This document shows, piece by piece, positions 1-64,000 of a stretch of DNA of 64,000 nt. The notes below the pieces were generated by a model. That model did not search any database. It worked only from the letters and a program-made list of their open reading frames with translations, and was not told where the DNA came from. Made by a program: the position numbers and the translations under genes. How positions within the stretch are numbered: the first letter of the stretch is position 1; every line of letters begins with the position of its first letter. Source of the stretch: Clostridia bacterium (GTDB taxonomy: Bacteria; Bacillota; Clostridia; Oscillospirales; Acutalibacteraceae); assembly GCA_017550105.1 (NCBI GenBank), contig JAFYLQ010000001.1:34566-98565 (forward strand), given 5' to 3'.

Positions 1-95
1 AACTTCACTTTTATTTTCAAATAAAAACTTCACTATGCTTTAGCAAAACTTCACTTTTTGTGCAACAAAAAACTTCACTTTCTTTCGGGCAGGGC
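1..95. repeat. Word-hairpin half-array: AACTTCACT x4 (1-9, 26-34, 47-55, 71-79) separated by short hairpins; truncated by the window edge
   Basis: Read directly from the sequence. Positions 48-79 recur at 49136-49167 with 1 mismatch. Confidence 0.7.
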
Positions 96-146
96 AAGTC
101 ACAGCCCCTACGGTGGGGGCATCGTACTTTCATATATCACAAAAGA

Positions 147-176
147 CCACCGCAGGAAAACTGCGGTGGCAACTAA
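147..176 (-). terminator. Rho-independent terminator after the ABC exporter operon
   Basis: Stem CCACCGCAG / CTGCGGTGG with a GAAAA loop. On the minus strand a T-rich tract follows it. Confidence 0.6.
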
Positions 177-2141
177 TTACGTCAGTTCAAACTGACCTGT
201 ATATAATTTATAGTATTTGCCCTGTTGCTCAATAAGGGTGTCGTGGTCGCCTTTTTCAATAATTTCGCCGTTTTCAAGTACCATAATGGCGTTTGAATTG
301 CGGACGGTTGAAAGTCTGTGGGCGATAACGAAAACTGTTTTGCCCTCCATAAGCGTATCCATACCCTTTTCGATAAGTCTTTCGGTACGGGTGTCGATGG
401 AGCTTGTTGCCTCGTCAAGAATAAGCACGGGCGGGTCGGCAACTGCCGCACGGGCAATGGCAAGTAACTGTCTTTGACCCTGTGAAAGGTTGGTGCCGTC
501 ACCTGTGAGCATTGTGTTATAGCCGTCGGGAAGTCGGGAAATAAAGCTATGAGCGTTGGCAATTTTTGCCGCCTTCACCACGTCCTCGTGGGTAGCGTCA
601 AGCTTACCGTAGCGGATATTTTCCTCAACAGTACCTGTGAAAAGGTGGGTATCCTGTAAAACCATTGCAAGGGAACGACGCAAATCGTCCTTTTTGATTT
701 TTTTGACGTTTATGCCGTCGTAGGTGATTTTACCCTCCTGAACGTCATAAAATCTGTTTATAAGGTTTGTGATTGTGGTTTTACCCGCACCGGTTGAGCC
801 AACGAAGGCGATTTTCTGACCGGGCTTTGCATAAAGGGAGACGTTCTTAAGAACGGTCTTTTTGCCGTCGTATGAGAAGGTAACGTCGTGGAATCTTACG
901 TCACCCTTAAGGAGCGTATAGGTAACGCTACCGTCTGCTGAGTGGGGGTGCTTCCAAGCCCACGTGCCCGTTCTTTCCTCTGCTTCGGTGATGTTGCCGT
1001 CTTCGTCAACTCTTGCATAAACAAGTGTAACGTAGCCGTCGTCCTCCTCGGGTGTGGAGTCGATTACGTCGAAGATTCTTTCGGCACCTGCAAGGGCGGC
1101 AAGAACACTGTTCATTTGCTGTGAAACCTGTGTAATGGGGTTTGAGAACTGACGTGTGTACTGAAGGAATGAGGCTAACGAGCCGATGGTGAGTGCACCC
1201 TGAAGACCGCCTAAGAATATACCTGCAGCGCCGTTCTGATATGCGCCTAAATCAAGAATAATAAAGGCGCCTAAAGCCGCAGAAAGAGCGAAGTTGATGT
1301 AAGAAATGTTACCCATAATGGGCATAAGAATACTTGCGAAGGTGTGTGCTTTGGTGGCGGCAACACGGTAGTTTTCGTTTATTTTAACAAAGTCATTTTT
1401 GGTTTCCTCCTCACGGCAGAAAACCTTTACAACCTTAAGACCCTCAATAAGCTCCTCGATGTAGCCGTTTACGCTACCAACCTCCATCTGCTGCTTGCGG
1501 AAGTACTTTGAGCTTCTGCCACCTATGAATTTGATTATCATAAGCATAATGAAAAGCATACCGATTATAAGGCAGGTGAGGGCGGGGCTGATGTAGAGCA
1601 TCATAAGGAAAATGCCCACCGCCATAACGCCCGAGGAAATAACCTGAATAAGACCGTTGCTGATTGCTTCACGTATGGTATCAACGTCGTTTGTGAAGCG
1701 GCTCATTAATTCACCGTGGGTGTGAGTGTCAAAATATTTAATGGGTAAATCCTGCAAATGGTCAAAAAGGTCACGTCTTAAAAGGTTGAGTGTCTTCTGT
1801 GAAACGTTGAGCATAAGACGTGCGTGAAGGTACTGCGCCAAGGCTCCTGCACCGTATAAAACGGCAAGGATTACAAGATATTTTATAACGTTTGTTAAGT
1901 CCGTTGAGCCTGTTTCAACCAAAAGACCGATTTCGTTTATGATGGGTGTTAAAAAGTACGTTCCTGCAATGTTTGCAACGGAGGAAAACAGTACTAAAAA
2001 TACAACAACCGCTAACAAGCCCTTGCTTTTTGCTACGTATGAAAGCAGTCTGCCCAATGTTTTGGCGGGGTTCTTGGGTTTTTCAAATTTCATTCTGGCA
2101 CCGGGGCCACCCTGTGGCTGTGCCTTTACTTTTTTAGCCAT
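177..2141 (-). CDS. ABC transporter, fused permease/ATP-binding subunit (heterodimeric multidrug-type exporter)
   Basis: 654 aa. N-terminal six-TM domain, Walker A GSTGAGKTT, signature LSQGQRQ, Walker B LILDEATS. Confidence 0.9.
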   Translation of the reverse strand: MAKKVKAQPQGGPGARMKFEKPKNPAKTLGRLLSYVAKSKGLLAVVVFLVLFSSVANIAGTYFLTPIINEIGLLVETGSTDLTNVIKYLVILAVLYGAGALAQYLHARLMLNVSQKTLNLLRRDLFDHLQDLPIKYFDTHTHGELMSRFTNDVDTIREAISNGLIQVISSGVMAVGIFLMMLYISPALTCLIIGMLFIMLMIIKFIGGRSSKYFRKQQMEVGSVNGYIEELIEGLKVVKVFCREEETKNDFVKINENYRVAATKAHTFASILMPIMGNISYINFALSAALGAFIILDLGAYQNGAAGIFLGGLQGALTIGSLASFLQYTRQFSNPITQVSQQMNSVLAALAGAERIFDVIDSTPEEDDGYVTLVYARVDEDGNITEAEERTGTWAWKHPHSADGSVTYTLLKGDVRFHDVTFSYDGKKTVLKNVSLYAKPGQKIAFVGSTGAGKTTITNLINRFYDVQEGKITYDGINVKKIKKDDLRRSLAMVLQDTHLFTGTVEENIRYGKLDATHEDVVKAAKIANAHSFISRLPDGYNTMLTGDGTNLSQGQRQLLAIARAAVADPPVLILDEATSSIDTRTERLIEKGMDTLMEGKTVFVIAHRLSTVRNSNAIMVLENGEIIEKGDHDTLIEQQGKYYKLYTGQFELT

Positions 2142-2156
2142 ATTTTCACTCCTTCC

Positions 2157-3962
2157 TTATTGTTCCATTTTGCTTTCCTGCTGTGAAAGGAAAACCTCTT
2201 TGTAAATTTCGTTTCGTTCAATAAGCTCCTCGTGGGTGCCGATGTCGTCAATTTTACCGTCGTCAAGAACGATTATCTTGTCGGCAAACTGTATGGAGTT
2301 AATTCGCTGGGCGATAATGATTTTTGTGGTTTCGGGTAAAAGGTTCTTCATTCCCTCACGGATTTTGCCGTCCGTTGCCGTGTCAACGGCACTTGTGGAG
2401 TCGTCAAGAATAAGAACCTTGGGCTTTTTGAGAATTGCTCGGGCAATACAAAGACGTTGCTTCTGACCGCCCGAAACGTTTACACCGCCCTGACCGAGGT
2501 CTGTATTATAGCCGTCAGGGAAGCTCATAACAAAATCGTCTGCCTGAGCGATTTTTGCCGCGGCACGTATTTCGTCAATTGTTGCATTTTCGTCACCCCA
2601 ACGAAGATTGTCTTCAATTGTGCCCGTGAAAAGAAGGTTTGTCTGAAGCACCATTGAAACGGCGTTGCGAAGGGTGTTTAATTTGTAGTCCTTAACGTTT
2701 TTACCGCCGACTAAAACCTCGCCCTCGCTTACGTCGTAAAGACGGGGAATAAGCTGCACAAGTGACGTTTTTGCACTACCCGTACCGCCTAAAATACCAA
2801 CGGTTTCGCCTGATTTTATAGTCAGGTTAATGTCCTTAAGAACGTTGTTTTCTGCCTGTTCACTGTATTTGAAGCAAACGCCCTTGAATTCAATGCTACC
2901 GTCCTTTACGGTTGCGGTTTCGTCACCGTTTTCATCCGTGATGTGGGATTTTTCGGTTAAAACCTCGTTGATACGTGACATTGAGGTTTTTGCCATAACG
3001 GACAGTACGAAAATCATCGACACAATCATAAGTGACATAAATATCTGCTGAATGTATGTGATGAAGCTCATAAGGTCGCCGAGATACATATTACCCTTAA
3101 GAATAAGACCGGCGCCAATCCAAAGAACAAGGATTATACAGCTGTATATTGAAGCCGCCATAATGGGGTTGTTGAGGATAATAAGCTTTTCGGCAAAGAT
3201 TGATGCATTCTTAAGCTCGTCGTTTGAAATACGGAACTTTTCCTTTTCGTGCTTTGCACGTACAAATGCCTTAACAACACGTGCACCGATAAGGGTTTCC
3301 TGAATGGAGTTGTTGAGCTTGTCGTACTTCTTGAACATTTTTTCAAAACGCTTGTGTGCGAATGAACCGATAAGAAGAATAAGAGCAAACATAATGGGTG
3401 CTATTGCAAGGAAAACAAGGGATAGCTTTTTGTTAATGGTGAACGCCATATAAATTGCCATACCGAACATAAGGGGTGAGCGTATGAGCATACGCAAAGC
3501 CATCATAAACGCCATCTGAACCATATTGATGTCGGTGGTCATTCTTGTAATGAGTGAGCCCGTTGAGAACTTGTCAACGTTTGAGAAGGAGAAGTCCTGA
3601 ATTTTATTGAAGATTCCCTTTCTGAGCTCTGCACCGAAGCCCATACCCGCCTTTGAAGCGAAGTAAGCGGCACTTGCACCGCAGGCAAGGGATATGAGGG
3701 ATATGCCGAACATAAGAGCACCCAAAGCAAGTATAAGCTCCGTGCCCTGATATTTGTCAAAGCCCATTTTAATAAGAATGTCTGCAATGAAGCTCTCCTT
3801 TTCGGCAAGGGACTGACCACTTATGCCGCAGTCGATAATAACCGACATCAAAAGGGGAATGGTAACCTCTATAAGAACCTCAAAGATAATTGCCACAGGG
3901 GACATAATAGCATAGCCCGTGTACTTTTTTGCATAACGCAAAAGATTTTTAATCATTGTCAA
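2157..3962 (-). CDS. ABC transporter, fused permease/ATP-binding subunit (partner of 177..2141)
   Basis: 601 aa. TM domain, Walker A GGTGSAKTS, signature VSGGQKQR, Walker B LILDDSTS. Confidence 0.9.
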   Translation of the reverse strand: MTMIKNLLRYAKKYTGYAIMSPVAIIFEVLIEVTIPLLMSVIIDCGISGQSLAEKESFIADILIKMGFDKYQGTELILALGALMFGISLISLACGASAAYFASKAGMGFGAELRKGIFNKIQDFSFSNVDKFSTGSLITRMTTDINMVQMAFMMALRMLIRSPLMFGMAIYMAFTINKKLSLVFLAIAPIMFALILLIGSFAHKRFEKMFKKYDKLNNSIQETLIGARVVKAFVRAKHEKEKFRISNDELKNASIFAEKLIILNNPIMAASIYSCIILVLWIGAGLILKGNMYLGDLMSFITYIQQIFMSLMIVSMIFVLSVMAKTSMSRINEVLTEKSHITDENGDETATVKDGSIEFKGVCFKYSEQAENNVLKDINLTIKSGETVGILGGTGSAKTSLVQLIPRLYDVSEGEVLVGGKNVKDYKLNTLRNAVSMVLQTNLLFTGTIEDNLRWGDENATIDEIRAAAKIAQADDFVMSFPDGYNTDLGQGGVNVSGGQKQRLCIARAILKKPKVLILDDSTSAVDTATDGKIREGMKNLLPETTKIIIAQRINSIQFADKIIVLDDGKIDDIGTHEELIERNEIYKEVFLSQQESKMEQ

Positions 3963-4428
3963 AAGCCTCCTTGTTTAAAACCTTGCTTATCTCTTCCCGT
4001 GTCAGCTTTTCTGAATCCAGATTATTGTGAAGCCTTACGAGAAGCCTGTGAAGTGTTTCTCTTTCCTCGGGGGTAAAATCTCTGAACATCGCTTCGTCCG
4101 TTGCATCGCAGATTTTTCTGAATTCCATAAAGGCGTCCTTGCCCTTTTGTGTAACGCTCAGATGATTTTTACGTGAATCCGTCTCGTCGGGTGTTCGGGT
4201 GATGAGCCCTGCTTTTTCGATACGCTTTATGCTGACGGCAATGCTTGCGGCAGAAATATGCATAGCCTCTGCAAGTTCCTTTTGTGTACAGGCATCGTGC
4301 TGCAGAACATAATCTAAAATCATCGGTTGCCCGAAATAAAGCCCGACGCTTGAAGCGGATTTTGTTATTCTGTAACGGTGAATTGCAGAAATAGAAATCA
4401 GCTCACAAACCAGCTTTCGCAGTTCCAT
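3949..4428 (-). CDS. MarR family transcriptional regulator
   Basis: 159 aa winged-HTH protein of MarR size and pattern. Its end overlaps the downstream ABC gene, so the three genes form an operon. Confidence 0.8.
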   Translation of the reverse strand: MELRKLVCELISISAIHRYRITKSASSVGLYFGQPMILDYVLQHDACTQKELAEAMHISAASIAVSIKRIEKAGLITRTPDETDSRKNHLSVTQKGKDAFMEFRKICDATDEAMFRDFTPEERETLHRLLVRLHNNLDSEKLTREEISKVLNKEAFDND

Positions 4429-4451
4429 TTTTACGCTCCCTTCAAAAATAG

Positions 4452-4463
4452 TTAAACGTTTAA
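4452..4463. promoter_or_regulatory. Perfect 12-bp palindrome TTAAACGTTTAA upstream of marR; candidate MarR operator
   Basis: The palindrome lies 24 nt upstream of the marR start codon, beside AT-rich -10-like sequence. Confidence 0.35.
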
Positions 4464-4764
4464 GTTAATGGTTAATATAATACCACTTTTCGGGGATTTA
4501 TTTTTACAAAAAAGAAAAAAAGAGAGTCTTTTTATATATTTATTAAAATAAAATACAATGAGAATTTACTGCAAAATGCTGTTTGCTAAAAATTTTCACT
4601 TTCCTTTAGTCGATTTTACACATATCCTTTGTACAAAATAACCAATGAATCGGGTGTAAATTTATAATGTCTTTGAACAAAATATAATAAAAAATATTGA
4701 AATGAAAAAATAAATTTGTTATCATTATATTGATATATCATAAAATTTTGAGGGTGGTGGCAGA

Positions 4765-6675
4765 ATGAAGAAGAAAACCGAGAATACAAACTATTCCGAC
4801 TTCCCCTTGTACGTGTTTCATCAGGGACGTAACTTTAAGGCACAGGAGCTTTTAGGTGCCCACAGGGTGGAGGAAAATAAGTATGTGTTCAGGGTTTGGG
4901 CACCTCACGCAACGGCGGTTTATGTAGTGGGCGACTTTAACGGTTGGAACGAAGGGAACGCACCTATGTCAAAATTAAACGACGCGGGGGTGTGGGAAAC
5001 TTACGTTGAAGGCGTTAAAAATTTTGACGCTTACAAATTTTTGATTTATACCCGTGACGGCGCAAAGCTTTATAAAGCGGACCCCTACGCATTCCACGCG
5101 GAGACAAGACCCGGTACAGCGTCAAAAATATTCAACAGTGAATATAAATGGCGTGATGGAAATTGGCTCAAAAAACGTAAACAGTCCTCCGTTTATAAAT
5201 CACCCGTAAATATTTACGAGGTTCACTTAGGCTCGTGGCGTATTTACGAGGACGGCAATACCTTAAGTTACCGTGACCTTGCTAAGGAATTGGTAGAGTA
5301 CGCGAAAAATATGGGATATACGCACATTGAGGTAATGCCCGTTGCGGAGCATCCCTTTGACGGGTCATGGGGTTATCAGGTTACGGGTTATTTTGCTCCT
5401 ACCTCCCGTTACGGTACACCCGACGATTTCAAATACTTTGTTGATGAATGTCACAAGGCAGGTCTCGGGGTAATTGTTGACTGGGTACCTGCCCACTTCC
5501 CCAAGGATGCTCACGGTCTTGCAAGCTTCGACGGTGAAGCCTGTTACGAATATGCGGATGTGAAAAAGGGCGAACACCTTCAGTGGGGTACAAAGGTCTT
5601 TGATTACGGCAGAAACGAGGTTCAGAGCTTCCTTATATCAAACGCCTGTTTCTGGCTGGAGGAATACCACATTGACGGTCTGAGAGTGGATGCGGTAGCA
5701 TCCATGCTCTATCTCGATTATGGCAGAGAGGACGGTCAATGGATTGCCAACGAAAATGGCGGTAACGAAAACCTTGAAGCTGTTGCCTTTATGAAGCTTC
5801 TTAACGAAACCGTTTTTAAAGAACACGGTGACGTTATGATGATAGCCGAGGAAAGCACCGCCTGGCCGATGGTTTCAAAGCCCGTGTTTATGGGTGGTCT
5901 CGGATATAACTTCAAGTGGAATATGGGTTGGATGAACGACATTCTCCGTTATTTTGCACTTGACGGATTTTTCAGAAAATATAATCACGATTTGATTACC
6001 TTCTCATTCTTCTACGCCTTCAGCGAGAACTTTGTGTTACCCATCTCCCACGACGAGGTGGTTCACGGCAAGGGCTCACTTATAAATAAAATGCCCGGTG
6101 ATTATAACGAGAAGTTTGCAGGTGTCAGGGCCTTTTTGGGCTATATGTACGCTCACCCCGGTAAGAAGCTTTTATTTATGGGCTCCGAATTCGGTCAGTT
6201 TATTGAGTGGGACTATAAAAAGGGGCTTGATTGGTTGCTTCTTGATTATGATATGCACCGTTTATTGCAGGGCTACACCAAGGAGCTTAACAAGTTCTAT
6301 AAAAAGAATGCACCAATGTGGCAGATAGATTACAGCTGGGAGGGCTTTAACTGGATAGTCAGCGACGATAATGCGAACTCCGTAATAGCCTTCGTCAGAA
6401 GTGATGAAAATGATGAAAAAATTGTTGCCGTTTGCAACTTCACACCGGTTTTAAGAGAGGATTATAAAATAGGTGTTCCCGAAGCGGACGGTTACGAAAT
6501 AGTTTTCAATTCCGATGCTTCAAAATACGGCGGCTCGGGTGAAAGGCTTAAAAAGAGCTATAAGTTAAAGAACGGCGCTATGCACGGCTACGATAACTAC
6601 ATAGAGCTTAAGCTTCCGCCAATGAGCACCATCTACCTTAAGCAGAAGAAAAATAAAAAAGCTGATAATAATTAA
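4765..6675 (+). CDS. glgB: 1,4-alpha-glucan branching enzyme
   Basis: 636 aa GH13 protein with motifs DWVPAHF, GLRVDAV, MIAEES and SHDEV. RBS GAGGGTGGTGG. Confidence 0.93.
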
Positions 6676-6705
6676 TTCATATAAATCGAAAGGAACGTGA
6701 CAACA

Positions 6706-7926
6706 ATGGCAAAAAAGACAGAATGTATTGCAATGCTTCTTGCAGGCGGTCAGGGCTCAAGACTGGGCGTTCTTACAAAAAACATTGCCAAGCCTGCCGT
6801 ACCCTACGGCGGTAAGTACAGAATTATTGACTTCCCCCTTTCAAACTGTGTAAACTCAGGTATTTACACCGTGGGTGTTCTTACACAGTACCAGCCCCTC
6901 GAACTTAACGAGTATCTCGGTAACGGCGGTCCCTGGGACCTTGACAGAGCAAACGGCGGCGTTCATATCCTTTCACCCTATCAGCAGATAGAGGGTACGG
7001 AGTGGTATAAGGGTACCGCTAATGCGATTTATCAGAATATTCACTTTATTGACAGATATAACCCCGAATACGTAGCAATTCTTTCAGGTGACCACATCTA
7101 CAAAATGGACTACGCTAAAATGCTTCAGTACCATAAGGAAAAGGATGCGGCTTGTACAATTGCTATGCTTGAGGTTCCGTGGGAGGAGGCTTCACGCTTC
7201 GGTCTTATGTTCACCGATGACGATGGCAGAATTACCGCATTTGAAGAGAAGCCCAAGAACCCCAAGAGCAACAAGGCTTCAATGGGTGTTTATATGTTCA
7301 CATGGTCAAAGCTTCGTCAGTATCTTATTGACGACGAAAACGACCCCGATTCATCAAACGACTTCGGTAAAAACGTTATTCCCGCAATGCACGAGGCAGG
7401 CGAAAGACTTTTCGCTTACGGCTTCGACGGTTATTGGAAGGACGTTGGTACAATCGACTCCCTTTGGGAAGCAAACCTTGACCTGCTTAATCCCAAGGCA
7501 AACATCGATTTAAGCGACCCCTCATGGAAGATTTACGGCAGAGGTAACGCTACTGCTCCTCAGTACGTATCAGACAAGGCACGGATTGAAAATTCAATTG
7601 CTTCGGCAGGTTGTGAAATTGAAGGTAAGATTGACTATTCAATTCTTTTCTCCGACGTTACTGTTGAAGAGGGCGCATTCGTTGATTATTCAATCGTTAT
7701 GCCCGGTGCAGTTATTAAAAAGGGTGCGGTTGTTCAATACGCAATGGTTGCGGAGAATGCCGTTATTGAAGAAGGTGCCGTAGTTGGTGAAAACCCCGAA
7801 AAATGCGACAACCTTGAAAACTGGGGCGTTAGCGTTGTTGGTGCCGGTGTTACTGTCGGCAAAAATGCAAAGGTTAAAGCACAGTCAATGATTTCAGAAG
7901 ATGTTAAGGAGGGCGAAACAGTATGA
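6706..7926 (+). CDS. glgC: Glucose-1-phosphate adenylyltransferase
   Basis: N-terminal [10 protein letters not shown] motif and a C-terminal left-handed beta-helix. I prefer the ATG at 6706, which follows RBS GAAAGGAA, over the GTG at 6697. Confidence 0.92.
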
Positions 7927-9035
7927 TGCCGAAAAACGTACTCGGAATTGTTTACTCAAATTCCTATGATTCAAGCCTTGGTGCACTTACAGCAAGACGT
8001 ACAATGGGTTCAGTACCCTTTGGGGGCAGATACCGTCTTATTGACTTCCCTCTTTCAAACCTTGTAAACTGCGGTGTTACAAAGGTTGGCGTTATTGCAA
8101 ACGGTAACTTCCGCTCGCTTATGGACCACGTGGGAAGCGGCAGACCCTGGGACCTTTCAAGAAAGGTTGACGGCCTTACATTACTTCCTCCCTTTACACC
8201 TGCGGCAGTTGAAGCCACTAACAGAATCGACTCTTTAAGCAGAATAATGGACTTTATTTCCCACTCAAAGCAGGAATACGTGCTCCTTATGGACTCAAAC
8301 TTTGTGTGCAACACAGATTTGTCAAAGCTTTTCGATTTCCATTCAAAGAAGAATGCAGACATTACAATCGCTTATTGCACAGGCACACTTCCCAAGCTCA
8401 ATAACATTGCAGTTCTTGACGTGAACGAGGATGCAAAGGTTACTAACATCGGTATTGACGTTAAAACCGCTTCGGACGTTAACTATTCTGCAAACATTAT
8501 TCTTGTAAGAAAGGCCCTTCTTGAAAGACTTATCGGCGACGCTCAGAGCTACGCTTACCAGAGCTTTGAAAAGGACATTCTTCAGAAAAACGTTGCTACA
8601 CTTAATATTTACGGCTACAAGCTTTCTGAATGGAACTGCACAATCGACAGTATGAACACATATTTTGAGGCTAATATGAAGCTTCTTGAAAAGGCTAACA
8701 GAAAAGAGCTTTTCAATGATGAGGCTCCCGTATATACAAAGGTTCGTAACGATATGCCCGTTGTTTACGGCATTACCTCAAACTGCAAAAACTCGCTTAT
8801 TGCCGACGGTTGCCAGATAGAGGGTACAGTTAAAAACAGTATCGTTTTCCGTGGTGCAAGAGTTGCAAAGGGTGCAGTTGTTGAAAACTCAATCCTTATG
8901 CAGGACGCCTTCGTTGGTGAGGATGCAAAGCTTAACTGTGTTGTTATGGACAAAAATACGGTTATCACTCCCAAAAAGGTTCTTTCAGGTGACAAGAGCT
9001 ATCCCTTGTTCGTAGGTAAGGAAATCGTTATTTAA
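7923..9035 (+). CDS. glgD: Glucose-1-phosphate adenylyltransferase regulatory subunit
   Basis: 370-aa GlgC paralogue lacking the GGxGxRL motif. Translationally coupled to glgC (ATGA overlap). This is the usual Firmicute glgCD pair. Confidence 0.88.
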
Positions 9036-9049
9036 GGAGGAGAAATAAA

Positions 9050-10474
9050 ATGAAGGTTTTATATGCTGCAAGTGAAGCGTTACCCTTTATCGCCAGCGGT
9101 GGTTTAGGTGACGTTGCGGGTTCATTGCCCCAGGCACTCAGAAAAAGACTTATAGGTGCTCGTGTGGTTATGCCCCTTTACGATAATATTAAGCAAGAGC
9201 TTAAGGATTCAATGAAATTTATTACAAATATTTCCGTGCCCGTTGCCTGGCGTAGGCAGTATTGCGGAATATTTGAGGCAAGAGCCGGTGGTGTAATCTA
9301 TTATCTTCTTGATAATCAGTATTACTTCAAAAGGGATTCTCTTTACGGCTTCTATGACGATGCGGAGCGCTTCGCATTCTTCTCAAGAGCGATTCTTGAG
9401 ATTATTCCCCATATCGGCTTCAAGCCCGACATTATCCATTGTAATGACTGGCAGACTGCATTGACACCCGTTTATTACAGCACAATGTATGCGGATAAGC
9501 CCGGTTATGAGAACATCAAGACTGTTTTCACAATTCATAACATTCAGTATCAGGGTGTTTACGGTGAGGAGCTTCTTGATAACGTTGTGGGCATTAACCA
9601 CGCTCACAAAAACCTGCTTGAATATGACGGCACGGTTAACCTTATGAAGGGTGCTATTGAGTGCGCTAATCAGGTTACAACCGTTAGCCCCTCTTACGCT
9701 AAGGAAATTCTTGACCCTTGGTATTCCCACGGTCTTGACACAATCCTTAAAGAGCGTAGCTTCAAGCTCAGGGGTATTCTTAACGGTATTGACGTTATTA
9801 ACTACGACCCCGAAACCGACAAGGATATTTTCAAAAACTACAATTCCGAAAATATCCGCGGAAAATACGCTAATAAAACAGAACTCCAGAAGCTTTTAGG
9901 GCTTCCGGAGAAGAGTGATACTCCCGTTATGGGTATGGTTACAAGGCTTGTTTCACACAAGGGTCTTGACCTTTGCAAGGCTATTCTTGACGAGCTTCTT
10001 GCAACAACGGATATTCAGCTTGTGGTTCTTGGCTCGGGCGATTATCAGTATGAGGAATTCTTCCGTGGCCTTGCGGCTCGTTATCCCGAGCAGGTTGGCT
10101 TGTGCTTAGGCTTCATTCCCGACCTTGCACGAAAAATATATGCAGGTAGCGACCTGTTCCTTATGCCCTCAAAGAGTGAGCCCTGCGGTCTTTCACAGAT
10201 GGTGGCTCTTCGTTACGGCACAATCCCCATTGTTCGTGAAACAGGTGGTCTTCGCGACTCCGTTCGTGACAGTGGTGACGGCGAGGGTAACGGCTTCGTA
10301 TTCTCAAGCTACAACGCTCACGATATGCTCCACGCTATCAGAAGAGCTTGTGAGGGCTATGAGGATAAAGAGGGTTGGCAGATTCTTGTTAAACGTGCTA
10401 TGGACAGCGACAACAGCTGGGGTAAATCCGCCAACGAATATATAAGAATGTATAAGGAAGTTCTTAAGGGTTAA
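9050..10474 (+). CDS. glgA: Glycogen synthase (ADP-glucose type)
   Basis: 474 aa. N-terminal SEALPFIASGGLGDV (KTGGL-type) motif and GT5 architecture. Confidence 0.93.
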   Translation: MKVLYAASEALPFIASGGLGDVAGSLPQALRKRLIGARVVMPLYDNIKQELKDSMKFITNISVPVAWRRQYCGIFEARAGGVIYYLLDNQYYFKRDSLYGFYDDAERFAFFSRAILEIIPHIGFKPDIIHCNDWQTALTPVYYSTMYADKPGYENIKTVFTIHNIQYQGVYGEELLDNVVGINHAHKNLLEYDGTVNLMKGAIECANQVTTVSPSYAKEILDPWYSHGLDTILKERSFKLRGILNGIDVINYDPETDKDIFKNYNSENIRGKYANKTELQKLLGLPEKSDTPVMGMVTRLVSHKGLDLCKAILDELLATTDIQLVVLGSGDYQYEEFFRGLAARYPEQVGLCLGFIPDLARKIYAGSDLFLMPSKSEPCGLSQMVALRYGTIPIVRETGGLRDSVRDSGDGEGNGFVFSSYNAHDMLHAIRRACEGYEDKEGWQILVKRAMDSDNSWGKSANEYIRMYKEVLKG

Positions 10475-11064
10475 AGGTTACCCGAGGTTTTTCTTATAAT
10501 ATTTTCTATACCTTTAATGACGGCCTCGATGCTTTTTGGTTCGGGGCCGCCGTATCGTCTTGCATTAACAGTTTTTTCGGGGAAATCGTTAAGATATGAC
10601 TCGGTCAGTGCAAGAGATGCGTATTGTGCATTTTTGGGCGAAATTGTAAACCAACGCTTTGGTATATAGCCCTTTTGTGCAGCGGCAAAAAGAATACGGT
10701 ACAAGGTAATGGCATACAGAATATCTGCGGATTCACCCGCCTGTGAGGAACCTGCGTTCATTCTTTCGTGGGTCATAATAGCGGCACGGTAAATTGAACG
10801 GGTGTTGAATATGGAGTCCTCGTCACGGTCCTCAAGAGTGTTTGAGTCAAGACCCGTACGGCTCTGGGTTCTGCCGAGAATATAGTCGGTGGTAACTCCG
10901 TAGTAATCCGCAACCTTACATAAAAAGTCCATATTAAATTCACGTATACCCTTTTCGTAATGGGATAAAAGAGCCTGAGAAACCCCTAATTCAAGGGCGG
11001 CAACCTTCTGGCTAATGCCTTTTTCGGTTCTCAGTTCAACGAGCTTTTCGGAATAATTTGCCAT
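10471..11064 (-). CDS. XRE-family HTH transcriptional regulator with a C-terminal domain of unknown function
   Basis: 197 aa. N-terminal HTH_3 pattern (LRTEKGISQKVAALELGVSQALLSHYEKG). Confidence 0.8.
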   Translation of the reverse strand: MANYSEKLVELRTEKGISQKVAALELGVSQALLSHYEKGIREFNMDFLCKVADYYGVTTDYILGRTQSRTGLDSNTLEDRDEDSIFNTRSIYRAAIMTHERMNAGSSQAGESADILYAITLYRILFAAAQKGYIPKRWFTISPKNAQYASLALTESYLNDFPEKTVNARRYGGPEPKSIEAVIKGIENIIRKTSGNL

Positions 11065-11077
11065 TATCTAACACCTC

Positions 11078-11096
11078 ATTATACAGATTGTATAAT
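11078..11096. promoter_or_regulatory. 19-bp palindrome ATTATACAGATTGTATAAT (TATAAT on both strands); candidate operator/divergent promoter
   Basis: Lies between the XRE gene and the histidine-phosphatase operon. The identical 19-mer, as reverse complement, occurs at 30552..30570. Confidence 0.5.
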
Positions 11097-11124
11097 ATAT
11101 TACACTATCTTTCAGGAGAATGCA

Positions 11125-11832
11125 ATGAAAACTTACACAGTTCATTTAATAAGACACGCTCTTACCAAGGGAAACCTTGAGGGTCGTTACATAGGTCAGA
11201 CCGACGAGGAGCTTTGCCGAGAGGGAATTGAACAGCTTGAAAAAATGAAAGCGGACTATGATTACCCCTATCCCGAGGTCGTTTTTACAAGCACCTTAAA
11301 GCGTTGTGTACAGACCGCTAAAATCTTGTATCCCGATAAAACCCCCGTTGAAATGAGGGGCTTTGAGGAATGCGATTTCGGTGAGTTTGAGGGTCATACC
11401 GCCGATGAATTAAAGCCATACGAGGAATTCAGTCAGTGGCTTGCAGGCGGCGAGGACGCTAAGCCCCTTAATGGCGAAAGCAACAGTGAGTTTGCCACAA
11501 GGGTGTGCGATTGCTTTATTAAAACCGTTGACGGTCTTATAAAAACAGGTATGGGCAGTGCCGCCATAATTACCCATGGTGGCGTTATAATGTCAATACT
11601 TGCAGCATTCGGCTTACCCGAAATGCCCATGACCGAGTGGCTTTGCCCGTCAGGTTGCGGTTATACAATTCGTATAACTCCCTCATTGTGGAGCAGAATG
11701 AAAAAGTTTGAGGTAATAAACGAGGTTCCCGCAGAGCCTCTTACTGCGGCTCAGGAGGAGCGTCTTTGGGACTATTACAGTGAGCTTCCCGAGGATGATG
11801 ATTGGGATATTGAAGGTGATTTAAGTGTCTGA
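11125..11832 (+). CDS. Histidine phosphatase (phosphoglycerate mutase) family protein
   Basis: 235 aa with the N-terminal RHALT (RHG-type) motif. Confidence 0.8.
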   Translation: MKTYTVHLIRHALTKGNLEGRYIGQTDEELCREGIEQLEKMKADYDYPYPEVVFTSTLKRCVQTAKILYPDKTPVEMRGFEECDFGEFEGHTADELKPYEEFSQWLAGGEDAKPLNGESNSEFATRVCDCFIKTVDGLIKTGMGSAAIITHGGVIMSILAAFGLPEMPMTEWLCPSGCGYTIRITPSLWSRMKKFEVINEVPAEPLTAAQEERLWDYYSELPEDDDWDIEGDLSV

Positions 11833-12661
11833 TTATAAAATTTTTGCAAACCACGCCCATCTTTTTCCAAAAAACACAAAGCCCAATGGTGACATTGATT
11901 GCTTAAAGGCTTTGCTTAATGAATGTGAAATTGAGGGTTGTGTGTGCTTTTCACCCTTCTGGCATCAGATGGATATGTACGCTCACACAACGGGTCAGAA
12001 TCCTTGTGAGTGGACGGCAAATGCTCTTAAAAACGAGCCCGAGCTTGTGGGCTTCGGTACCATTAATTTTGACGCCACTGACCTTAAGGAGCAGGTTAAG
12101 AGAATCAAGGATTTAGGTCTTAAGGGCATAAAAATTCACCCTGCGGCACAAGAGGTAAACATTGCAGGCAAGGAGCTTTTTGAGGTTTACGAGGAGGCTC
12201 AGGAGCAGAACCTGTTCCTGTCATTCCACACGGGACTTCATTGGCACAGAATAGCGGATTATCAGATGCTTTTGTTTGACGAGGTTGCCTACAATTTTCC
12301 CAAGCTTCGCTTCAGTATGGAGCATATGGGCGGCTACAGCTTCTTCAGAGAGGCGCTTCTTGTTATGAACAATAATTCCCGCAATGAAATTCAGAACACC
12401 TTTGCAGGGTGGACGAGCATTGCTATGGAAACGGATGCTTTAGGTAACGAGCGTCAGGGTGCCTGGTCACTTACGGACGACGACCTTTGCACACTTATTC
12501 ATCAGACGGGTCACGAGCGTAGCATCTTCGGTCTTGATTTTCCCTATAAGGGAATTCCCGAAACAAAAGCCGCAATAGAGCGTATAAAAAATCTTCCCAT
12601 AACCGAGGAGGCTAAAAAGGGTATATTGGGTGATAATCTGAGAAGAATATTATCTGTATAA
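11825..12661 (+). CDS. Amidohydrolase-2 / TIM-barrel metal-dependent hydrolase family protein
   Basis: 278 aa with HAHLF, GIKIHP and FGLDFPY motifs. Confidence 0.7.
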   Translation: MSDYKIFANHAHLFPKNTKPNGDIDCLKALLNECEIEGCVCFSPFWHQMDMYAHTTGQNPCEWTANALKNEPELVGFGTINFDATDLKEQVKRIKDLGLKGIKIHPAAQEVNIAGKELFEVYEEAQEQNLFLSFHTGLHWHRIADYQMLLFDEVAYNFPKLRFSMEHMGGYSFFREALLVMNNNSRNEIQNTFAGWTSIAMETDALGNERQGAWSLTDDDLCTLIHQTGHERSIFGLDFPYKGIPETKAAIERIKNLPITEEAKKGILGDNLRRILSV

Positions 12662-12675
12662 AGCAGAAAAAGGAA

Positions 12676-13473
12676 TTGAATTTGATGATTATAGATTTTC
12701 ATACCCATGCTTTCCCTGAAAAAATAGCGGAAATGGCAATTGAAAAGCTGAGCTTCACTTCGGGTGGACTTATACCCCAGACCAACGGCACCATAGACAG
12801 TCTTAAATCACTTATGAAAAAAGACGGTGTTGATAAGAGTGTTGCTCTTGCGATTGCGACAAATGAAAAGCAACAGACTGCGGTTAATGATTTCATTGCA
12901 TCACAAAATTGTGACGAAATAATACCTTTTGGGTCTGTGTATCCTCACGCAGAAAATGCCATTGAGGAATTGGAGCGTATTCATTCAATGGGATTAAAGG
13001 GTATTAAGCTTCATCCCGAATATCAGCAATTTTTTGTGGATGATGAAAAAATGAAACCACTTTATAAAAGGATATCGGAGTTAGGTTTAATAGTTCTTTT
13101 TCATGCAGGGGAGGATTTCGGCTATCCTGCACCATACCACGCGACACCCGAGCGTCTGAGAAAAGCGGCAAAGTGGATTGATACACCAATGATTTGTGCC
13201 CATTGGGGCTCTGCCAATATGGGCGAGGATGTTTTAAAATACCTTTGCGATATACCCGTTTATTTCGATACCGCCTTTGGCTACGGTACAATGCCTAAGG
13301 ATAGAGCTCAACGTATTTTGGATAAAAAGGGAGCGGACTATATTCTTTTTGGCTCCGATTGTCCGTGGCATGCCCCCTCGTGGGAAATACGCTTGATTGA
13401 AAGCCTTGATATCTCCCAAGGTGACAAGGAAAAAATTTATCACCTGAATGCAGAGAAATTGTTAGGAATATAA
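12676..13473 (+). CDS. Amidohydrolase-2 / TIM-barrel metal-dependent hydrolase family protein
   Basis: 265 aa with DFHTH, GIKLHPEYQ and FGSDCPW motifs. Paralogue of the preceding gene. Confidence 0.7.
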   Translation: MNLMIIDFHTHAFPEKIAEMAIEKLSFTSGGLIPQTNGTIDSLKSLMKKDGVDKSVALAIATNEKQQTAVNDFIASQNCDEIIPFGSVYPHAENAIEELERIHSMGLKGIKLHPEYQQFFVDDEKMKPLYKRISELGLIVLFHAGEDFGYPAPYHATPERLRKAAKWIDTPMICAHWGSANMGEDVLKYLCDIPVYFDTAFGYGTMPKDRAQRILDKKGADYILFGSDCPWHAPSWEIRLIESLDISQGDKEKIYHLNAEKLLGI

Positions 13474-13475
13474 AA

Positions 13476-13515
13476 AAATCGGTTAAGTCTGTTGTGGGCT
13501 TAACCGATTTTTTAT
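13476..13515. terminator. Bidirectional rho-independent terminator
   Basis: Stem AATCGGTTAAG / CTTAACCGATT flanked by an A-run and a T-run, between convergent genes. Confidence 0.7.
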
Positions 13516-13751
13516 TATGCTTTAAATATAAAAAATTTGTATATATCAACTTCCAAGACGTCAGCAATTTTAAAAAGTAAGTCCAAAGAAACACCTACTG
13601 CGGCACGTTCGATTTTACTTAAATGTGTTTGGTCGATATCTACTTTTTCTGCAAGTGCTTCTTGTGTGTAATTTTTTAATCTTCTGTAAAAGGCGATGTT
13701 TAATCCTATCATTTTATATTCGTTATAAAATTGTTTATCCATTGCAATCAT
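13515..13751 (-). CDS. Small XRE-family HTH protein
   Basis: 78 aa with an HTH_3 pattern. AT-rich codon usage. Confidence 0.75.
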   Translation of the reverse strand: MIAMDKQFYNEYKMIGLNIAFYRRLKNYTQEALAEKVDIDQTHLSKIERAAVGVSLDLLFKIADVLEVDIYKFFIFKA

Positions 13752-13828
13752 CTCTTTAAATTAATTATGATTTTATTATACCCATATTTGACGCAAGATT
13801 TTAGAGCCTTAAAAGACAGTTTTATGTA

Positions 13829-13857
13829 TTGACATTGCATAAAAATTGTGCTACACT
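13829..13857 (+). promoter_or_regulatory. Sigma-70-type promoter TTGACA-17 nt-TACACT
   Basis: Read in the sequence about 25 nt upstream of the 13882 start. Confidence 0.5.
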
Positions 13858-13881
13858 GAATTTGTCGAATGGTGGGATAAT

Positions 13882-14121
13882 ATGTTTGCCGAAGAGTTGA
13901 GAAAACAAAGAGAAAGATGCGGTTTTTCGCAAGAAGAGGTTGAGGAAATACTTGCTCTTAAAAAGGGTACGGTAAATAAATGGGAAACAGGCAAAAAAGA
14001 ACCTAACCTTAATACTCTTGTACTTATTTCAAATTTATTTTTATGTACAACCGACACTTTACTCGGGAAGAAAAAATTTGACTGCAGGAAAGAGGATTTA
14101 TATGGAACAAATAATAAATAA
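13882..14121 (+). CDS. Small XRE-family HTH protein
   Basis: HTH_3 pattern (LRKQRERCGFSQEEVEEILALKKGTVNKWE). I prefer the ATG at 13882, which follows GGTGGG. Confidence 0.75.
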   Translation: MFAEELRKQRERCGFSQEEVEEILALKKGTVNKWETGKKEPNLNTLVLISNLFLCTTDTLLGKKKFDCRKEDLYGTNNK

Positions 14122-14788
14122 AGGTTGTGTTGTAACAGATACAGGAAAGTATGAACGCTATGCTGTAAAAACTCATTTTGTGAACGAGGGCGAAAATTAT
14201 TTTGAAATTTTTCAAAAATATGTCGTTCCGTTTGCAAAAGAAGATGATATTGTTCTTTGTGGTGAAAAGGTTGTTGCACTTTGCCAGAATAGAATTGTAA
14301 GAAAAAGCGAAATGAAGCTTTCCTTTGCGGCAAAGTTTTTATCAAAATTTGCTTCTGTATCTTCTACAGGTATCGGTGTGAACGAACCATATAAAATGCA
14401 GTTTGCAATTGATACAGTTGGTTTGCCTAAGGTTGTTTATGCATCTGTTGCAGCAGGCATAGGTAAAGTGTTTAGAAAAAAAGGTGTATTTTATGAAATC
14501 GTCGGTATTGAAGTGAGTGGACTTGATGGTTTTTACGGAAACGTATGGGAAAAATACGGGGAAATGGGTATTCTTATTCCTGAAAAGCCGAAAGAGTTCT
14601 GTGAGGAATTATATAATAAATTTAACATAAAAACAGTGATTGTGGATGCAAATGATATAGGACAGGAAGTGCTGGGTAAAACTAATAAAATAGAGTTGAC
14701 TGATAAACAAATAGTTGAAATGATAAGGGATAACCCGGCAGGACAAGGCAGAGAATGCACACCGTTTATAGTTGTGAGAAAAATGTAG
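14102..14788 (+). CDS. CofE-like (F420-0:gamma-glutamyl ligase family) domain protein, function unknown
   Basis: The C-terminal NPAGQGRECTPFIVVR and the overall pattern resemble the CofE fold. The ATG at 14102 follows AGGAAAGAGGA. The start overlaps the end of the upstream HTH gene. Confidence 0.55.
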   Translation: MEQIINKGCVVTDTGKYERYAVKTHFVNEGENYFEIFQKYVVPFAKEDDIVLCGEKVVALCQNRIVRKSEMKLSFAAKFLSKFASVSSTGIGVNEPYKMQFAIDTVGLPKVVYASVAAGIGKVFRKKGVFYEIVGIEVSGLDGFYGNVWEKYGEMGILIPEKPKEFCEELYNKFNIKTVIVDANDIGQEVLGKTNKIELTDKQIVEMIRDNPAGQGRECTPFIVVRKM

Positions 14789-14791
14789 AGT

Positions 14792-14836
14792 AAAAAACAG
14801 TCGAAATGAAAAAATTCATCTCGACTGTTTTTTTAT
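14792..14836. terminator. Bidirectional terminator
   Basis: Stem AAAAACAGTCGA / TCGACTGTTTTT between convergent genes. Confidence 0.7.
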
Positions 14837-16122
14837 TTTATAACCTTATAAATCAACGGCTCTTTGGGTGGCTCGTTTTCTGAAAATTCAAGAGCTTCAA
14901 GGAAGCGCTTTTCTGCATTTTCAAAGGAGCTTTTGTTACAGGAGTAAAGAGTTGCCAAAAGGTCGCCCTTGTTTATTTTATCCCCTGTTTTTTTATTAAG
15001 GATGATACCTGCGCTCATATCAATGGTATCGTCCTTTTTTTCACGCCCTGCACCTAAAATTACTGCACAAACGCCGATTTTTTCTGCATCGGCACTTAAA
15101 ATATAGCCGTCGCAGGGAGCGGTTATTTCGTAGGAATGGTCCGCTTTTTTGAATACAGGGTCGGGTGTCACGGAGCCCTGAGCCACAATCCACTCCTTGA
15201 ATTTTGCCAAAGCCTTTTTAGTGTAAAGGGCATCCTCAGTAAGCCTTCGTGCGGCCTCGGCACTGATGTTTTTAGTAACGGATACTAGCTGAGTCGCAAG
15301 TGCAAGGCAAACCTCTTTTAAATCCTCGGGGCCCTCACCGTTTAGAACCTCAAGAGCCTCCTGAACCTCAAGGGCATTACCTATATTGTTGCCCAAGGGT
15401 CTGTTCATATTGGTAATAAGTGCGGTTGTATTTCTGGCGCAGGCCTTACCTATTTTAACCATTTCTTTTGCAAGACCTTCTGCATCCTCGGGGGTTTTCA
15501 TAAATGCGCCCGAGCCGTATTTTACGTCCAGAACAATATTTTTAGAGCCTGCCGCAAGTTTTTTTGACATAATGCTTGATGCAATCAGGGGCATACTGTC
15601 AACTGTTGCCGTAACGTCACGAAGAGCGTAAAGCTTTTTGTCCGCAGGGGTAAGGTTACCCGTCTGACCAACAACGGCAATGCCGATTTTTTCAACCTGA
15701 CTGAAAAATTCTTCGGGCGAAAGTGCCGTGTTAAAGCCCTCTATGGATTCTAATTTATCAATGGTACCGCCTGTGTGACCCAAACCCCGACCGCTCATTT
15801 TAGCCATAACACAACCAAGGGATGCGCAAATGGGTGCCACTATAAGGGTGGTTTTGTCACCTACACCGCCCGTGCTGTGTTTATCCGCAGTAAGAGTGCC
15901 GAAGCGTGAAAGGTCAACGGTGTCACCTGAATTTGCCATTGCCATGGTAAGGTTAGCGGTTTCCTCCTCGGTCATACCCTTATAAAACACCGCCATACAA
16001 AAAGCGGATGCCTGATAATCGGGAATTGTGCCGTCAACGTAGCCCTTTATAAAAAAATCTATTTCCTCTTTAGTTAAAGAAAAGCCGTCACGCTTTTTTT
16101 TGATAACGTCGTACATTCTCAT
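14833..16122 (-). CDS. pdp: Pyrimidine-nucleoside (thymidine) phosphorylase
   Basis: 429 aa with KHSTGGVGDK and SGRGLGHTGGT motifs. Confidence 0.92.
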   Translation of the reverse strand: MRMYDVIKKKRDGFSLTKEEIDFFIKGYVDGTIPDYQASAFCMAVFYKGMTEEETANLTMAMANSGDTVDLSRFGTLTADKHSTGGVGDKTTLIVAPICASLGCVMAKMSGRGLGHTGGTIDKLESIEGFNTALSPEEFFSQVEKIGIAVVGQTGNLTPADKKLYALRDVTATVDSMPLIASSIMSKKLAAGSKNIVLDVKYGSGAFMKTPEDAEGLAKEMVKIGKACARNTTALITNMNRPLGNNIGNALEVQEALEVLNGEGPEDLKEVCLALATQLVSVTKNISAEAARRLTEDALYTKKALAKFKEWIVAQGSVTPDPVFKKADHSYEITAPCDGYILSADAEKIGVCAVILGAGREKKDDTIDMSAGIILNKKTGDKINKGDLLATLYSCNKSSFENAEKRFLEALEFSENEPPKEPLIYKVIK

Positions 16123-16126
16123 AAAA

Positions 16127-16534
16127 TTACCTCACGTTTTCGGGTGAAAATGAATAGGGGAGCAGGTCTTTTAAGGTGACAACCTTAAAATCATTTTCGC
16201 TTTCGCCTAAAACAATCTGAAAATTATCATCACAAAACTCTCGTAAAACCTGACGGCAAACACCGCAAGGGGCAAAAATACCGTTAACGTTACCGTCTTT
16301 TTCGCCAACAACGGCAATTTTTAAAAAGTCTCTTTCGCCCTCGTTTACGGCTTTAAAAATTGCAACTCTTTCGGCACAAATAGTGGGTGAAAAAGCGGCA
16401 TTTTCAATGTTGGCACCTGTAAAGACCCTGCCGTTTTTACAAAGGAGCGCCGCACCCACCTTGCAATTTGAGTAAGGTGAGTAGGATTTTTCCATTTCTT
16501 TTATTGCTATTGAAAGTAATTCCTTATCAGTCAT
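16127..16534 (-). CDS. cdd: Cytidine deaminase
   Basis: 135 aa with CAER and PCGVCRQ zinc motifs. Confidence 0.92.
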   Translation of the reverse strand: MTDKELLSIAIKEMEKSYSPYSNCKVGAALLCKNGRVFTGANIENAAFSPTICAERVAIFKAVNEGERDFLKIAVVGEKDGNVNGIFAPCGVCRQVLREFCDDNFQIVLGESENDFKVVTLKDLLPYSFSPENVR

Positions 16535-16538
16535 AAAA

Positions 16539-17660
16539 TCACGCTTTCAAAAGATTTTTAACTTGTTGTGAAATATAATCAAAGCCCTCGATAGTACCCT
16601 TATTTTCGGGTTCAATATTTTTTGAATAAAGTATAAAGGGCACGTATTCACGAGTATGGTCGGTACCCTTGAAGCCGGGGTCACAACCGTGGTCGGCGGT
16701 AATAATAAGAGCGTCGTCGGACTTCATATTGTTAATAAAAGTACCGAGCCATTTGTCAAATTCCGTGAATGCCCTTGCGTAGCCGTTGGTATCATTACGG
16801 TGACCGTAAACCATATCAAAGTCCACAAGATTAATAAAGCAAAGTCCGTTGAAATCCTTGCTTTGGTATTCTGAGGTTTTGTTCATTCCGTCCGTATTGT
16901 TTTTTGTGTAGGTGTATTCCGTAATACCCTTACCTGCAAAAATATCGTTGATTTTGCCCACGGCAATAACGTCAAAGCCCTCGGCTTTTAATTCGTCAAG
17001 CACAGTTTCCTTCGGAGGTTCAAGTGAAAAATCGTGACGGTTTGCGGTTCTTTTAAAGGGGTATTTGCCCTCAAAGGGTCGGGCAATTACTCTGCCGATG
17101 CCCCATTCACCAACCAACATTTCACGGGCAATTCGGCAGTAATTATACAATTGCTCAGTAGGTACTATATCCTCGTGAGCGGCTATCTGAAAAACGCTGT
17201 CCGCAGAGGTGTACACAATAAGTGCGCCACTTTCAAGGTGCTCGTTACCGTAGTCCTTTATAACCTCGGTGCCCGAATAGGTTTTGTTGCAAATAACCCT
17301 GCGACCCGTTCGTTTTTCGAACTCACTAATTAAATCATCGGGGAAGCCGTTGGGGAAGGTGGGCAAGGGCTTTTGGGATATAACCCCTGCAATTTCCCAA
17401 TGACCGATTGTTGTGTCCTTACCTTTTGAGATTTCCTTAAGCCTTGCAACCCTTGATTTTAACGTGCCTTCACCAAGAAAGGAAAGCCCGTCAATATGGG
17501 TGTAGCCCAAGGAACGAAGGGTATTAATATTAAATTCAGGTGAATTTGAAATGGTGCGGATTGTGCTGCAGCCTTCATCACCGAAATATGCCGAATCAGG
17601 CGCTTCGCCGATGCCACAGCTATCCAGAACTATAAGAAAAACTCTTTTGAATTTATCCAT
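16539..17660 (-). CDS. deoB: Phosphopentomutase
   Basis: 373 aa with LDSCGIG and TADHGCDP motifs. Confidence 0.92.
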   Translation of the reverse strand: MDKFKRVFLIVLDSCGIGEAPDSAYFGDEGCSTIRTISNSPEFNINTLRSLGYTHIDGLSFLGEGTLKSRVARLKEISKGKDTTIGHWEIAGVISQKPLPTFPNGFPDDLISEFEKRTGRRVICNKTYSGTEVIKDYGNEHLESGALIVYTSADSVFQIAAHEDIVPTEQLYNYCRIAREMLVGEWGIGRVIARPFEGKYPFKRTANRHDFSLEPPKETVLDELKAEGFDVIAVGKINDIFAGKGITEYTYTKNNTDGMNKTSEYQSKDFNGLCFINLVDFDMVYGHRNDTNGYARAFTEFDKWLGTFINNMKSDDALIITADHGCDPGFKGTDHTREYVPFILYSKNIEPENKGTIEGFDYISQQVKNLLKA

Positions 17661-18396
17661 TTAAGCTTACCGCCGTTTCAAGTGAAAGTTTCATCATATC
17701 AGTAAAGGTGTTCTGTCTTTCCTCTGCAGAAAGACCTTCGCCTGTTAAAAGGTGGTCGGAAACCGTGAGAATTGCAAGAGCATTTTTGCCCGAGCGTGCC
17801 GCATTCATATAAAGGGCGGCGGCTTCCATTTCAACACCTAAAACACCCATTTTACCCCATAAAGCGGTGGGTGTCATATTATCGGGAACGTCACTTAAAT
17901 CGTTGTAAAAAATATCTGATGAAAGCACGTTGCCCACACAATATTGAAGCTTTAATTCGTCCGCTTTGTCAACTGCGGTTTTAAGAAGCTTAAAGTCTGC
18001 AATGGGAGAAAAGGTGCCCGGTAGATTAAAGGTGTGAGCATAGCTTGAGTCCGTACAAGCACCCTGAGCGATGATGATATCACGAACCCTTACCTTTTCG
18101 CTCATACCGCCTGCAGAGCCTACTCGGATAATATTATCCACGTCAAAGAAATTAAAAAGCTCGTGGGAGTAAATGCCGATTGAGGGCATACCCATACCCG
18201 AAGCCATAACCGAAACGGGCGTACCCTTATAGGTACCCGTATAGCCGTGAATGCCACGGACGTTATTGACTAATTTTGCGTTTTCAAGAAAATTTTCTGC
18301 GATGAATTTTGCTCTTAAGGGGTCACCGGGCATAAGCACGGTTTTGGCAAAATCCAACGGTGTCGCATTAATATGTGGTGTGGGGTAGTTTTTCAT
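17653..18396 (-). CDS. deoD: Purine nucleoside phosphorylase, DeoD type
   Basis: Begins MKNYPTPHINA, with GMGMPS and VEMEAAAL motifs. I chose the start at 18396, which follows GGAGG. The longer ORF in the track extends back to 18492, into the repeat. Confidence 0.9.
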   Translation of the reverse strand: MKNYPTPHINATPLDFAKTVLMPGDPLRAKFIAENFLENAKLVNNVRGIHGYTGTYKGTPVSVMASGMGMPSIGIYSHELFNFFDVDNIIRVGSAGGMSEKVRVRDIIIAQGACTDSSYAHTFNLPGTFSPIADFKLLKTAVDKADELKLQYCVGNVLSSDIFYNDLSDVPDNMTPTALWGKMGVLGVEMEAAALYMNAARSGKNALAILTVSDHLLTGEGLSAEERQNTFTDMMKLSLETAVSLNG

Positions 18397-18450
18397 AGTT
18401 GGTCCTCCGATAGAGATTTTTTGTGTCTTTATATCTAAAAGAGTGATGTT

Positions 18451-18519
18451 TAAAATCACTTGCGAAGCAAACATCACTGCTTGCAACATCACTACGAAGT
18501 AACATCACTTGACGTAAGG
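18451..18519. repeat. 69-bp perfect direct repeat, left copy (forward-word half-array AACATCACT)
   Basis: Identical to 18988..19056. Contains the GCGAAGC mini-hairpin. Confidence 0.9.
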
Positions 18520-18533
18520 GAAACATCACAATT

Positions 18534-18887
18534 TTAATTATTCTTCTTAGCAGTGGTTATGCTTTTTACGAGCATACGATGAATAACTCCGCAATCCTGC
18601 AATATAGAATCTTTAGTTTTCTCATCAATACAACTAACTCCAAACAGAATATCAATCCAATATTCCGTTTCTACACACTCTTTAAGTGCAATTTGCATTT
18701 TGTTTATAAAATCGGCTTTACTGGCGCCATAATTAGCTTCATATATATTGGCACCAATAGATGTTGCGCTCTTGGTTATCTGATTTATTAAAACTCCACG
18801 TCCTTTTCGTGAGTCTATGTTATCGCACATTTCTATCACATCAATTGCAAATTTTCTTGATCTCGTCCTGAGTTCAGATTCTTTCAT
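18534..18887 (-). CDS. Four-helix-bundle protein (PF05635 / TIGR02436; 23S rRNA intervening-sequence protein / Avd-like family)
   Basis: 117 aa with the family pattern SIGANIYEA...ADFINKMQIALKECVETEYW. RBS AAGGAG. Confidence 0.85.
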   Translation of the reverse strand: MKESELRTRSRKFAIDVIEMCDNIDSRKGRGVLINQITKSATSIGANIYEANYGASKADFINKMQIALKECVETEYWIDILFGVSCIDEKTKDSILQDCGVIHRMLVKSITTAKKNN

Positions 18888-18899
18888 AATTACACTCCT

Positions 18900-19056
18900 T
18901 TGTGATGTTGTGCTGAAGCACAGTGAAGTTATGCTAAGGCATAGTGATGTTTTTATCCACGGATAAAAGTGATGTTAAGTTTGCCCTTAAAATCACTTGC
19001 GAAGCAAACATCACTGCTTGCAACATCACTACGAAGTAACATCACTTGACGTAAGG
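18900..19056. repeat. Mirrored word-hairpin array: 4 reverse words (AGTGATGTT-like), then 4 forward words (AACATCACT-like), each separated by a mini-hairpin
   Basis: Reverse words at 18901, 18922, 18943 and 18968; forward words at 18989, 19007, 19022 and 19038. Includes the right copy of the 69-bp repeat (18988..19056). Confidence 0.85.
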
Positions 19057-19065
19057 CAAACTTAG

Positions 19066-20823
19066 TTATATTCTATACATCGTATACATATTAGCATAAA
19101 TGCCGTTTTTCTGTGTCAATTCCTCGTGGGTGCCGCTTTCGGCAATGCCGTCCTTGGTAATTACAAGAATTTTATCTGCATTTTTAATAGTCGTAAGTCT
19201 GTGGGCAACGGTGATGGTTGTTCTGCCCTGTGCAAGGCGTTCAAGGGATTGCTGAACAAGGAACTCGCTTTCGTTATCAAGGGCGCTTGTAGCCTCGTCA
19301 AGTATAAGTATTTTCGGGTTTTTAAGGAATACTCTTGCAATACTGATTCGTTGCTTCTGACCGCCCGAAAGCTTAACACCTCGTTCGCCGACGTAGGTGT
19401 CAAAGCCGTTGGGAAGATTATCAATAAAATCCTCTGCACCTGCAAGACGAGCCGCCTGACGGATTTCCTCTTCAGTAGCACCGGGCTTACCGTATTCAAT
19501 ATTTTCCCTTACCGTGCCCGAGAAAAGGTAAACGTCCTGTTGCACAACGCCGATATTTTCACGAAGTGATTTAAGCGTTACGTCACGTATATCGGTGCCG
19601 TCAATTTTTATGCTTCCTTCGGTGATTTCATAAAAACGGGGAATAAGGTTGCAAATTGTGGTTTTACCGCCACCCGAGGGTCCCACAAGGGCAAAGCTTT
19701 CGCCGCTACCGATGTTAAGATTTATGCGGTTTAAAATTTCCTCGGTATCATCAGAATATTTAAAGGTTACGTTGTCAAAATCAATTCTGCCCTCGGTAAC
19801 CTCAAGGGGAACGGCATTTTTCTTGTCCTTAATATCGGGGTCGATATCCATAATATCCGCAAAACGCTCAATACCCGTCATACCACGCTGGAACTGTTCA
19901 ACAAAGTCCACAAGCTTTCTGATTGCGGTAAGGAGCATTGCCGCATACATAAGGTATGCAACGTAGTCGGGGGCAGAAATTCTTTCGTTAAGAATGAAAA
20001 ATGCACCGATTACTGCCACAACAATGTACATTATGCCCTCAAAAACTCTGTTTACAGAGCTGTATGAGCCCATAAATTTGTACATTACCGCTTTAATATC
20101 GAGGAACTTTTCGTTTCCGTGCTTGAATTTATTTTCCTCTATATTTTCATTGGCAAAGGATTTAACAACCCTTACACCCAGAAGGCTGTCTTCAATCTGT
20201 GCGTTTAATTCACCAAGTGTCACACGGCTTTCGCGCATACTGTCCTTCATTCGTGTTTTAAAATATTTAAGACACACAGCCATTAAGGGGATAACTGCGA
20301 ACATTATAAGCGTAAGGAAAATATCCATTCTTGCAAGGATTATGAAGGATACAACAATTTTAACTCCCGCTATAAAGAATTCCTCAGGGCAATGGTGTGC
20401 AAACTCCGTAACGTCAAAAAGGTCACTTGTAAAGCGGGACATTATTGTGCCCACCTTGGTTTCGTCGTAGTAGGAGTAGGGTAGCTTGTGAAGATGCTCG
20501 AACATATCACGGCGCATATCCGTTTCCATCTTGGTGCCCATAATGTGACCCACCGACGCCATATAATAGTTGGCAATAGCATCAATTATACGTAAGGCGA
20601 TGTAAATACCGCCCATTGTCAGTATGGTTCTTGCAGTAAGCAAAGCGATGTTTTCAATCGCCGTGTCCGTAATGTGGCGGACAAAAAGAGGCAAAATCAA
20701 TTCGCATATTGTGGTTAATGCCGCACAGAAAAGGTCAAGAAACAACGTTTTAACGTGGGGCTTATAGTAGGGTAAAAATCGCTTAATTAACTTAGCGTTG
20801 CCTGATTTGTTTTTGTTTTTCAT
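19066..20823 (-). CDS. ABC transporter, fused permease/ATP-binding protein (MsbA-like exporter)
   Basis: 585 aa. Walker A GPSGGGKTT, signature LSGGQKQR, Walker B LILDEATS. Confidence 0.9.
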   Translation of the reverse strand: MKNKNKSGNAKLIKRFLPYYKPHVKTLFLDLFCAALTTICELILPLFVRHITDTAIENIALLTARTILTMGGIYIALRIIDAIANYYMASVGHIMGTKMETDMRRDMFEHLHKLPYSYYDETKVGTIMSRFTSDLFDVTEFAHHCPEEFFIAGVKIVVSFIILARMDIFLTLIMFAVIPLMAVCLKYFKTRMKDSMRESRVTLGELNAQIEDSLLGVRVVKSFANENIEENKFKHGNEKFLDIKAVMYKFMGSYSSVNRVFEGIMYIVVAVIGAFFILNERISAPDYVAYLMYAAMLLTAIRKLVDFVEQFQRGMTGIERFADIMDIDPDIKDKKNAVPLEVTEGRIDFDNVTFKYSDDTEEILNRINLNIGSGESFALVGPSGGGKTTICNLIPRFYEITEGSIKIDGTDIRDVTLKSLRENIGVVQQDVYLFSGTVRENIEYGKPGATEEEIRQAARLAGAEDFIDNLPNGFDTYVGERGVKLSGGQKQRISIARVFLKNPKILILDEATSALDNESEFLVQQSLERLAQGRTTITVAHRLTTIKNADKILVITKDGIAESGTHEELTQKNGIYANMYTMYRI

Positions 20824-20968
20824 ATTAACTCCTAAAGAACAAACTTATACAAATATATGTTATCACAAAATACAAATCTGTTCAATAAACTTATTATATA
20901 TTACACAATTGATTTGACTTTTTTTGAGTGCTATAATTAAGAAAAATCAAAGAATAACAGGTGGTTTT

Positions 20969-22204
20969 ATGAAAATTATAAAAATCGGTATATTCGGTGC
21001 AGGCCGCGGTGGCACGTTTATTGATAATATCGTCAATAACCACGGCGAGGTTGTTGCCCTTTGCGACAAAAGGGTTGAAGCAATGGAGGAAGTTGCGGCG
21101 GAAATGGAAAATAAACCCGCTATGTATACGGATTTTGAGGAATTCTTAAACCACGATATGGATGCGGTTTTTCTTGCAAATTACTTCCACGAGCACGCCG
21201 GATACGCCATTCGTTGCCTTGAAAAGGACCTGAACGTTATTTCGGAATGTGTCAGCAACGGCACTATGGCAGAGGGCGTAGCGTTAGTAAGAGCCGCAAA
21301 AAAGAGCAAGGGCATTTATATGCTTTCGGAAAATTACCCCTATATGATTTTTAATCAGGAAATGCGAAGGGTTTACGAAAGCGGTGCTTTGGGCAAGGTG
21401 CTTTTTGCCGAGGGCGAGTACAATCACCCGTTTAATCTTGACGATTTGGAATACCACAGACCCTTACGTCCCCATCCCGACCATTGGCGTAATTTCCTGC
21501 CCCGTTCATATTATATTACCCACTCGTTGGCACCCCTTATGTATATTACGGGCTCTTTCCCCGTAAGGGTTTCGGCAATGCCTGTTTTTGAGCCCTTTAA
21601 TGAATACAAGCACGTGGGCTCGGTAGTGGGTGACAGAGCAACAATTATCACCTGCCTTAACGACGATAATTCCGTTTTCCGTGTAACGGGCTGTGCCGCC
21701 TTCGGTGCTCACGAAAACTCATACCGAGTGTGTGGCACCAAGGGTCAGATTGAAAACTTAAGAGGTATGGGCGACAAGGTGATGCTACGCTTCAACGATT
21801 GGGAAAAGCCCGAGGGCTACGAGAACGACAACCTTTACGAGCCCCAATGGAGCCTTGAGGATAAAGAACTTGCGGAAAAAGCAGGGCACGGCGGCGGTGA
21901 TTTCTTTGTAATTAAAGAATTTTTTGACTGCATCCGTGAAAACAGGAGACCTCAGTTTGACGAGCATTTTGCAACAATCTGCTCATCCGTTGCAATTTTA
22001 AGTCACCGCAGTGCATTAGAAAAGGGTATACCTTACGATATACCCGATTTTCGCAATGAAGAGGATTGCGTTAAATATGAAAATGATTTCAGCACACCCA
22101 TTCCGGGTAGTGACGGCAAAAAGCCCGATATGCCCTGTTGCTCACATCCTGATTATAAGCCGAGTTCTGAGCAATTTGAAGCGTATCTTGAAATGTTAAA
22201 GTAA
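20969..22204 (+). CDS. Gfo/Idh/MocA family oxidoreductase
   Basis: N-terminal Rossmann motif IGIFGAGRGG. The ATG at 20969 follows AGGTGG. Confidence 0.8.
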   Translation: MKIIKIGIFGAGRGGTFIDNIVNNHGEVVALCDKRVEAMEEVAAEMENKPAMYTDFEEFLNHDMDAVFLANYFHEHAGYAIRCLEKDLNVISECVSNGTMAEGVALVRAAKKSKGIYMLSENYPYMIFNQEMRRVYESGALGKVLFAEGEYNHPFNLDDLEYHRPLRPHPDHWRNFLPRSYYITHSLAPLMYITGSFPVRVSAMPVFEPFNEYKHVGSVVGDRATIITCLNDDNSVFRVTGCAAFGAHENSYRVCGTKGQIENLRGMGDKVMLRFNDWEKPEGYENDNLYEPQWSLEDKELAEKAGHGGGDFFVIKEFFDCIRENRRPQFDEHFATICSSVAILSHRSALEKGIPYDIPDFRNEEDCVKYENDFSTPIPGSDGKKPDMPCCSHPDYKPSSEQFEAYLEMLK

Positions 22205-22795
22205 ATGACTTGTGTCATTAAGGAATTTTAATTTGGTTTTAATAACACCGTCTTCCTTAAGGTAATTGACTAAGGTAACCCCCGTGTTAAGATGTGAAAA
22301 ATTAAAGTTCTCTTTAAAGGGAAAGTCGAGAGCCGCAAGGACCAAATAGGAGTTAAAGGTGCCGTGTGCCACAAGCACAATTGTTGAACCAAAATCGTTT
22401 TCTGATTTGATTTTATTGATGACGCTTTTTGCACGATTGTAAGCAATTTCATCATTTTCAAACCCCAAAGCTTTACGGGGAAGTATAGTGGCATCGGGAA
22501 TGACCTTAAGTAAATCAGTGTCGGGCAAGCCCGTGTATTCAGGGTCAGTTCCCTTTTCAAGAAGTGAACAGTCAATTATAACGGGCACGTCCTTATGGTG
22601 ATTTTTAATTGCCCCTGCGGTTTTCACCGCTCTTATAAGAGGACTTGTGTAGATTTTATCTATTTTTTCATTTTTAAATCTTGCGCCTAAAAGGTCAGCC
22701 TGATTTTCACCGTTGGGCGTAAGGTCGGTTTCCGTAAAGCCGTCACCGTTTAAATTGCCGTAGGTTTCGCCGTGGCGGACAATATAAATAAACAT
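22196..22795 (-). CDS. Histidine phosphatase family protein
   Basis: 199 aa with the N-terminal RHGET motif. Confidence 0.8.
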   Translation of the reverse strand: MFIYIVRHGETYGNLNGDGFTETDLTPNGENQADLLGARFKNEKIDKIYTSPLIRAVKTAGAIKNHHKDVPVIIDCSLLEKGTDPEYTGLPDTDLLKVIPDATILPRKALGFENDEIAYNRAKSVINKIKSENDFGSTIVLVAHGTFNSYLVLAALDFPFKENFNFSHLNTGVTLVNYLKEDGVIKTKLKFLNDTSHLL

Positions 22796-22810
22796 TAGTT
22801 ATCACCTCTG

Positions 22811-22997
22811 AAATCTTATTTTGCGAAAGCAAAATATATCGAGCCGACAGGTATATCGAGTCGCTTGCGACATATCGAACGCGTAAGCGTATATCGACAG
22901 TCGATATGTTTATCTTTCGATAAACTCGATATATTGCAGAGCAATTCGATATATTTTCACTTCGTTCAAATTCGATATGTTGTGCTTTGCACAACGA
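22811..22997. repeat. Mirrored word-hairpin array: 4 forward ATATCGA words, then 5 reverse TCGATAT-like words, separated by GC-closed mini-hairpins
   Basis: Forward words at 22836, 22853, 22872 and 22891; reverse words at 22901, 22917, 22927, 22946 and 22972. Confidence 0.85.
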
Positions 22998-23009
22998 GTA
23001 TGTAAACAA

Positions 23010-23357
23010 TTAGTTGTTGTTTTTTGCCGTAGTGATTGATGCAATAAGTCGACGTCTTATTGAGCCCGCAAACTTTTTTGTTTCAAAATACTCTTTTTCA
23101 GAAATGGCCTTTTTTCTGAAAATCAACTCAATCCAGTACTCTGTTTCAGCAACCTCTTTCAAAGCGATTTCGAGTTTGTTTATGAAATCGGCACGGCTTT
23201 GTGCGTATTTTGCTTCGTGAATATTGGCGCCGATAGAAGATGAGGAGCGGATAAGTTGATTTTTGTACACAGAGCAACCTTGTATGTTTTCGCACATATC
23301 AGAAATCGTAATGGCGAAAGATATAGAATCCTCACGTAATATGTTTTTATTACCCAT
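23010..23357 (-). CDS. Four-helix-bundle protein (PF05635 / TIGR02436 family), paralogue of 18534..18887
   Basis: 115 aa with SIGANIHEA...ADFINKLEIALKEVAETEYW. RBS AAGGAG. Confidence 0.85.
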   Translation of the reverse strand: MGNKNILREDSISFAITISDMCENIQGCSVYKNQLIRSSSSIGANIHEAKYAQSRADFINKLEIALKEVAETEYWIELIFRKKAISEKEYFETKKFAGSIRRRLIASITTAKNNN

Positions 23358-23372
23358 ATTGTTTCTCCTTAT

Positions 23373-23440
23373 AAATCTTATTTTGCGAAAGCAAAATATA
23401 TCGAGCCGACAGGTATATCGACAGTCGATATGTTTATCTT
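23373..23440. repeat. Short copy of the ATATCGA array
   Basis: 23373..23421 is identical to 22811..22859, and 23422..23440 is identical to 22898..22916. This is the left array with 38 bp deleted between two words. Confidence 0.9.
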
Positions 23441-23554
23441 AAGTATACACTTGCAAAGATAATTATTCAATGTATTTTAAATGTTTCTTGCATTAACAGA
23501 GGAAAGCGTGTAAAATTATAAAAAAGCAAATATCAATAAAGAGGGAATACTTTT

Positions 23555-24094
23555 ATGAAATTAGAAGAAACAAAATTATCATCAACCGAAATTTTTGACG
23601 GTGTGGCAATACACCTTTTTAAGGATGAAATTCTTTTGCCCAACGGCAACAAGGGTGTCAGAGAGGTTATACGTCATCCCGGTGCGGTGTGCGTTATACC
23701 CATTACCGAGGATGGTGACGTTATATTTGTAAATCAGTTCAGATATGCTTTTAACAAGGTAACTCTCGAAATTCCTGCAGGTAAGCTTGAAAAGGGTGAG
23801 GACCACCTTGAGGCGGCACTGAGGGAGCTTTCTGAGGAAACGGGACTCAGTGCAAAAAACGTTGTTCCCATGGGTGAGCTTTATACAACCCCTGCGCTTA
23901 TTGACGAGGTTATTTATATGTACCTTGCAACGGATTTAACCGAGGGTGAGCAACACCTTGATGAGGATGAATTTATAAACACTATTAAAATTCCCCTCAC
24001 TAAAGCGGTTGAAATGGTAATGAACGGCGAAATCAGAGATTCAAAAACACAGATAATGATTTTAAAAGCCGACAAGTATTTAAACAATAAATAA
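23555..24094 (+). CDS. NUDIX hydrolase (ADP-ribose pyrophosphatase-like)
   Basis: 179 aa with Nudix box GKLEKGEDHLEAALRELSEETG. Confidence 0.85.
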   Translation: MKLEETKLSSTEIFDGVAIHLFKDEILLPNGNKGVREVIRHPGAVCVIPITEDGDVIFVNQFRYAFNKVTLEIPAGKLEKGEDHLEAALRELSEETGLSAKNVVPMGELYTTPALIDEVIYMYLATDLTEGEQHLDEDEFINTIKIPLTKAVEMVMNGEIRDSKTQIMILKADKYLNNK

Positions 24095-24140
24095 AAAATC
24101 GACCGATTCGTTCATCAAAAACGAGTCGGTCGAATATTTT
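24094..24140. terminator. Bidirectional terminator
   Basis: Stem TCGACCGATTCG / CGAGTCGGTCGA between convergent genes. Confidence 0.65.
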
Positions 24141-24146
24141 GTATTC

Positions 24147-24842
24147 TTATTTAGCTTTCTTGTCAAGGAAGCCCACTTTATACATAATGAATGCGAACAC
24201 AACGGATGCGATGATGCCGGGGATAAGAAGTGTTGATGCACCGATATCGGGAACAAAAACAAGAATTGCAAGCATAAAGAGAATGGGTGCGAATGAAAGC
24301 TTCCAATGCTTTACAAAGTAGCCTGCGCCGAGAGCACCGAAAAGAGCGGGAAGAACCTGCTTGAATGCGGGTACAAGAAGGGGGCTGCTTGTAAAGGAAT
24401 CAAGGAAGGGGGCAAAGGCGATAATACCGATTGCAAGTACAGCGGTTGTAACTATTGCAGAGGTTGCAATAGCGATTGTTGAAATAACGTCGCCTTCCTC
24501 AGATGTTGCCTTAACCTTTGCATTTTCCATCGCGCTGATAGCACAGGGGAGCTTAAGGTTAACGATGTTACCTGTTACGAAGCTAAGGTAGGTACCGCCG
24601 GCACCAAGCATGGGAGTGTAGAAAATAACCTCTACAACCGCTAACGCCCAGTACAAGGGGGCAACCTTAAGCAAGCCGTTTAAAACATATGACAAAAACG
24701 TTTTATCCGGTACAACACCAAGATAAAGAGTGATTGCTAGGGGGAACATCAAAAGAACGAAAAGGGCAGAGATAGATGAGATTCTACCCCAGCTATGGAC
24801 ACTGTCAAAATATGACTTCTGCTTTTTAGTTTTCTTTGCCAT
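24147..24842 (-). CDS. Polytopic membrane protein, unknown function
   Basis: Multiple hydrophobic spans. The ATG at 24842 follows GGAGGGG and lies 2 nt after the stop of the upstream gene. Confidence 0.6.
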   Translation of the reverse strand: MAKKTKKQKSYFDSVHSWGRISSISALFVLLMFPLAITLYLGVVPDKTFLSYVLNGLLKVAPLYWALAVVEVIFYTPMLGAGGTYLSFVTGNIVNLKLPCAISAMENAKVKATSEEGDVISTIAIATSAIVTTAVLAIGIIAFAPFLDSFTSSPLLVPAFKQVLPALFGALGAGYFVKHWKLSFAPILFMLAILVFVPDIGASTLLIPGIIASVVFAFIMYKVGFLDKKAK

Positions 24843-24844
24843 GC

Positions 24845-25771
24845 TTAACCCCTCCATTCAATTATTACAATATCTTTTAAACTCATCAGCTTTTCGCCAA
24901 TCCAATCAAGTGCAGCAACGTCGGTTGCTTCAACTAATTTTTGACCGATTTCAGGTAAGTTGTATGCAAGAACTGCAACAACCATACCTGCAATCATACC
25001 GATGGGCATAACGAAGGGCTCGAGCCATGTGAGCTTGCACTTTTTGGCAACCAATTCAAGAACGATTGAAACTGCGATTGAAGTAACGAGCGTTAAAATT
25101 GAAAGAACGCCTGCGCCGTCAATAGCAACGTCGGGTTTACCGGAGCCCAAGATTGCATTTGCAACGTATGCACCTATAAGACCGATGAAAAGTGCAGGAG
25201 TAACGTAGTCAACAAAGCCTGCGAAGCCACGCTTCTTTTTGGGCTTTGCGGCATCCGCTGCTACTGTTGCTGCTTCTTCTGCAACGGGTTCCTCATCAGT
25301 CTTCTGGTTGAGCTTGAGGAATTTTTTGTGCAAGGGCTTTGCAACAAAGGGAAGAATGATAAGTGAGAAGCAAATACCGATGGTCATAACCCATGCAATA
25401 CCTGCGTAAACTTCGGGGTCTGTGATTTTTTCACTGATACCGGTTGTAATGCCGAAGGCCTCAATGGCATTGGTAGCCGCAACAGTTTCGTATGTAAGGT
25501 TACCGATAACCGAAAGACGTACCCAAGGGATAACAAGACCCAATGCGGGGGCAAGGGCAATAACTGTTGCGAGTACTGAAAGTGCTGAGGGAATTGTAAA
25601 CAATGCACTTGAAGTAACAGCGCTAATGAGTTTCTTTTTGTCGATGCCGATTTTTCTGCCGTGCTTCCATGCTTTAATGAGGAAGAACAAGGACTGGCCA
25701 AGAACAAAAAGAATAACTGCGCCGGCTATAAGGTATAAGCCGATGGAGCCATTATCAAATTTTGCTGGCAT
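24845..25771 (-). CDS. Polytopic membrane protein, unknown function (operon partner of 24147..24842)
   Basis: 308 aa with several TM spans and a charged central loop. Confidence 0.6.
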   Translation of the reverse strand: MPAKFDNGSIGLYLIAGAVILFVLGQSLFFLIKAWKHGRKIGIDKKKLISAVTSSALFTIPSALSVLATVIALAPALGLVIPWVRLSVIGNLTYETVAATNAIEAFGITTGISEKITDPEVYAGIAWVMTIGICFSLIILPFVAKPLHKKFLKLNQKTDEEPVAEEAATVAADAAKPKKKRGFAGFVDYVTPALFIGLIGAYVANAILGSGKPDVAIDGAGVLSILTLVTSIAVSIVLELVAKKCKLTWLEPFVMPIGMIAGMVVAVLAYNLPEIGQKLVEATDVAALDWIGEKLMSLKDIVIIEWRG

Positions 25772-25826
25772 AGTATCACTACTTTCTTTTTTAATAATGA
25801 AATTATAGAGAATTTTTTAAATTGTG

Positions 25827-26297
25827 TCAATAAGTAATAAGGTTTTTATTAATACACATAATGCCTTTTTCGGTAATATCCACCACTCCGTAAAAGCCTT
25901 CCTTTATGCTACCGGGATTGAAATAATAAACACCGTCCTTGTACTGCTTCGTGGGTTGGTGGGTGTGACCGAAAAGCACAAGGTCGCAGCCCTCGTTTTT
26001 GGCTCTTTCCTCAAGGTCAAAAAGACCGAACTTTACCTTTTCAACATAGCCGTGGGTGGCGTAAATTTTAGTGTTGTCAAGGGTGCGGACGTCCTTTTCG
26101 GGCAAGTCGCAGGAAAAGTCGCAGTTACCCCGTACACCGATAAAGAATTTTTTGTCCGAATAAGCACAATTAAGCTCCTCGTATTCTCTGTAGCCGTCAC
26201 CTAAAAAATAAACCACGTCAGCCGCAGTTTCACGGTTAATTGCCTCAAATAAATTTCCCCAGGCTCCGTGGGAGTCCGAAACCACAACCAACCTCAA
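25827..26297 (-). CDS. YfcE/MJ0936-family metallophosphoesterase
   Basis: 156 aa with VVSDSHG, GDG, GNCD and GHTH motifs. TTG start. Confidence 0.85.
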   Translation of the reverse strand: MRLVVVSDSHGAWGNLFEAINRETAADVVYFLGDGYREYEELNCAYSDKKFFIGVRGNCDFSCDLPEKDVRTLDNTKIYATHGYVEKVKFGLFDLEERAKNEGCDLVLFGHTHQPTKQYKDGVYYFNPGSIKEGFYGVVDITEKGIMCINKNLITY

Positions 26298-26360
26298 GAA
26301 TAATCACCGCCCCTGAAAAATATATTGTATAGATTATATATTTTAAAGGCGGCGATTTCA

Positions 26361-26603
26361 ATGGATAAAAACGAAAAAGCAAAATTTGATATTAACGAGC
26401 TTATAAAAAAAGCAAGGTCTGGCAAAACCACGGATGCAAGTAAGGAGCAGGTTGACGATTTTATAAATAATAATCTTTCGGAAAATCAGGCAAAGCAGGT
26501 AAGGGATTTGCTTTCGGACCCCGAAAAAACCAAAGCCGTTTTAAACAGTGATGCGGCAAAAATGATTTTTAAAAAATTCTTCGGGGGAAAGAGCGATGGC
26601 TGA
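26361..26603 (+). CDS. Hypothetical small charged protein
   Basis: ORF with a GGCGG RBS-like sequence, coupled to the next ORF through an ATGGCTGA overlap. Confidence 0.45.
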   Translation: MDKNEKAKFDINELIKKARSGKTTDASKEQVDDFINNNLSENQAKQVRDLLSDPEKTKAVLNSDAAKMIFKKFFGGKSDG

Positions 26604-26970
26604 TTTTGATATCAATGCGATTCTTAATTCACTTTCCCCCGAGGATATTGAAAATATAAAGCAGGCGGCATCGGGCATTTTCGGTAATATGGGTAATAAC
26701 GAACCCCCAAAAGAAAAAACTGAAACAAAAAAAGAGGGCTCCGTGCCCTTTCCCGACGGGCTTTCAGGCTTTGGTATGCCCGATTTATCCCAGCTTTCAC
26801 GACTTGCCCCCGTGTTCAAAGCCTTTAATTCGCAGGATGAACGGGTGGATTTTATTAATGCTCTTAAGCCCCTTTTGTCAAAGGATAGGCAGAGCAAGGC
26901 GGATGAGGCAATGAAGCTTGTAAAACTGATGTCCGTTTTACCCCTGCTTCGGGAAAGGGGGATTATGTAG
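26596..26970 (+). CDS. Hypothetical protein
   Basis: 124-aa ORF, translationally coupled on both sides. Confidence 0.5.
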   Translation: MADFDINAILNSLSPEDIENIKQAASGIFGNMGNNEPPKEKTETKKEGSVPFPDGLSGFGMPDLSQLSRLAPVFKAFNSQDERVDFINALKPLLSKDRQSKADEAMKLVKLMSVLPLLRERGIM

Positions 26971-27378
26971 TTGGCGGATTACACCTACAACGAAATGATG
27001 AAAATGCAGAACGACGCCATAAGAAGGGTGGAGGAGATGCAAAAACGAGCCCGACAAACCGTTGGGCTTCAGGATAAAAAGGAAAAAGAGGACCCGCCAC
27101 CTGAAATTCACCGTGACGAGCCCCGCAGGGTAAGTATGCCGAAGGACTACCTTGAAAACCTTAAAAGCTATGCGGCAAATTCATCACATAAGGCAGAGGA
27201 AAGGGAGTCCCCAAAAGAGAAAAACAAACCACCGAAAAAGGTGGAGAAAGCCGAAAACCCCTTCGGTGATTTGAATATGGATGAGGATAAAGCACTGCTT
27301 CTGTCACTTATACTTCTCTTGTCACAGGAGGGTGCGGATGAAATGCTTATAATGGCGTTAATTTATATGCTGACTTAA
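26971..27378 (+). CDS. Hypothetical protein (charged, Pro/Lys/Glu-rich, hydrophobic C-terminus)
   Basis: 135-aa ORF with a TTG start immediately after the preceding stop. Confidence 0.45.
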   Translation: MADYTYNEMMKMQNDAIRRVEEMQKRARQTVGLQDKKEKEDPPPEIHRDEPRRVSMPKDYLENLKSYAANSSHKAEERESPKEKNKPPKKVEKAENPFGDLNMDEDKALLLSLILLLSQEGADEMLIMALIYMLT

Positions 27379-28200
27379 ATAAGATATGGGGAATGAATCG
27401 GCTTTTGTTCTCGGCTTTTTCAAAAGCATTTCACTTACAAAAACACACCGCGAAAGCTTCACGTAGGGCAAAACGTAAAAAATGGGAACAACAAGCAAGC
27501 AACTTAATATCCAACCCAAAAAAGAGTATTCCAACAGTACCTGCTCGGCAAGAAAGCCGTCGGTAAAGCGGATGCTCTTTTTTATTGCGTCCTTTACCGT
27601 CATCTGCGGATTAAGGCAAAAATAATATACTGCCGCCGAGTATCTTGCAAGGGCGGCACGCCACATTACAAGGGATATTGAAAGCAACAGGCTTATACTG
27701 ACCGAAAGAATAATATGCATTACCGTTGACAGACCGTAAGCCGAATAAACGTAAATATCGCAAATTACACAAAGGGCACAGGGAAAAATAAAATACAAAA
27801 GCCAAAGCGCCTTGTAAAGGTTAAGGGTGGTATAAAATTTAAGGGCACGAAGGGCTTTTTTAGGTGAAGCGTATTTAAAAAGCAACCGAAGGCTACCTTT
27901 TGAGCCCTGTGCTCGGGTGAAGTATATAAATTGCTCACCCATTTTGATTCCCGAAGAAACCAAAGCGGTCAAAAAGAAAAGCCAAAGGTAGATTAATGCA
28001 GATACCACGGCAACCTCGGTGACCCCATATTGCGACGTAAGTGAAGTGAACAACGGTGATTTAATAAAGATAAATATTCCCGCAAGGGTTAATATTAGCC
28101 GACCCCACCGTAAGCAAAGGCTAAAAAGACTTATTGCAAAAAGTCGTAAATTGTTTCCTGATAAAAGATATTTTGCCTGTAAACGAATATTGGTGTTCAT
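27358..28200 (-). CDS. Integral membrane protein (DUF975-like)
   Basis: 280 aa with several TM spans. The N-terminal pattern resembles the DUF975 family. Confidence 0.55.
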   Translation of the reverse strand: MNTNIRLQAKYLLSGNNLRLFAISLFSLCLRWGRLILTLAGIFIFIKSPLFTSLTSQYGVTEVAVVSALIYLWLFFLTALVSSGIKMGEQFIYFTRAQGSKGSLRLLFKYASPKKALRALKFYTTLNLYKALWLLYFIFPCALCVICDIYVYSAYGLSTVMHIILSVSISLLLSISLVMWRAALARYSAAVYYFCLNPQMTVKDAIKKSIRFTDGFLAEQVLLEYSFLGWILSCLLVVPIFYVLPYVKLSRCVFVSEMLLKKPRTKADSFPISYLSQHIN

Positions 28201-28269
28201 AAAAGCCTCCGAAAAAATATCCGCAGAGCCATTGCCCTACGGATATATTTTTAACAGAAGATTTAATTT

Positions 28270-29751
28270 TTAATCCTTTTTACTGATGTTTTTTAAATTT
28301 TCGTATATGAAATAGGGGATTCTTAAGCTACCCGTACCCACACCTATTTCAATATGGGGCTTCATTGTGCCGTGGAAATCCGAGCCGCCCGATAAAGCAA
28401 GGCTCAGTTTTTCTGCCAAAGCCCTGTAGGTGCTGACGTGGTTTTTGTCATATTCGGGGTAATAGCCTTCAACACCCGTAAGTCCCGCTTCCTTAAGACT
28501 AAGTAAAAGCTCCTCGGTTTTTTGAGCGTCGTAGCCCGTCTGGTTAAGGTGTGCAAGGAATGCAAGTCCCCCTGCGGCACGTATGGATTTAACTGCTTCA
28601 ACTGCGGTAAGCTCGTTTTTTTCGGAATATGCGGGTTTACCGAGTCCGATGTATCTGTCAAAGCATTCTCTTATGGTTTCGCAATAGCCCTTTTGAACCA
28701 TAAGCTTTGCAATGTGGGCTCTGCCTACAAATTTGCCACCTGCAAGGTCTAAAGCCTCCTCGTGGGTGATATCCATACCGAGTTTTTGCAATTTGAAGCA
28801 AACGTCCTCCATTCGTCTTCGGCGGGAGTCCTTAAGTTTTTTTATTGTGCTCAGTAAAATCTCGTTCTCGGGGTCTATAAAAAGCCCGATAATATGGGTT
28901 TCCGTATCCTCGGCGGCGGAAAATTCAATACCCGGTATAAACTCGATATTGCATTTTTCTGCCTGCGCCATAGCCTCCTTTATGCCGTCAACACTGTCGT
29001 GGTCAGTAAGGGCAAAGGCACTGAGCCCCATTTTTTCTGCATATAAAACAAGCTCACTGGGGGTCATTGTACCGTCCGAGCAGGTTGAGTGGGTGTGAAA
29101 ATCCACAATACGCTCGTCAAAAATAATTTCTTCAACGTCCGAAACCGAGGGCACGGAAAATGCCCTGTGCTCACTAAGAAGCTTTTTGCCCTGATGACCG
29201 TATTCAACAAGCACACAATCTATGCCCAATGCATTTGCCGTTTCAAGGTCGTGGAGAGTATCACCTACGAAAAGTGCATCATCGGGGTTGATGGCAAGGC
29301 GGTCAAAAAATGCACGTGCTCTGTCTATTTTGCTTTCGGCAAGGGTATTGTCTGCCCCTAAAACCTCGTTAAAGCAGTCGTAAATATCAAACTTTTTTAA
29401 AAGTCCGATAACCTCGTCCTTCTGATTGGCGGTTACTATGTATTGGTACACACCTTTTTCCTTTAAGGTGTGTAAAAGCTCGTAAATACCGTCGGCAAGA
29501 CGGGTTTCGTTAATATGACGTGCGTAATCCTTGTGGTAATCACGTGAAATCTCGTCAAAATCAAGCTCCTCGGGAGGGAGGATATGACGATAAAACCCGA
29601 TAATGGGTGTCTCCACGTAATTGTAATATTCATTTAACGTTATATGTGGGCGGTTTTTGCGGTCAAGAAGGTCGTTAACACAGGCAAGGGCGTTGCCCAC
29701 GTCGTCAATTACCGTGCCGTTAAAATCCCAAAAGATATATTTGTAGCGCAT
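28270..29751 (-). CDS. Fusion protein: N-terminal HAD-superfamily hydrolase plus C-terminal PHP-domain phosphoesterase
   Basis: HAD motif I reads FWDFNGTV and motif IV reads VGDTLHD. The PHP domain has DFHTHSTCSDG and LTDHDS. Confidence 0.8.
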   Translation of the reverse strand: MRYKYIFWDFNGTVIDDVGNALACVNDLLDRKNRPHITLNEYYNYVETPIIGFYRHILPPEELDFDEISRDYHKDYARHINETRLADGIYELLHTLKEKGVYQYIVTANQKDEVIGLLKKFDIYDCFNEVLGADNTLAESKIDRARAFFDRLAINPDDALFVGDTLHDLETANALGIDCVLVEYGHQGKKLLSEHRAFSVPSVSDVEEIIFDERIVDFHTHSTCSDGTMTPSELVLYAEKMGLSAFALTDHDSVDGIKEAMAQAEKCNIEFIPGIEFSAAEDTETHIIGLFIDPENEILLSTIKKLKDSRRRRMEDVCFKLQKLGMDITHEEALDLAGGKFVGRAHIAKLMVQKGYCETIRECFDRYIGLGKPAYSEKNELTAVEAVKSIRAAGGLAFLAHLNQTGYDAQKTEELLLSLKEAGLTGVEGYYPEYDKNHVSTYRALAEKLSLALSGGSDFHGTMKPHIEIGVGTGSLRIPYFIYENLKNISKKD

Positions 29752-29772
29752 ATTTTACTCCTGAATAAGTGT

Positions 29773-30050
29773 TAGAGTGGGTAAAGTGTATCCGAACCAG
29801 CCTTAAATGGCGTGGTTTCGGTACTTTTGTCCGATTTGCCTTTGAAAGGCGCCAGCCTATCTGCAGTCAAATACAAACAAAATTACTCAAAACCACATCC
29901 ATTTAAGGTCGAAGAATTTTGTGATTAAGTATTTTTCGCTCAGATGAGGCAAAAACGCAGCTAATCCTGACGGATTGGCGAGTATTTTAACGAAATATGA
30001 GTGGAAAAGACTATCCCAAAATCTGGTTCGGATACACTTTACCCACTCTA
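29773..30050. mobile_element. MITE-like element, 278 bp, with perfect 28-bp terminal inverted repeats
   Basis: TAGAGTGGGTAAAGTGTATCCGAACCAG at 29773-29800 pairs with its exact reverse complement at 30023-30050. There is a nested inverted repeat CCTTAAATGG / CCATTTAAGG. A TA dinucleotide sits at each end of a 26-bp TIR reading. Confidence 0.6.
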
Positions 30051-30091
30051 GAGTAATTTTAGCATAAAAGCCCCTAAAAGGCAAATGGGTT

Positions 30092-30358
30092 TTAGAATAA
30101 AGACCTGAAAATTACTCCCGCAACGATACCTGCCACAAAGCTGCCGCACAGGGTAAGCAGCAATTGCTTTCTTTGGGTGGCAAAGCTCTTTGACAAGGGT
30201 GGTTTGCCCACACTTTCAATTTCCCTTCGTGCACTTTCACGCAATCTGCCCTCGGACATTCCGCTATATTCGGGCTTTACAAAGAATATTGCCTTTTCAA
30301 AAAATCCATTTTCTGTTTCGGCTATTTCAAGCACCTGCTTGTTAACTCCCTTAAGCAT
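30092..30358 (-). CDS. Hypothetical small protein with a C-terminal TM helix
   Basis: 88-aa ORF with a plausible hydrophobic tail (LLLTLCGSFVAGIVAGVIF). Confidence 0.5.
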   Translation of the reverse strand: MLKGVNKQVLEIAETENGFFEKAIFFVKPEYSGMSEGRLRESARREIESVGKPPLSKSFATQRKQLLLTLCGSFVAGIVAGVIFRSLF

Positions 30359-30551
30359 TAAAAAATCCTCCTTGGTGGTTGTTTTTATGTAAATTATGTT
30401 GTGTAAATTTGCAGAAATTTATACAGAAACGCTCAATTTTACGTTGCATAAAAAATATGGCAATTTTGGTGATTTTGACAATTGATTTTGTGAAAATTCC
30501 TTTTTGAAAATTAATGAATTTTGCCGACTTGTTAAAATTGACAATTCCAAA

Positions 30552-30570
30552 ATTATACAATCTGTATAAT
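30552..30570. promoter_or_regulatory. Second copy of the 19-bp palindrome (ATTATACAATCTGTATAAT)
   Basis: Exact reverse complement of 11078..11096. Confidence 0.5.
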
Positions 30571-30918
30571 AGATTTTTGCACAAAATTGTTCAAAACAGT
30601 GTTCAAAATGTTGACAACTGACCCCGAAGACAGGCTATACACCGCGGTTTTCGACATTTTCTATAATTTGATTGACAAAAAATGCTTATTGTTCAAAATA
30701 TACGATTTGTTGATAATTTCTTTGAATTATACAAAATGGAAAATAGAAAAACCGCCAAAAATAAATGTTCGTTGGTAAAAACGAACAAAGGAAAAAAGCA
30801 TATAAATTTACATAAAATACTGTTAAAAATGTAGAAAAACTTGTTTTTCCAAAAAATAGGTTGACAAAAACACTTTACTAATTTTTGAAAATGGGTTATT
30901 GTTATTTTGGTGATAAAA

Positions 30919-31731
30919 ATGACACAAAAATATGAGAACGGCAATGTGATTTTAACCTTGGATGACGACCTTGATTTAGGGTTATGTCTTGACTGCGGTC
31001 AGGCTTTCAGATGGAAGTATGACGAAAGTGGATGTTGGTCGGGTGTTGCCCATTCCCAAAAGCTAAGGGTTAGTCAGAATGGGGATACAATAACCTTTTA
31101 CGACACCACTCCCGAGGTGTTTGAAAGAGTGTGGAGCGGCTATTTTGATTTAAATCGAAATTACAGGGATATAGTCGCACTCTACACCGAGGAAAACATA
31201 AAAATTGCCTGCGCAAAGTATCCGGGTATAAGAATTTTAAAGCAGGACGAGTGGGAGGCAATCTGCTCCTTTATAATTTCTGCAAACAACAACATTCCCC
31301 GTATTAAGGGAATTATTGAAAGGCTTTGTGAGGGCTTTGGTGAGGATTTGGGCGGTGCCTATTCCTTTCCCTCGGCTCAGAGGCTCAGCACCCTTACCGT
31401 TGAGGATTTAGCACCTCTCAGGGCGGGCTTCAGGGCAAAGTACATAATAGATGCGGCGCAGAAAATTGCTTCGGGCGAGGTTGATATTGAAAAAATAAAA
31501 GCCCTGCCCTTTGATGAGGCAAAGGCGGAGCTTTTAAAAATTAAGGGTGTGGGTGAAAAGGTTGCCCAATGCGCACTTCTTTACGGCTTTGGCAGGGTGG
31601 AGGCTTTCCCCGTGGACGTGTGGGTGAAACGAATTCTTGCGGAGCTTTATCCGAAAGGCTTGCCCCAATGTATGTACGGAACACAGGGCATTGCTCAGCA
31701 ATACCTTTTTCATTGGCGAAGAAATATATAG
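30919..31731 (+). CDS. ogg: 8-oxoguanine DNA glycosylase / HhH-GPD family DNA glycosylase
   Basis: HhH-GPD motif IKGVGEKVAQCALLYGF...FPVDVW. Confidence 0.8.
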   Translation: MTQKYENGNVILTLDDDLDLGLCLDCGQAFRWKYDESGCWSGVAHSQKLRVSQNGDTITFYDTTPEVFERVWSGYFDLNRNYRDIVALYTEENIKIACAKYPGIRILKQDEWEAICSFIISANNNIPRIKGIIERLCEGFGEDLGGAYSFPSAQRLSTLTVEDLAPLRAGFRAKYIIDAAQKIASGEVDIEKIKALPFDEAKAELLKIKGVGEKVAQCALLYGFGRVEAFPVDVWVKRILAELYPKGLPQCMYGTQGIAQQYLFHWRRNI

Positions 31732-31746
31732 AATAAGCCCCTTGGC

Positions 31747-31786
31747 AATCGATCGATTGTCAAGGGGTTGTTTGTTTAATCTTTCT
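31747..31786 (+). terminator. Rho-independent terminator after ogg
   Basis: Stem CCCCTTGGCAATCGA / TCGATTGTCAAGGGG followed by a T-rich tail. Confidence 0.65.
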
Positions 31787-32909
31787 TTGCTTTTTTAGGT
31801 GGAGCGTTGAGGTATTCCTTAGCAAGTTTGTAAAGAGCGCCTACGAGGGGTACGCCGATAATCATACCGGGAATGCCGAACACACCGCCACCGACTACAA
31901 CTGCCACAAGCACCCATATTGCGGGAAGACCCATTGATGAGCCCACCACCTTGGGGTAAATAATATTGCCCTCAATCTGTTGAAGAATTACGAGGAAAAC
32001 AAGGAAGATAAGAGCCTTTGTGGGGGATTCGGTAAGAATCAAAAATGCGCCCACACCACCGCCGATAAATGCACCCACAACGGGAATTAATGCGGAAAAG
32101 CCTATTACTGCACCAATCATAGGCGCATAGGGAAGCCTTAAAATAAACATACCAAGGGTACACAAAACTCCCAGAATAACTGCCTCGGTGCATTGACCTA
32201 CGATAAAACGGTGGAAGCTGTCATTCAGTACGTCAAGGACGTGCTTTAATTTTTTGTATAATTCAGGCTTCAGGAATTTTGTTAAAACCTTGTTTGCCTG
32301 TGATGAAAGCTTCCTTTTGCTCAACAACAGATATACTGCAAAAATTACTGCAATTACAACCGTTGTAACACCTGAAACCACTGTGGAAACGGTTGAAACA
32401 ACCATTCCGAAAATATCGCCGAAGCCTGAAACAAATTTTTCAATCAATTGGTTAATACGTGTCTGCCAATCTATTGAAGCCAATTTATCAAGAATTGCGG
32501 ATGAATTTATTTCGTGCTCCTCAAGGAAAAGAACAAGACCTTCCATAAACGAGGGTATCTGCGTAATCAGTAGCTTTATGCAGGAAATGAGCTGGGGAAT
32601 TATGAGCACCATAATAACCGCAACAAAAGCGGCAAGGGTTATTATTGCCAGAAGCAGACTGACGGGTGTTCGGGATTTTATAACACCGTTCTTCTTTGAG
32701 CGCGGGAAATAGTGACGCTCAAAAAAGCTCATCAGTATATTAAGGGGATAGGCAATTACAAAGCCTAAAATGAGGGGTGTTGCCGCACTTAAGATTTTGG
32801 CAAGAACTCCCGAAATATTTGACCAGTAGTGTATGCCAAGATACAGGGCAAACACTGCAACGGCAATTTTTATTATAGTGCGTGTTTCGATTTTTTTCAT
32901 AGTTTCCAC
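31776..32909 (-). CDS. AI-2E family transporter (PerM-like permease)
   Basis: 377 aa, polytopic, with family-typical conserved patches (IEGNIIYPKVVG). Confidence 0.8.
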   Translation of the reverse strand: METMKKIETRTIIKIAVAVFALYLGIHYWSNISGVLAKILSAATPLILGFVIAYPLNILMSFFERHYFPRSKKNGVIKSRTPVSLLLAIITLAAFVAVIMVLIIPQLISCIKLLITQIPSFMEGLVLFLEEHEINSSAILDKLASIDWQTRINQLIEKFVSGFGDIFGMVVSTVSTVVSGVTTVVIAVIFAVYLLLSKRKLSSQANKVLTKFLKPELYKKLKHVLDVLNDSFHRFIVGQCTEAVILGVLCTLGMFILRLPYAPMIGAVIGFSALIPVVGAFIGGGVGAFLILTESPTKALIFLVFLVILQQIEGNIIYPKVVGSSMGLPAIWVLVAVVVGGGVFGIPGMIIGVPLVGALYKLAKEYLNAPPKKAKKD

Positions 32910-32918
32910 CTATAAAAT

Positions 32919-33443
32919 TTATTGTGACAGTTTGCGTAAAAGCTTCGATAAGGGTAAAATCAAAGCTCCTAAAAAGAAATTGCTAACACCGTGTATTGCG
33001 TCAAAGGGAAGTCCTGCGGCTATCCAGGAAATCGTGCCTTCAAGGGATAATCCAAAGGCAATTGCCTGAAAGGGAGCATATAGCACACCGTATAAACATC
33101 CGTGAGCCGAGCAGATAAGCATATACACTATTACGGCTTTTTTAGGTGACATATTCTTTGGTAAAAGCATTGTTACTGCCCAAAGAATGGTCCATATATA
33201 TAGATATGGTATCCACCATATTCCGAAGCCGTTTAAAAGACCCGTTAAAAAAACGAATATATAAAGGGGATAAAGAGCCTTTTTTCTGTAAACTATGGTG
33301 ATTGCAACAACAAAAAGACTGATAAGGTGCACATTTGGTATTGCATCCATAATCACCTTTGAAGCGTACATCACCGCTCCGAGCATACCGAAAATCGCAA
33401 TTTCCTTTGCGGTGATTTTTCTTTTACTCTGCTTTGAACTCAT
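32919..33443 (-). CDS. ECF-transporter S-component-like membrane protein (candidate cobalamin-specific)
   Basis: 174 aa with about six TM spans, downstream of the DUF4430 lipoprotein and under the B12 riboswitch. Confidence 0.6.
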   Translation of the reverse strand: MSSKQSKRKITAKEIAIFGMLGAVMYASKVIMDAIPNVHLISLFVVAITIVYRKKALYPLYIFVFLTGLLNGFGIWWIPYLYIWTILWAVTMLLPKNMSPKKAVIVYMLICSAHGCLYGVLYAPFQAIAFGLSLEGTISWIAAGLPFDAIHGVSNFFLGALILPLSKLLRKLSQ

Positions 33444-33900
33444 AAACTGTGCCGTCCGTAATGTCTGTTAATTCTACACCCTTTGAGGCGTACTCGCCGT
33501 TAGCATAGAATGCCCAATATTTACCGTCCTTGTCATAATCAACGGTAACTCCGTTTACGGTTTTTACGTAAAGACCATAGGGACCATCTTCACCTTGAAT
33601 AAGCTCTAATTCGATAAGTGCTTCACCGACAGTGACTTTGTCCGTGTTTATTTCAAAAACGGTTACGGTACCCTCGGGGTCTGTTACCTTAAAGGTGAAT
33701 TGTTTTTCACCCTGACCCATTTTAACGGGTGCACTCTCGCCATCGTCTGCCGACGGAAGAGTTGCTTCAACCTTGGTGGTTGTTTCGGGGCTTGTTTCGG
33801 GCTTCTCGGCACCACAGCCTGTTGCAAAAAGTGCTACAACCGCAATAAGCACAACGCAAAGGAGCAGTGACAAGATTTTTTTGATACTTGTCATTTTCAT
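33424..33900 (-). CDS. DUF4430-like (transcobalamin-like) lipoprotein
   Basis: Signal peptide with lipobox LFATGC. The C-terminal pattern GPYGLYV..VNG...D...YWAFYVNG is typical of DUF4430. Confidence 0.65.
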   Translation of the reverse strand: MKMTSIKKILSLLLCVVLIAVVALFATGCGAEKPETSPETTTKVEATLPSADDGESAPVKMGQGEKQFTFKVTDPEGTVTVFEINTDKVTVGEALIELELIQGEDGPYGLYVKTVNGVTVDYDKDGKYWAFYANGEYASKGVELTDITDGTVYEFKAE

Positions 33901-33974
33901 AAGAATTCTCCTATTGTTATTATTTCATCTTTATGTGAAATCACACACCGGCACTCGCAGTATTTAAAGATGAT

Positions 33975-34165
33975 TTAGAGTGAGAGAAGTATACCTTCCT
34001 CACTCCTATCAGCAAGTATTTCGACTCGGTGCATATTTTTCGCCTTCTCAAACAAGTTGTTCAATGGCTGTTTCTCCGTTTTGCGGTATACGGATAGAAA
34101 AATACGTTTTTGCACCTCACGGCGACGGGCTCGTACAGGATTTTCACCTGTTTCCTTGAACTGAT
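33975..34165 (-). promoter_or_regulatory. Cobalamin (B12) riboswitch
   Basis: The minus strand reads GGAAACAGGTGAAAATCCTGTACGAGCCCG (conserved core), followed by a B12-box-like AGAAACAGCCATTG and a downstream hairpin GAGTGAGGAAG / CTTCTCTCACTC. The boundaries are approximate. Confidence 0.75.
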
Positions 34166-34171
34166 AAGGAA

Positions 34172-34199
34172 ATTATACCACAAAATACTGTTTTTGCAA
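34172..34199 (-). promoter_or_regulatory. Promoter TTGCAA-16 nt-TGGTATAAT (extended -10) driving the riboswitch operon
   Basis: Read on the minus strand immediately upstream of the riboswitch. Confidence 0.6.
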
Positions 34200-34207
34200 T
34201 AAAAATC

Positions 34208-34507
34208 CCGACACATTAGGGAGTGTAATTTAGGGATTTTTAGCCTTAAATCATTAACTTTGGCGCATAGCTTTGTTAAAAAGAGAGGGAACCCGTCAGG
34301 GTGCCCTCTCTTTTATGTCGCGCTCTGCATCCAAAATTAAAAGATTTAAGGTGCTGTGCAGTTTAAATTTAAATAGTTTTCGTTCAGACGAAATGACAAA
34401 TGCACCGTAAGGCTGGCGCCTACGGTGCATTTTCATAATGTATTAACGGAAAATATTAAATTTAAACCTGATAAATCCCTAATTTACGCTCCCTTTCGAG
34501 TGTCGGG
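34208..34507. mobile_element. MITE-like / nested-palindrome element, about 300 bp, with imperfect 33-35-bp terminal inverted repeats
   Basis: CCCGACACATTAGGGAGTGTAATTTAGGGATTT pairs with AAATCCCTAATTTACGCTCCCTTTCGAGTGTCGGG. Internal hairpins at 34282-34311 and 34399-34433. Shares AGCCTTAAAT and GGCGCCAGCC with element 29773..30050. Confidence 0.5.
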
Positions 34508-34513
34508 TAAATT

Positions 34514-36013
34514 TTATTTGTGATAAAGTTTTTTGCTTTCGTGCTGGGGCTCACAGGTGATGTTGATGCCTAATTTTCTGAAGGTGTCAAGGTCAACCTG
34601 TGAAAGAATAACCGTTGCATGAGCCTCGCTACCCTTTAACAGGGGCAATGAGTCGAAGGCTTTTTTGGCATTTTCACTTGTAACCGCACTCATTGTAAGG
34701 GCAATAAGCACCTCGTCCGTGTGAAGTCGGGGGTTGTGATTACCAAGAATGCTTGTTTTAAGTGACTGAATGGGCTCAATAACCTCACGCTTGATAAGGA
34801 GCAACTCGTTATCAATGTCCGCAACAACCTTAAGGGCGTTAAGAAGTGCCGCTGAGGCGGAGCCTAAAAGGTCGCTTGTTTTACCTGTAACCATTTCACC
34901 GTTGGGAAGCTCAATTGCAACTGCAGGGCGGTTGCCTGTTTCCTCGCTCTTTGTAAGGGCGGCTTTAACGGTGGGACGCGCACTGTCAACCGAAATACCC
35001 GCCTGATTCATAAGGCTTTCGATTTTAGCAATGGCAGCATCGTTTTTGTGACCCATTTTTTTGTCGCAAAGGGTGTTGAAGTAACGGCGCACGATTTCCT
35101 CGTGTGAGGCTTTACAGCAAACGGCGTCATCTGTAATGCAGTAGCCCGCCATATTAACACCCATATCCGTGGGTGATTTGTAGGGGCTAACACCCTCAAT
35201 TTTTTCAAACATTGCGTTAAGAACGGGGAAAACCTCAACGTCACGATTGTAGTTAACGGTTGTGATACCGTAAGCCTCAAGGTGGTAGGGGTCAATCATA
35301 TTAACGTCGTTAAGGTCTGCCGTTGCCGCTTCATAAGCAAGGTTAACGGGGTGCTTAAGGGGAAGGTTCCAGATGGGGAAGGTCTCGAATTTAGCGTAAC
35401 CGGCTTTTACACCGCGGGCATTATCGTGATAAAGCTGTGAAAGGCAGGTTGCCATTTTGCCGCTACCGGGACCGGGTGCGGTAATAACAACCAAGGGACG
35501 GGAGGTTTCGATGTAGTCGTTTTTGCCGAAGCCCTCGTCACTTACGATTTTTTTAACGTTGTAGGGGTAGCCGTCAATGGGGTAGTGCATAAATACCTTT
35601 ATGCCTAAGGCTTCAAGCTTTTCTTTGAATTTAAGGGCGGTGGGCTGACCGTCAAACTGTGTTATAACAACGCTGCCCACGTAAAGCTCGGCACTTGCAA
35701 AGGCATCCATAAGACGTAAAACGTCACTATCGTAAGGGATACCCAAGTCACGGCGTATTTTGTTGTTTTCAATGTCACCTGCAGATATAACAATAACAAC
35801 CTCAGCGTGCTCCTTAAGATTAAGAAGTAACTGAAGCTTACTGTCGGGCTTGAAGCCGGGGAGCACGCGTGATGCATGATAATCATCAAAAAGCTTACCG
35901 CCGAATTCAAGATAAAGTCTGCCGCCGAAATCGGCAACACGCTTCATAATCTGCTCGGATTGCTTTGCGATATACATATCGTTGTCAAAACCGATTTTTT
36001 TCTGCAAATCCAT
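34514..36013 (-). CDS. DUF1846 (UPF0371) family protein
   Basis: About 499 aa starting MDLQKKIGFDNDMYIAKQSEQI, a family-typical N-terminus. I chose the start at 36013 over the upstream extension. Confidence 0.8.
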   Translation of the reverse strand: MDLQKKIGFDNDMYIAKQSEQIMKRVADFGGRLYLEFGGKLFDDYHASRVLPGFKPDSKLQLLLNLKEHAEVVIVISAGDIENNKIRRDLGIPYDSDVLRLMDAFASAELYVGSVVITQFDGQPTALKFKEKLEALGIKVFMHYPIDGYPYNVKKIVSDEGFGKNDYIETSRPLVVITAPGPGSGKMATCLSQLYHDNARGVKAGYAKFETFPIWNLPLKHPVNLAYEAATADLNDVNMIDPYHLEAYGITTVNYNRDVEVFPVLNAMFEKIEGVSPYKSPTDMGVNMAGYCITDDAVCCKASHEEIVRRYFNTLCDKKMGHKNDAAIAKIESLMNQAGISVDSARPTVKAALTKSEETGNRPAVAIELPNGEMVTGKTSDLLGSASAALLNALKVVADIDNELLLIKREVIEPIQSLKTSILGNHNPRLHTDEVLIALTMSAVTSENAKKAFDSLPLLKGSEAHATVILSQVDLDTFRKLGINITCEPQHESKKLYHK

Positions 36014-36222
36014 AACACCAACCCTTTCACAAAGAATAATTTTAACAAATAGCCGTTGATTTGTCAACGAAAAGCAAATGTAAATATGCACAAATTGTTG
36101 GCAAGTGAATTGGATAAAGAATAAAATAAAGACAGGGAAAACCTTACCCTGTCTTATGTCAAAGGGTGCAATGTAAACAAAGCACCATTTAGGAAAAGTT
36201 AATTAATTTTGATAATCGATGT

Positions 36223-36350
36223 AAATCAGGGGAAGATTTTATGATTGAGTTGTTTTCAACCATAAACCGCCCCTGATTTTAAATTTTAAGACGACAAAAC
36301 CTTGATTTAACAGGGGTTACGGCTCAATCATAGAACCGTCCCCTGATTGG
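36223..36350. repeat. Inverted-repeat element, copy 1 (about 128 bp, roughly 22-27-bp arms)
   Basis: AAATCAGGGGAAGATTTTATGATTGAG pairs with CTCAATCATAGAACCGTCCCCTGATT. Confidence 0.65.
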
Positions 36351-36440
36351 TCATTACAGTTTCGGTAACTCCTGTATTGTAATCATATGTGTAATACGTA
36401 CCGTAGCCGTTTTCGTCATACTCCACCCTGACATAATAAA

Positions 36441-36563
36441 ACCATGGGGCGGTTCTGTGATTGGGGTTTATCCAAAGACAAACCGCCCCTGATTTTAAAA
36501 TTTAAGACAACAAAACTTTGATTTATCAGAGTTTACAACTCAATCATAGAACCGTCTGATTGG
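36441..36563. repeat. Inverted-repeat element, copy 2 (homologous to 36223..36350)
   Basis: GGGGCGGTTCTGTGATTGGGG pairs with CTCAATCATAGAACCGTCTGATT. The interior is about 85% identical to copy 1. Confidence 0.65.
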
Positions 36564-36577
36564 TTTCTGTCTTTTGA

Positions 36578-37261
36578 TTAGTTTTCGTTAAACGGTAGTT
36601 TGGTATAATACATACCACGATAATCACAGTAACTCAAAGAATATATTAATTCCGGTTGAGATTTTAATTTAAATTTTACATTTTTTATCGCTGTAGCATC
36701 CTCAATTAAAAGATACGAAATATTATGTTCACCGCTCAAATGATCTTTCCATATTTCTTCGAATAAAGCCTCTGACATTTTTTCATCTGATTCAACAATT
36801 ACAAAGTCTTCAAATGAATATTTATCAGGCGATAAAACATCTTTCCTCACGAGCAGTAATAACCTGTCCTGTTCTTTAACTATCAATACAGAATTATCGC
36901 ACCTTCCATCAGACGAAAACAAAACACCGTCTTCATAAACACCACACGGAGAAAGAACAGATAAATCCACATTCCAATTAACTGTTTGATCATAAACCGA
37001 AAAAAGAGTATCGCATACTGTATAAAATGATCCCTCAACAAACCAATTGTTTGTAGGCAACTCCATTAATTTTACCGAAGGTAAATCATCTTTATCAAAA
37101 TCTTTCAATTCATTTACAAATATGCTCTCGGTTTTTTCGGGGAGCGATTGATTCGTTCCGGTATTGTTTTTGCAATTTTTTGCAACAAAGCCAATACCCA
37201 AAAGAAGAAAGCAACACAGAAAAAACACCAGAATCACAATAAATAACTTTCGTTTCATCAT
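36578..37261 (-). CDS. Candidate immunity protein for the RHS toxin (N-terminal membrane anchor or signal peptide)
   Basis: Lies immediately downstream of the RHS gene. RBS AAGGAAGGA precedes the ATG at 37261. The region is AT-rich. N-terminus KLFIVILVFFLCCFLLLGIGF. Confidence 0.6.
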   Translation of the reverse strand: MMKRKLFIVILVFFLCCFLLLGIGFVAKNCKNNTGTNQSLPEKTESIFVNELKDFDKDDLPSVKLMELPTNNWFVEGSFYTVCDTLFSVYDQTVNWNVDLSVLSPCGVYEDGVLFSSDGRCDNSVLIVKEQDRLLLLVRKDVLSPDKYSFEDFVIVESDEKMSEALFEEIWKDHLSGEHNISYLLIEDATAIKNVKFKLKSQPELIYSLSYCDYRGMYYTKLPFNEN

Positions 37262-37274
37262 AACATCCTTCCTT

Positions 37275-40200
37275 TTAAAACACACACTGAACAGGAGTGT
37301 CGTCAATTGGCAAATCAGAAGAAACTAGTGATTGATTGTACTCTTCGGCATCCCACACCATCAAATATAAATTACCATCTGGTGCAGCTAAATATAAATC
37401 TTTTTGATTATTCTTAGCAACAACCCAATCACCAAATATTATACCACCATTATCTATTGTATCAGAAAACTCATTGCCTATATGTCCATTACAGTTCGGG
37501 TGTGAATGAACCATTGCTACAACAGATGGATCAGATAAAATTAAACTCATATCAACGGTTGCATGCTCGCCTGTAACAGTAGTTGTTAGCCCATATGAAT
37601 TTGTATCAGGATTGTATGTAATACCTTGCCCATATTCCAAATTAGTGTCTTGAGTTCGTTCATTTAAATTAATACCTGATGCGATTGCCGCTTCTGTTAT
37701 AGTTTCATAAGGGTGTGTTTTTATAAAGAAACGATTAATTTTTATTCTAATTTCACTTATTTTACCAGAAACCCAATTTTTAAAATCTTGCCATTTCCCG
37801 CAACCACTCGGGTCACTAAACATAATAGGATTATTACTGCAATATGCAAACATATTATAACCAATAATATCCCCATTGCCGTTTAAGGTACCATCCGCAT
37901 TAATAAACCTACCAATTTCAGGATTGTAATATCTTGATTGCAGGTAATAAAGCCCCGTATCAGCGTCATAATAGTAGCTTCTGTAACGGATTGGGTTGTC
38001 GTTACCGATGGTGTAATCAGAGTTCACGATATTAACCGTACAATTACCCCAGGCATCGTAAGTGTAAGATGCGAGCAAGTCACCTGCAGCAGAGTAAATG
38101 CCTAAAACGTCACCCTGCATATTGGTTGTAACGTAATAATAGTGGTTGGTTGAGCCTTTTATGTAACGAATGGCTGTAAGCTTACTGTAGCTGTCATAGA
38201 AGAAATACATTTCTGTATCAACTTCGTCTGCAGCGTTGTAGGTACACTGGTATGTGAGCAAGCCGCCCAGATACTGATACATTACCTTACCGTTGTATGT
38301 ATAGCCACCGTTCTCGTTACTTACATACATATTCTTGCGGCTTCTTAAGCCATCGGAATCATAGTAATATGTATTACGAATGAGGTCATTTTCATAACGG
38401 TAAAGCTCTCTGCCCGTCCACAAAAGGTCATTGCCGAGGTATTTTTCAGGGTTACCAATAGCATCGTAGGATATTTTTTCAGAATCCTCATATGTGCCGT
38501 TACCGTTCAGGTCAACACCCAACAGTATATTGTTCCAACCGGTTCCGTCGTCATCGGTTGTTTTGTCATTTTCTTGACCGTAATCGTAGGTTACGGTTTT
38601 TGTTGCAGTAGAAAGTGTTGTGGTTGAATACGGATATATGGTAACAGACTCAATATTACCGAGGTCGTCATACGACCATACCTTTGTCTCGTTGGTAGAC
38701 TTGTTGTTTTCCCTTGTTAATTGGTACAAATCGTCATATTCGTATGAACGGTAAGCACCGGCATTACTAACCGTTTTAAAGCCGGCATCATCAGGATTAC
38801 TTGATGTACGCTGACCTTTTTTGATAGAGGTTATATTACCAACAGAATCGTAATAATAGGTGTAGGTATCGTTATTAATAAACTCCGTGCTGAGCTGAGT
38901 TGTGCGGTAAAGCTCGCTACCACCCGTATTACGGTCGGACATCTTGTAGGTATAGTTAACGTATATTGGCGTACCTAATGAAAGCTTATATTGATTAAGA
39001 CGGTTAAGACTGTCGTAATCATATGTTACCTTTCTGTTAGACGCTAAGCTGTACTGAGTGGGCAGATTGTCTTTTGCATAATTTGCAGAAGCAGCATTAC
39101 CCGAAAGAGCCGAATAACTGTACTCCTGAGTTATTGTTCTGCCACCGATGTTATTAATCAGCTTAGTAAGGTTGTTTGCTTTGTCATAAACGTTTTCGGT
39201 AAATGAAACGGGTGTTCCCGCATTATCACCGGCATACATAGTAACGTTCTGACGAATAGCCCTGCCTAATGAATCGTAAGCATAGGTGTATTTATAGCCC
39301 GTACCGGAATCTGTGTGAGCAAGTAACGTACCGGAAGCATCATAACTCCATTTGTAAGTTGTGGTGCTGTCGCCCGATTTGACTTTAATTGAAGTCAAAC
39401 CCAAATTATTGTATGTGTAGTTAATTGTATCACCGTTACCGTATCTTGTCAAATACAATACACCGTTGTTATCCTTATAATAATTTGTAGAAAGGGGTTG
39501 AGTACCGACATAGGTTGACGTTGTGTTGCCGTATTCGTCAAACTTAAAGCTATATGTTTCACCATAGGATTCAGAACCGAACAAAATACTCGACATTCTG
39601 TTGCCGCCATATTTACCGGTCAAGGTTTGGTCGTAAGTGTATGTTACCTTTGACGAGCCTGTGGATACAGATTCAAGTCGTGTATAATCGTTTTTTTCGT
39701 TTCCGTCTTCATCCTTGTATGTGTAATATTTGTTGGTTGTTGTTACACCGTTTGCATCCGTTGTAGTTTTCGGTGCACCCGTAGCCCAGTTATATGTATA
39801 ATGGGTTGCATTACCATGTTCATCATAATAATACTTTAAATATGCACCGTCATTTATACCGTAAGCCTCACCGCCCGTATGATACTCCTTGTTGGTTCTT
39901 ATAGCCAGGGTTGCATCGTCGTGCTTCAATGTATTACGAAGTTCGCTAACAGAAACCGTACCATTGGAATTGTATGCATTAGAAGTTGTAACACCTTTTG
40001 CTGAGGTTGTATGAGTAAGATTATGCTTACTGTCATAATTCATCTTTGTAGTATTCCCCAGAGTATCGGTATATGAGGTCATATTGTCATTGTCGTCATA
40101 CTCGGCATTGGCTTTTTGCTCTGAGTTTGCGGTTGCTTTAAGTAAATTGCCCTTTTCATCGTAGGTGTAGGTCTGAGAGGGCTCTTTAACAAGCATTAAG

Positions 40201-43200
40201 TGGTCAAAGTAAACGTAGTTTACCTGACGGCAATACCTGGGCACAATCTGGAAATACTTGGGTGTGTAAGTGCAACCCTCGTCGGGCTTGCTATACTCAA
40301 GTGAAAAGGGTGTTGAAGCATACTGCCACGAGGTTATGGTAGTGTTAAAGGTTGCCGAGTCCTTGTATTGCGAGACCTCGGTAACGTTTTTGTTTTCGTC
40401 AGTACGGTCATAGGTAACCTTAACGGCAATTTCGAAAAGGGCGATATTTTTGGTATCATCATCCGTTCCGCTTGTGTGGAAGGTGCTGTTTACAGGGTAG
40501 CCCCTACCCCAACCGCTGACAATATACGTATCGTCGGCTTTACCGTCAACATATATTTTTTGACTGTAGCCCTTTGCAACGTCCGGGTCACCGGTTATAC
40601 GCACGGACTGAGTGCCGTTTGCCTTGGCAACGGTGGTAATACCGTTGGTTACGGTGCTGTTTGAAGACGTAGTGTAGCTTGTGTTAATAGCGGACCAGCC
40701 TGTGGGCAAGCCACCCGATGATTTTTCAAAGCTACTGTTTTCAAGAATATTAAATGAGTTAGCCGCATTGCCCGATTCAAGCTGAATACAATCAAAATAT
40801 GCCGTGCCGTTCACGTTACGCAAGCAAAGATATATGAAAGTATGGGATTCGTCAGCAGGTATGGTTACGGTTGCGGTTAATCTTCGCCAGCCGTTATCTA
40901 TGCCTGTGTCGGTAGCTTCACATATAGCCTCGGAGCGAACGGGGTTATCTGCTACACCGTCAGTACCTACGCTCGTTATCTGCAAATGTGCGCCCGTGTA
41001 GTTATTTTCGGCAGTTTTGGTTACGCTACCCACTTTGACGTAGGCTGAAAGTGTATACGTACTGCCGTTTGTTAAGCCGTCAACCCGTTGGCGGTAATAC
41101 ACGTTGCCGATACCCGTAAGACCTGAATTGGTAAGCTTAAGGGATTTTGTACCCATATATTTTTCGGTTGCAACGCTCGGGGATGAAGCAGAGTGTGTCC
41201 AACCCGCGGTGCTTTCGGCATTACCGCCCGTAAGCAGGTTCACAACGCTTTTGCCCATTGAGCCCGTGGAGCTGACACGGTTCTTACTGCCGAGTGAGGC
41301 TGACTCGCCCGAGGAGTCTGTGAATTCATAGGAGCCTGCACCCACAAAGGAGCCGTTGCCGTATTTAATCTGTTGTGCTACGGTTCTGCCCGTGTTATCA
41401 AACTGCAGCGTGGTGATAATATCGTCGTCACCGTATGCTTCGTTGGTTTCGTTATGAATACCGTCAATACCCGCAGAGCGTATAACGGTAGTATTGTACT
41501 CGGTTCTGTCGAAGGTCACAATCTGACCCGCTTTAAAAGAACCGTTTGCATTTGTGCCAAATTCCTTGACCTTTTTAACCCGTCTGCCCGTAGCCTTGGA
41601 GGTATAGTCAAAGTTGAGTCCGTAGCCGTCGTTGGAAAGAACGTAGTTTATCAAGCCCTCGGCTGACTCCTCATATTCGGGTGTACTGCTATTCTCACCC
41701 TCATAAACTATTTTTGTAACGGTTTCGTCGTAATATTTAACACTACGCAAAAATCCGCCCGTGGTTGTAAAGTAAATTGTTCTGCCTGCATTGTCCTTAA
41801 TTGTTTCTATGTAATCAAGCTCAACGCCCTTATCCTTGTAATAGGTAAAGGTGAATTTATGACCCGAGCCGTCGGTTATATATGCAATTCGGGTTTTAGC
41901 CTGTAAACCAATTTCTGTGTTCTCACTTTTATAGGCTATATGTATATTATTGCCGTTGGCATCGTAGATATTGCATAAATTACCCTCAGAATTAAAGCAT
42001 TTTTGGGTATCGCTTTTATCCGTAATCTTATATGTACAATCATTGTGATTAAGGGTTAACGTTAAACCTAACCCATCCTCATCCTTGTACACGGTGGTTT
42101 CCTTGCCGTCCTTATCCTTTTCCTTAACCTTTTGGATGTAATGCTCGGTTCCGTCACCGTCGGTGTACACGTAGGGATAATTCTCTTTACTCTCGCCCGT
42201 TAAGCCGTATTTATCCGAGGGTAAGACTGTTTCCTGTATGCTGAGTCTGAAGCCCTTACCGGGTGTGGTACGTGACGAGTTGTTTTTGCCTACGGTTAAT
42301 CTTTCGTTAGCACAGTAGTTATTGTACACCGCCGAAAGTGCAAGGGGCATAAGCTCACCCGAGCTTGAGAGTATGGGCAGACTGTAAACAAGATTACCCG
42401 TGTAATCGTTAACATATGCCGTACCTGCGGTATTAACTCCGTAGGTTGAATAACTCCAATAATCCTCTACGCCCTTATTGTTGCGGTAGGTAACAACAAT
42501 TGTAGGATACACAACCGAGGTTATGTTATATTCTGCGGATATAATCTGGGCTCTGCCCACCTTGGATTCGTCATAGCCTTTAATAACCACACCGTAGTTA
42601 TTACCGTTTTCAAACCAGTTTTTTGCGGCACGGGTAATGTCAAATTGATAATAATCACCGCAATCGTAGGTAAGCTCTGCATAATCGAGTGCAGTGCTTG
42701 CAAAAGTCGGTTGGTCGTTCCACGTTGGTGACAGGGTTGTGTTGTTCCAATCCTCGGTTACTGTGTGAACAGATATGAAGCGTTTTTCGCTGCCTGCATC
42801 AACACTCATCTGATAAATCTGCAATCTTGCGTTCTGAATCACACAGCAATCGTCGGGCAATTCAGGTAGATTAAATTTAACGTAAGTGCGTGTTTTACCC
42901 AAGGTGCTATGACCCGCATACAAATAATAGTCATAGGGGTAGCTTGAATTGGGCGAGTTGTTATCAACATAGCAGTCAATTGTATTCTGTCGGTTGATAT
43001 CAAGCAATATTGTAGGGTCAATAACAACCGGATATGCTCTGCTTTTATCGTTAAGCCAGTTTTTATCTGCCGTTACGGTTAAGGTGTATTTGTCACCGTC
43101 GGGTGTCAATTCCATTGAAACCGAATCGGAATACGCACCGTTTGAGTCCATCATATATGGCGGTGTAATTACCGACTGTGCCTTGGTATGCTCACTGTCG

Positions 43201-44027
43201 GTATACAATACGATTGAGCCGTCCGCTTCTTTCTCAGGATAAAGACCGCCTAAATCCATAGTGAATTCAAAAATGTTTTTATCCTGCTTTTTTTCTAAAA
43301 CTATACTTTCTTTGATTACGTTGCTTGAAATTTCATATTCAAGGTTAACATCTTCAAATACATTCTCATACTTAACTGCACCCTTACGGTTATCTACACT
43401 AAGGGCGTTATCTTTTGTGATTTCAGCTTCATTTGTGCTTTTAAGTGAATATGTATCGGCTGTATCACCACTCACAATCTCAGCACTTACAAGCTCTGTT
43501 TCCTTTGCAATATCACCGGATGCATTTTTTAACCCTTTCTGGGATGCCTTGGGTGAAAATGCGATTGTTGTATCGGCAATATCAATGCTGATTTCGTTGT
43601 TGCCGTCCTTTGATATCTCAGAGGGAAACTTAACAGGCATATCCGATGAAGCCGGAGAAAACACCGAATCTGTTGAAAAAAGCTTTCCTGTAGTATTTTC
43701 TTCAATTGTAAAATCGTATTCTACCCATTTACCGTTCTTTTGATAATGCACGGGTGATGAATATTCGGCCGCAATATATGAACCGTCGGACTGACGGAAA
43801 TACTTGGTATATTCATCACGCAAATCGGTAATTTCATTTAATACCTCAACCTCATCTGCCGTATTCTCTGCATTTTCGGAGGTATTGGTTGTTTGGCTAT
43901 TTTCGGTCTTTTCCGTTCCCTGCAGTTCTGCTGCTATGGCAGGATTTGCCGACGAAAACACGCTAAGAAACATTACAAAGCTGAGGAATACCGATAATAT
44001 TTTTATTATTCGTTTCATTTTTGCCAC
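37275..44027 (-). CDS. Secreted RHS/YD-repeat polymorphic toxin
   Basis: 2250 aa. Signal peptide, then a DNRLRE-like domain, two CBM-like modules and many YD repeats. The RHS core ends YYLQSRYYNPEIGRFINAD...YCSNNPIMFSDPSG, followed by a 175-aa variable C-terminal domain. Confidence 0.9.
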   Translation of the reverse strand: MAKMKRIIKILSVFLSFVMFLSVFSSANPAIAAELQGTEKTENSQTTNTSENAENTADEVEVLNEITDLRDEYTKYFRQSDGSYIAAEYSSPVHYQKNGKWVEYDFTIEENTTGKLFSTDSVFSPASSDMPVKFPSEISKDGNNEISIDIADTTIAFSPKASQKGLKNASGDIAKETELVSAEIVSGDTADTYSLKSTNEAEITKDNALSVDNRKGAVKYENVFEDVNLEYEISSNVIKESIVLEKKQDKNIFEFTMDLGGLYPEKEADGSIVLYTDSEHTKAQSVITPPYMMDSNGAYSDSVSMELTPDGDKYTLTVTADKNWLNDKSRAYPVVIDPTILLDINRQNTIDCYVDNNSPNSSYPYDYYLYAGHSTLGKTRTYVKFNLPELPDDCCVIQNARLQIYQMSVDAGSEKRFISVHTVTEDWNNTTLSPTWNDQPTFASTALDYAELTYDCGDYYQFDITRAAKNWFENGNNYGVVIKGYDESKVGRAQIISAEYNITSVVYPTIVVTYRNNKGVEDYWSYSTYGVNTAGTAYVNDYTGNLVYSLPILSSSGELMPLALSAVYNNYCANERLTVGKNNSSRTTPGKGFRLSIQETVLPSDKYGLTGESKENYPYVYTDGDGTEHYIQKVKEKDKDGKETTVYKDEDGLGLTLTLNHNDCTYKITDKSDTQKCFNSEGNLCNIYDANGNNIHIAYKSENTEIGLQAKTRIAYITDGSGHKFTFTYYKDKGVELDYIETIKDNAGRTIYFTTTGGFLRSVKYYDETVTKIVYEGENSSTPEYEESAEGLINYVLSNDGYGLNFDYTSKATGRRVKKVKEFGTNANGSFKAGQIVTFDRTEYNTTVIRSAGIDGIHNETNEAYGDDDIITTLQFDNTGRTVAQQIKYGNGSFVGAGSYEFTDSSGESASLGSKNRVSSTGSMGKSVVNLLTGGNAESTAGWTHSASSPSVATEKYMGTKSLKLTNSGLTGIGNVYYRQRVDGLTNGSTYTLSAYVKVGSVTKTAENNYTGAHLQITSVGTDGVADNPVRSEAICEATDTGIDNGWRRLTATVTIPADESHTFIYLCLRNVNGTAYFDCIQLESGNAANSFNILENSSFEKSSGGLPTGWSAINTSYTTSSNSTVTNGITTVAKANGTQSVRITGDPDVAKGYSQKIYVDGKADDTYIVSGWGRGYPVNSTFHTSGTDDDTKNIALFEIAVKVTYDRTDENKNVTEVSQYKDSATFNTTITSWQYASTPFSLEYSKPDEGCTYTPKYFQIVPRYCRQVNYVYFDHLMLVKEPSQTYTYDEKGNLLKATANSEQKANAEYDDNDNMTSYTDTLGNTTKMNYDSKHNLTHTTSAKGVTTSNAYNSNGTVSVSELRNTLKHDDATLAIRTNKEYHTGGEAYGINDGAYLKYYYDEHGNATHYTYNWATGAPKTTTDANGVTTTNKYYTYKDEDGNEKNDYTRLESVSTGSSKVTYTYDQTLTGKYGGNRMSSILFGSESYGETYSFKFDEYGNTTSTYVGTQPLSTNYYKDNNGVLYLTRYGNGDTINYTYNNLGLTSIKVKSGDSTTTYKWSYDASGTLLAHTDSGTGYKYTYAYDSLGRAIRQNVTMYAGDNAGTPVSFTENVYDKANNLTKLINNIGGRTITQEYSYSALSGNAASANYAKDNLPTQYSLASNRKVTYDYDSLNRLNQYKLSLGTPIYVNYTYKMSDRNTGGSELYRTTQLSTEFINNDTYTYYYDSVGNITSIKKGQRTSSNPDDAGFKTVSNAGAYRSYEYDDLYQLTRENNKSTNETKVWSYDDLGNIESVTIYPYSTTTLSTATKTVTYDYGQENDKTTDDDGTGWNNILLGVDLNGNGTYEDSEKISYDAIGNPEKYLGNDLLWTGRELYRYENDLIRNTYYYDSDGLRSRKNMYVSNENGGYTYNGKVMYQYLGGLLTYQCTYNAADEVDTEMYFFYDSYSKLTAIRYIKGSTNHYYYVTTNMQGDVLGIYSAAGDLLASYTYDAWGNCTVNIVNSDYTIGNDNPIRYRSYYYDADTGLYYLQSRYYNPEIGRFINADGTLNGNGDIIGYNMFAYCSNNPIMFSDPSGCGKWQDFKNWVSGKISEIRIKINRFFIKTHPYETITEAAIASGINLNERTQDTNLEYGQGITYNPDTNSYGLTTTVTGEHATVDMSLILSDPSVVAMVHSHPNCNGHIGNEFSDTIDNGGIIFGDWVVAKNNQKDLYLAAPDGNLYLMVWDAEEYNQSLVSSDLPIDDTPVQCVF

Positions 44028-44397
44028 CCTTTCTTTTTCTCTCAGGTTCAGATATACGAATGCTTAACGGTACATCGGCACCAGCCCCTTTTTAATTTTG
44101 GTTTCATATATTAATGACAAAAAATCCAAAAGACTACATAAAAAATTTTATGTTTTTAAAACTTTGTTAGAATACACAAAACAAAAAGCGCTTCTTTGGC
44201 TAATATTCCCGTGAAAAGTAACCTGAAAAGTTTGTGCAAAATAGTGTTTAAACAATTATGTAATGAATAGGTATAAAAGTGTCAATATGCGGTACCGGTT
44301 TTATAGTGTCGTATAAAGGGAATTGACTTCGGAGTCATATAGATGTATTATATAATAGAAACAATATGAAACAAAATATACCCCAAAGGAGTATTTT

Positions 44398-46803
44398 ATG
44401 GAACAGTTTTATGACAGATTTAAGCCTCAGTGCTCGCCCGTTGCTCACAAAACCCATATGCTTGTACGTGGTGACGTAAGGCTTACGGTTCTTACACCCT
44501 GCCTTTTACGTGTTGAGGTACAGCGTAAGGGTAAATTCTGTGACGAGCCCACACAGAGCGTGTGGTTCCGTGATTTTGAAAAGCCCGAGTTCAGAGTTAA
44601 CGAGTCATCGGACACGGTAGAAATCAAAACAACAAAGGCAAACTTCCTTTATTCATTTAAAGCACACAAAATGCTTCGTGTTAAGCTTCGCGACGGCAGG
44701 GTTGTAACAAACTATACCGCAGGTAACCTTAAGGGTACTTGCCGTACCTTGGATATTACTGCGGGTCTTCCTGTTTTAGGTGACGGCGTTGTTTCTAAAA
44801 ACGGTGTTGCAATTCTTGACGACAGCGACACACTTGTGCTTAAGGAGGACGGTACAATCGTTCCCAGAAGGCACAAGGGAAGTGATAAATACTATTTTGC
44901 ATACGGCAACAATTACATCGGTGCAACTCAGGATTTATATAAGCTTACGGGTAAGGTGCCCCTTATTCCCAGATATGCACTTTCCAACTGGTGGAGCAGA
45001 TATAAAGCCTACTCACAGGACGAATACCTTTCACTTATGGATAGATTTAAGGATGAGGAAATCCCCATTACCGTTGCCACTGTTGATATGGACTGGCACT
45101 GGGTTGATATTAAATCCAAATTCGGTAAGGACAGCCACAAGGTAACAAGCCATAAAAATATTATGGAATACGTTTACGACGTATGGTCAACAGGCTGGAC
45201 GGGTTACTCCTTCAACACCGATTTGTTCCCTGACCCTGCGGGCTTCCTTAAAAAGTTAAAGGACGATAAATACAAGGTTACCTTCAACCTTCACCCTTCA
45301 ATGGGTGTTCGTTGGTTCGAGGACCAGTACGAGGATATGTGTAAGGCCATGGGTCAGGACCCTGCCAAAAAGCAGCCCGTTGAGTTTGATATAACCGACA
45401 AGAAATTCACCGAGAATTACTTTAAAATTCTTCATCATCCCTTTGAAAAAATGGGTGTTGACTTCTGGTGGATTGACTGGCAGCAGGGCACTAAGACCAA
45501 AACACCCGGTCTTGACCCCTTGTGGGCGCTTAACCATTATCATTTCCTTGATAATGCTAAAAATAACAACAGACCCCTTATTCTTTCAAGATTCTGCGGT
45601 GCAGGTAGTCAGCGTTACCCCTTGGGCTTCAGCGGTGATACCACTCAGACATGGTCAAGTCTTGATTTCCAGCCCGGCTTTACTGCAACGGCATCCAACA
45701 TCGGTTATCCCTGGTGGAGCCACGATATCGGCGGTCACTGTATGGGTAAAAAGGACGACGAGCTTTACATCCGTTGGTTACAGCTTGGCGTGTTCAGTCC
45801 CATTATGCGACTTCACTCCACTAACAACGAGTTTATGGGTAAGGAGCCCTGGAACTACAGCGGTCCCGTTGAACGAATTGCAAAAAGAAATCTTCGTTTA
45901 CGTCACAAGCTTCTTCCCTATATTTACACAATGAACTACCGTACTCACACCGAGTGCCGTGCTATTTGTGAGCCTATGTACTATGCATACCCCGAGGAGA
46001 AGAAGGCTTACGAGTGCAAAAACGAATTCTTCTTCGGTACCGAGCTTATTGTTGCTCCCATTACAGAGCATACCTCCACAGACAACAATATGGCGGGTGT
46101 AAGCGTATGGATTCCCGACGGAAGATTTACCGATATTTTTACAGGCAGAATTTACAGTGGTAATCAGTTTGTAAAAATGTATCGTGATATTGAGAATATT
46201 CCCGTACTTGCAAAGGCGGGTGCAATTATTCCCATGAGTGTTAACGACAGGGATAACGATTGCTCCAACCCCGAGGAAATGGAACTTTGGGTTTACCGAG
46301 GCAACAACACCTTCACCCTTTACGAGGATGACGGCGAATCCCTTTCATATATGGACGGCGCACTTCTTAAGACTGCATTTACCGTTAAAGAGGACGGCTC
46401 AACCGTAACGTTTACCATTGCCCCCGGTGAGGGCGACGTAAACGTTGTGCCTGAAAAGAGAAAGTACGACGTTTACTTTAAGGATATTGTTGATGCGGAT
46501 ATCGAGGTAAGAATCAACGGTAAAAAGCAGAAGGCAAAAACAAAGAAATGCAAGGGCATTATCTGTGTTACAGCTTCAATTGCTCCCACCGATGAGGTTG
46601 TAATTACCCTCAGCGATGCAGATTACCTTAAAAATAAGGATAAAAAGCAGGAGCTTACTGAAACTATTGCAAAATATCAGATGGCTAACGATTATAAGGG
46701 TATGTTGTTTACCGATTTCCTTAAAACCGAGAAGGCACTTCCGCCCCTTTCCGAAAGCTACACAGGTCCCATAAAAGAAATTCTCAGACTTTACAGAGGT
46801 TAA
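44398..46803 (+). CDS. Glycoside hydrolase family 31 protein
   Basis: 801 aa with VDFWWIDWQQG and GFSGDT motifs and GH31 architecture. Confidence 0.8.
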   Translation: MEQFYDRFKPQCSPVAHKTHMLVRGDVRLTVLTPCLLRVEVQRKGKFCDEPTQSVWFRDFEKPEFRVNESSDTVEIKTTKANFLYSFKAHKMLRVKLRDGRVVTNYTAGNLKGTCRTLDITAGLPVLGDGVVSKNGVAILDDSDTLVLKEDGTIVPRRHKGSDKYYFAYGNNYIGATQDLYKLTGKVPLIPRYALSNWWSRYKAYSQDEYLSLMDRFKDEEIPITVATVDMDWHWVDIKSKFGKDSHKVTSHKNIMEYVYDVWSTGWTGYSFNTDLFPDPAGFLKKLKDDKYKVTFNLHPSMGVRWFEDQYEDMCKAMGQDPAKKQPVEFDITDKKFTENYFKILHHPFEKMGVDFWWIDWQQGTKTKTPGLDPLWALNHYHFLDNAKNNNRPLILSRFCGAGSQRYPLGFSGDTTQTWSSLDFQPGFTATASNIGYPWWSHDIGGHCMGKKDDELYIRWLQLGVFSPIMRLHSTNNEFMGKEPWNYSGPVERIAKRNLRLRHKLLPYIYTMNYRTHTECRAICEPMYYAYPEEKKAYECKNEFFFGTELIVAPITEHTSTDNNMAGVSVWIPDGRFTDIFTGRIYSGNQFVKMYRDIENIPVLAKAGAIIPMSVNDRDNDCSNPEEMELWVYRGNNTFTLYEDDGESLSYMDGALLKTAFTVKEDGSTVTFTIAPGEGDVNVVPEKRKYDVYFKDIVDADIEVRINGKKQKAKTKKCKGIICVTASIAPTDEVVITLSDADYLKNKDKKQELTETIAKYQMANDYKGMLFTDFLKTEKALPPLSESYTGPIKEILRLYRG

Positions 46804-46804
46804 T

Positions 46805-47518
46805 ATGTCCGTTATTGAAGTTTTAAAAAATAATGCCGCAGATTACGGTGTTGAAATAACCCCCGACCTTGAGGCAAAGCTGGAGATTTATGCCCGACTT
46901 CTCAAGGAGTGGAACGACAAAATAAATCTTACCGCCATTACTGACGATGAGGGTATAGCAATTAAGCATTTCCTTGATTGCCTTTTGGTTTCAAAGGCGG
47001 CTCAGTTTAAAAGCGGTAACAGGGTTATTGACGTCGGCACAGGTGCAGGCTTTCCCGGTCTTGTGATTGCGGCAGCTTACCCCGAGGTACAGGTTACGCT
47101 TCTTGACTCCACAGGCAAAAAGCTCAAAGCCGTTGAGGATATTCGTGAGAAGATGGGTGTTGAAAACGCAAAGGTGGTTCATATGAGAGCCGAGGATGCG
47201 GGTAAAATGCCCGAATTCCGTGAAAAATATGATTTTGCAACTGCAAGAGCCGTTGCAGAATTGAGAGTCCTTCTGGAATATACCCTGCCCTTTGTAAAGG
47301 TGGGCGGAGCTTTCCTTTCATTAAAGGGAGCTTCTGCAGTTGATGAAATTGACGGCGCAAAGGTATCACTGAAGACCTTGGGCGGTAAAATTGACGGCAT
47401 AAATGAGTTCACCTTACCCGGTGGCGACAAAAGAGCCATAATAAACGTGAAAAAGATTTCGCATATTCCGTCAAGGTATCCGAGGGTATCTGCACAAATC
47501 GCCAAAAAACCTTTATAA
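46805..47518 (+). CDS. rsmG: 16S rRNA (guanine527-N7)-methyltransferase
   Basis: 237 aa with DVGTGAGFPG SAM motif and the family pattern. Confidence 0.9.
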   Translation: MSVIEVLKNNAADYGVEITPDLEAKLEIYARLLKEWNDKINLTAITDDEGIAIKHFLDCLLVSKAAQFKSGNRVIDVGTGAGFPGLVIAAAYPEVQVTLLDSTGKKLKAVEDIREKMGVENAKVVHMRAEDAGKMPEFREKYDFATARAVAELRVLLEYTLPFVKVGGAFLSLKGASAVDEIDGAKVSLKTLGGKIDGINEFTLPGGDKRAIINVKKISHIPSRYPRVSAQIAKKPL

Positions 47519-47531
47519 ATTTCCCGAATAC

Positions 47532-47578
47532 AAGCATTTTCGGTCGATTTACCCCGACCGAAAATGCTTTATTTTTTT
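47532..47578 (+). terminator. Rho-independent terminator after rsmG
   Basis: 15-bp stem AAGCATTTTCGGTCG / CGACCGAAAATGCTT followed by a T-run. Confidence 0.8.
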
Positions 47579-47667
47579 GTTTTCGGGTGGTATAGTGTAG
47601 TCACAGAGAGGGAAACAAGACAGGCTTTGTGGATGAAGTTTAAACCGATTTAAGGAAAGGACAGCCA

Positions 47668-48507
47668 ATGATTAAAGCATCATCTAAAAACAAAGCAAAT
47701 TGTCAGATTCAGCTTTTACCCCACGAAAACATTTTACCGAATCCCAACCAACCACGAGTAAGGTTTGATTACAACGAGCTTGAGGGACTTGCGGTTTCGG
47801 TTCGCACAAACGGAATGCTTCAACCCATAAACGTACGAAAAAGAGCCGACGGGAAGTACGAGCTTATTTCGGGCGAACGAAGGCTCAGGGCGGCACGAAT
47901 GGTGGGAATGACAAAGCTTCCCTGTGTGGTTATGGACGTTTCGGACGAGCAATCCGCATTGTTTGCCATAATTGAAAACGTTCAAAGACAAAATCTTGAT
48001 TTTTTTGAAGAAGCGGTCGCCATTGAACGGCTTATGACCGAATACGGATTATCTCAGGAGGAGATTTCAAAAAAATTAGGTAAGGCACAGTCAACACTCT
48101 CAAATAAGCTCAGGCTTCTTCGTCTTAGTGAGGAGCTGCGAGACAAAATCTCTTATGCAGGTCTTACGGAGCGTCACGCAAGAGCCTTGCTTTCTCTACC
48201 CGATAACACTACAAGGGGCAGGGTTCTTGATATAATAATCGAAAGACATCTGACCGTTACTGAGTCCGAAAGACTTATAAACGATGTGCTCAGACGTAAA
48301 AAAGCAAAGAAAAAGCCTCAGATGCGAGCCTATAAGGATATGCGGATTTTCATAAATACCCTAAATCACGCCGTTGACGTTATCCGCAAGGCGGGTATTG
48401 AAGCGGACACGGCAAAAAGCGAAACGGACGAGTATTTTGAGTACGTTATAAGAATTTCAAAGCCCGAGGAAACGTCAGTTGCCGCAGTTACTACCCAAGC
48501 GGTGTAA
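47668..48507 (+). CDS. noc: ParB/Noc family protein (nucleoid-occlusion-like position after rsmG)
   Basis: 279 aa with the ParB box LISGERRLRAA, an HTH region and QPRVRF. Confidence 0.75.
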   Translation: MIKASSKNKANCQIQLLPHENILPNPNQPRVRFDYNELEGLAVSVRTNGMLQPINVRKRADGKYELISGERRLRAARMVGMTKLPCVVMDVSDEQSALFAIIENVQRQNLDFFEEAVAIERLMTEYGLSQEEISKKLGKAQSTLSNKLRLLRLSEELRDKISYAGLTERHARALLSLPDNTTRGRVLDIIIERHLTVTESERLINDVLRRKKAKKKPQMRAYKDMRIFINTLNHAVDVIRKAGIEADTAKSETDEYFEYVIRISKPEETSVAAVTTQAV

Positions 48508-49282
48508 TAAATGCAAAATGCAGAATGCAAAATTATCGGGGCTAACGCCGAATTATAGATAAAGTAGTTGCAACGCGAAGCCTAACCTCTCTGCGTAAGG
48601 AGAGAGGGGGCAAGGAACACGACCGCCGCCAGTGGCGGATGAAGGGAGTGTGAGTTGGCGTAGCGGTCAAAATTGTGCGAAGTGAACAACGAGCAAACAA
48701 TTTTGGGCACCGCAAGAGGACTTAACATCATTGAAAGTTATAAATAAAAGTTTTAAGCGTGATAGCAAGATTTTGATTAAATAAAGCTTGTCGGATGGTG
48801 GAGAGTCCTGTTCACTTGCTTTTAGCTATCAGTTCGATAGAACAATAAAACCCCGTAGGGTTTAGGCTTGCCTAAACCGCTAAGTTATTGATAAACCAAA
48901 CGGGCTGGGCAAGCCACAGCCCCTACAGTAATTTATTCTTCAGTTCGATAGAACAACCACAAATCCTTGATATTAATTATGCATTACAAATTACTTCGGT
49001 ATATTCTCCGCAAGGAGTTTATATAGTGTAACAGACCCCCTGTTACACAAGCCATATCTTTCTCTTTCACACCCCACATCCACAGCGGAAGGCTCCTGCC
49101 GAAAGGCGGGAGCTTTCTGCTATGGGAGTAGCCCGACTTCACTTTTTGTGTAACAAAAAACTTCACTAAATAATAGTGGTGGGTAGTTCTCTTGCGGTTT
49201 TTCTTCGGTCGGATAGAAAATATCGAAAATAAACCCCATTGTAAATCTAAAACTAAAATGCTATTATAAACACGGTGATTTT
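48508..49282. other. 775-bp ORF-free, hairpin-dense region containing dispersed repeats
   Basis: Many GNRA-type or GC-closed hairpins. CAGTTCGATAGAACAA occurs at about 48829 and 48941. The AACTTCACT words and a 24-mer are shared with positions 86-112. Confidence 0.6.
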
Positions 49283-49963
49283 ATGACGAATGATATCATG
49301 GCAGATTTACTGTCAATGAAGGACGAAGAATACAAGAAATTTCACTCTGCGCTTATGCCCACAATTGACCCCGAAAGTGTAATCGGTATACGTGTACCTG
49401 TTTTGAGGAAATACACAAAGGATTTATACAAAAAGGGCGGGTATGAGGATTTTTTGCAAGGTTTACCCCACAAATATTATGAGGAAAACAATCTTCACGC
49501 CTTTCTTATTGAACAGGAAAAGGATTATGGCACTCTAATTGAAAAATTAAATGCATTTTTACCGTACGTTGACAACTGGGCAACCTGCGATATGCTTTCA
49601 CCTAAGATTTTTAAAACCCACAAAAAAGAATTGCTCAATGAAATTGATAAATGGATAAATTCGGGTGAACCATATATAATTCGTTTCGGTATAAAATCCC
49701 TTATGCAATATTATCTTGACGAGAATTTTGATGTTTCTTTTGCTCAGAAAGTTGCGGATGTGAAAAGCGACGAGTATTACGTTAATATGATGAGGGCGTG
49801 GTATTTTGCAACGGCTCTTTCAAAGCAATATGAAGTATCGGTAAAGTTTCTCGAAAATCGTATTCTTGATAAATGGACTCACAATAAGACTATATCTAAA
49901 GCTTGCGAAAGCTACCGTATTTCATTTGAAAATAAAATATACTTAAAAACATTACGATGTTAA
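49283..49963 (+). CDS. DNA alkylation repair protein (AlkD-like HEAT-repeat family)
   Basis: 226 aa with the family-typical pattern (YKKFHSALMPT...GIRVPVLRK...DNWATCD). AT-rich. Confidence 0.75.
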   Translation: MTNDIMADLLSMKDEEYKKFHSALMPTIDPESVIGIRVPVLRKYTKDLYKKGGYEDFLQGLPHKYYEENNLHAFLIEQEKDYGTLIEKLNAFLPYVDNWATCDMLSPKIFKTHKKELLNEIDKWINSGEPYIIRFGIKSLMQYYLDENFDVSFAQKVADVKSDEYYVNMMRAWYFATALSKQYEVSVKFLENRILDKWTHNKTISKACESYRISFENKIYLKTLRC

Positions 49964-50080
49964 CGAATTCTCTTTGCGAAATTTTTCGTAAAGAGAATTT
50001 TTATGTCCTTTTAGGTTGAAATGGATATTATTTATATGTTATAATTTTTATATATTTCTTTTTGAGAGGAGTGGGGTTAC

Positions 50081-50764
50081 GTGATAAAAGCGGCGGTTTT
50101 TGACCTTGACCATACACTTTTTGACAGATACGAAACCATTAAAATTCTCGTACCCCAATTGCGTAAGCATTTTGACCTTGGGGAAGGTATTACGGATGAA
50201 TATTTCATTCAGGAATTGACTTACGCCGACAAGCATTTTGTCCATAAAGGGTGGCAGGGGATTTATAACCACCTTGTAAGCAAGGGTATTTTTAAAACCA
50301 TACCCACATTTTCGGAATATACCGAAATAGTTTTACGTCATTTCAGGCACATTGCCGTGAAATACGACTTCGCCGAGCCCACGCTCAGAAAATTGAAGGC
50401 AATGGGTATAAAGGTGGGGCTTATTACCAACGGCACCGAGGAATTACAATACAAAAAACTCGGTATGCTGGGCTTAACGGATTGCTTTGATGAAATAATT
50501 GTCAGCGGGCAGACCCCCTACGAGAAGCCCGACGAAAAAATATTCCTTATGATGGCTGACAAAATGGGGCTTAATCCCGATGAAATGCTTTATATCGGTG
50601 ACCATCCCCGTAACGATGTTGAAGGCTCAAGGAATGCGGGTTTTGTAGCAGTGTGGGTTAAAACCACGGGCACGTGGATTTTCCCCGAAATAGAAAAGCC
50701 TGAATTACAGGTTGAAACCGTTGAAGAAATCCCCGATTTAATTGAGAAAATAAACAACAGGTGA
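50081..50764 (+). CDS. HAD-superfamily hydrolase
   Basis: Motif I VFDLDHTL and motif IV IGDHPRNDV. GTG start follows GAGAGGAG. Confidence 0.8.
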   Translation: MIKAAVFDLDHTLFDRYETIKILVPQLRKHFDLGEGITDEYFIQELTYADKHFVHKGWQGIYNHLVSKGIFKTIPTFSEYTEIVLRHFRHIAVKYDFAEPTLRKLKAMGIKVGLITNGTEELQYKKLGMLGLTDCFDEIIVSGQTPYEKPDEKIFLMMADKMGLNPDEMLYIGDHPRNDVEGSRNAGFVAVWVKTTGTWIFPEIEKPELQVETVEEIPDLIEKINNR

Positions 50765-50771
50765 GTTTTTA

Positions 50772-52688
50772 ATGATTGGTGAACGCTTTTTACCTATAAC
50801 CTTAAAAGAGGTTGAAGAACGAGGCTGGGCAGAGGTGGACTTTGTCTACGTGTGCGGTGATGCATACGTGGACCATCCGTCCTTCGGTGCGGCTATTATA
50901 ACCCGTGTTCTTGAGGCTCAGGACTTTAACGTGGCTTTTCTTGCTCAACCCAATTTTAAAAGCTGTGAGGATTTCAAGCGTTTTGGAAAGCCCCGTCTTG
51001 GCTTTATGGTGTCCGCGGGTAATATTGACTCAATGGTTGCTCATTATTCCGTAGCCAAAAGAAAAAGAAGCTACGATTACTACTCGCCCGGCGGTAAGTT
51101 CGGCTTAAGACCCGACCGAGCAACCGAGGTTTACTGTAAGCTTATTCGTGAGGCCTACCCCGATTCACCTATTATTATCGGTGGCCTTGAGGCTTCACTT
51201 AGGCGTTTTGCCCATTACGATTATTGGGAGGACGAGGTGCTTGAAAGCCTGCTTGTTTCCTCGGGTGCGGATATTCTCACCTACGGTATGGGCGAAAATA
51301 TTATAAGAAAAATCGCAACACTTCTTGATAAGGGTGTGCCCGTAAATAAAATTCGTGATGTCCGCGGTACTGTGTGGCTCGGTAACAGGGGTGATAAAAT
51401 TCACTACGACTACACGGGAGAATGGGACGTTGAAAAAATAAAAACCGACAAGGAATACTACGCAAAAGCCTTTGCCGAGCAATATAAAAATCAGGATAGC
51501 TGCTACGGTAAGGCGCTTGTGGAATATTACGGCGACAAAATGCTTGTGCAGAATCCCCCCATGCCACCCCTCGAGAGGGAGGAGCTTGACGAGGTTTATG
51601 CATTGCCCTATATGAGAACCTATCACCCCTCTTACGAAAAGGACGGGGGAGTTCCCGCCATAACCGAGGTTCAGTTCTCACTTACCCATAACAGAGGTTG
51701 CTTCGGCGGTTGCAATTTCTGTGCACTTGCTTTCCATCAAGGCAGAAGTGTTCGTTCAAGAAGCATTGAAAGTGTGGTTGAGGAAGCAAAGCTCCTTACC
51801 GAGATGAAGGGCTTTAAGGGATATATAAACGACGTGGGCGGACCTACCGCAAACTTCAGATATCCTGCCTGTGATAAACAACTTGAAAGCGGTGTTTGTC
51901 CCAACAAAAAGTGCCTTGCACCCGAGCCCTGCAAGAATTTAAAGGCAGACCACAGTGAATATATAAAACTCCTTTCGGAGATTGAAAAAATACCGAAAAT
52001 CAAAAAGGTTTTCATTCGCTCGGGCATAAGATTCGATTATCTTATGGCGGATAAATCACCCTCGGGCAACGCTTTTTTCAAGAAATTGGTTAAGGACCAC
52101 GTCAGCGGTCAGCTTAAGGTTGCTCCCGAGCATTGCTCAGGTGACGTTTTGCGTCTTATGGGTAAGCCTGATTTCAAGGTTTACGAGAAGTTCAAGGACA
52201 GATATTTTGAGCTTACCAAGAGCTTCGGTATGGAGCAGTACCTTGTTCCCTATCTTATGTCAAGCCACCCCGGCAGTAAGCTTTCAGATGCGGTGAAGCT
52301 TGCGGAATATATTAAGCGTTGGCATTATAATCCCGAGCAGGTGCAGGATTATTATCCCACGCCGGGTACGGCTTCAACGGTTATGTTTTATACGGAAATT
52401 GACCCTTTTACAATGAAAAAGGTTTACGTTCCCAAAACACCAGAGGAAAAGCGTATGCAAAGAGCCTTGCTTCAGTGTGCTGACCCCAAGAACGGGGACC
52501 TTGTAAGAACGGCTCTTAGAATGTGCCACCGTGAGGATTTAATAGGATTTGACAAAAAATGCCTTGTTAAGCCGTCCTATAAGGACAGGGTTGAACAGGC
52601 TAAAAAGCAAAAAGAAAATCAACGGGGCAAAAACAACAAAAACACCAAAGGACGAAACGGCAGAAATGCAGGAAAGAGGCGATATTAA
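50772..52688 (+). CDS. YgiQ-family radical SAM protein (UPF0313)
   Basis: 638 aa with CFGGCNFC cluster motif and a family-typical N-terminus and basic tail. Confidence 0.85.
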   Translation: MIGERFLPITLKEVEERGWAEVDFVYVCGDAYVDHPSFGAAIITRVLEAQDFNVAFLAQPNFKSCEDFKRFGKPRLGFMVSAGNIDSMVAHYSVAKRKRSYDYYSPGGKFGLRPDRATEVYCKLIREAYPDSPIIIGGLEASLRRFAHYDYWEDEVLESLLVSSGADILTYGMGENIIRKIATLLDKGVPVNKIRDVRGTVWLGNRGDKIHYDYTGEWDVEKIKTDKEYYAKAFAEQYKNQDSCYGKALVEYYGDKMLVQNPPMPPLEREELDEVYALPYMRTYHPSYEKDGGVPAITEVQFSLTHNRGCFGGCNFCALAFHQGRSVRSRSIESVVEEAKLLTEMKGFKGYINDVGGPTANFRYPACDKQLESGVCPNKKCLAPEPCKNLKADHSEYIKLLSEIEKIPKIKKVFIRSGIRFDYLMADKSPSGNAFFKKLVKDHVSGQLKVAPEHCSGDVLRLMGKPDFKVYEKFKDRYFELTKSFGMEQYLVPYLMSSHPGSKLSDAVKLAEYIKRWHYNPEQVQDYYPTPGTASTVMFYTEIDPFTMKKVYVPKTPEEKRMQRALLQCADPKNGDLVRTALRMCHREDLIGFDKKCLVKPSYKDRVEQAKKQKENQRGKNNKNTKGRNGRNAGKRRY

Positions 52689-53629
52689 TGCAGCTTTTAA
52701 AAATCGACAAGGATAATTATATCGGTCAGGCAGACCCTTATATTCTTGAGCATAACGGCAAATACTATATTTATACAACGGGTGATGACGGTCTTTACGG
52801 CTATTCCTGTGACACTCTTTTAGGTGATTGGAAATTTGAGGGGCAGATTTTCACCATTCCCAACAGAACTAATTTCTGGGCACCCTCAGCCATTTGTCTT
52901 GACGGTAAATTTTATATTTATTTTTCATTTGAACTCGATGAGGCAGAGCCCGACCGGGGCGGTCACCACGGTGCAATGCACGTTTTAGAGGGCGACAATC
53001 CTATGGGTCCCTTTGAGTTAAAGGGTCAGATAGCACCGCCTTTCAGCATTGACTCACACATTGTTAAAACCGATGCAGGGCTTTTCCTCTTTTATTCACC
53101 CAACACCTTTGAGGGTGAAAGAATAGGTACACATATTGTTGTGCAGAAAATGAGCGACCCCTATACACTTGAGGGCGAGCCTAAGGTCGTGCTCCTTCCC
53201 TCCATTGATGAAGAAATTTTCTGCCGCAACAGATACAAAGAGGGTCAGCATTGGCATACTCTTGAAGGCGCCTTCTGGTTTAAAGAGGGCGAGTGGCAGT
53301 ACCTTATGTACAGTGGCGGACGTTACGAGGATGAAACCTATTTTGTAGGCTATGCCGCCGCTAAGACGGACGAGCAGGATTTAAGAAAAGTAGATTTCAA
53401 AAAAATGCCGGATGATAAAACCTACGCACCCCTTCTCAGAAGTAACGAGTGGGAGGAAGGCACGGGTCACAATAGTGTGATTAAGGTTGACGGTGAGTAT
53501 TATTGTGTTTACCACGCACGAAATGCCGAGGCAGACGGTCTCCCCGGTGACAGAAGAAATGCACGAATTGCAAAAATGAAGGTTCACGACGGTGTTATTG
53601 AAATTGCAAGACACCCCGACCATATATAA
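52688..53629 (+). CDS. Glycoside hydrolase family 43-like protein
   Basis: 313 aa with a five-bladed-propeller pattern (DPYILEHNGKYYIY, WAPS). Confidence 0.7.
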   Translation: MQLLKIDKDNYIGQADPYILEHNGKYYIYTTGDDGLYGYSCDTLLGDWKFEGQIFTIPNRTNFWAPSAICLDGKFYIYFSFELDEAEPDRGGHHGAMHVLEGDNPMGPFELKGQIAPPFSIDSHIVKTDAGLFLFYSPNTFEGERIGTHIVVQKMSDPYTLEGEPKVVLLPSIDEEIFCRNRYKEGQHWHTLEGAFWFKEGEWQYLMYSGGRYEDETYFVGYAAAKTDEQDLRKVDFKKMPDDKTYAPLLRSNEWEEGTGHNSVIKVDGEYYCVYHARNAEADGLPGDRRNARIAKMKVHDGVIEIARHPDHI

Positions 53630-53641
53630 AGGAGTATTATT

Positions 53642-54742
53642 ATGATTATTGATGAGCTTGTTGGTTTTTCAAATCTTTACGGCAGTAACGAGGAATTGGT
53701 TCTTGCAGGTGGTGGCAATACCTCTGCAAAGGACGGAGATATAATGTATATAAAGGGCTCGGGTACAAGGCTTTGTGATATTACCGCAGAGGGCTTTGTG
53801 GCAATGAGCCGCAGTAAAATTGCAGAAATTTTCACTAAAACCTATCCCGACAACGACAAAGAGCGTGAGGCGCTTTCTCTTGCTGACCTTATGGCGGCAA
53901 AGCTCCCCAATCAGGAAAATAAGCGTCCCAGCGTTGAAACAACCCTGCACAGTTTATTCCCTCAGCGATTTGTTTTGCATCTTCACCCCGCGCTTATTAA
54001 CGGTGTTACCTGCTCCAACGAAGGCAAAATTGCCTGTGACAGGCTTTTTGGCAACAGAGTTTTGTGGATTGACCCCGTAAAGCCCGGTTATACACTTGCA
54101 AAAATCTGCTACGATACCCTTGCTGAGTATAAAAACGCTACAGGTAACGATGCAGATATTGTGCTTCTTGCAAACCACGGTATTTTTGTAGCCGACGATA
54201 CGGTTGAGGGTCTTGGTGACAAGCTTTTCTTCGTAATGGATAAAATCCGTGAGGAAATTACAAACGAGCCCGATTTCTCTGTAGGTGAGTTTGACGGTGA
54301 AAAGGGTCGTGATATATTCAATGAAATTTCAGAGGTGTTTGGTGAGGATAGCGTCGTAACCTACGAGCCCTCGGCACTTTCACTTGAATATGCAAAGAAT
54401 AAAGAGTCTTTTGATAAGATTTATTATCCCTTTAACCCCGACCAGGTGGTTTACTGCAAGCCCTATCCCGTTTACGTTGAGGTATTGGGTGAGGTTAAGG
54501 GTATAGTTGAAGAGTACAAAGCCAAAAACGGTTTTCTTCCCAAAATTGTTTTTGTTAAGGATTGCGGACTTTTCGGTGTTGACTACTCACAAAAGGGTAG
54601 CGAAACTGCCGTGGCACTCTTTAACGATGCTATGAAAATATCCGTTTATGCACGTGATTTTGGTGGTGGTAAGCCTATGAGTCCGGATCTTACGGACTTC
54701 ATAGTAAACTGGGAAGCAGAAAGCTACAGAAGTAAACAATAA
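53642..54742 (+). CDS. Class II aldolase/adducin-domain protein (like the N-terminal half of rhamnose-pathway aldolase/dehydrogenases)
   Basis: 366 aa with GGGNTSAK..IKGSG and HSLFP..HLHP motifs. Confidence 0.65.
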   Translation: MIIDELVGFSNLYGSNEELVLAGGGNTSAKDGDIMYIKGSGTRLCDITAEGFVAMSRSKIAEIFTKTYPDNDKEREALSLADLMAAKLPNQENKRPSVETTLHSLFPQRFVLHLHPALINGVTCSNEGKIACDRLFGNRVLWIDPVKPGYTLAKICYDTLAEYKNATGNDADIVLLANHGIFVADDTVEGLGDKLFFVMDKIREEITNEPDFSVGEFDGEKGRDIFNEISEVFGEDSVVTYEPSALSLEYAKNKESFDKIYYPFNPDQVVYCKPYPVYVEVLGEVKGIVEEYKAKNGFLPKIVFVKDCGLFGVDYSQKGSETAVALFNDAMKISVYARDFGGGKPMSPDLTDFIVNWEAESYRSKQ

Positions 54743-54901
54743 ACCTTAAAAAACTGAATTAATAACCAAAAAAGAGCCTTGTTATTTATGGAAAACACCA
54801 AAAATAATTTAAGGCTCTTTATTTTAATTGATTTTTAATATTTGTGTGTTAGAATATTTTTTGTAAATATTGCTTTATAATAAAGTAAAGGAGAAAGTCT
54901 T

Positions 54902-56401
54902 ATGACAAAAGAAACCCTCTTTTGTGAGAAAAACGGTAAGCTTCACGTAGGACATACTATATTGACAGGCTTCGCTTTTCTTGCGTCATCAATTGCTTGG
55001 GCGATTTACGATCCCTATATTACAAAAATCCTTAACAGATTACTTACAGAATCAGTTTGGATTACAGGTCTCAGCGAAAAACTGAATGAGCTTTTCCCGG
55101 TTCTTGCAGAATTTGCAAAAACTCAGGGACAGGATGTTGGTACTGCCGCAGGGGGAATTACACTTGTTCCCTTGTTCATCGGTGTCATTATGACCTTCGA
55201 TAACATTTTCGGCGTTATTTTCCAGCCCACATTCGGTAAGCTTTCGGACCGTTGCCATTCAAAGCTCGGTAAACGCAGACCCTTCGTAGTTTACGGTGCA
55301 CCTGTTTCAGCATTATTATTTGCAATTATTCCTGTGGTTGCTTTAACAAATTCACTTCCCGGAACAATGGTTTGCATTATTCTTTTTGTGTTCTCAATGT
55401 CCTTGTGGCGAGCACCTGCAGTAGCTCTTATGCCCGCTCTTACACCGCCCCACTTAAGAAGTGAGGGTAATGCCATTATTAACCTTATGGGTGGCGTAGG
55501 ATCGGTTATCGGTCTTGCCGCAGGTGGCATCGTATCCGCAGTTTATCTTTTGGTTACAGGCGTTGAGGTTACTGCAGAAAACGAACAGACAACAAGCTTC
55601 CCATTCGTTTTCCTTGTTGGTGCGGTTGTTATGATTGTTGGTATGCTTGTTATCCGCTTCTTCGTTAAAGAACCCTCAAGCAAGCTTGAGGCCGTTGCGA
55701 TGCAGAATCAGTTAGCCGACGAAAAAGCAAAGGCAAAGGCTGAAAAAGAGGCTAAAAAAGCCGCAAAAGCCGAAGCAAAGAAAGAAAAGCTTTCAAAGAG
55801 TGAAAGAAAGAGTCTTATCTGTATGCTCGGTGGCTTGTTCTTCCTTTTCTGCGGTACAAACGCAATTACAACCTTCTTTGCTCTTTTTGCAGCGGAGGTT
55901 CTCGGCAAGTCAACAGGTGAAGCAACAATTATGACAACGTTGTTTGCTCTTTGCTCTGCTGCTGCCGCTATTCCCGCAGGTAAAATGGGTAAGAAACTTG
56001 GCAGAAAAAAGACAATCCTTATCGGTCTTATCGTATTTATGACCGTGTTCTTGCTTTACGTAATAACAGGAAGTATGGCTATTATATGGGTTGCACTTAT
56101 ATTCGGTGGCTTCGCAAATATGTTTATCACGGTTAATACCTTACCCCTTGTTCTTGAAATCGGCGGTATCAATAAGGTTGGTACATTTACCGGTTACTAC
56201 TACACCGCAACCTTCTCCGCACAGATTGCTTCACCCATAGTTTACGGTATTGTTCGTATGTTTACAGGCTCATATTTATCGCTCTTTATATACAGCCCGG
56301 TAATGTTCGCTTTGTCAATACTCCTCATACTCTTTGTTAAGCACGGTGAAGCAGTTCCCGATGAAATACTTAAAAAAGTACAAGAAGAAAATGACGACTA
56401 A
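54902..56401 (+). CDS. MFS transporter with a Lys/Ala/Glu-rich central loop
   Basis: 499 aa with about 12 TM spans, the motif GKLSDR..SKLGKRRPF, and loop ADEKAKAKAEKEAKKAAKAEAKKEK. Confidence 0.8.
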   Translation: MTKETLFCEKNGKLHVGHTILTGFAFLASSIAWAIYDPYITKILNRLLTESVWITGLSEKLNELFPVLAEFAKTQGQDVGTAAGGITLVPLFIGVIMTFDNIFGVIFQPTFGKLSDRCHSKLGKRRPFVVYGAPVSALLFAIIPVVALTNSLPGTMVCIILFVFSMSLWRAPAVALMPALTPPHLRSEGNAIINLMGGVGSVIGLAAGGIVSAVYLLVTGVEVTAENEQTTSFPFVFLVGAVVMIVGMLVIRFFVKEPSSKLEAVAMQNQLADEKAKAKAEKEAKKAAKAEAKKEKLSKSERKSLICMLGGLFFLFCGTNAITTFFALFAAEVLGKSTGEATIMTTLFALCSAAAAIPAGKMGKKLGRKKTILIGLIVFMTVFLLYVITGSMAIIWVALIFGGFANMFITVNTLPLVLEIGGINKVGTFTGYYYTATFSAQIASPIVYGIVRMFTGSYLSLFIYSPVMFALSILLILFVKHGEAVPDEILKKVQEENDD

Positions 56402-56410
56402 ATAAAAACT

Positions 56411-56443
56411 TACCCCCGGTTATCAAACCGATAATCGGGGGTA
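56411..56443. terminator. Bidirectional terminator hairpin
   Basis: Stem TACCCCCGGTTATC / GATAATCGGGGGTA between convergent genes. Confidence 0.65.
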
Positions 56444-56458
56444 TTTCTATGTGGTTTT

Positions 56459-59400
56459 TTAATTGTTGTTTAAAAGCTCTGCGAATAATTCGTAGTCGGT
56501 TTCGTTAATTGTGCCGTCGTTGTTTAAGTCGCCTGCAATTGTCTGTAATTGGTTGAGCTCGGAAAGAGAGTTGATTACAAGCTCAATTTCCTGATAGTCT
56601 AAAACGTCGCAAACGCCGTCACCATTAACGTCTGATTTCACAACAAGGTAATAGGTCTCTAAAACTGTGCCGTATTTAGTAACCTTTATTTCGGCACCGG
56701 TGCCGTAATAACCGTTTTCGTCCTTGGTTATTTCAATTTCTGCACCGTTTACGGCTTCAATAATACCTGCAACGTCATCACAATTCAAAAGGTCTGTTAC
56801 GATAACGTTGCTGTTTTCTGCAAAGAGCTCGGCGTTCTTTAAGGCAACGTATTCAACGGATTCATCAACAAATACAAAGACCTCTTCGTTTGAAACGGTG
56901 TCTCTGTCCGTAGCGTTTGCCTCAACGCGATAGGTGTAAGGGATGTTCGCCTCAATTGTGTCGGTATATGCTAAGGTTGTACCTGCATCATAAGTCCAGA
57001 TGTACTCAAATTCTCCGTTACCTGCCTTGCGATAGAGAACGTAGCTTTCGGCAAATTCTGTAATCTCCCATGAAACGCGAACCTGAACCTTACCATCGTC
57101 GGTCTTTTCGGGGTTTTCTATTTTAAGACCTGTAACTGCACTGAGGGGAGCGGGGATATAAATTTCAACAAGCTCGGAGGTTGAGGTACCTCTTTCAGCG
57201 TCCTTTGAAACTGCCTTAACAGCGTAGTTGTAATAAACGTCAGTTAAAATATCAGTATCTGTATAGGAGTAGGCAGTTAAGCCCTCCTCTGCGGTAACGG
57301 TAGCAATTTCCGTCCACTCTGTTTCATTCTGATATTTTCTTAAAATAACGTATTCATCAGCGAATTCAACGCTGCCCCAAGTGATGGTTGCGTAGGGCTG
57401 ATTGTTGTTGAAATCCTTAACGTAGTCTGAAATTACAACCTCTGCAAGGGGCGGATAGGGGAATCTTGCACTTGCAGATTCGGTGTTTGCTATTTTACCT
57501 TCACCAACGGCAACAACTGTGTAGGTGTAGGTGGTTCCCTCATCAATTTCAATGTCTGTAAATGAGCCTGAAATTGCCTCGAGCAATACGGGTTCGCCGT
57601 CATTAACTGATTTATAAACCTCAAGAGCGGTAGCATCGGGACATTCAAAGTCAACCTTGACGTAAGCGTAATTTCCGTCGGTTGCAGGAACGTATTCTGC
57701 ATTCACTTTGATTTCAACAAAGTTTGCCATACCGTCACGGTACTGACTTTCGGTTTCATCAAATGTAGCTGAAACTGTGTAGTAGAAGGGCTCGGTTTTG
57801 CCTTCCTCGGTAACGTCAACATATTCGTTGGTTTCGCTTGTTCCGAGCACCTCGAAGGTGTCAGAGCCTTTTGCCTTGCGATAAATTGTGTAGAGGTCTG
57901 CGTTTTCAATTGCATCCCAGGTAAGCGCCGTGCCGTTTTCCGTAACGGTTACGGAGTTGAGTGTGGGAATAATAACCGCAATAGCGGACTGCAGGTTGTA
58001 GGTGCTGCTGTCACCTGTGTCATTAAATGAGCGAACCGCATATTCGTAAGTGATACCGCATTCAACTGTATAGTCAAGGTAGGTGGTTTCGGTTATGCCC
58101 GAAGCAAGTACGGTCCATGAGCCGCCGGGAAGTCTTCTGTAAACGTTGTACTTTGTGGCACCCTTTATTGCCTTCCAGGTTGTTTCGATACAAAGTGAGC
58201 CGTCATCGGTTACAATCTGTTGTGAGGTAAAGTTGGGCTTGCCGAGGCATATTCCTTTTGTTCCTGCAGAGTAATAGCTGCTGAAAACGTTATTTGCATC
58301 AAAGGCACGTACTGTATAGGTGTAGGAATACCCGCTTGCTTTTTTACAACCGTCGTTGTATTTAACGGTGCTTCCGCTTTTTATGGTAGCTATATGAGTC
58401 CATTCTGAGGCATCGTTAATTTTGCGGTATACTCTGTAGCCCGTAGCACCGGGAACCTTGGACCATTGAACCTTTGCACGGTAGCTTGAATCGAAGGTAA
58501 CGGGTTCAAGCTTGGGTGCTTCAAGATACTTTGCAGTAATACCTGTGCCGTTAAAAGCACCTGCGTTTGTATCTGAAAAGGCTTTAACTGTGTAGGTGTA
58601 GGTTTTTCCTGAAACTGTATCCTTGTCCACGAAGGATTTATTTGTGGTAGTACCGATATTTGTCCAGCTTGAACCGTTTTTGCGGTAAACTGCGTATTTT
58701 GTTACGTTGGGGTTGTCGCACTTCCATTGGATTTTTAAACCGTTAACCGTAGCGGCAACTTTTGTGAGTGTGGGTGCGGGAATATAGTCAAAATCAACAC
58801 CGTCAGAATTATAGGAGCTTGTGGATTTGCCACTGAACGCCTTTACGGTGTAGGTGTATTTCCAGTCGTCGCTTTTAGCGGCTTTGTCTGTGTAGGACGT
58901 TGTTTTGCCGTTTTTAATGGTGGCAATTTTTGCCCATTCGTAATCGCTTAAGGAACCACCCTTACGATAAACGTAGTAGCCCTCGGCACCACTTATTGCC
59001 TTCCAACTGATTTTTGCATTACCTGCGGCACCCGTGCCGTTCACGGAAATTACAGGAGTAGCAAGGTACTTGATTGTAAGACCCGTTTTGTTATAACGGC
59101 TTACGAATTTTCCCTCGGCACACTTAACGGTGTAGGTGTAGGAGGTACCGCTTTTTGCAGTTTTGTCGGTGTAGGTTTTGGACTTAGCACCGAGCGTTGC
59201 AATACGTGTCCACGACTTATCACCGGATGCTTTTCTGTAAACGTAGTATTCGGTAGCAGTTGAAAAGGGTGTCCAGGTGATTTTAGGACCTGAAACGGTG
59301 TTTGCTATTGATTTAAGCTCAACAGTCTTTTTGCTGATACGGTCCACGTTGATGGTAAAGGTTTTAAGTGAAGACGTATCTATTGACTTTTCGCCCTCAA

Positions 59401-59803
59401 CCTCAATATAGGTGTAGCACCTGCCGTAGTAAGTACCGCTGGGTAAGGTTTTGAATTCCCATGTGACTGTAAGGGGAGTGTTGCCTGCGGTGGTGCTATA
59501 GTTTTTAGAATAACTTCGGATCTGACTCTGATAGTTTTTGTCCGAATATATTTCCACGGCAAAGAATGAATTTTTCTTACCCTTGCTTAATTGCATAAAG
59601 TAAAGCTTATCCTTATCCCCGTAAAGATTATAGGTAAATTTCTGTGCTTCAAGCTTTTCGTCGGTGGGAACTATTTCACCGTAAGCCAGGTTGTAGTTTT
59701 TGAAGGCATCTACCGCATTGGCAACAACGGCGAAGGAGCCTAAAACAACCATAACAACAAGAAGCGAAAGCAAAGCTTTTGTTGTAAAACGAGTTTTGTT
59801 CAT
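56459..59803 (-). CDS. Secreted multi-repeat (FN3-like x about 9) protein with a C-terminal dockerin
   Basis: 1114 aa. Signal peptide, then roughly 85-95-aa repeats with the Y.VYRK...W...Y.D....Y.Y.V pattern. The C-terminus has DVNGDGVCDVLD...DLNNDGTINETD. Confidence 0.85.
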   Translation of the reverse strand: MNKTRFTTKALLSLLVVMVVLGSFAVVANAVDAFKNYNLAYGEIVPTDEKLEAQKFTYNLYGDKDKLYFMQLSKGKKNSFFAVEIYSDKNYQSQIRSYSKNYSTTAGNTPLTVTWEFKTLPSGTYYGRCYTYIEVEGEKSIDTSSLKTFTINVDRISKKTVELKSIANTVSGPKITWTPFSTATEYYVYRKASGDKSWTRIATLGAKSKTYTDKTAKSGTSYTYTVKCAEGKFVSRYNKTGLTIKYLATPVISVNGTGAAGNAKISWKAISGAEGYYVYRKGGSLSDYEWAKIATIKNGKTTSYTDKAAKSDDWKYTYTVKAFSGKSTSSYNSDGVDFDYIPAPTLTKVAATVNGLKIQWKCDNPNVTKYAVYRKNGSSWTNIGTTTNKSFVDKDTVSGKTYTYTVKAFSDTNAGAFNGTGITAKYLEAPKLEPVTFDSSYRAKVQWSKVPGATGYRVYRKINDASEWTHIATIKSGSTVKYNDGCKKASGYSYTYTVRAFDANNVFSSYYSAGTKGICLGKPNFTSQQIVTDDGSLCIETTWKAIKGATKYNVYRRLPGGSWTVLASGITETTYLDYTVECGITYEYAVRSFNDTGDSSTYNLQSAIAVIIPTLNSVTVTENGTALTWDAIENADLYTIYRKAKGSDTFEVLGTSETNEYVDVTEEGKTEPFYYTVSATFDETESQYRDGMANFVEIKVNAEYVPATDGNYAYVKVDFECPDATALEVYKSVNDGEPVLLEAISGSFTDIEIDEGTTYTYTVVAVGEGKIANTESASARFPYPPLAEVVISDYVKDFNNNQPYATITWGSVEFADEYVILRKYQNETEWTEIATVTAEEGLTAYSYTDTDILTDVYYNYAVKAVSKDAERGTSTSELVEIYIPAPLSAVTGLKIENPEKTDDGKVQVRVSWEITEFAESYVLYRKAGNGEFEYIWTYDAGTTLAYTDTIEANIPYTYRVEANATDRDTVSNEEVFVFVDESVEYVALKNAELFAENSNVIVTDLLNCDDVAGIIEAVNGAEIEITKDENGYYGTGAEIKVTKYGTVLETYYLVVKSDVNGDGVCDVLDYQEIELVINSLSELNQLQTIAGDLNNDGTINETDYELFAELLNNN

Positions 59804-60072
59804 TAAAAAACCTCCTGTGACAAAATACAGTTATACCAATACATTATATAATATCGGAAATGGGATTTCAATATTAATTTAATAAATATAAATGTCGAAA
59901 AAATGTACGTAAAGTAAACAAATTTTAAATAAATTCCCCAATGCTTGACTCTTACGGCACACATATAATAAAATTTATAAACACTTACCAAAAAAATCAG
60001 GGTATTTTTGGGAGGGGTTCTTGTTGCATTTTTCGGGCAAAGGTGTTATCATATACGTGATTATGGAGAATT

Positions 60073-60753
60073 ATGTTCAAGAGGTGTGTAATGACGGGTT
60101 CCAACACTCAGCTTTATAAGGCTGCCTTCGAAAAATTACCTGTTGAAAAACAGAACAGAATCCTCACAGTTGCAAGGAGCGAGTTTGCCGACAACGGCTT
60201 CGAAAATACCTCGATTCAGCAGATTGCAAAGAAGTCGGGTATAAGCGTTGGTGCGGTGTACAAGTACTTTGAAAACAAAGAGGCTCTTTTCACGGCAGTG
60301 GTTCAGGAGGGGTTATCCTCTCTGGAGAATTTCTTGTTGGAAATGTCATCCTCTGAGGACGATATACTTCTCAAAGCCGAAAAGATTATACGCGAGTTAC
60401 TTGCCTATTCCCGAAAGCACCCCGAGATAATAAAAATTTACTGTTCTCTCACAACGGGTGGCAATACGGAGTTTTTAAACGAGCTTTCCCAACGTATTGA
60501 GGCGGTTTCTGCTTCAATTTACACCCGAGCCATAAGTGTGGCGCAGGAAACGGGCGAGGTTCGTAAGGACGTGAACCCTGCGTTTTTCGCATTTTTGCTT
60601 GACAGTATATTAATGATGCTACAGTTTTCTGCTGTGTGCCCCTATTATCAGGAACGATTCTTTATCTACACCGGTCAGCAGGCTCCGGAAAGTGACGAGC
60701 AGATTGTCGAACAGACCTTGATGTTCTTAAAAGCCGCATTCAATTTTAAATAA
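60073..60753 (+). CDS. TetR/AcrR family transcriptional regulator
   Basis: N-terminal HTH FENTSIQQIAKKSGISVGAVYKYFENKEALF. The alternative start at 60091 is possible. Confidence 0.85.
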   Translation: MFKRCVMTGSNTQLYKAAFEKLPVEKQNRILTVARSEFADNGFENTSIQQIAKKSGISVGAVYKYFENKEALFTAVVQEGLSSLENFLLEMSSSEDDILLKAEKIIRELLAYSRKHPEIIKIYCSLTTGGNTEFLNELSQRIEAVSASIYTRAISVAQETGEVRKDVNPAFFAFLLDSILMMLQFSAVCPYYQERFFIYTGQQAPESDEQIVEQTLMFLKAAFNFK

Positions 60754-60775
60754 CAGTCCCATTAGTAAAGGAAAG

Positions 60776-61828
60776 GTGACAATATTGAAAAAGTTATTAT
60801 CAATAATTCTCGTGCTGAGTATTGTTATGGGCGCCTTCGTGATATCCGTTTCTGCGGGTGACGAGGCTCTTACCGATGGCGAAAAAAGTCTGATGAAAAT
60901 TCAGCTTATTGACGCAAACGGTGACGGCGCATATACCACAAACGATGCGGCGGCGTTTCTTAAGGCGGCGGCAGGTATAACTGCAGATGCCAACGATGCT
61001 AAGTACGACCTTGATTTTGACGGCGTGGTATCCGTTTCGGATGCTCAGCAGGCACTCAGAATAGTTTCGGGTATTGCACCCGTGCTTAACGAGGCAGAGA
61101 CCCTTGCGCTTTTCAACGAAAAGGTTAACAGTGTTAAAACCGTTCGTCCCGGTTTCCAGAAAACCGAGACAATACAGTGTCCCTCAGTTAAGGTTACCAC
61201 AACAGGTGCACCCCTCAGTTCCTTGAACGTTTCAAATATGGAGTTCAATCAGTACGTTGACAAGGTAGTGGGCTTGTTAGGCTCATTTATGGACTCAAGT
61301 CAGCTCAATGAAATGAAGCAGCAGGCTAAGGATATTTATTTGCCCCAGACTGCAACCAAAACCGTTGCGGCTCGTTCAAACAGCCACTATTCATATTTCC
61401 CCGTAAATAACCTTGGTTGGTCAAGTAAGCTTACTGTTAATGATATCACCGGTACAACCTTTAAGGTTGAGGGCAGCAATGTTGTTTGCACCATAAACTT
61501 GGGTGAATACACATACATTGGTGATGAATACCCCACAGGCTCAAGCGGATTCTCCAAAAGACAGAGTCTTCCTTATGGCAAGGTTTTCAACATTCCTTCC
61601 TTAGATGAAAGTGACGGCTCGGTTGTTAATAAGGTTCAGTTCAAGAACGGCAAAATTGTGCTTAAGGCAGATTTAGCAACGGGCGACGTGCTTTCTGTTG
61701 ATTACAGCTACACTTATATTTGCAACATTAAGAGCGCTCCTCAGGAAGAAAGCAGTATGGTTATGACAACATCAACAACGGCAAATATTACAGATAATTA
61801 CGTTATGAATAGGGTTACGGTGGATTAA
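60776..61828 (+). CDS. Secreted protein with an N-terminal dockerin and an uncharacterised C-terminal domain
   Basis: Signal peptide followed by DANGDGAYTTND...DLDFDGVVSVSD. The true start may be the TTG at 60785. Confidence 0.7.
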   Translation: MTILKKLLSIILVLSIVMGAFVISVSAGDEALTDGEKSLMKIQLIDANGDGAYTTNDAAAFLKAAAGITADANDAKYDLDFDGVVSVSDAQQALRIVSGIAPVLNEAETLALFNEKVNSVKTVRPGFQKTETIQCPSVKVTTTGAPLSSLNVSNMEFNQYVDKVVGLLGSFMDSSQLNEMKQQAKDIYLPQTATKTVAARSNSHYSYFPVNNLGWSSKLTVNDITGTTFKVEGSNVVCTINLGEYTYIGDEYPTGSSGFSKRQSLPYGKVFNIPSLDESDGSVVNKVQFKNGKIVLKADLATGDVLSVDYSYTYICNIKSAPQEESSMVMTTSTTANITDNYVMNRVTVD

Positions 61829-61829
61829 T

Positions 61830-62324
61830 ATGGCAAAAGTTAAGGTTACGATGGAAAACGGCGGCACTTTCACAATTGAGCTTTGCCCCGAGCAGGCACC
61901 CATCACCTGCGAAAACTTCTTAAAGCTTGTAAACGAAGGCTTTTATAACGGTCTTACCTTCCACAGAGTTATTGAAAACTTTATGGCTCAGGGCGGTGAC
62001 CCCGAGGGCACAGGCTGTGGCGGTAGCGACGAAAATATTAAGGGCGAATTTGCAATGAACGGCGTTATGAACACCCTTTCACACACGCGCGGCGTTATTT
62101 CAATGGCGCGCTCACAGAATCCTAACTCCGCAAGCAGTCAGTTCTTTATCTGCTACGGTGACTGCACCTTCCTTGACGGTCAGTATGCGGCATTCGGTAA
62201 AGTAATCGAGGGTATGGAAACAGTGGATGATTTCCTTAAAATCGACCGCAGAATGAGCTTCGGCGGCGAGCACTCAACCCCCGTTGAACCCATAGTAATG
62301 AAAACCGTTGAGGTTATTGAATAA
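61830..62324 (+). CDS. Peptidyl-prolyl cis-trans isomerase, cyclophilin type
   Basis: 164 aa with FHRVIENFMAQGGDP and SQFFI motifs. Confidence 0.92.
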   Translation: MAKVKVTMENGGTFTIELCPEQAPITCENFLKLVNEGFYNGLTFHRVIENFMAQGGDPEGTGCGGSDENIKGEFAMNGVMNTLSHTRGVISMARSQNPNSASSQFFICYGDCTFLDGQYAAFGKVIEGMETVDDFLKIDRRMSFGGEHSTPVEPIVMKTVEVIE

Positions 62325-62350
62325 GGATAAAATTTAAAGGAGATATAAAA

Positions 62351-63982
62351 ATGAAAAAAGAAAAGGGAATGTTCCTGCATAACCTGTTCGGAACTAAACC
62401 TGGTGAGGGCGTTCAGCCTAAGGAAGCTATAGCTTACAGTATCACCGGTATAGGTCAGAACTTTATTTGTACAATTGTAGGTTCATACATAGCAGTCTTT
62501 ATGACTGATGCACTTCTTTTTGGTGCAGATGGTGTAAAAGTCGGATTTTTAGACGGTGCAAAAGCTGTTGCTGTGCTTATGCTTGTTGCTCGTATTTTCG
62601 ATGCCTTCAACGACCCGATTATGGGTTCATTTGTTGACAAAACCCGTACAAAATGGGGTAAATGTCGTCCCTACCTTAAGTGGATGGCTGTTCCCATTGG
62701 TGTTATGACAATTCTCTGCTTCCTTCCTTTATTCAAAGCAGATAATATCGCAAAGGGCATTGGTGTAAATTCAGCGTTCGCTATTATTTCAATAATTTAC
62801 GTTATTTGGAGCGTTGTATATACAGTTGCTGACGTTCCTTATTGGGGACTTTCAACCTGTATGACAAATAATACGGAAACACGTAGTAACATTCTTACTG
62901 TTGCACGTATGGCTTGTACCGTTGGTGCAGGTGCAGTTACTGTTTTCCTTCCTATAATTACAGGTGCGCTTACAAAACAGTATAAATACGTCGGTCCTGT
63001 TCTTGACGAAGCAAAAAATGTTGTAGAATATAATGATTATTATGAAATTCTTGCGGCAAAAGCTGACGCTATACAGAATATGATGGCACAGGGTTATCTG
63101 GAAAGCGAAGCTGTTGCTACCTTCAACGGAACTGTTATACAGGGTCTTGAAGCTGCCAATGCAGATGTTCTTAAATGGACATACTTCATTGCCGCTGTAG
63201 TACTTGTAGTTGCAGCACTTCCCATGTTCTTCTACGGCTTCAAAAATACAAAAGAGCATTTCACAACAACCGATACACCCCCCAGCTTTAGTCACAACAT
63301 TAAGCTCCTTTTCAAGAACAAAGAGCTTCTTCTTATTGTTCTTTCAGGTATCCTTGGCGGTGCAAGAATGGTTTATTCATACACCGGTGGTCTTTATTTT
63401 GCAAAGTATATTCTTAAAAATGAGGGTATGTACAGTACAATCACTCTTCTGGTTGTTCCCGGTGGACTTATCGCATCACTTCTTGTTCCTTGGATGGCAA
63501 AGAAATTCACAAAGAAGTGGTCATACATCATCGTTCACCTTTTCGGTGGCGTTGTAATGCTTGCAATGTTCTTTGTTGGTTATGAGAGTACAGGTGCACT
63601 TATATTCGCAGCAATCGGTCTTGTGCTTCTTGGTATTCCTCAGGGTGTTAACAACATTATCACCTACGCTATGATTGGTGACACTGTTGACTACCTCGAG
63701 TGGAAAACAGGTGAGCGTGGCGAGGGTATCTGCTACGCTATGCAGACACTTATTAACAAAATCGGTATGGCAGTTGGCGCCTTCATCGGCGTTATGTCAC
63801 TTAGTATTGCAAACATCAATACCAAAACATACGAGGTTGGTGACCCCGACAAGCTTTGGGCAGTTCTTGTTATTTCAGGTGCTGTAAGTATGTTTGCTTG
63901 TGCTGTTCCTATGTTCTTCTACACAATTACAGAAAAACGTCAGGCACAGATGGTAGCCGAAATCGAAGCAAGAAAAGAATAA
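62351..63982 (+). CDS. GPH-family (glycoside-pentoside-hexuronide) cation symporter-like MFS transporter
   Basis: 543 aa with RIFDAFNDPIMGSFVDKT..KWGKCRPY motif, 12 TM spans, and a central insertion of about 70 aa. Confidence 0.8.
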   Translation: MKKEKGMFLHNLFGTKPGEGVQPKEAIAYSITGIGQNFICTIVGSYIAVFMTDALLFGADGVKVGFLDGAKAVAVLMLVARIFDAFNDPIMGSFVDKTRTKWGKCRPYLKWMAVPIGVMTILCFLPLFKADNIAKGIGVNSAFAIISIIYVIWSVVYTVADVPYWGLSTCMTNNTETRSNILTVARMACTVGAGAVTVFLPIITGALTKQYKYVGPVLDEAKNVVEYNDYYEILAAKADAIQNMMAQGYLESEAVATFNGTVIQGLEAANADVLKWTYFIAAVVLVVAALPMFFYGFKNTKEHFTTTDTPPSFSHNIKLLFKNKELLLIVLSGILGGARMVYSYTGGLYFAKYILKNEGMYSTITLLVVPGGLIASLLVPWMAKKFTKKWSYIIVHLFGGVVMLAMFFVGYESTGALIFAAIGLVLLGIPQGVNNIITYAMIGDTVDYLEWKTGERGEGICYAMQTLINKIGMAVGAFIGVMSLSIANINTKTYEVGDPDKLWAVLVISGAVSMFACAVPMFFYTITEKRQAQMVAEIEARKE

Positions 63983-64000
63983 AAACAGCAAAAAACCCCC

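Follow-up and report, generated by a model that had tools for sequence, protein, structure and literature searches.

The junction between an ABC exporter gene and deoD in a gut Clostridia bacterium carries an inserted cassette, in which a gene for a four-helix-bundle (4HB) protein with an Avd-like fold is accompanied by arrays of a repeated 9-nt word separated by tiny hairpins. We interpret it as a mobile cassette of the intervening-sequence (IVS) type whose structured RNA arrays may be read by the cassette's own Avd-like pentamer, an interpretation to which we give an even chance. The window (the whole 64,000-nt stretch of DNA analyzed here) contains this cassette, a second element with its own paralogue and its own word, and part of a third, gene-less array. 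The composite of a Gut-1 block, a complementary block and a PF05635 gene, with clade-specific words, appears to be undescribed: no description of the word arrays was found in the searched literature on IVS proteins/PF05635 and Gut-1. An earlier sequence-only reading of this DNA was not aware of any described element of this kind, which appears to hold for the composite but not for its components, as the Gut-1 motif and the IVS/S23p/Avd family are known.

Organization of the cassette at the exporter/deoD junction

The features are listed in Table 1. The cassette starts at 19067, and the final two bases of the ABC exporter's TAA stop codon come from it. An S-block (copy 1: three times AGTGATGTT and once AGTGATTTT, i.e., four sense words with spacers of 6-9 nt) is followed by an H-block with the complementary words AACATCACT, AACATCACT, AACTTCACT and AACATCACA. 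The latter ends at the ribosome-binding site (RBS) of the 4HB gene, an arrangement also seen in a 29-sequence alignment (A2). The two S-block copies form direct repeats (18450-18524 and 18987-19061) of 75 nt with 74/75 identical positions; the 69-nt repeats noticed earlier fall inside their perfect stretch of 70 nt. A 10-nt perfect inverted repeat (18976-18985 and 19055-19064) encloses the right repeat copy. The words were found where the sequence-only reading had placed them and in the same orientations, with 14 occurrences of AACATCACT at up to one mismatch within 18442-19046. At this stringency the window holds 32, compared with 15.2 +/- 4.1 in shuffled sequences, and 0/100 shuffles reached 32. 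The single H-type word behind S-block copy 2 probably represents the remnant of a second, decayed H-block, for which four loci with an intact tandem S-H-gene-S-H-host gene (L016, L039, L085, L143) offer a comparison.

Table 1. Features of the cassette and of the related elements in the window.
Feature	Position	Strand	Remarks
Whole cassette, ~659 nt	18409..19067	minus	present in this strain, absent from sister strains
Conserved left end AACTAAGTTTGCC	19055..19067	minus	complementary to linker 18976-18985
S-block copy 1 (direct repeat copy 1), Gut-1-like	18987..19061	minus	
Linker GGCAAACTTA between S- and H-block	18976..18985	minus	complement of left end
H-block	18901..18976	minus	four antisense words, three mini-hairpins (16, 12, 12 nt)
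RBS AAGGAG of 4HB gene	18895..18900	minus	directly after last H word
4HB protein gene, 117 aa	18534..18887	minus	PF05635 / TIGR02436, Avd-like fold
Extra sense word TGTGATGTT	18522..18530	minus	right after stop codon; pairs perfectly with last H word
S-block copy 2 (direct repeat copy 2)	18450..18524	minus	start of deoD leader
Single H-type word AACATCACT	18442..18450	minus	after S-block copy 2
Rest of deoD leader	18397..18441	minus	RBS GGAGG at 18404-18408
4HB paralogue 2, 115 aa	23010..23357	minus	52% identical to first; TIGR02436 80.3 bits
Second-element array	22814..22995	minus	words and hairpins, ends at RBS of His_Phos gene
Partial copy of second-element array	23373..23438	minus	leader of paralogue 2
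H-block of third S-H array, gene-less, word AACTTCACT	1..81	plus	cut by window start

The 10-nt inverted repeat AACATCACAA (18522-18531) / TTGTGATGTT (18900-18909) is present as well. The enclosure of the ORF that it suggested is no general rule of the family, as both blocks lie upstream of the gene in most relatives. Hairpins between all adjacent words, a further early claim, are exact in the reverse block (TTTATCCACGGATAAA, ATGCTAAGGCAT and GTGCTGAAGCAC), and the H-block folded alone yields exactly three hairpins with the words unpaired. They are marginal in the forward block of the window, where the spacers ACUUCGU and UGCUUCGCA form hairpins of 2-3 bp and GCAAGC (GCTTGC on the plus strand) forms none. 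This S-block has its four words but a degraded first hairpin; the hairpins are clear and covarying in relatives. CRISPR was ruled out by the unit size, with 9-nt words and 6-17-nt spacers.

A minus-strand scan detected no promoter- or terminator-like sites in the non-coding arrays of the cassette, all matches being confined to the 4HB coding sequence. The exporter gene and deoD flank the gene as described before, and the neighborhood further comprises deoB, cdd, pdp and genes for a GFO_IDH oxidoreductase, a His_Phos protein and a NUDIX protein. None of the neighboring genes encodes a recombinase, transposase or reverse transcriptase, nor was an integrase or attI found among them.

Insertion polymorphism

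The cassette is polymorphic among strains. At site 1, the entire cassette is missing from L003 and L004, which encode an identical deoD protein; their junction consists of the exporter stop codon TGA, 11 nt (GAGGTACCACT) and the ATG of deoD. The left junction lies after AGAATAT and the right one near 18409, the latter being approximate. An empty site had been predicted together with exactly one remaining repeat copy; the sister strains have the empty site but zero repeat copies, so the repeats are neither a simple target duplication nor a single att site. Comparison of the filled (L002) and empty (L003, L004) sites revealed no visible target-site duplication, given the approximate right junction, and the combination of terminal inverted repeats and duplication that marks IS elements and MITEs was not found at this junction.

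The second element occupies a site with three alleles among near-identical strains, including sister strains without the whole cassette; a 328-nt allele at this site matched no Rfam family. The contigs with the His_Phos gene break 45 nt upstream of it, which fits a repeat and is uninformative on the allele. For the second ABC exporter, at 177..2141, a single genomic context was available for an empty-site comparison.

The cassette family and its relation to Gut-1

Copies of the cassette are spread widely among gut Clostridia (Oscillospiraceae, Acutalibacteraceae and relatives). Our close set comprises 80 homologous loci from different species of gut Clostridia with 61-73% protein identity, 78 of which share the layout S-H-RBS-gene, more precisely AACTAAGTTTGCC, three to four units of AGTGAAGTT with hairpin, GGCAAACTT, three units of AACTTCACT with hairpin, AACTTCACC, RBS and gene. 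The 13-mer left end AACTAAGTTTGCC opens the array in 70/80 loci. The linker is kept as GGC(A/G)AACTT, and its A/G covaries with T/C in the left end. Second S-type copies similar to that of the window occur in about 16-18 of 118 loci, and the genomic contexts of homologous cassettes vary widely. A phage origin was rejected: relatives in viral contigs numbered only 4 among 2.9 million.

A permissive Rfam scan of the window region gave only a sub-threshold match to Gut-1 (RF01706), with 20.6 bits (E = 0.75; gathering score 50) for the copy at 19003-19068(-). Yet a column-by-column alignment matches S-block copy 1 to loci above the threshold, namely L016 (53.0 and 50.9 bits), L126 (72.9 and 69.4 bits) and L127 (62.6 bits), making the window copy a divergent relative of Gut-1 rather than a formal member. 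In these three loci the Gut-1 blocks immediately precede a PF05635 gene and share its orientation.

RNA structure and selection on the words

Two alternative folds had been proposed from the sequence, with the H-block pairing either with the upstream or with the downstream S-block, and both surpass shuffled controls. The fold gain is -22.0 kcal/mol for S1:H (-8.3 +/- 3.1 in shuffles) and -18.5 kcal/mol for H:S2 around the ORF (-7.8 +/- 3.2), both 3-4 sd beyond the shuffles; the leader folded alone has z = -3.8. Across loci, 86-90% of the distinct spacers close with at least two terminal base pairs and 55-61% with at least three, compared with 13-17% and 4% of shuffles, respectively. In the H-block hairpins, tandem G.A/A.G mismatches between Watson-Crick pairs number 39 and tandem T.C/C.T mismatches zero; G.U juxtapositions outnumber A.C by 40 to 14. 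Since tandem G.A pairs are strand-specific, it is the gene-sense RNA that is structured. Of the 46 pairs predicted by RNAalifold, 18 show compensatory changes.

The words themselves hardly vary: of the S words, 196 are exact and 7 are variants, and of the H words, 267 are exact and 6 are variants. This invariance of ~97%, despite saturated synonymous sites in the adjacent gene, shows at the level of sequence comparison that the word sequence is under selection. Among the few single-word variants, S/H covariation preserved pairing in 2/13 only. Furthermore, the S:H ladder and the conserved 10-bp pairing between left end and linker are mutually exclusive. Order and position of the blocks vary (S-H-gene, H-gene-S, and H-S-gene in element 2), which sits poorly with any one constant RNA fold.

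The four-helix-bundle protein

The product of the gene matches PF05635 (82.1 bits, cut-off 33.8) and TIGR02436 (94.3 bits, cut-off 24), and its AF2 model has four helices with a pLDDT of 93.6, which bears out the initial assignment to IVS-protein/Avd-like four-helix bundles. Foldseek TM-scores reach 0.83-0.94 for 2RLD, 0.83-0.90 for 2GSC, 0.81-0.89 for Avd (4DWL) and 0.78-0.83 for chain E of the diversity-generating retroelement (DGR) ribonucleoprotein 8UB7, while sequence identity to Avd is only 12-13%. The profile match to 2RLD, an entry with five chains, has E = 1.4e-32; by homology, the window protein is probably a pentamer. With pN = 0.11 and pS = 0.74 (synonymous sites saturated), the dN/dS of the gene family is about 0.04, a value by which the protein is judged to be under strong purifying selection. 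In the DGR complex, an 11-bp stem-loop capped by a UNCG loop is held by all five Avd protomers, and stem-loops of ~9 bp with tetraloops follow the TR in 207/278 DGRs (preprint 10.1101/2023.10.23.563531).

Clade-specific words and further elements

The words differ between clades. Among 118 loci we found at least 18 word families, in each of which the S words complement the H words; the word families follow the protein clades. More distant PF05635 genes also have inverted arrays of other words. One of them, a 42%-identical relative (L116), lies as a true intervening sequence within a 23S rRNA gene (831 bits with the LSU model) and is flanked by inverted heptamer words, which lends substance to the early comparison with rRNA intervening sequences. 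The idea that the words mimic 23S rRNA was discarded, with zero word matches in the rRNA part of L116. In L121, long perfect inverted arrays (11 x ATTAGGA and 10 x TCCTAAT) bracket the ORF; L119, L123 and L128 are similar.

Both word types of the present genome adjoin their own paralogue. Paralogue 2 is accompanied by arrays of TATATCGA, which span 22814-23438. The array preceding the His_Phos gene comprises, in gene sense, four [CT]ATATCGA[ACG] words with hairpin spacers of 11-17 nt, followed by four complementary words spaced by 7-10 nt; a hairpin, TAAGATTT and the RBS complete it. The stretch 22814-22862 recurs, as a perfect direct repeat of 49 nt, in the partial copy that forms the paralogue 2 leader. 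The remainder of the third array is visible in L006 (6060-6238). Elements 1 and 3 are 79% identical and the best matches from other species 78%, a comparison that is uninformative on intragenomic spread.

A residue signature (I15/G54/Q65) derived from three proteins predicted the A-type word in 4/5 unseen proteins and failed for L137. The co-variation of protein and word could, however, stem from common descent of the gene and its flank instead of specificity. A- and T-type words are mixed within arrays (the window, L141 and L144), so the central base is not strictly read.

Proposed working of the cassette and alternative explanations

We propose that the ~659-nt block was inserted into the 11-nt operon junction and would be transcribed with the operon, so that the arrays would act in the gene-sense RNA. 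The Gut-1-like S-block has four AGUGA(U/A)GUU words split by tiny hairpins, and the H-block four AACA/UUCACU words with larger hairpins between them, up to the RBS; the spacer hairpins would display the words. The second S-block downstream of the gene now opens the leader of the host gene deoD. In vivo, H may form a "ladder" in the 5' leader by pairing with the upstream S-block; pairing with the downstream S-block would instead put the ORF in a loop, much like an rRNA intervening sequence. The arrays may also be processed by RNase III. The most likely role of the protein would be sequence-specific reading of the words, leading to autoregulation or ribonucleoprotein assembly. Word numbers of 3-11 per array give no simple match to a pentamer. 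Nucleic-acid binding by bAvd was reportedly free of sequence specificity in the 2013 work of Alayyoubi et al., which counts against such reading.

An IVS could also work purely through RNA structure, the inverted arrays doing nothing but pair, with an RNase III cut that frees the ORF piece and insulates the host transcript, and an unrelated or idle protein. The location of L116 within 23S rRNA between inverted heptamer words, the bracketed ORFs of L121, L119, L123 and L128, the energetically favorable H:S2 bracket of the window and the Coxiella stem, which is cut by RNase III around an ORF thought to be unexpressed (PMC4990558), all speak for this account. We nevertheless regard it as unlikely: pairing alone leaves the identical words within each array and their invariance across species unexplained, the low dN/dS argues against an idle protein, and the ORF lies outside any loop in most close relatives, which lack the downstream block. 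Moreover, hairpin-interrupted 9-bp helices are poor classical RNase III substrates. At the DNA level, the arrays might be the multi-site ends or attachment sites of a mobile element, comparable to the sub-terminal repeats of Mu, Tn7 or En/Spm or to the attC hairpins of integrons, with hairpins in single-stranded DNA, a recombinase acting in trans and the 4HB protein as accessory factor. Several observations fit this idea: presence/absence polymorphism at two sites (with three alleles at one), the sharply conserved left end, direct repeats of 50-200 nt on both sides of the gene in roughly 15% of loci, and gene-less solo arrays. In L027, a nested or truncated copy is joined precisely at the left end, and in 43% of loci, versus 1.8% of control positions, this end is abutted by a perfect hairpin of 8 bp or more. 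Many homologues also lie on very short contigs, which is what repeats would lead one to expect. The filled/empty junction without visible target-site duplication and the lack of recombinase, transposase and reverse transcriptase genes in the neighborhood argue against it, and the gene-sense-specific mismatches (tandem G.A, G.U over A.C) and the constant end of the array at the RBS fit RNA better; one syntenic position common to 53/80 loci suggests long vertical inheritance. On balance, this DNA-level account is improbable. It is also compatible with our main explanation; mobility itself is shown.

The arrays might also belong to a regulatory leader of deoD (attenuator or riboswitch-like) that was locally duplicated, with the small ORF as passenger, since the second repeat copy sits in the deoD 5' leader and S-H arrays precede unrelated host genes and provide their RBS in L016, L039, L085 and L143. 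This is very improbable, given that sister strains with the identical deoD protein have an 11-nt junction without leader, that the same array precedes many unrelated genes and tracks the 4HB gene instead of deoD, and that zero Rfam cis-regulatory families matched. We consider a remnant DGR, with the direct repeats as template and variable repeats, still more remote. It would account for the Avd fold and the nearby repeat pair, but the neighborhood has no reverse transcriptase gene, the repeats are non-coding and have a single difference (G/C, plus strand) instead of an adenine-specific pattern, and the layout shared by 78/80 loci includes no variable protein gene.

Gut-1 has stood without gene association or function since 2010, and its bona fide copies now turn out to accompany PF05635 genes. 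To our knowledge, no function has been assigned since 1993 to the PF05635 proteins encoded in rRNA intervening sequences; a pentamer that reads repeated words beside its own gene offers a concrete hypothesis, for which two paralogues with two words in one genome are a natural specificity control. A general rule emerges by which PF05635 genes come with inverted arrays of a clade-specific word. A broader generalization is possible, though rather doubtful: PF05635 proteins might be sequence-specific readers of RNA words, with a 7-9-nt word for each clade, and form with their flanking inverted arrays one widespread class of mobile ribonucleoprotein cassettes; Gut-1, the classical 23S intervening sequences and the contact of Avd with RNA in DGRs would then all be facets of one protein-RNA partnership. 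If true, such cassettes can settle in rRNA, operon junctions and 5' leaders, and gene-less solo arrays before host genes would place those genes under control of the protein in trans. Cassettes reside in operons and 5' leaders of ordinary genes of abundant gut bacteria, where an effect on host gene expression is possible, and they disrupt the assembly of metagenomes.

Comparison with known systems

The 23S rRNA intervening sequences of Leptospira and Coxiella, which are regarded as selfish and of unknown origin (PMC4990558), encode S23p ORFs of the same protein family (PF05635) as the window cassette and have complementary flanks able to form a stem around the ORF, as does the cassette. In contrast, the window cassette lies between protein-coding operon genes; in the window, rRNA gave zero matches at Rfam gathering thresholds, and no location in helix 25 or 45 was found. 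It has arrays of 9-nt words with hairpin spacers instead of a simple 28-bp stem, and in its family both arrays are usually upstream of the gene. Its protein is clearly under purifying selection, while the Coxiella IVS ORF is thought to be unexpressed (PMC4990558).

Weinberg et al. (2010; PMC2864571) described Gut-1 as an orphan non-coding RNA "detected only in human gut sequences", without an associated gene, a complementary block or mobility. Its layout of four conserved words split by three short hairpins is clear in the S-blocks of relatives; the window copy has four words, marginal hairpins of which the first is degraded, and the word AGUGAUGUU instead of GUGAAAU.

The Avd pentamer of DGRs grips a tetraloop stem-loop encoded beside its own gene, and short UUCG/GNRA-like hairpins adjoin the gene here. 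The cassette differs by having no reverse transcriptase, no template or variable repeats, and many words instead of a single stem-loop; RNA binding by the window protein is putative.

Integron cassettes and MITE-like solos resemble the cassette in having a small ORF that lacks a promoter and lies beside an imperfect palindrome, in tandem "site-ORF-site-gene" arrangements, in gene-less solo sites and in presence/absence at the strain level. Target-site duplication and MITE-type terminal inverted repeats are absent from the cassette, unlike in MITEs, and its palindrome is built of conserved repeated words, whereas the attC of integrons keeps structure rather than sequence.

Element 1 and Further Arrays in the Window

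Element 1 encodes a four-helix-bundle (4HB) protein with matches to PF05635 (82.1 bits) and TIGR02436 (94.3 bits), and its gene has an ABC exporter gene on one side and deoD on the other, both as proposed in the sequence-only reading. The direct repeat proposed there was confirmed with a repeat finder and by reading 18300-19200; it extends over 75 nt with one mismatch (copies S1 and S2) and contains the 69-nt perfect part. The word copies occur at the positions and in the orientations reported, with 14 copies of AACATCACT (at most one mismatch) in 18442-19046, and the 10-nt bracket around the RBS and the coding sequence is exact. With one mismatch allowed, AACATCACT is found 32 times in the window versus 15.2 ± 4.1 in shuffles, 0 of 100 of which reach 32. 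The mini-hairpins claimed between words hold in part, since the three of the reverse block are exact but those of the forward block are marginal in the window copy. A 10-nt perfect inverted repeat (18976-18985/19055-19064), absent from the earlier reading, was revealed by the repeat finder and encloses the right repeat copy. We named the blocks S (short spacers) and H (longer hairpin spacers), read in gene sense (minus strand). S2, the single H word and the decayed remainder look like an eroded form of the order S-H-gene-S-H-host gene, which is present in L016, L039, L085, and L143.

A k-mer scan of the window yielded two more arrays. Element 2 is flanked by a 49-nt perfect direct repeat and encodes a second 4HB protein (paralogue 2), 52% identical to the first. 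Its blocks are ordered H, then S, and the junction CATATCGAC-T-GTCGATATAC is a near-perfect palindrome. Element 3 is, on L006 (same contig), a complete gene-less ‘solo’ S-H array homologous to 18900-19064. It is located between a convergent nadC-type gene and an ABC exporter gene (177..2141) and begins directly after a terminator hairpin. The window also contains a cobalamin riboswitch (RF00174, 56.8 bits, 33994-34180, minus strand), which is the sole Rfam family above threshold, and a very long ORF of 2250 aa (37275-44027, minus strand).

Features of the three elements, and alleles of site 2
Feature	Position or length	Strand	Content	Remark
Element 1, left end		minus	AACTAAGTTTGCC	first two bases complete the TAA stop of the exporter
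Element 1, S1	18987-19061	minus	AGTGATGTT x3 + AGTGATTTT	after AACTAAGTTTGCC
Element 1, S-H linker		minus	GGCAAACTT	between S1 and H
Element 1, H		minus	four complementary words + three hairpins	after GGCAAACTT
Element 1, RBS and gene	18534..18887 (gene)	minus	AAGGAG, ATG, 4HB gene	after H
Element 1, 3' of 4HB gene		minus	TGTGATGTT	then S2
Element 1, S2	18450-18524	minus	repeat of S1, then one H word	then ~45 nt, RBS, deoD
Element 2	22814-23438	minus	word TATATCGA	array around 4HB gene 23010..23357
Element 3	1-81, continues on L006 6060-6238	plus	AACTTCACT x4, hairpin spacers	cut by window start
Site 2 allele	759 nt			window type
Site 2 allele	328 nt		tandem heptamers ATTACGC x3, ATTACGA x2 just before His_Phos RBS	without 4HB gene
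Site 2 allele	162 nt			without array

Insertion at Two Sites

At site 1, L003 and L004 (other samples) encode an identical deoD protein, and the exporter stop is separated from the deoD start by only 11 nt. About 659 nt are missing, both repeat copies included. The predicted empty site was found, but not the one repeat copy that it was expected to retain: no single-repeat allele was seen among the site 1 alleles compared (L003, L004), and no target duplication is visible there between filled and empty sites. Site 2 (NUDIX|His_Phos, window 22796-23554) has three alleles among near-identical strains, and since these are of window type, heptamer type and array-less, one site has hosted different array types. 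The heptamer array is present in the sister strains L131-L134 and L136, with a word similar to that of the phage-borne element L128; L135 is without any array.

Organization of Related Loci

Homologues of the 4HB protein number 3173 at E ≤ 1e-5, and very short contigs carry many of them. A genome scan gave 80 loci in a range of gut Clostridia (chiefly Oscillospiraceae, Acutalibacteraceae, and unclassified MAGs), and the same word array was detected in 78 by k-mer count and in the other two by inspection. Their common layout is AACTAAGTTTGCC, a hairpin, three units of AGTGAAGTT plus hairpin, AGTG.., GGCAAACTT, three units of AACTTCACT plus hairpin, AACTTCACC, AGGAG, and ATG. An RNA uracil-5-methyltransferase gene (PF05958) directly precedes 53 of the 80 (among L010-L089), the others having varied contexts. 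The L137 locus includes a gene with a Ribonuclease_3 domain, and the upstream gene of this locus is similar to the ones at L011 and L013. The methyltransferase and Ribonuclease_3-domain genes, both of RNA maturation, are the most frequent of the conserved neighbours; their presence may be fortuitous or may reflect a functional tie to rRNA.

Direct repeats of 50-200 nt (93-100% identical) surround the gene in about 16-18 of 118 loci and occur in several word clades; some of them (L029, L020, L027) take in the 3' end of the preceding gene. The order is H-gene-S only in L011, L013, L059, and L137. In L027 (1026-1861), a truncated copy of the 4HB gene that retains codons 1-36 is fused at ...VNQ exactly to the conserved left end (ACTAAGTTTGCC) of another S-H-4HB unit, which is complete; between the two arrays 2 of 185 nt differ (~1%), versus ~16% between the coding pieces. 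Among 70 loci, with 50 nt upstream of AACTAAGTTTGCC considered, a perfect hairpin with a stem of 8 bp or more ending within 3 nt of this left end is present in 43% versus 1.8% of control positions. Its 5' arm in methyltransferase-linked loci is the coding end of the methyltransferase gene. In L088 (1889-2999), the 4HB gene is immediately followed by HNH endonuclease genes (PF01844, PF13395), and a downstream ORF without family assignment is conserved among L049, L073, L078, and L088.

A metagenome scan with paralogue 2 yielded 36 loci. Close relatives have ATATCGA arrays and those at 55-58% identity ATATCGC, while words of others are CAAATCA, CAATTCA, AATGATG, ACATCAT, CAAATGA, ATTTACC or AATTTCG. 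In the most distant relatives, spacer-less tandem heptamers bracket the ORF (L121, ATTAGGA x11 and TCCTAAT x10), with similar brackets in L119, L123, L124, and the phage locus L128. Word families number at least 18 in the 118 loci, with complementarity between the two blocks in every case. L116, which has inverted CAATTAA-type words, matches the LSU model at 831 bits and is a true 23S rRNA intervening sequence; together with the graded arrays, it links the window element to classical IVSs by a continuous series. Arrays and a 4HB gene also occur downstream of one or more tRNA genes (L110, L111, L115, L117, L120, L127).

The S Block, Gut-1, and Pairing States

The window S block scores 20.6 bits against Gut-1 (RF01706), below the cut-off of 50, whereas those of L016 reach 53.0 and 50.9 bits. 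Those of L126 and L127 reach 72.9, 69.4, and 62.6 bits, have the classical Gut-1 word GUGAAAU and are each followed immediately by an H block and a PF05635 gene. These matches identify the S block as the Rfam motif Gut-1, of which the window has a divergent copy. Gut-1 was described in 2010 as human-gut sequences, probably a non-coding RNA, with nothing further said (PMC2864571), and no description of a link to PF05635 or to a complementary block was found in the literature searched.

Spacer sequences differ between species with hairpin potential kept, at least two terminal pairs being present in 86-90% of distinct spacers versus 13-17% of shuffles, and RNAalifold found compensatory changes in 18 of 46 pairs. 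Tandem G.A/A.G mismatches flanked by Watson-Crick pairs number 39 versus none for tandem T.C/C.T, and G.U juxtapositions 40 versus 14 for A.C. The non-canonical pairs are strand-specific, as expected if the gene-sense strand forms the structure. This, along with an RBS that invariably closes the array, points to RNA rather than DNA. A promoter/terminator scan of the minus strand gave no match in the cassette's non-coding arrays, and on this ground the cassette is presumably transcribed with the operon; one promoter-like and one terminator-like match are both inside the 4HB coding sequence. At site 2, a promoter lies upstream of the arrays.

Both folds proposed earlier are energetically credible, with S1:H gaining -22.0 kcal/mol (shuffles -8.3 ± 3.1) and H:S2 around the ORF gaining -18.5 (shuffles -7.8 ± 3.2). 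For the leader by itself, the folding energy is -54.5 kcal/mol (z = -3.8), and the alignment consensus pairs S1:H4, S2:H2, and S3:H1 plus hairpins. A third state is possible, in which the left end pairs with the linker over 10 bp and closes the S block, leaving the words unpaired as in the Gut-1 model and excluding the ladder. Since single-word variants show no covariation, comparative data favour none of the pairing states over the others.

A Putative Reader of the Words

For the 4HB coding sequences of the 80 species, pN is 0.11 and pS 0.74, indicating saturation of synonymous sites. The words are near-invariant (S, 196 exact versus 7 variants; H, 267 versus 6). Complementarity alone would permit word drift and would not need identical words per array, which implies a putative sequence-specific reader. 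Word types differ between clades and two types coexist in the window genome, each beside its own paralogue, so that the reader should be element-encoded; the 4HB protein, the sole product encoded, is thus the candidate reader. The three A-type (AACATCACT) proteins share I15, G54, and Q65, near-absent from the 75 T-type proteins, and four of five previously unseen Q65 proteins that we looked up have A-type arrays. This residue-word match would fit co-evolution and shared descent equally well.

Comparison With Known Systems

The window element is real and is a divergent representative of a widespread cassette, of which the literature searched appears to contain no description; its parts are of known kinds, namely the Gut-1 RNA and the IVS/S23p/Avd protein family. 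The best-supported reading, to which we give about an even chance, is a mobile IVS-type cassette with gene-sense RNA arrays that its own protein, a pentamer, recognizes. On this reading, the alternative S:H pairings would act in regulation or would insulate the host transcript. We infer word reading by the 4HB protein, RNase III-type processing, and the manner in which the cassette inserted and gained flanking repeats.

The 4HB model (pLDDT 93.6) has structural matches to 2RLD, 2GSC, Avd (4DWL), and the Avd chain of the DGR ribonucleoprotein 8UB7. The five protomers of 8UB7 all hold an 11-bp stem-loop with a UNCG loop, flipped-out bases being placed in inter-protomer crevices, and in 207 of 278 DGRs a comparable ~9-bp stem-loop comes after the template repeat (10.1101/2023.10.23.563531). 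The window cassette differs from DGRs in having no reverse transcriptase among its neighbouring genes. The Avd-RNA contacts in DGRs imply that members of the 4HB fold bind short structured RNAs encoded beside their own gene.

Follow-up and report, generated by a model that had tools for sequence, protein, structure and literature searches.

Mirrored arrays of short words and mini-hairpins beside PF05635 genes in a Clostridia genome resemble a widespread small mobile cassette akin to 23S rRNA intervening sequences

Within the 64,000 nt of a Clostridia bacterium analysed here (hereafter the window), three arrays of a 7-9 nt word occur in which each interval carries a different mini-hairpin, and two of the three abut genes of the PF05635 family. 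This raises the question of what these arrays are and why they accompany such genes. According to an earlier note, the three share one layout with different words and hold mini-hairpins such as GCGAAGC, GCTTGC, GCAGAGC and GCTTTGC in their intervals, and both statements are borne out by the word and hairpin coordinates. The corresponding features are as follows.

1..95, + strand: orphan array, half only, with AACTTCACT four times in a single orientation and three hairpins; its mirrored half lies left of the window start
93..114, + strand: GGCAAGTCACAGCCCCTACGGT, a conserved motif of 22 nt alongside the orphan array
18437..18533, no strand: cassette 1 half-array, downstream of PF05635 gene 1, ahead of the ribosome-binding site of deoD; AGTGATGTT at 18442-18450, then AAAATCACT and four copies of AACATCACT at 18453, 18470, 18485, 18501 and 18522
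18534..18887, - strand: PF05635 / TIGR02436 four-helix-bundle gene 1, 117 aa
18888..18976, no strand: cassette 1 gene-proximal half-array and ribosome-binding site; + strand words TGTGATGTT, AGTGAAGTT, AGTGATGTT, AGTGATGTT at 18901-18976; hairpins GTGCTGAAGCAC, ATGCTAAGGCAT, TTTATCCACGGATAAA
18976..19064, no strand: cassette 1 gene-distal half-array; AAAATCACT and three copies of AACATCACT, words at 18990-19046; hairpins GCGAAGC, GCTTGC, ACGAAGT, CGTAAG
22802..22995, no strand: cassette 2 full mirrored array; ATATCGA four times (22836-22897), CAG, TCGATAT four times (22901-22978); terminal hairpins at 22819-22834 and 22979-22995
23010..23357, - strand: PF05635 gene 2, 115 aa
23364..23440, no strand: cassette 2 short array; hairpin, ATATCGA twice, CAG, TCGATAT once (words 23398-23431)
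23442..23470, - strand: promoter-like TTGAAT, 17 nt, TATACT, directly ahead of the short array; a consensus match, not enriched over shuffles
48508..49282, no strand: ORF-less composite element of the contiguous-heptamer type (AATGCAA AATGCAG AATGCAA ... AATTATG CATTACA AATTACT)

In cassette 1, inverted halves stand on either side of the ORF, and the gene-distal half is closed by a 10-bp bracket (TAAGTTTGCC/GGCAAACTTA) whose stem is part of the predicted minimum-energy structure (z -2.6 to -3.0). The full array of cassette 2 lies between gene 2 and the histidine-phosphatase start, with its halves in an order opposite to the usual layout; the short array forms the 5' leader of gene 2 and equals the long copy less two word-plus-hairpin units, the two sharing direct repeats of 58 nt (93%) and 28 nt (100%). 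Interval hairpins across the window arrays comprise GCGAAGC, GCTTGC, ACGAAGT, CGTAAG, GCTGAAGC, GCTAAGGC, GCGAAAGC, CGCGTAAGCG, GCAGAGC and GCTTTGC. These arrays exceed chance expectation by far: AACWTCAC is found 20 times in the window (4.4 expected), 16 of them within arrays, ATATCGA 17 times (5.8 expected), 11 of them within cassette 2, and fold z-scores range from -4.2 to -6.0, the last being that of the RNA fold of the full cassette 2 array. The span 18437-23445 also contains an ABC transporter, an oxidoreductase and a histidine phosphatase, which are ordinary genes outside the elements.

Both ORFs score above the Pfam cut-off of 33.8 bits for PF05635 (82.1 bits for gene 1 and 71 bits for gene 2), and their products are 52% identical; that of gene 1 also matches TIGR02436 (94 bits) and PDB 2RLD (E 1e-21). 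The family, known as S23p or 'four helix bundle', has solved relatives that are homopentameric rings, PDB 2RLD and 2GSC having five chains each, and the Avd protein of DGRs has been described as similar.

The pattern recurs in other genomes, where the earlier note had proposed to look for it: at least 65 of 80 related PF05635 genes from gut Clostridia MAGs have a mirrored array directly upstream. These 80 loci have a common layout that covers no fewer than 10 word classes and 351 distinct interval sequences. A perfect stem of 4 bp or more is present in 56% of intervals compared with 9% of shuffles, and the idea of a conserved design with variable sequence is upheld. Hairpins of this Clostridial lineage are tiny, with a C-G closing pair, and one occurs between each pair of words. 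Half-arrays most often count four words, spaced by 16-29 nt with no helical phase. Protein and word diverge together, with an identity of 0.80 inside a word class versus 0.54 between classes, and the nearest protein neighbour has the same word in 61 of 67 cases. In a sister strain, the PF05635 protein is 99% identical, yet the words of the upstream array mostly differ at one position (ACTTCAC versus ACATCAC), therefore at least that word position is not read strictly; between sister strains the words of both halves changed together.

More distant PF05635 genes located on plasmids were flanked by inverted repeated words in eight of eight cases, six of which correspond to tandem heptamers in Cyanobacteria. 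A Treponema gene has a mirrored array upstream and a direct copy downstream, and a Monoglobus gene a longer word in two copies. In the inverted arrays of these other phyla (Cyanobacteria, Treponema, Monoglobus) the contiguous words are heptamers, about four per array. Arrays found by pattern alone on viral contigs (n=17) were adjacent to an intact PF05635 gene in two cases and to a truncated one in three, and one of the three arrays of the present region is gene-less, which suggests that arrays persist after loss of the gene.

The ABC/deoD junction, occupied in the window by a PF05635 cassette, is empty in L221 (14 nt) and filled in L219 (122 nt) and L220 (245 nt) with ORF-less heptamer elements, and in L218 (617 nt) with nested ones. 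Because this orthologous site is empty in one locus and differently filled in three others, the elements must have moved, cassettes and their gene-less derivatives having entered intergenic sites. Direct duplications of 44-45 nt (L218 versus L220), 108 nt (L074) and 58 plus 28 nt (cassette 2) flank inserted units, word-plus-hairpin units have been gained, lost or swapped among copies, and the layouts (half-half-gene, half-gene-half, or gene in the centre) can be derived from each other by circular permutation. Cassette 1 contains a 75-nt direct repeat (18450-18524 and 18987-19061, 99% identical) that is a gene-conversion product. The array at 1-95 and that of cassette 1 are paralogues with the same hairpin order. 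In L087, the equivalent of the former is a full mirrored array (5060-5235; AGTGAAGTT four times, then AAATCACT and three copies of AACTTCACT) located between convergent genes without a PF05635 gene. The earlier suggestion that the arrays are something other than simple copies of one mobile element is not supported, in view of this paralogy, of the variable occupancy of the orthologous site and of the gene conversion.

Taken together, the comparisons indicate that the region carries two copies of a small selfish cassette, with half of a third, which lacks the gene, at the window start; each cassette is composed of a PF05635 gene and mirrored arrays of a clade-specific 7-9 nt word, most often in four copies. 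As a whole, they have the appearance of a small mobile cassette that is widespread and akin to 23S rRNA intervening sequences.

The arrays had been offered as a possible new repeat class, but one half-array corresponds, by model match, to the Gut-1 motif (Rfam RF01706), of which the window copies are word variants. The Gut-1 model matches the arrays of L076, L048, L035, L023 and L001 at 52-70 bits, on the gene-distal half of related loci and on the opposite strand for the other half; the window copies, with 20.6 (19003-19068, minus strand) and 16.6 bits, remain well under the threshold of 50. Gut-1 RNA, of unknown function and accepted in Rfam with covariation, was described from gut metagenomes as three short hairpins with a repeated GUGAAAU word between them (Weinberg et al. 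2010, PMC2864571). Hairpins spaced by a repeated word and an origin in gut metagenomes are also true of the related arrays. In contrast, the one-sentence description (PMC2864571) includes no gene, mirrored partner, word variants or mobility, the window copies use other words, and the loop census reported below favours the strand opposite to that of Rfam.

The parallel drawn earlier with ORF-bearing 23S rRNA intervening sequences is sound. Those of Coxiella and Leptospira share with the cassettes the PF05635/S23p ORF, inverted-repeat termini and a repeat copy number that differs among strains, and are considered selfish elements (PMC4990558); in Coxiella, three to four heptamers stand in tandem at the 5' end of the sequence, which also has a terminal stem of 28 bp, and RNase III cuts the heptamer-bearing stem (PMC4990558). 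Unlike these, the present arrays are intergenic or within operons and not in 23S rRNA, have hairpins between the words and, in most loci, do not enclose the ORF but have both halves on its upstream side. Other elements are less close. REP/BIME sequences with RAYT genes and integron attC cassettes also associate a small gene with its own class-specific structured repeats, keep their architecture while the sequence varies and make single-stranded hairpin recognition plausible, whereas PF05635 is not an HUH transposase, no integrase is found next to the cassettes and the repeat anatomy differs. Intergenic tandem heptamers are known in Cyanobacteria as STRR. In Beggiatoaceae, TAACTGA heptamers occur in tandem just upstream of start codons, are common to several phyla and unexplained, and the text mentions no four-helix bundle, 23S rRNA or intervening sequences (PMC4679880). 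Both resemble the present arrays in being short heptamers just upstream of start codons across phyla, but have no hairpin spacers. In the searchable literature, neither the mirrored layout, the PF05635 link and the co-divergence of clade-specific words with the protein, nor the relation to the inverted arrays, about four heptamers long, that flank PF05635 genes in Cyanobacteria, Treponema and Monoglobus, was found.

Avd of DGRs, which was not found by sequence search, forms a pentameric barrel of four-helix bundles that has been likened to S23 proteins; all five of its protomers bind one stem-loop whose cap is a UNCG or GNRA tetraloop, through the same residues of different protomers and with flipped-out bases in the crevices between them (bioRxiv 10.1101/2023.10.23.563531). 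The window genes differ in having no adjacent reverse transcriptase or template/variable repeat pair, and many short hairpins with repeated words are found instead of a single stem-loop of 9-11 bp.

The loops give an indication of the nucleic acid concerned. On the AACxTCACT strand of both halves, cGNAg loops outnumber TNC loops by 67 to 8 and cGNNAg loops outnumber TNNC loops by 47 to 6, so that the earlier remark on DNA mini-hairpins gains weight; the two halves have their favoured loops on opposite strands. The predominant types are triloops and non-GNRA GNNA loops, many tetraloops being non-GNRA, and stems are ca. 98% Watson-Crick with no G-U bias (21 G.T versus 22 A.C). Exceptionally stable DNA mini-hairpins of the types d(GCGAAGC), d(cGNAg), d(cGNNAg) and d(gCNNGc) have reportedly been described by Hirao, by Yoshizawa and by Nakano and Bevilacqua. 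GNA and GNNA loops with a closing C-G pair likewise dominate one strand of the arrays, and GCGAAGC, GCGAAAGC and GCTTGC occur in the window, but the former are thermodynamic motifs and no genetic element.

We give an even chance to a reading in which a selfish cassette of the intervening-sequence type has its cis site in the array, which the pentameric PF05635 protein would read on single-stranded nucleic acid. The hairpins would fold back on themselves and bring the words side by side regardless of hairpin length, and the ligand would be the cassette's own pentamer, with about one word per protomer and the hairpins as handles or spacers, as for the stem-loop bound by Avd in DGR RNA. Single-stranded recognition is suggested by the unphased spacing and by the hairpin potential kept over the 351 interval sequences. 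The words appear to be selected as words, since changes in one word are not accompanied by compensating ones in its partner in the other half (7% versus 6% in the control). The relevant strand would be that with AACxTCACT or ATATCGA and, being opposite in the two halves, points to DNA rather than to a single transcript. That the ligand would be the cassette's own protein is in line with the co-divergence of protein and word, with the modal four words per half beside pentameric relatives and with the stem-loop binding by the Avd pentamer. Binding might serve autoregulation, propagation of the element, or both. Against this reading, plain linkage would also produce the co-divergence, one word position is not read strictly as judged from the sister strain, four words face five protomers, arrays outlive the gene, and the gene-proximal loops of cassette 1 (TGAA, TAAG, CACG) are on the 'wrong' strand; against DNA, the known ligand of Avd is RNA.

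A rather unlikely alternative is a transcribed RNA element in which pairing between the words of the two halves makes a rod with hairpins at its sides; the rod would be a leader, an insulator or an RNase III cleavage site through which the cassette is excised from host transcripts, as for the stem of 23S intervening sequences. It would account for the covariation of Gut-1, the strongly favoured RNA folds (z -4.3 and -6.0), the joint change of both halves between sister strains, the halves placed around the ORF in cassette 1 in the manner of an intervening sequence and the RNase III cleavage in Coxiella, and is at odds with the absence of G-U excess, the predominance of triloops and non-GNRA GNNA loops, the opposite strands of the favoured loops and the uncompensated words. 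Moreover, a 9-bp helix interrupted by four-way junctions is generally a poor substrate for RNase III. The location in mRNA leaders claimed earlier holds for some loci, the ribosome-binding site directly following the last word in the window and in the AACTTCACT class, but fails for the ATTTCAC class, in which the array is situated between a terminator and the gene's promoter. In that class the last word abuts the near-perfect promoter (TTGAAA-17-TATAAT), which together with the conservation of words as uncompensated sequences would fit a double-stranded operator or iteron array bound by a transcription factor, possibly PF05635 itself, with hairpins as palindromic filler. We regard this as quite improbable: spacing is irregular, many arrays have no adjacent promoter, and filler would preserve neither hairpin potential over 351 sequences nor a strand-specific cGNAg signature.

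Somewhat less doubtful than an operator, yet still improbable, is a recombination site acting as folded single-stranded DNA, comparable to integron attC or the hairpin ends of IS200/IS605, with a host or unlinked enzyme moving the cassette and PF05635 as cargo or accessory. The presence/absence and nested insertions at one site, the long flanking duplications, the exchange of units, the circularly permuted layouts and the DNA-type loops would all agree with it. However, no recombinase or HUH gene is linked to the window cassettes, whose immediate neighbours are ordinary metabolic genes, duplications of 44-108 nt match no known transposase, and the 75-nt repeat results from gene conversion and not from insertion. 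Chance, simple tandem repeats or a CRISPR-like array have next to no probability. Of the 120 stretches that a pattern scan returned, 117 were indeed unrelated tandem repeats, and direct repeats of the same 8-mers are common in metagenomes, but the window enrichment, the fold z-scores, the excess of interval stems over shuffles and the recurrence beside one gene family refute such an origin, and 7-9 nt words, palindromic intervals of 6-33 nt and a mirrored half fit no CRISPR definition.

Finally, the 22-nt motif GGCAAGTCACAGCCCCTACGGT recurs at 48908-48929 in the window and within the nested L218 insertion; by chance, no occurrence would be expected. The composite element at 48508..49282 further contains two AACTTCAC words with a hairpin at ca. 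49137-49166 and, when compared by eye, has long stretches in common with the junction elements of L218 and L220.

Both PF05635 genes of the window lie on the minus strand, as does every gene near the cassettes, and their products share 52% identity and pass the curated cut-offs (33.8 bits for PF05635 and 24 bits for TIGR02436).

18534-18887, minus strand: PF05635/TIGR02436 gene 1, 117 aa (Pfam 82.1 bits, TIGR02436 94 bits)
23010-23357, minus strand: PF05635/TIGR02436 gene 2, 115 aa (Pfam 70.6 bits, TIGR02436 80 bits)

The words that surround them are termed A-form when read AACxTCACT or ATATCGA and T-form when in reverse complement. In the gene direction, cassette 1 runs from an ABC-transporter stop codon through four T-form and four A-form words to the ribosome-binding site and the PF05635 gene, which is followed by five T-form words, a single A-form word and deoD. 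Cassette 2 opens with one A-form and two T-form words before the ribosome-binding site and the PF05635 gene, and continues with four A-form and four T-form words up to the ribosome-binding site of a histidine phosphatase. Window words are strongly over-represented and clustered, and a small palindrome, each one different, occupies every interval between them. The ORF of cassette 1 is enclosed by terminal inverted repeats (AACATCAC words at 18453-18529 and their reverse complements at 18901-18976), and across the ORF of cassette 2 words at 22901-22978 oppose those at 23398-23421. A 10-bp bracket (TAAGTTTGCC/GGCAAACTTA) is predicted to close a half-array, which would leave four words in a multiloop between the hairpins. 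The array at 1-95 corresponds to half of a complete gene-less array, whose whole form was seen between convergent genes in the related locus L087; because its hairpin order is identical to that of the cassette-1 array, the two are paralogues. Genes neighbouring the PF05635 genes encode an ABC transporter, a nucleoside phosphorylase, an oxidoreductase, a histidine phosphatase and a NUDIX protein.

The layout described in the earlier note, in which words are repeated and then mirrored with a different hairpin in each interval, is confirmed as a real pattern: the window arrays fold far better than shuffled sequences (z -4.2 to -6.0), and the arrays recur in related genomes. A profile built from relatives, run against a single genome of each species, retrieved 80 PF05635 loci, nearly all in MAGs of ruminant or human gut Clostridia. 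At least 65 of these carry a mirrored array directly upstream of the gene, most commonly in the order T-form words, A-form words, gene, the mode being four words per half-array. Other layouts have the gene between an A-half and a T-half (L009), the gene central in the array as in cassette 2 (L027 and L075) or a perfect 108-nt repeat spanning the -10 box and the T-half (L074); these and the usual order are circularly permuted relative to one another. At least 10 word classes were found, including AACTTCACT, ATTTCAC, CAATTCAT, ATATCGC, ATATCGA, ATATCACT and ATAACACT, and the word tracks the protein, with a PF05635 identity of 0.80 inside a word class versus 0.54 across classes and the same word in the nearest protein neighbour in 61 of 67 cases. 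The remaining six belong to word classes of one or two members and, for five of them, the word of the nearest neighbour is one base different.

Several other arrays were observed in these loci. L023 (3732-3892), L035 (3844-3964) and L048 (4052-4219) carry a second mirrored hairpin array, with the word TCATTTG/CAAATGA, at 0.4-0.7 kb from the PF05635 gene on its downstream side; in L048, the array precedes a promoter and a gene for a 465-aa membrane protein that is not PF05635. Gene-less AACTTCAC arrays were detected in L001 (5423-5578), L008 (1497-1633), L012 (365-618) and L022 (924-1098), all four having in common a leader of ca. 90 nt (caaaagtcagggacaaatgtgagttt...) that is followed by unrelated genes. 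Arrays of the ATTTCAC and ATATCAT classes immediately follow a tRNA gene and its terminator in L023, L035, L048, L076 and L077, a position also found in viral contigs L209, L211 and L212. Finally, many close PF05635 homologues retrieved by protein search sit on contigs of ca. 1.0-1.2 kb, suggesting that the flanking repeats probably break short-read metagenome assemblies.

As a whole, the earlier interpretation was partly right. Its proposal of a new repeat class did not stand, because gene-distal half-arrays of relatives (L076, L048, L035, L023 and L001) match Gut-1 (Rfam RF01706), an orphan RNA motif catalogued in 2010, at 52-70 bits; the claim is therefore reduced to new Gut-1 variants in a newly recognised context. 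In L048 the other half matches as well, on the opposite strand. Window positions 19003-19068 (minus strand, 20.6 bits) and 18448-18510 (minus strand, 16.6 bits) both score below the gathering threshold of 50 bits, and the half-array at 18990-19058, with four words and three or four hairpins, has the Gut-1 layout of three short hairpins and a repeated word of 7-8 nt. In the 20 loci scanned, detection by the model was limited to the GUGAAAU class, with a marginal result for GUGAAGU. Since it covers related half-arrays, what had been noticed were word variants of a catalogued orphan motif. The 2010 paper states only that Gut-1 occurs in human-gut sequences (PMC2864571), and in our search of the literature on PF05635, S23p, Gut-1, Avd-like proteins and heptamer repeats, neither the arrays nor the gene link, mirrored layout or word diversity of Gut-1-type arrays were found described.

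Of the 351 distinct intervals, 56% contain a perfect stem of 4 bp or more and 34% one of 5 bp or more, versus 9% and 1.8% of shuffles, respectively. The loops of these intervals, when read on the A-form strand, are cGNAg in 67 cases versus 8 TNC and cGNNAg in 47 versus 6 TNNC; they are almost always closed by C-G, and this is true of both halves, hence on opposite DNA strands. The gene-proximal half of cassette 1 is an exception, with purine-rich loops on the T-form strand. Tandem G.A pairs beside the hairpin (28 cases) are confined to the A-form strand of the gene-proximal half. The motifs cGNAg, cGNNAg and gCNNGc are those of exceptionally stable DNA hairpins, and structured RNAs usually contain G-U pairs and prefer GNRA loops. 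Here, about half of the tetraloops are non-GNRA (GTTA, GACA, GTCA), stems are ca. 98% Watson-Crick with G.T (21) as frequent as A.C (22), so that G-U pairs are not in excess, and the strand carrying the favoured loops is opposite to the one used by the Gut-1 model. If the hairpins act as DNA, they would represent a rare kind of signal, a natural case of selection, across the genome, for cGNAg mini-hairpins. In the ATTTCAC class, the array has a T-run terminator on one side and, beginning at its last word, a TTGAAA-17-TATAAT promoter on the other, which places the array outside the mRNA of the gene. Word spacing ranges from 16 to 29 nt without phase, consistent with hairpins as spacers that add nothing to the length of a single-stranded nucleic acid. 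Selection for pairing between words of the two halves was considered and rejected, deviant word bases being compensated in the pairing partner in 7% of cases versus 6% in non-partners; because they are uncompensated, the words are kept as sequences and not as a stem.

Comparison with a sister strain, whose PF05635 protein is 99% identical to that of the window, revealed that its downstream half-array keeps GTGATGT words and that its upstream array has GTGAAGT/ACTTCAC, with GCA loops versus GAA in the window; both halves of the upstream array have changed words together. A 75-nt direct repeat, 99% identical in the window, was rejected as an insertion footprint since its two copies differ in words and loops in the sister strain, which makes the window repeat a gene-conversion product. 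Units of word and hairpin have been gained, lost and exchanged between copies. Because whole hairpins swap in this way, alignment columns are not homologous, and interval-level statistics were used instead of formal pair counting on the alignment (A3).

Inverted arrays of repeated words also flank eight of eight distant plasmid PF05635 genes.

Words flanking distant plasmid PF05635 genes (locus, genus: upstream; downstream)
L216, Nostoc: (CGCAATT) x4; (AATTGCG) x4
L217 and L224, Nostoc and Aulosira: heptamers x4 (ATTCAAA / AATTCAA); inverted x4-5 (TTTGAAT / TTGAATT)
L222, Euhalothece: ACCAGTG; CACTGGT
L223, Nostoc: TCGCAAG; CTTGCGA
L225, Planktothrix: GTAAATC; GATTTAC and another direct copy before the next gene
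L215, Treponema: long (GAAAGNG)n, then (CNCTCTC)n; (CNCTCTC)n, direct copy
L214, Monoglobus: TAATTAGGAATGAG x2; reverse complement x2

The Treponema locus is T. saccharophilum pTS1, with ca. 40 tandem GAAAGNG heptamers upstream of PF05635 and inverted CNCTCTC on both sides of the gene. In Monoglobus the PF05635 gene lies between hsdS and hsdR, and PF05635 genes inside cas operons have been noted previously (PMC3936711). The Coxiella 23S intervening sequence contains three tandem GACAGAT heptamers and a degenerate fourth, in strain-variable number, and its termini form a 28-bp stem cut by RNase III (PMC4990558). Given these plasmid and Coxiella heptamers, the clostridial arrays appear to share their design, with the addition of a hairpin between words. 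Cassettes 1 and 2 resemble 23S intervening sequences in having a PF05635 ORF within terminal inverted repeats but differ in location, as the latter are inserted in helix 25 or 45 of the 23S rRNA gene, whereas the Rfam scan of the whole window detected no rRNA and the genes flanking the cassettes are protein-coding. Neither reverse transcriptase nor template-variable repeats of a diversity-generating retroelement, nor an integron integrase, were found among the immediate neighbours of the PF05635 genes. CRISPR arrays are defined by direct repeats of 23-50 nt and unique spacers of similar length, whereas the window has words of 7-9 nt, palindromic intervals of 6-33 nt and a mirrored half. A role in anti-phage defence was rejected, no PADLOC match being obtained.

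Mobility was assessed at orthologous ABC transporter/deoD junctions.

ABC transporter/deoD junctions (deoD identity; spacer; content)
L221: 88%; 14 nt; empty
L219: 90%; 122 nt; four heptamers, 45-nt loop, four inverted heptamers, no ORF
L220: 90%; 245 nt; element of the L219 kind, no ORF
L218: 94%; 617 nt; element of the L219/L220 kind plus nested insertion
Window and sister strains: 100% (window); ca. 670 nt; PF05635 cassette

These comparisons indicate that the elements have moved. The insertion nested in L218 carries an array whose words, ATGTAATC, are spaced by hairpins, and a direct duplication of 44-45 nt borders the insertion, the duplicated sequence being single-copy in L220. The ORF-less elements of L218-L220 yielded no PF05635 remnants. 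The window contains, at 48508-49282, a relative of the heptamer element, a 775-nt intergenic composite without ORF that begins immediately after the upstream stop codon with AATGCAA AATGCAG AATGCAA, ends near AATTATG CATTACA AATTACT, contains an inner segment of ca. 100 nt between direct repeats CAGTTCGATAGAACA and, by eye, has long stretches in common with the L218 and L220 elements.

A direct-repeat scan of metagenomes returned 120 stretches, 117 of which were unrelated tandem repeats, and the sole true mirrored hairpin array was L091. In viral contigs, a search that began from the array yielded 17 true arrays: beside two of them the PF05635 gene is intact, beside three it is truncated, and four adjoin an apparent IS256-type transposase fragment, the family being named by eye. 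In L249, L265, L269 and L273, the last word abuts the apparent IS256-type transposase C-terminus, MWKRNFNHVEQLFDYG...NAVESINSSFRK (again by eye). Most viral-contig arrays lie at contig ends beside tRNA genes and terminators, like host flanks, and a phage origin was rejected on this basis.

Overall, the arrays form a gene-linked, mobile and structured repeat family with a strand-specific hairpin signature, and their words are conserved as sequences that co-diverge with the PF05635 protein. We infer, by analogy with Avd, that a putative PF05635 pentamer reads the array on single-stranded nucleic acid. The five protomers of Avd, a protein said to resemble S23 proteins, hold a stem-loop capped by a tetraloop, each through the same residues (bioRxiv 10.1101/2023.10.23.563531). 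XCC0516 has been reported as a homopentamer, and the entry of the relative 2RLD (E 1e-21) lists five chains. A bracket-closed half-array, with four words between hairpins, would suit a ring. Against such reading of the array, linkage alone explains the co-divergence of word and protein, one word position has changed in the sister strain without a change in the protein, and arrays often outlast the gene, as in the viral contigs. We consider it unlikely, and propose it only tentatively, that PF05635 homopentamers read tandem words on a single strand, one per protomer, and that with their inverted arrays they constitute one unrecognised cross-phylum class of small mobile cassettes and gene-less derivatives, uniting the orphan Gut-1 motif, 23S rRNA intervening sequences that bear an ORF and at least some of the unexplained cyanobacterial tandem heptamers, and that insertion proceeds via folded DNA as an intermediate, leaving target duplications of unusual length (44-108 nt). 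Such a frame would bring together three puzzles, namely the identity of Gut-1, the role outside retroelements of the abundant PF05635/S23p proteins and the origin of ORF-bearing rRNA intervening sequences, and perhaps also the origin of intergenic tandem heptamers. The interest lies in this bridge and in the DNA-hairpin signature.

Other elements were observed in passing. A 22-nt motif, GGCAAGYCACAGCCCCTACGGT, found at window positions 93-114 and 48908-48929 and in L218 (2673-2694), accompanies the gene-less array and nested insertions and may be a separate small module travelling with them. Unrelated iteron-like arrays occur in metagenome contigs L096 (611-700) and L207 (3317-3470), with four to six copies of AACATCACC without hairpins followed by an inverted pair GTGATGTTaGTGATGTT. 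The sole Rfam family above threshold in the window is a Cobalamin riboswitch (RF00174, 33994-34180, minus strand, 56.8 bits). Finally, the region 36226-36486 contains two copies of a unit of ca. 45 nt, aaccgCCCCTGAttttaaa.tttaagac.acaaaac.ttgattta, beside which CCCCTGA and an inverted TCAGGGG are also present.

Follow-up and report, generated by a model that had tools for sequence, protein, structure and literature searches.

How did a small four-helix-bundle (4HB) gene and a mirrored array of one seven-letter word come to lie between a NUDIX and a histidine-phosphatase (His_Phos_1) gene, and what might read the repeated word? The window analysed here, a stretch of 64,000 nucleotides, holds two such gene-array pairs. 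Comparison with related loci shows that the one under study is a copy of a small cassette, a PF05635 gene plus a one-word array, that is widespread in gut and rumen Clostridia. PF05635 proteins have solved structures, yet have stayed functionally blank since the 1990s, with the exception of Avd in DGRs.

The protein and its array

The gene (23010..23357, minus strand; RBS AAGGAG within 23358..23372) encodes a 115-aa protein of the PF05635/TIGR02436 family (S23p, Avd fold), with 70.6 bits against Pfam PF05635 (cut-off 33.8) and 80.3 bits against TIGR02436 (cut-off 24). Its family membership bears out the first-pass annotation, which had called it a four-helix-bundle paralogue from the letters and translations. 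The residues R37-S41-N45-E48, which fit the motif RxxxSxxxNxxE, are invariant or nearly so in the alignment. The AlphaFold2 model has four helices (pLDDT 94.5), and Foldseek matched it to 2RLD, 2GSC and 4DWL (Avd) with TM values of 0.8-0.9 (0.85-0.9 for 2RLD and 2GSC). These latter two, the nearest solved relatives and neither from a DGR, contain five chains apiece, which together with the literature suggests that the protein forms a homo-pentameric ring. A metagenome scan for closer orthologues returned a nearest match at 74%.

Downstream of the gene lies the main array (22811..22997), and upstream a short copy of part of it; both were confirmed to the base. Read in the sense direction (minus strand), the A-half (22901..22997) carries ATATCGA four times with the hairpins GTTGTGCAAAGCACAAC, ATTTGAACGAAGTGAAAAT, ATTGCTCTGCAAT and GTTTATCGAAAGATAAAC, a CTG apical loop (22898..22900, minus strand) joins the innermost forward and reverse words, and the T-half (22811..22897, minus strand) carries TCGATAT four times with the hairpins ACGCTTACGCGT, GTCGCAAGCGAC, ACCTGTCGGC and ATTTTGCTTTCGCAAAAT, followed by AAGATTT. 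In window coordinates, forward ATATCGA words start at 22836, 22853, 22872 and 22891 and exact reverse words at 22901, 22926, 22946 and 22972, and the central palindrome is ATATCGACAGTCGATAT (22891..22907), as had been proposed. The initial count of four forward and five reverse words stands for the forward ones and for four reverse ones, but the fifth is a degenerate TCGATAA inside the hairpin GTTTATCTTTCGATAAAC; the five mini-hairpins listed at the time are all present.

On both strands of the window, ATATCGA occurs 17 times against an expectation of 5.8 +/- 2.4 (0 of 100 shuffles reached 17), and 11 of the 17 copies are concentrated within 22836..23431. When the window was scanned in 250-nt steps of a sliding frame, a single 7-mer, together with its reverse complement, reached at least five copies only in cassette arrays: eight in the main array, six and five in the two arrays of the sister cassette, and at most four elsewhere. 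For either strand, and for RNA as well as DNA, the array folds far better than shuffled sequences (z about -6). Folding energy was considered as a means of deciding between RNA and DNA and set aside, the z-scores being equal.

Among orthologues the words are invariant, while the mini-hairpins vary by compensatory substitutions. Across four orthologues, 98.2% of cells are paired; compensatory changes affect 8 of 43 hairpin pairs, those of the A-half included, versus 0 of 28 word pairs, and the words therefore appear constrained as sequence. Judged from these alignments, the main array is under purifying selection across the orthologous species that share the insertion, whose 4HB proteins are 82-100% identical.

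Arrays of this kind are a plausible cause of breaks in metagenome assemblies and of spurious ORFs such as 22743..23009. The contigs L003 and L004 stop inside the array, 45 nt upstream of the histidine-phosphatase gene.

A family of cassettes with clade-specific words

At least six copies of one 7-mer were found in 75% of 73 upstream windows of related loci, compared with 0.5% of 611 controls. The usual arrangement is promoter, four reverse words, centre, four forward words, RBS and gene, in a fixed geometry of 4+4 words with spacings of about 25/19/19 nt and 26/23/22 nt; in canonical arrays the last word lies 14-53 nt from the ATG, and sigma-70-like promoters can be read by eye just upstream. 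Each gap between words holds a mini-hairpin, the spacers being self-complementary though every sequence differs, and the minimum-free-energy folds of the family arrays are nested trees. In 18 arrays, two mutually exclusive helices both covary, namely hairpin 1 and a pairing of word 1 plus a hairpin arm with the centre. The word follows the protein cluster: allowing one shifted 7-mer register, the two largest clusters are uniform (17 ATATCGC and 15 ATATCGA), and the word is fixed per protein clade across different host families. Distant homologues, which came to light in the metagenome scan, are flanked by tandem heptamers instead of mirrored arrays.

Compared with this layout, the array under study is permuted, with the order gene, forward words (x4), reverse words (x4), and the centre element that covaries in canonical arrays is missing; whatever switch this element may provide there cannot operate likewise in the window copy. 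The spacers of its A-half are most like those of canonical A-halves, which its word spacing of 26/20/25 nt also matches, and the spacers of its T-half are most like those of canonical T-halves. A 3' module consisting of the last word, a hairpin, AAGxATT and the RBS of the next gene is common to this T-half, L011 and L026. The idea that the array is an inverted duplication of A-halves was rejected, as its reverse-word half resembles sense-oriented canonical T-halves.

Loop motifs were likewise dropped as a guide to the strand. The family arrays have C(UUCG)G loops on their sense strand; here, GAAA, CUUG and GUAA loops fall on the plus strand of 22811..22897, and GAAA on the minus strand of the other half. 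Since the two halves of family arrays are mirror images at the motif level (UUCG/CGAA), such loops cannot settle the matter.

The sister cassette is of the same type and has another word, as the first-pass annotation had held. Its PF05635 gene (18534..18887, minus strand) encodes 117 aa (TIGR02436, 94.3 bits; phmmer E = 5e-31 to the query protein) and is preceded by a canonical array (18900..19061, minus strand) whose sense strand reads GTGATGT four times, the centre, and three exact plus degenerate copies of ACATCAC. Downstream, before the PNP gene, lies a reverse-word half copy (18440..18531, minus strand), 75 nt of which are identical to 18987..19061 at 74 of 75 positions. The whole sister cassette is missing in the close relatives L091 and L092; in the relatives without it, the 4HB protein corresponding to the one studied here is 92% and 85% identical to the window's.

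Insertion upstream of a host gene

The histidine-phosphatase gene downstream of the array (22196..22810, minus strand; RBS GAGGTG) can be taken as the host gene from its Pfam match and from empty sites in relatives. In L093 and L094, only a spacer of 118-122 nt stands upstream of this gene, with neither a 4HB gene nor an array; the promoter of the histidine-phosphatase gene lies directly upstream, and the L093 spacer carries a readable sigma-70-like promoter and RBS. As far as filled and empty sites can be aligned, they show that a cassette composed of RBS, gene, four forward words, CTG and four reverse words entered the region upstream of the histidine-phosphatase gene, landing between its -10 box and its RBS. 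The earlier proposal of an insertion thus holds, and an assembly artefact, then still to be considered, is ruled out by the recurrence of the arrangement in independent assemblies (L001, L005, L007, L008, L009). Not so the proposed Campbell-type recombination of a circular cassette with a resident array, which finds no support: strains without the 4HB gene had been expected to carry a single array before the histidine-phosphatase gene, yet the upstream spacers of L093 and L094 are array-free, and there is no recombinase among the neighbours. Because these relatives without the gene hold no resident array, the array came with the gene.

In the window, a sigma-70-like promoter, TTGAAT-N17-TATACT, was found at 23442..23470 (minus strand) by a consensus scan (9 of 12 matches), and the same -35/-10 pair was read by eye in L005, L007, L010 and the empty site L093. 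Terminator prediction gave nothing on the minus strand from 23470 to 22196. Transcription from this promoter would cover, in one RNA, the short copy, the 4HB gene, the array and the histidine-phosphatase gene. In the predicted minimum-free-energy fold the two adjacent halves of the array pair with each other; the upstream copy could alternatively pair with the forward-word half across the gene.

This short upstream copy (23373..23440, minus strand) reads, in the sense direction, forward word, CTG, two reverse words, terminal hairpin ATTTTGCTTTCGCAAAAT and AAGATTT. Exactly as claimed before, it equals the left array minus 38 bp, being identical to 22811..22859 plus 22898..22916 at all 68 of 68 bases; the 38 bp that it lacks sit between two GTATATCGA direct repeats. 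Each repeat copy ends 15 nt before a start codon, and not 15-20 nt before an RBS as first described, although the link to the leaders is real in that the duplicated segment abuts both RBSs (cAGAGGTGataactaATG and atAAGGAGaaacaatATG). Among orthologues, the upstream copy is absent in L010, has four words in L007, and in L005 shows the same 38-bp deletion as in the window along with further mutations. Owing to this variability, it looks like a dispensable secondary duplication of part of the array rather than the integration footprint that the first reading had made of it.

A different account, which generalises the first reading, would treat the arrays as the ends of a small mobile element that is non-autonomous and acts at the DNA level. 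Its words would be sub-terminal sites for a recombinase or transposase supplied in trans, or for the 4HB protein itself, and a circular or tandem form would leave the flanking direct repeats when it integrates or is excised. Cassette presence is indeed polymorphic between close relatives, and in both window cassettes, as in L021 and L030, the gene lies between direct repeats of half-arrays. Besides, the half-arrays of relatives occur around the gene in rotated orders (A-G-T, T-A-G, G-A-T, T-G-A), which would be compatible with a circular or tandem intermediate and also with simple word-mediated duplication and deletion. The window cassette has inverted word arrays, and in distant relatives the ORF is flanked, in the manner of terminal inverted repeats, by inverted runs of tandem heptamers (five to six in L125, about nine to eleven in L127). 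Gene-less, MITE-like versions occur in L091, L092 and L132, and many members of the family come from very short contigs, which is typical of repeats. Among the loop motifs, GCGAAGC and GCGAAAGC are classic stable DNA mini-hairpins. On the other hand, to judge from the neighbours' Pfam lists, the cassettes neither contain nor adjoin a gene for an integrase, transposase or relaxase, no consistent target-site duplication or exact junction emerged from filled and empty sites, whose junction sequences have diverged too far, and the empty sites lack a resident array. The main array is conserved with compensatory changes while the flanking copy is mutated (L005) or absent (L010), the opposite of what a footprint would give, and arrays keep a strict position and orientation relative to the gene's RBS and start codon. 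Viral contigs gave only 7 matches, all weak, so that the cassette is not mainly phage-borne. Taken together, we regard a DNA-level element as unlikely, at roughly one chance in five. A single TCGATAT between the -35 and -10 boxes of the L093 empty-site promoter was considered as an att-like core and discarded, as it lies away from the cassette position. Its estimated chance of occurring there at random is a few per cent.

Comparison with known systems

Gut-1 (RF01706), in Rfam since 2010 and known from gut metagenomes only, was introduced by Weinberg et al. (2010; PMC2864571) as a stand-alone sRNA of 77 nt, with no function or gene association assigned to it. It resembles the cassette arrays in its heptamer words (GUGAAAU), between which stand short hairpins that covary, one of them with a C(UUCG)G loop, and stems, like the cassette family, from gut Clostridia-type metagenomes. 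On arrays of the GTGAAAT clade, the Gut-1 model matches the 5' half with 51-78 bits (cut-off 50), always just upstream of a PF05635 gene, which now places this RNA beside PF05635. Within the window, the sister array gave a weak match (20.6 bits at 19003..19068), whereas 22805..23445 gave none even at E <= 5; Rfam as a whole returned only a cobalamin riboswitch at gathering thresholds and, at permissive ones, no family for the array under study and just the weak Gut-1 lead for its sister. The former nonetheless has the Gut-1 architecture of a repeated heptamer and short covarying hairpins, with TCGATAT instead of GUGAAAU, and differs in its word (ATATCGA), its permuted order, the lack of a centre and its place downstream of the gene. 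The mirrored second half, the PF05635 link and the clade-specific word, all three present in the cassette family, are missing from the Gut-1 description, and in the literature on PF05635, TIGR02436, S23p and Gut-1 we found no paper that ties the protein to the arrays.

Proteins of the same family are encoded in the IVS of 23S rRNA in Leptospira, Coxiella, Xanthomonas and others, stem-loops that RNase III excises and for which a mobile origin was proposed long ago; in Coxiella, the heptamer GACAGAT is repeated three to four times just upstream of the ORF (PMC4990558). These, too, are guests in a host transcript, as the window cassette appears to be, with an ORF whose complementary flanks are able to enclose it. 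However, IVS reside in helix 25 or 45 of 23S rRNA, whereas the cassette lies between protein-coding genes of a window in which no rRNA was found; the continuous 28-bp stem of the IVS contrasts with arms interrupted by mini-hairpins; and the paired halves are adjacent here, leaving the gene outside the stem.

The likeness raises the possibility that the array is an IVS-type spacer processed by the host, where RNase III or another host RNase would cut the long word helix to separate guest mRNA from host transcript and the 4HB protein would not read the words at all. Apart from the RNase III-excised IVS themselves, such a spacer is suggested by gene-in-loop forms (A-half, gene, T-half) in L011, L018, L074 and L085, by the inverted heptamer runs of L125 and L127, which could pair into a long stem around the ORF, and by the position of many GTGAAAT-clade cassettes, either about 40 nt behind a co-oriented tRNA gene or immediately behind RNase P RNA, where separation from a stable RNA would be needed. 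Yet a purely structural helix has no need of the same heptamer eight times over, as identical units invite mis-registration, nor should its words remain invariant while the hairpins covary, or be fixed per protein clade across host families. The helices, moreover, measure just 7-9 bp between four-way junctions, and such helices are poor canonical RNase III substrates. We consider a processed spacer improbable, with a chance somewhat below one in five.

A repetitive structured RNA beside a small protein that possibly binds the repeats as an oligomer also recalls type III toxin-antitoxin pairs of the ToxIN type, in which the RNA would neutralise a harmful protein encoded next to it. In line with this, the repeated unit usually lies directly upstream of the small protein gene, several orthogonal versions exist per genome, and PF05635 genes have been noted within cas loci and around DGRs. 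There are differences as well: ToxIN-type units are 36-nt tandem repeats as opposed to mirrored words with hairpin spacers, no terminator separates array and gene, and the predicted fold is a non-enzymatic Avd barrel and no nuclease. No PADLOC defence-system model matched, L010 has an array solely downstream of the gene and none in the gene's own 5' leader, where a type III antitoxin belongs, and some arrays, in L132 and among the original Gut-1 members, have no adjacent 4HB gene. A toxin-antitoxin pair thus seems very improbable to us.

A structural precedent is Avd of DGRs (PDB 4DWL; RNPs 8UB7, 8UBB, 8UBE), which has the same fold (TM about 0.8-0.88) at a sequence identity of just 11-13%; the predicted 4HB fold also matches the DGR RT-Avd-RNA particle. 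Avd is a proven binder of structured RNA; its partner is the DGR spacer RNA, as against the repeat array proposed here. In the particle, one RNA stem-loop is touched by all five Avd protomers through equivalent residues. A DGR role of the cassette itself was discarded: RVT families are missing from the neighbourhood out to about 9 kb, and no template/variable repeat pair turned up. The long direct repeats that do occur around either 4HB gene, to a distance of about 10 kb, belong to the cassettes themselves or are diverged repeats between paralogous ABC-transporter genes.

Ring proteins that read spaced repeats of a short word are known in TRAP, with GAG/UAG, and Hfq, with A-R-N. The likeness lies in a homo-oligomeric ring that fits spaced copies of a short word, these being part of a 5' leader with control over the gene behind it. 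The fold is unrelated, however, the cassette words have complementary partners and hairpin spacers, and binding by the 4HB protein is a proposal.

A possible role in RNA-level regulation

Our preferred reading, to which we give an even chance, is that the array is co-transcribed and its words are read in the RNA by the cognate 4HB pentamer, with autoregulation, processing or insulation as the outcome. The array would work as RNA, transcribed together with the 4HB gene and the host gene, and nested pairing of forward and reverse words would yield a quasi-continuous helix of identical 7-bp units from which the mini-hairpins may branch at perfect four-way junctions. Because none of the eight words departs from the others and every protein clade has a word of its own, we propose them as the recognition units of the homo-pentamer, in the manner in which the five protomers of Avd grip the DGR stem-loop. 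Binding could then act on the 4HB mRNA and on the gene after the array, at the level of translation, processing or stability, and a promoter-less guest cassette might thereby be tolerated inside a host transcript, like S23p-encoding IVS in 23S rRNA.

Several observations speak against this reading. The co-variation of word and protein could be plain co-inheritance; four words per half face five protomers per pentamer; arrays occur without an adjacent 4HB gene, and the 5' leader in L010 is without an array; both strands of the array fold equally well, as RNA and as DNA; and the window copy, being permuted, is without the centre element.

In a broader and more tentative form, for which we see a minority chance, PF05635 pentamers in general may recognise heptamer repeats by their sequence. 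Each clade would have its own 7-nt code, written eight times into its own RNA leader, and the cassette would be a guest at the RNA level that regulates or insulates itself. If true, families of naturally orthogonal protein-RNA pairs would coexist within one genome, a guest module would be able to land in rRNA, after tRNAs or between the genes of an operon, the 30-year-old S23p/IVS ORF and the orphan Gut-1 RNA would gain a function, and the Avd of DGRs may have been recruited from such an RNA-gripping module. The hypothesis that Gut-1 and PF05635 make up a single module, in which a clade-specific heptamer recurs eight times, suggests a pentamer reading a repeated RNA word; if correct, it would explain the presence of such genes in 23S IVS, in cas operons, after tRNAs and between housekeeping genes, and offer sets of orthogonal RNA-protein pairs for engineering.

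Further arrays in the window

Different words coexist within one genome. Beyond the two cassettes, a third array with the word ACTTCAC lies at 1..80, where it is cut by the window edge. A full copy of this array is present in L132, with a complete set of 4+4 words followed by a terminator hairpin and no 4HB gene, and a two-word relic of an ACTTCAC array is found on the plus strand of the window at 49136..49168.

A mirrored word array beside a four-helix-bundle gene

The gene at 23010..23357 (minus strand) encodes a 115-aa protein (PF05635/TIGR02436) that AlphaFold2 modelled confidently as a four-helix bundle (4HB). Top structural matches were BT_0352 (2RLD) and Xcc0516 (2GSC), each with five chains, as well as Avd (4DWL) and the Avd chains of a DGR ribonucleoprotein particle. 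The sole other homologue within the window (18534..18887) belongs to a sister cassette, cassette 1, built from the word ACATCAC/GTGATGT.

In cassette 2, the subject here, the word is ATATCGA, which occurs 17 times in the window versus 5.8 expected, with 11 of the 17 lying within 22836..23431. The mirrored array proposed in the first-pass annotation was recovered, with forward words at 22836, 22853, 22872 and 22891, the palindromic centre and every mini-hairpin named there; of the five reverse words claimed, four are exact (22901, 22926, 22946, 22972) and the fifth is a degenerate TCGATAA within a hairpin. The short copy at 23373..23440 indeed equals 22811..22859 plus 22898..22916 at every base, and the 38 bp it lacks are flanked in the main array by two GTATATCGA repeats. 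Both repeat copies abut an RBS instead of ending 15-20 nt ahead of one as proposed, the 15-nt distance being that to the start codon. Independent assemblies carry the same arrangement, which argues against an assembly artefact. An 88-aa ORF covering the entire array (22743..23009, minus strand) is unconserved, since indels distinguish the orthologues, and is almost certainly spurious.

Whichever strand is folded, and whether as RNA or as DNA, the main array reaches a z-score of about -6, and neither folding energy nor loop motifs discriminates strand or molecule; DNA-level mobile-element ends are a rival reading at this point. When a nested structure was imposed on the arrays of four orthologues, 98.2% of cells were paired, with compensatory double changes in 8 of 43 hairpin pairs (e.g. 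GTTGTGC/GCACAAC to GTTGCAC/GTGCAAC to ATCGCGT/ACGCGAT). Among the 28 word pairs none showed a compensatory change and 26 were invariant. Judged from these substitutions, selection acts on the single-strand structure of the array and on the sequence of the words, because a helix constrained by pairing only would drift, and the words do not.

Gene and array arrived together

Orthologous loci L005, L007 and L010, with 4HB proteins 92, 85 and 82% identical to that of the window, all show the arrangement NUDIX, 4HB, array, histidine phosphatase. In the more distant L093 and L094 (histidine phosphatase 82 and 72% identical), the NUDIX gene directly adjoins the phosphatase gene, and their 118-122-nt spacer contains neither a 4HB gene nor an array, so that the resident array postulated for strains without the gene was absent from both. 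The L093 spacer carries TTGAAA-N17-TATAAT followed by an RBS; at filled sites, a matching -35/-10 pair (read by eye) lies ahead of the 4HB gene, with the host RBS GAGGTGAT coming after the array, and this places cassette 2 in a former 5' UTR. On this comparison of filled and empty sites, cassette 2 is an insertion whose array arrived together with the gene. A lone TCGATAT (TTTTGTCGATATATG, L093:2455-2470) lies between the -35 and -10 of the empty-site phosphatase promoter, with a chance occurrence roughly estimated at a few per cent.

The upstream copy is a secondary one, missing in L010, where the 4HB gene's own 5' leader has no array and the array lies solely downstream of the gene; in L007 it is complete, with four words. 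The 38-bp deletion is common to the window and L005, whose copy bears extra mutations disrupting one word and the terminal hairpin. Since the two copies are near-identical within a genome (68/68 in the window, about two differences in L007 by hand count) and differ between genomes, the alignments indicate gene conversion between them.

L091 and L092 lack cassette 1, although they share 92 and 85% identity with the window in the cassette-2 4HB protein. The cassette-1 site, the ABC-PNP spacer, there holds a different element (L091:13299-13506, L092:13313-13616) with tandem CGTAATT x4 and AATTACG x4, forming a stem of about 30 bp around 110 (L091) or 215 (L092) nt of unrelated non-coding sequence.

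Words follow the protein across the family

More than 7,700 relatives turned up in a protein search, many of them located on very short contigs, and we inspected 80 genome loci drawn from Oscillospiraceae, Acutalibacteraceae, Christensenellaceae and further Clostridia. At least six copies of one 7-mer were present in 75% of the 330-nt upstream windows versus 0.5% of 611 controls. On the sense strand, the canonical order comprises a sigma-70-like promoter or upstream tRNA, a 5' hairpin, four reverse words (spacing ~25/19/19 nt), a central hairpin and linker, four forward words (~26/23/22 nt), and 14-53 nt including the RBS before the ATG. All spacers are self-complementary and nearly every one is distinct in sequence; minimum-free-energy folds give nested word-word helices with hairpins at four-way junctions.

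The word follows the protein cluster: ATATCGC in 17 of 17 members of one, ATATCGA in 15 of 15 of another (once in a shifted 7-mer register), and AC(A/T)TCAC, ATTTCA(C/T/A) and CAATTCA in others, and genomes with two or three cassettes use a different word in each. This co-variation may instead reflect co-inheritance. In L020 and L037 the 5' hairpin GATTTCATCGAAGATGAAATC before the first word consists of another clade's words (ATTTCAT/ATGAAAT), forward and reverse, which could stem from a nested insertion or from inter-clade cross-talk.

The association with heptamers reaches deeper than the window's 4HB clade. Tandem heptamers stand on both sides of PF05635 genes of only 36-50% identity, in forward orientation before the gene and as reverse complements behind it: in L125 these are six AGGAGTT-type (four exact) and five AACTCCT-type (four exact) words, L127 has AATTAGG x11 and AATTCCT x9, and L129 and L124 follow the same pattern. 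Long heptamer runs also flank the distant genes of L120 and L128. The upstream AGGAGTT of L125 is a Shine-Dalgarno sequence, the downstream AACTCCT its anti-sequence. In the Coxiella 23S IVS, GACAGAT x3-4 immediately precedes the S23p ORF and the stem-loop is excised by RNase III (PMC4990558), which brings in a rival reading of the arrays as purely host-processed IVS-like spacers.

Cassettes of the GTGAAAT clade lie ~40-200 nt downstream of co-oriented tRNA genes with eight anticodons (L050, L053, L059, L060, L064, L071, L072, L076, L079, L082), and that of L048 immediately follows RNase P RNA. These positions, and that of the IVS within 23S rRNA, suggest that cassettes prefer stable-RNA transcription units.

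Gut-1 and a candidate RNA switch

The 5' half of the GTGAAAT-clade array corresponds to the orphan RNA motif Gut-1 (Rfam RF01706), with 19 above-threshold hits at 15 loci (51-78 bits). Fifteen of the 19 are on the plus strand immediately upstream of a PF05635 gene; a few minus-strand hits map to the mirrored half. The model matched array 1 below threshold and gave no match to array 2. Weinberg et al. regarded Gut-1 as a certain RNA, not cis-regulatory and recorded from the human gut only, and gave no function or gene association (PMC2864571); in their raw alignment the forward-word half is visible in the unannotated flank. Our literature search on PF05635 and arrays found no paper linking the two.

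In the linker that comes after the central hairpin of canonical arrays, the sequence of the hairpin-1 3' arm recurs; word 1 together with the hairpin-1 5' arm therefore has two alternative partners, one inside hairpin 1 and the other in the centre. Across 18 arrays, pairing reaches 96% in hairpin 1, with double changes in 5 of 7 pairs, and 89% in the alternative word-1:centre helix, with double changes in 8 of 14. Covariation in both helices is evidence for a putative RNA conformational switch in canonical arrays. Array 2 is without the centre used by the alternative helix; array 1 offers a counterpart, a helix between 5' flank and centre (AAGTTTGCC with GGCAAACTT, read by eye).

Beyond the architecture, insertion, structural selection and clade-specific words, which sequence comparison establishes, the array would work as RNA, in one transcript with the 4HB gene; terminator prediction found none on the minus strand anywhere in the unit. 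Identical words would be the units recognised by a cognate pentamer, by analogy with Avd, where the five protomers all use the same residues to grip one RNA stem-loop, although four words per half do not match five protomers. As likely outputs, the 4HB gene would be autoregulated and the host gene behind it controlled or insulated. A rival to this RNA-level reading is a type III TA-like pair.

Permuted, rotated and orphan arrays

Read in sense, array 2 is a permuted variant: gene, four forward words, CTG, four reverse words, next gene's RBS. By spacer similarity its halves are a true A-half (ATATCGA) and a true T-half (TCGATAT) in sense orientation, and the order recurs at the unrelated locus L026. 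Rotated orders include A-gene-T (L011, L018, L074, L085), T-gene-A (L041) and T-A-gene-T (cassette 1, L021, L030), besides tandem forms. In the window, L011 and L026, the T-half ends in a 3' module of last word, hairpin ATTTGC..GCAAAT, AAGxATT and the next gene's RBS. Since orders vary among relatives, half-arrays have been rearranged around the gene; duplications and deletions mediated by the words, of which the 38-bp deletion is a local example, account for this, and the circular intermediate proposed earlier, though possible, is not required.

A third mirrored array, ACTTCAC/GTGAAGT, homologous to array 1 but inverted, occupies window 1..80 (full copy L132:4560-4735). In L132 it lies behind an ABC-transporter gene, a hairpin resembling an intrinsic terminator closes it, and no 4HB gene is adjacent; it is an orphan array. 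A two-word ACTTCAC relic at 49136..49168 is 90% identical to 41..79 and is followed by GGTGGGTAGTTCTCTT, a string also present in L092, within the non-coding insert that occupies the cassette-1 site.

Other features of the window

The window also contains a cobalamin riboswitch (33994..34180, minus strand; RF00174, 56.8 bits). A 118-nt direct repeat at 36223..36556 (81% identical, copies 216 nt apart) and a 33-nt repeat family with five copies at 57506..59149 are probably internal repeats of coding sequences.
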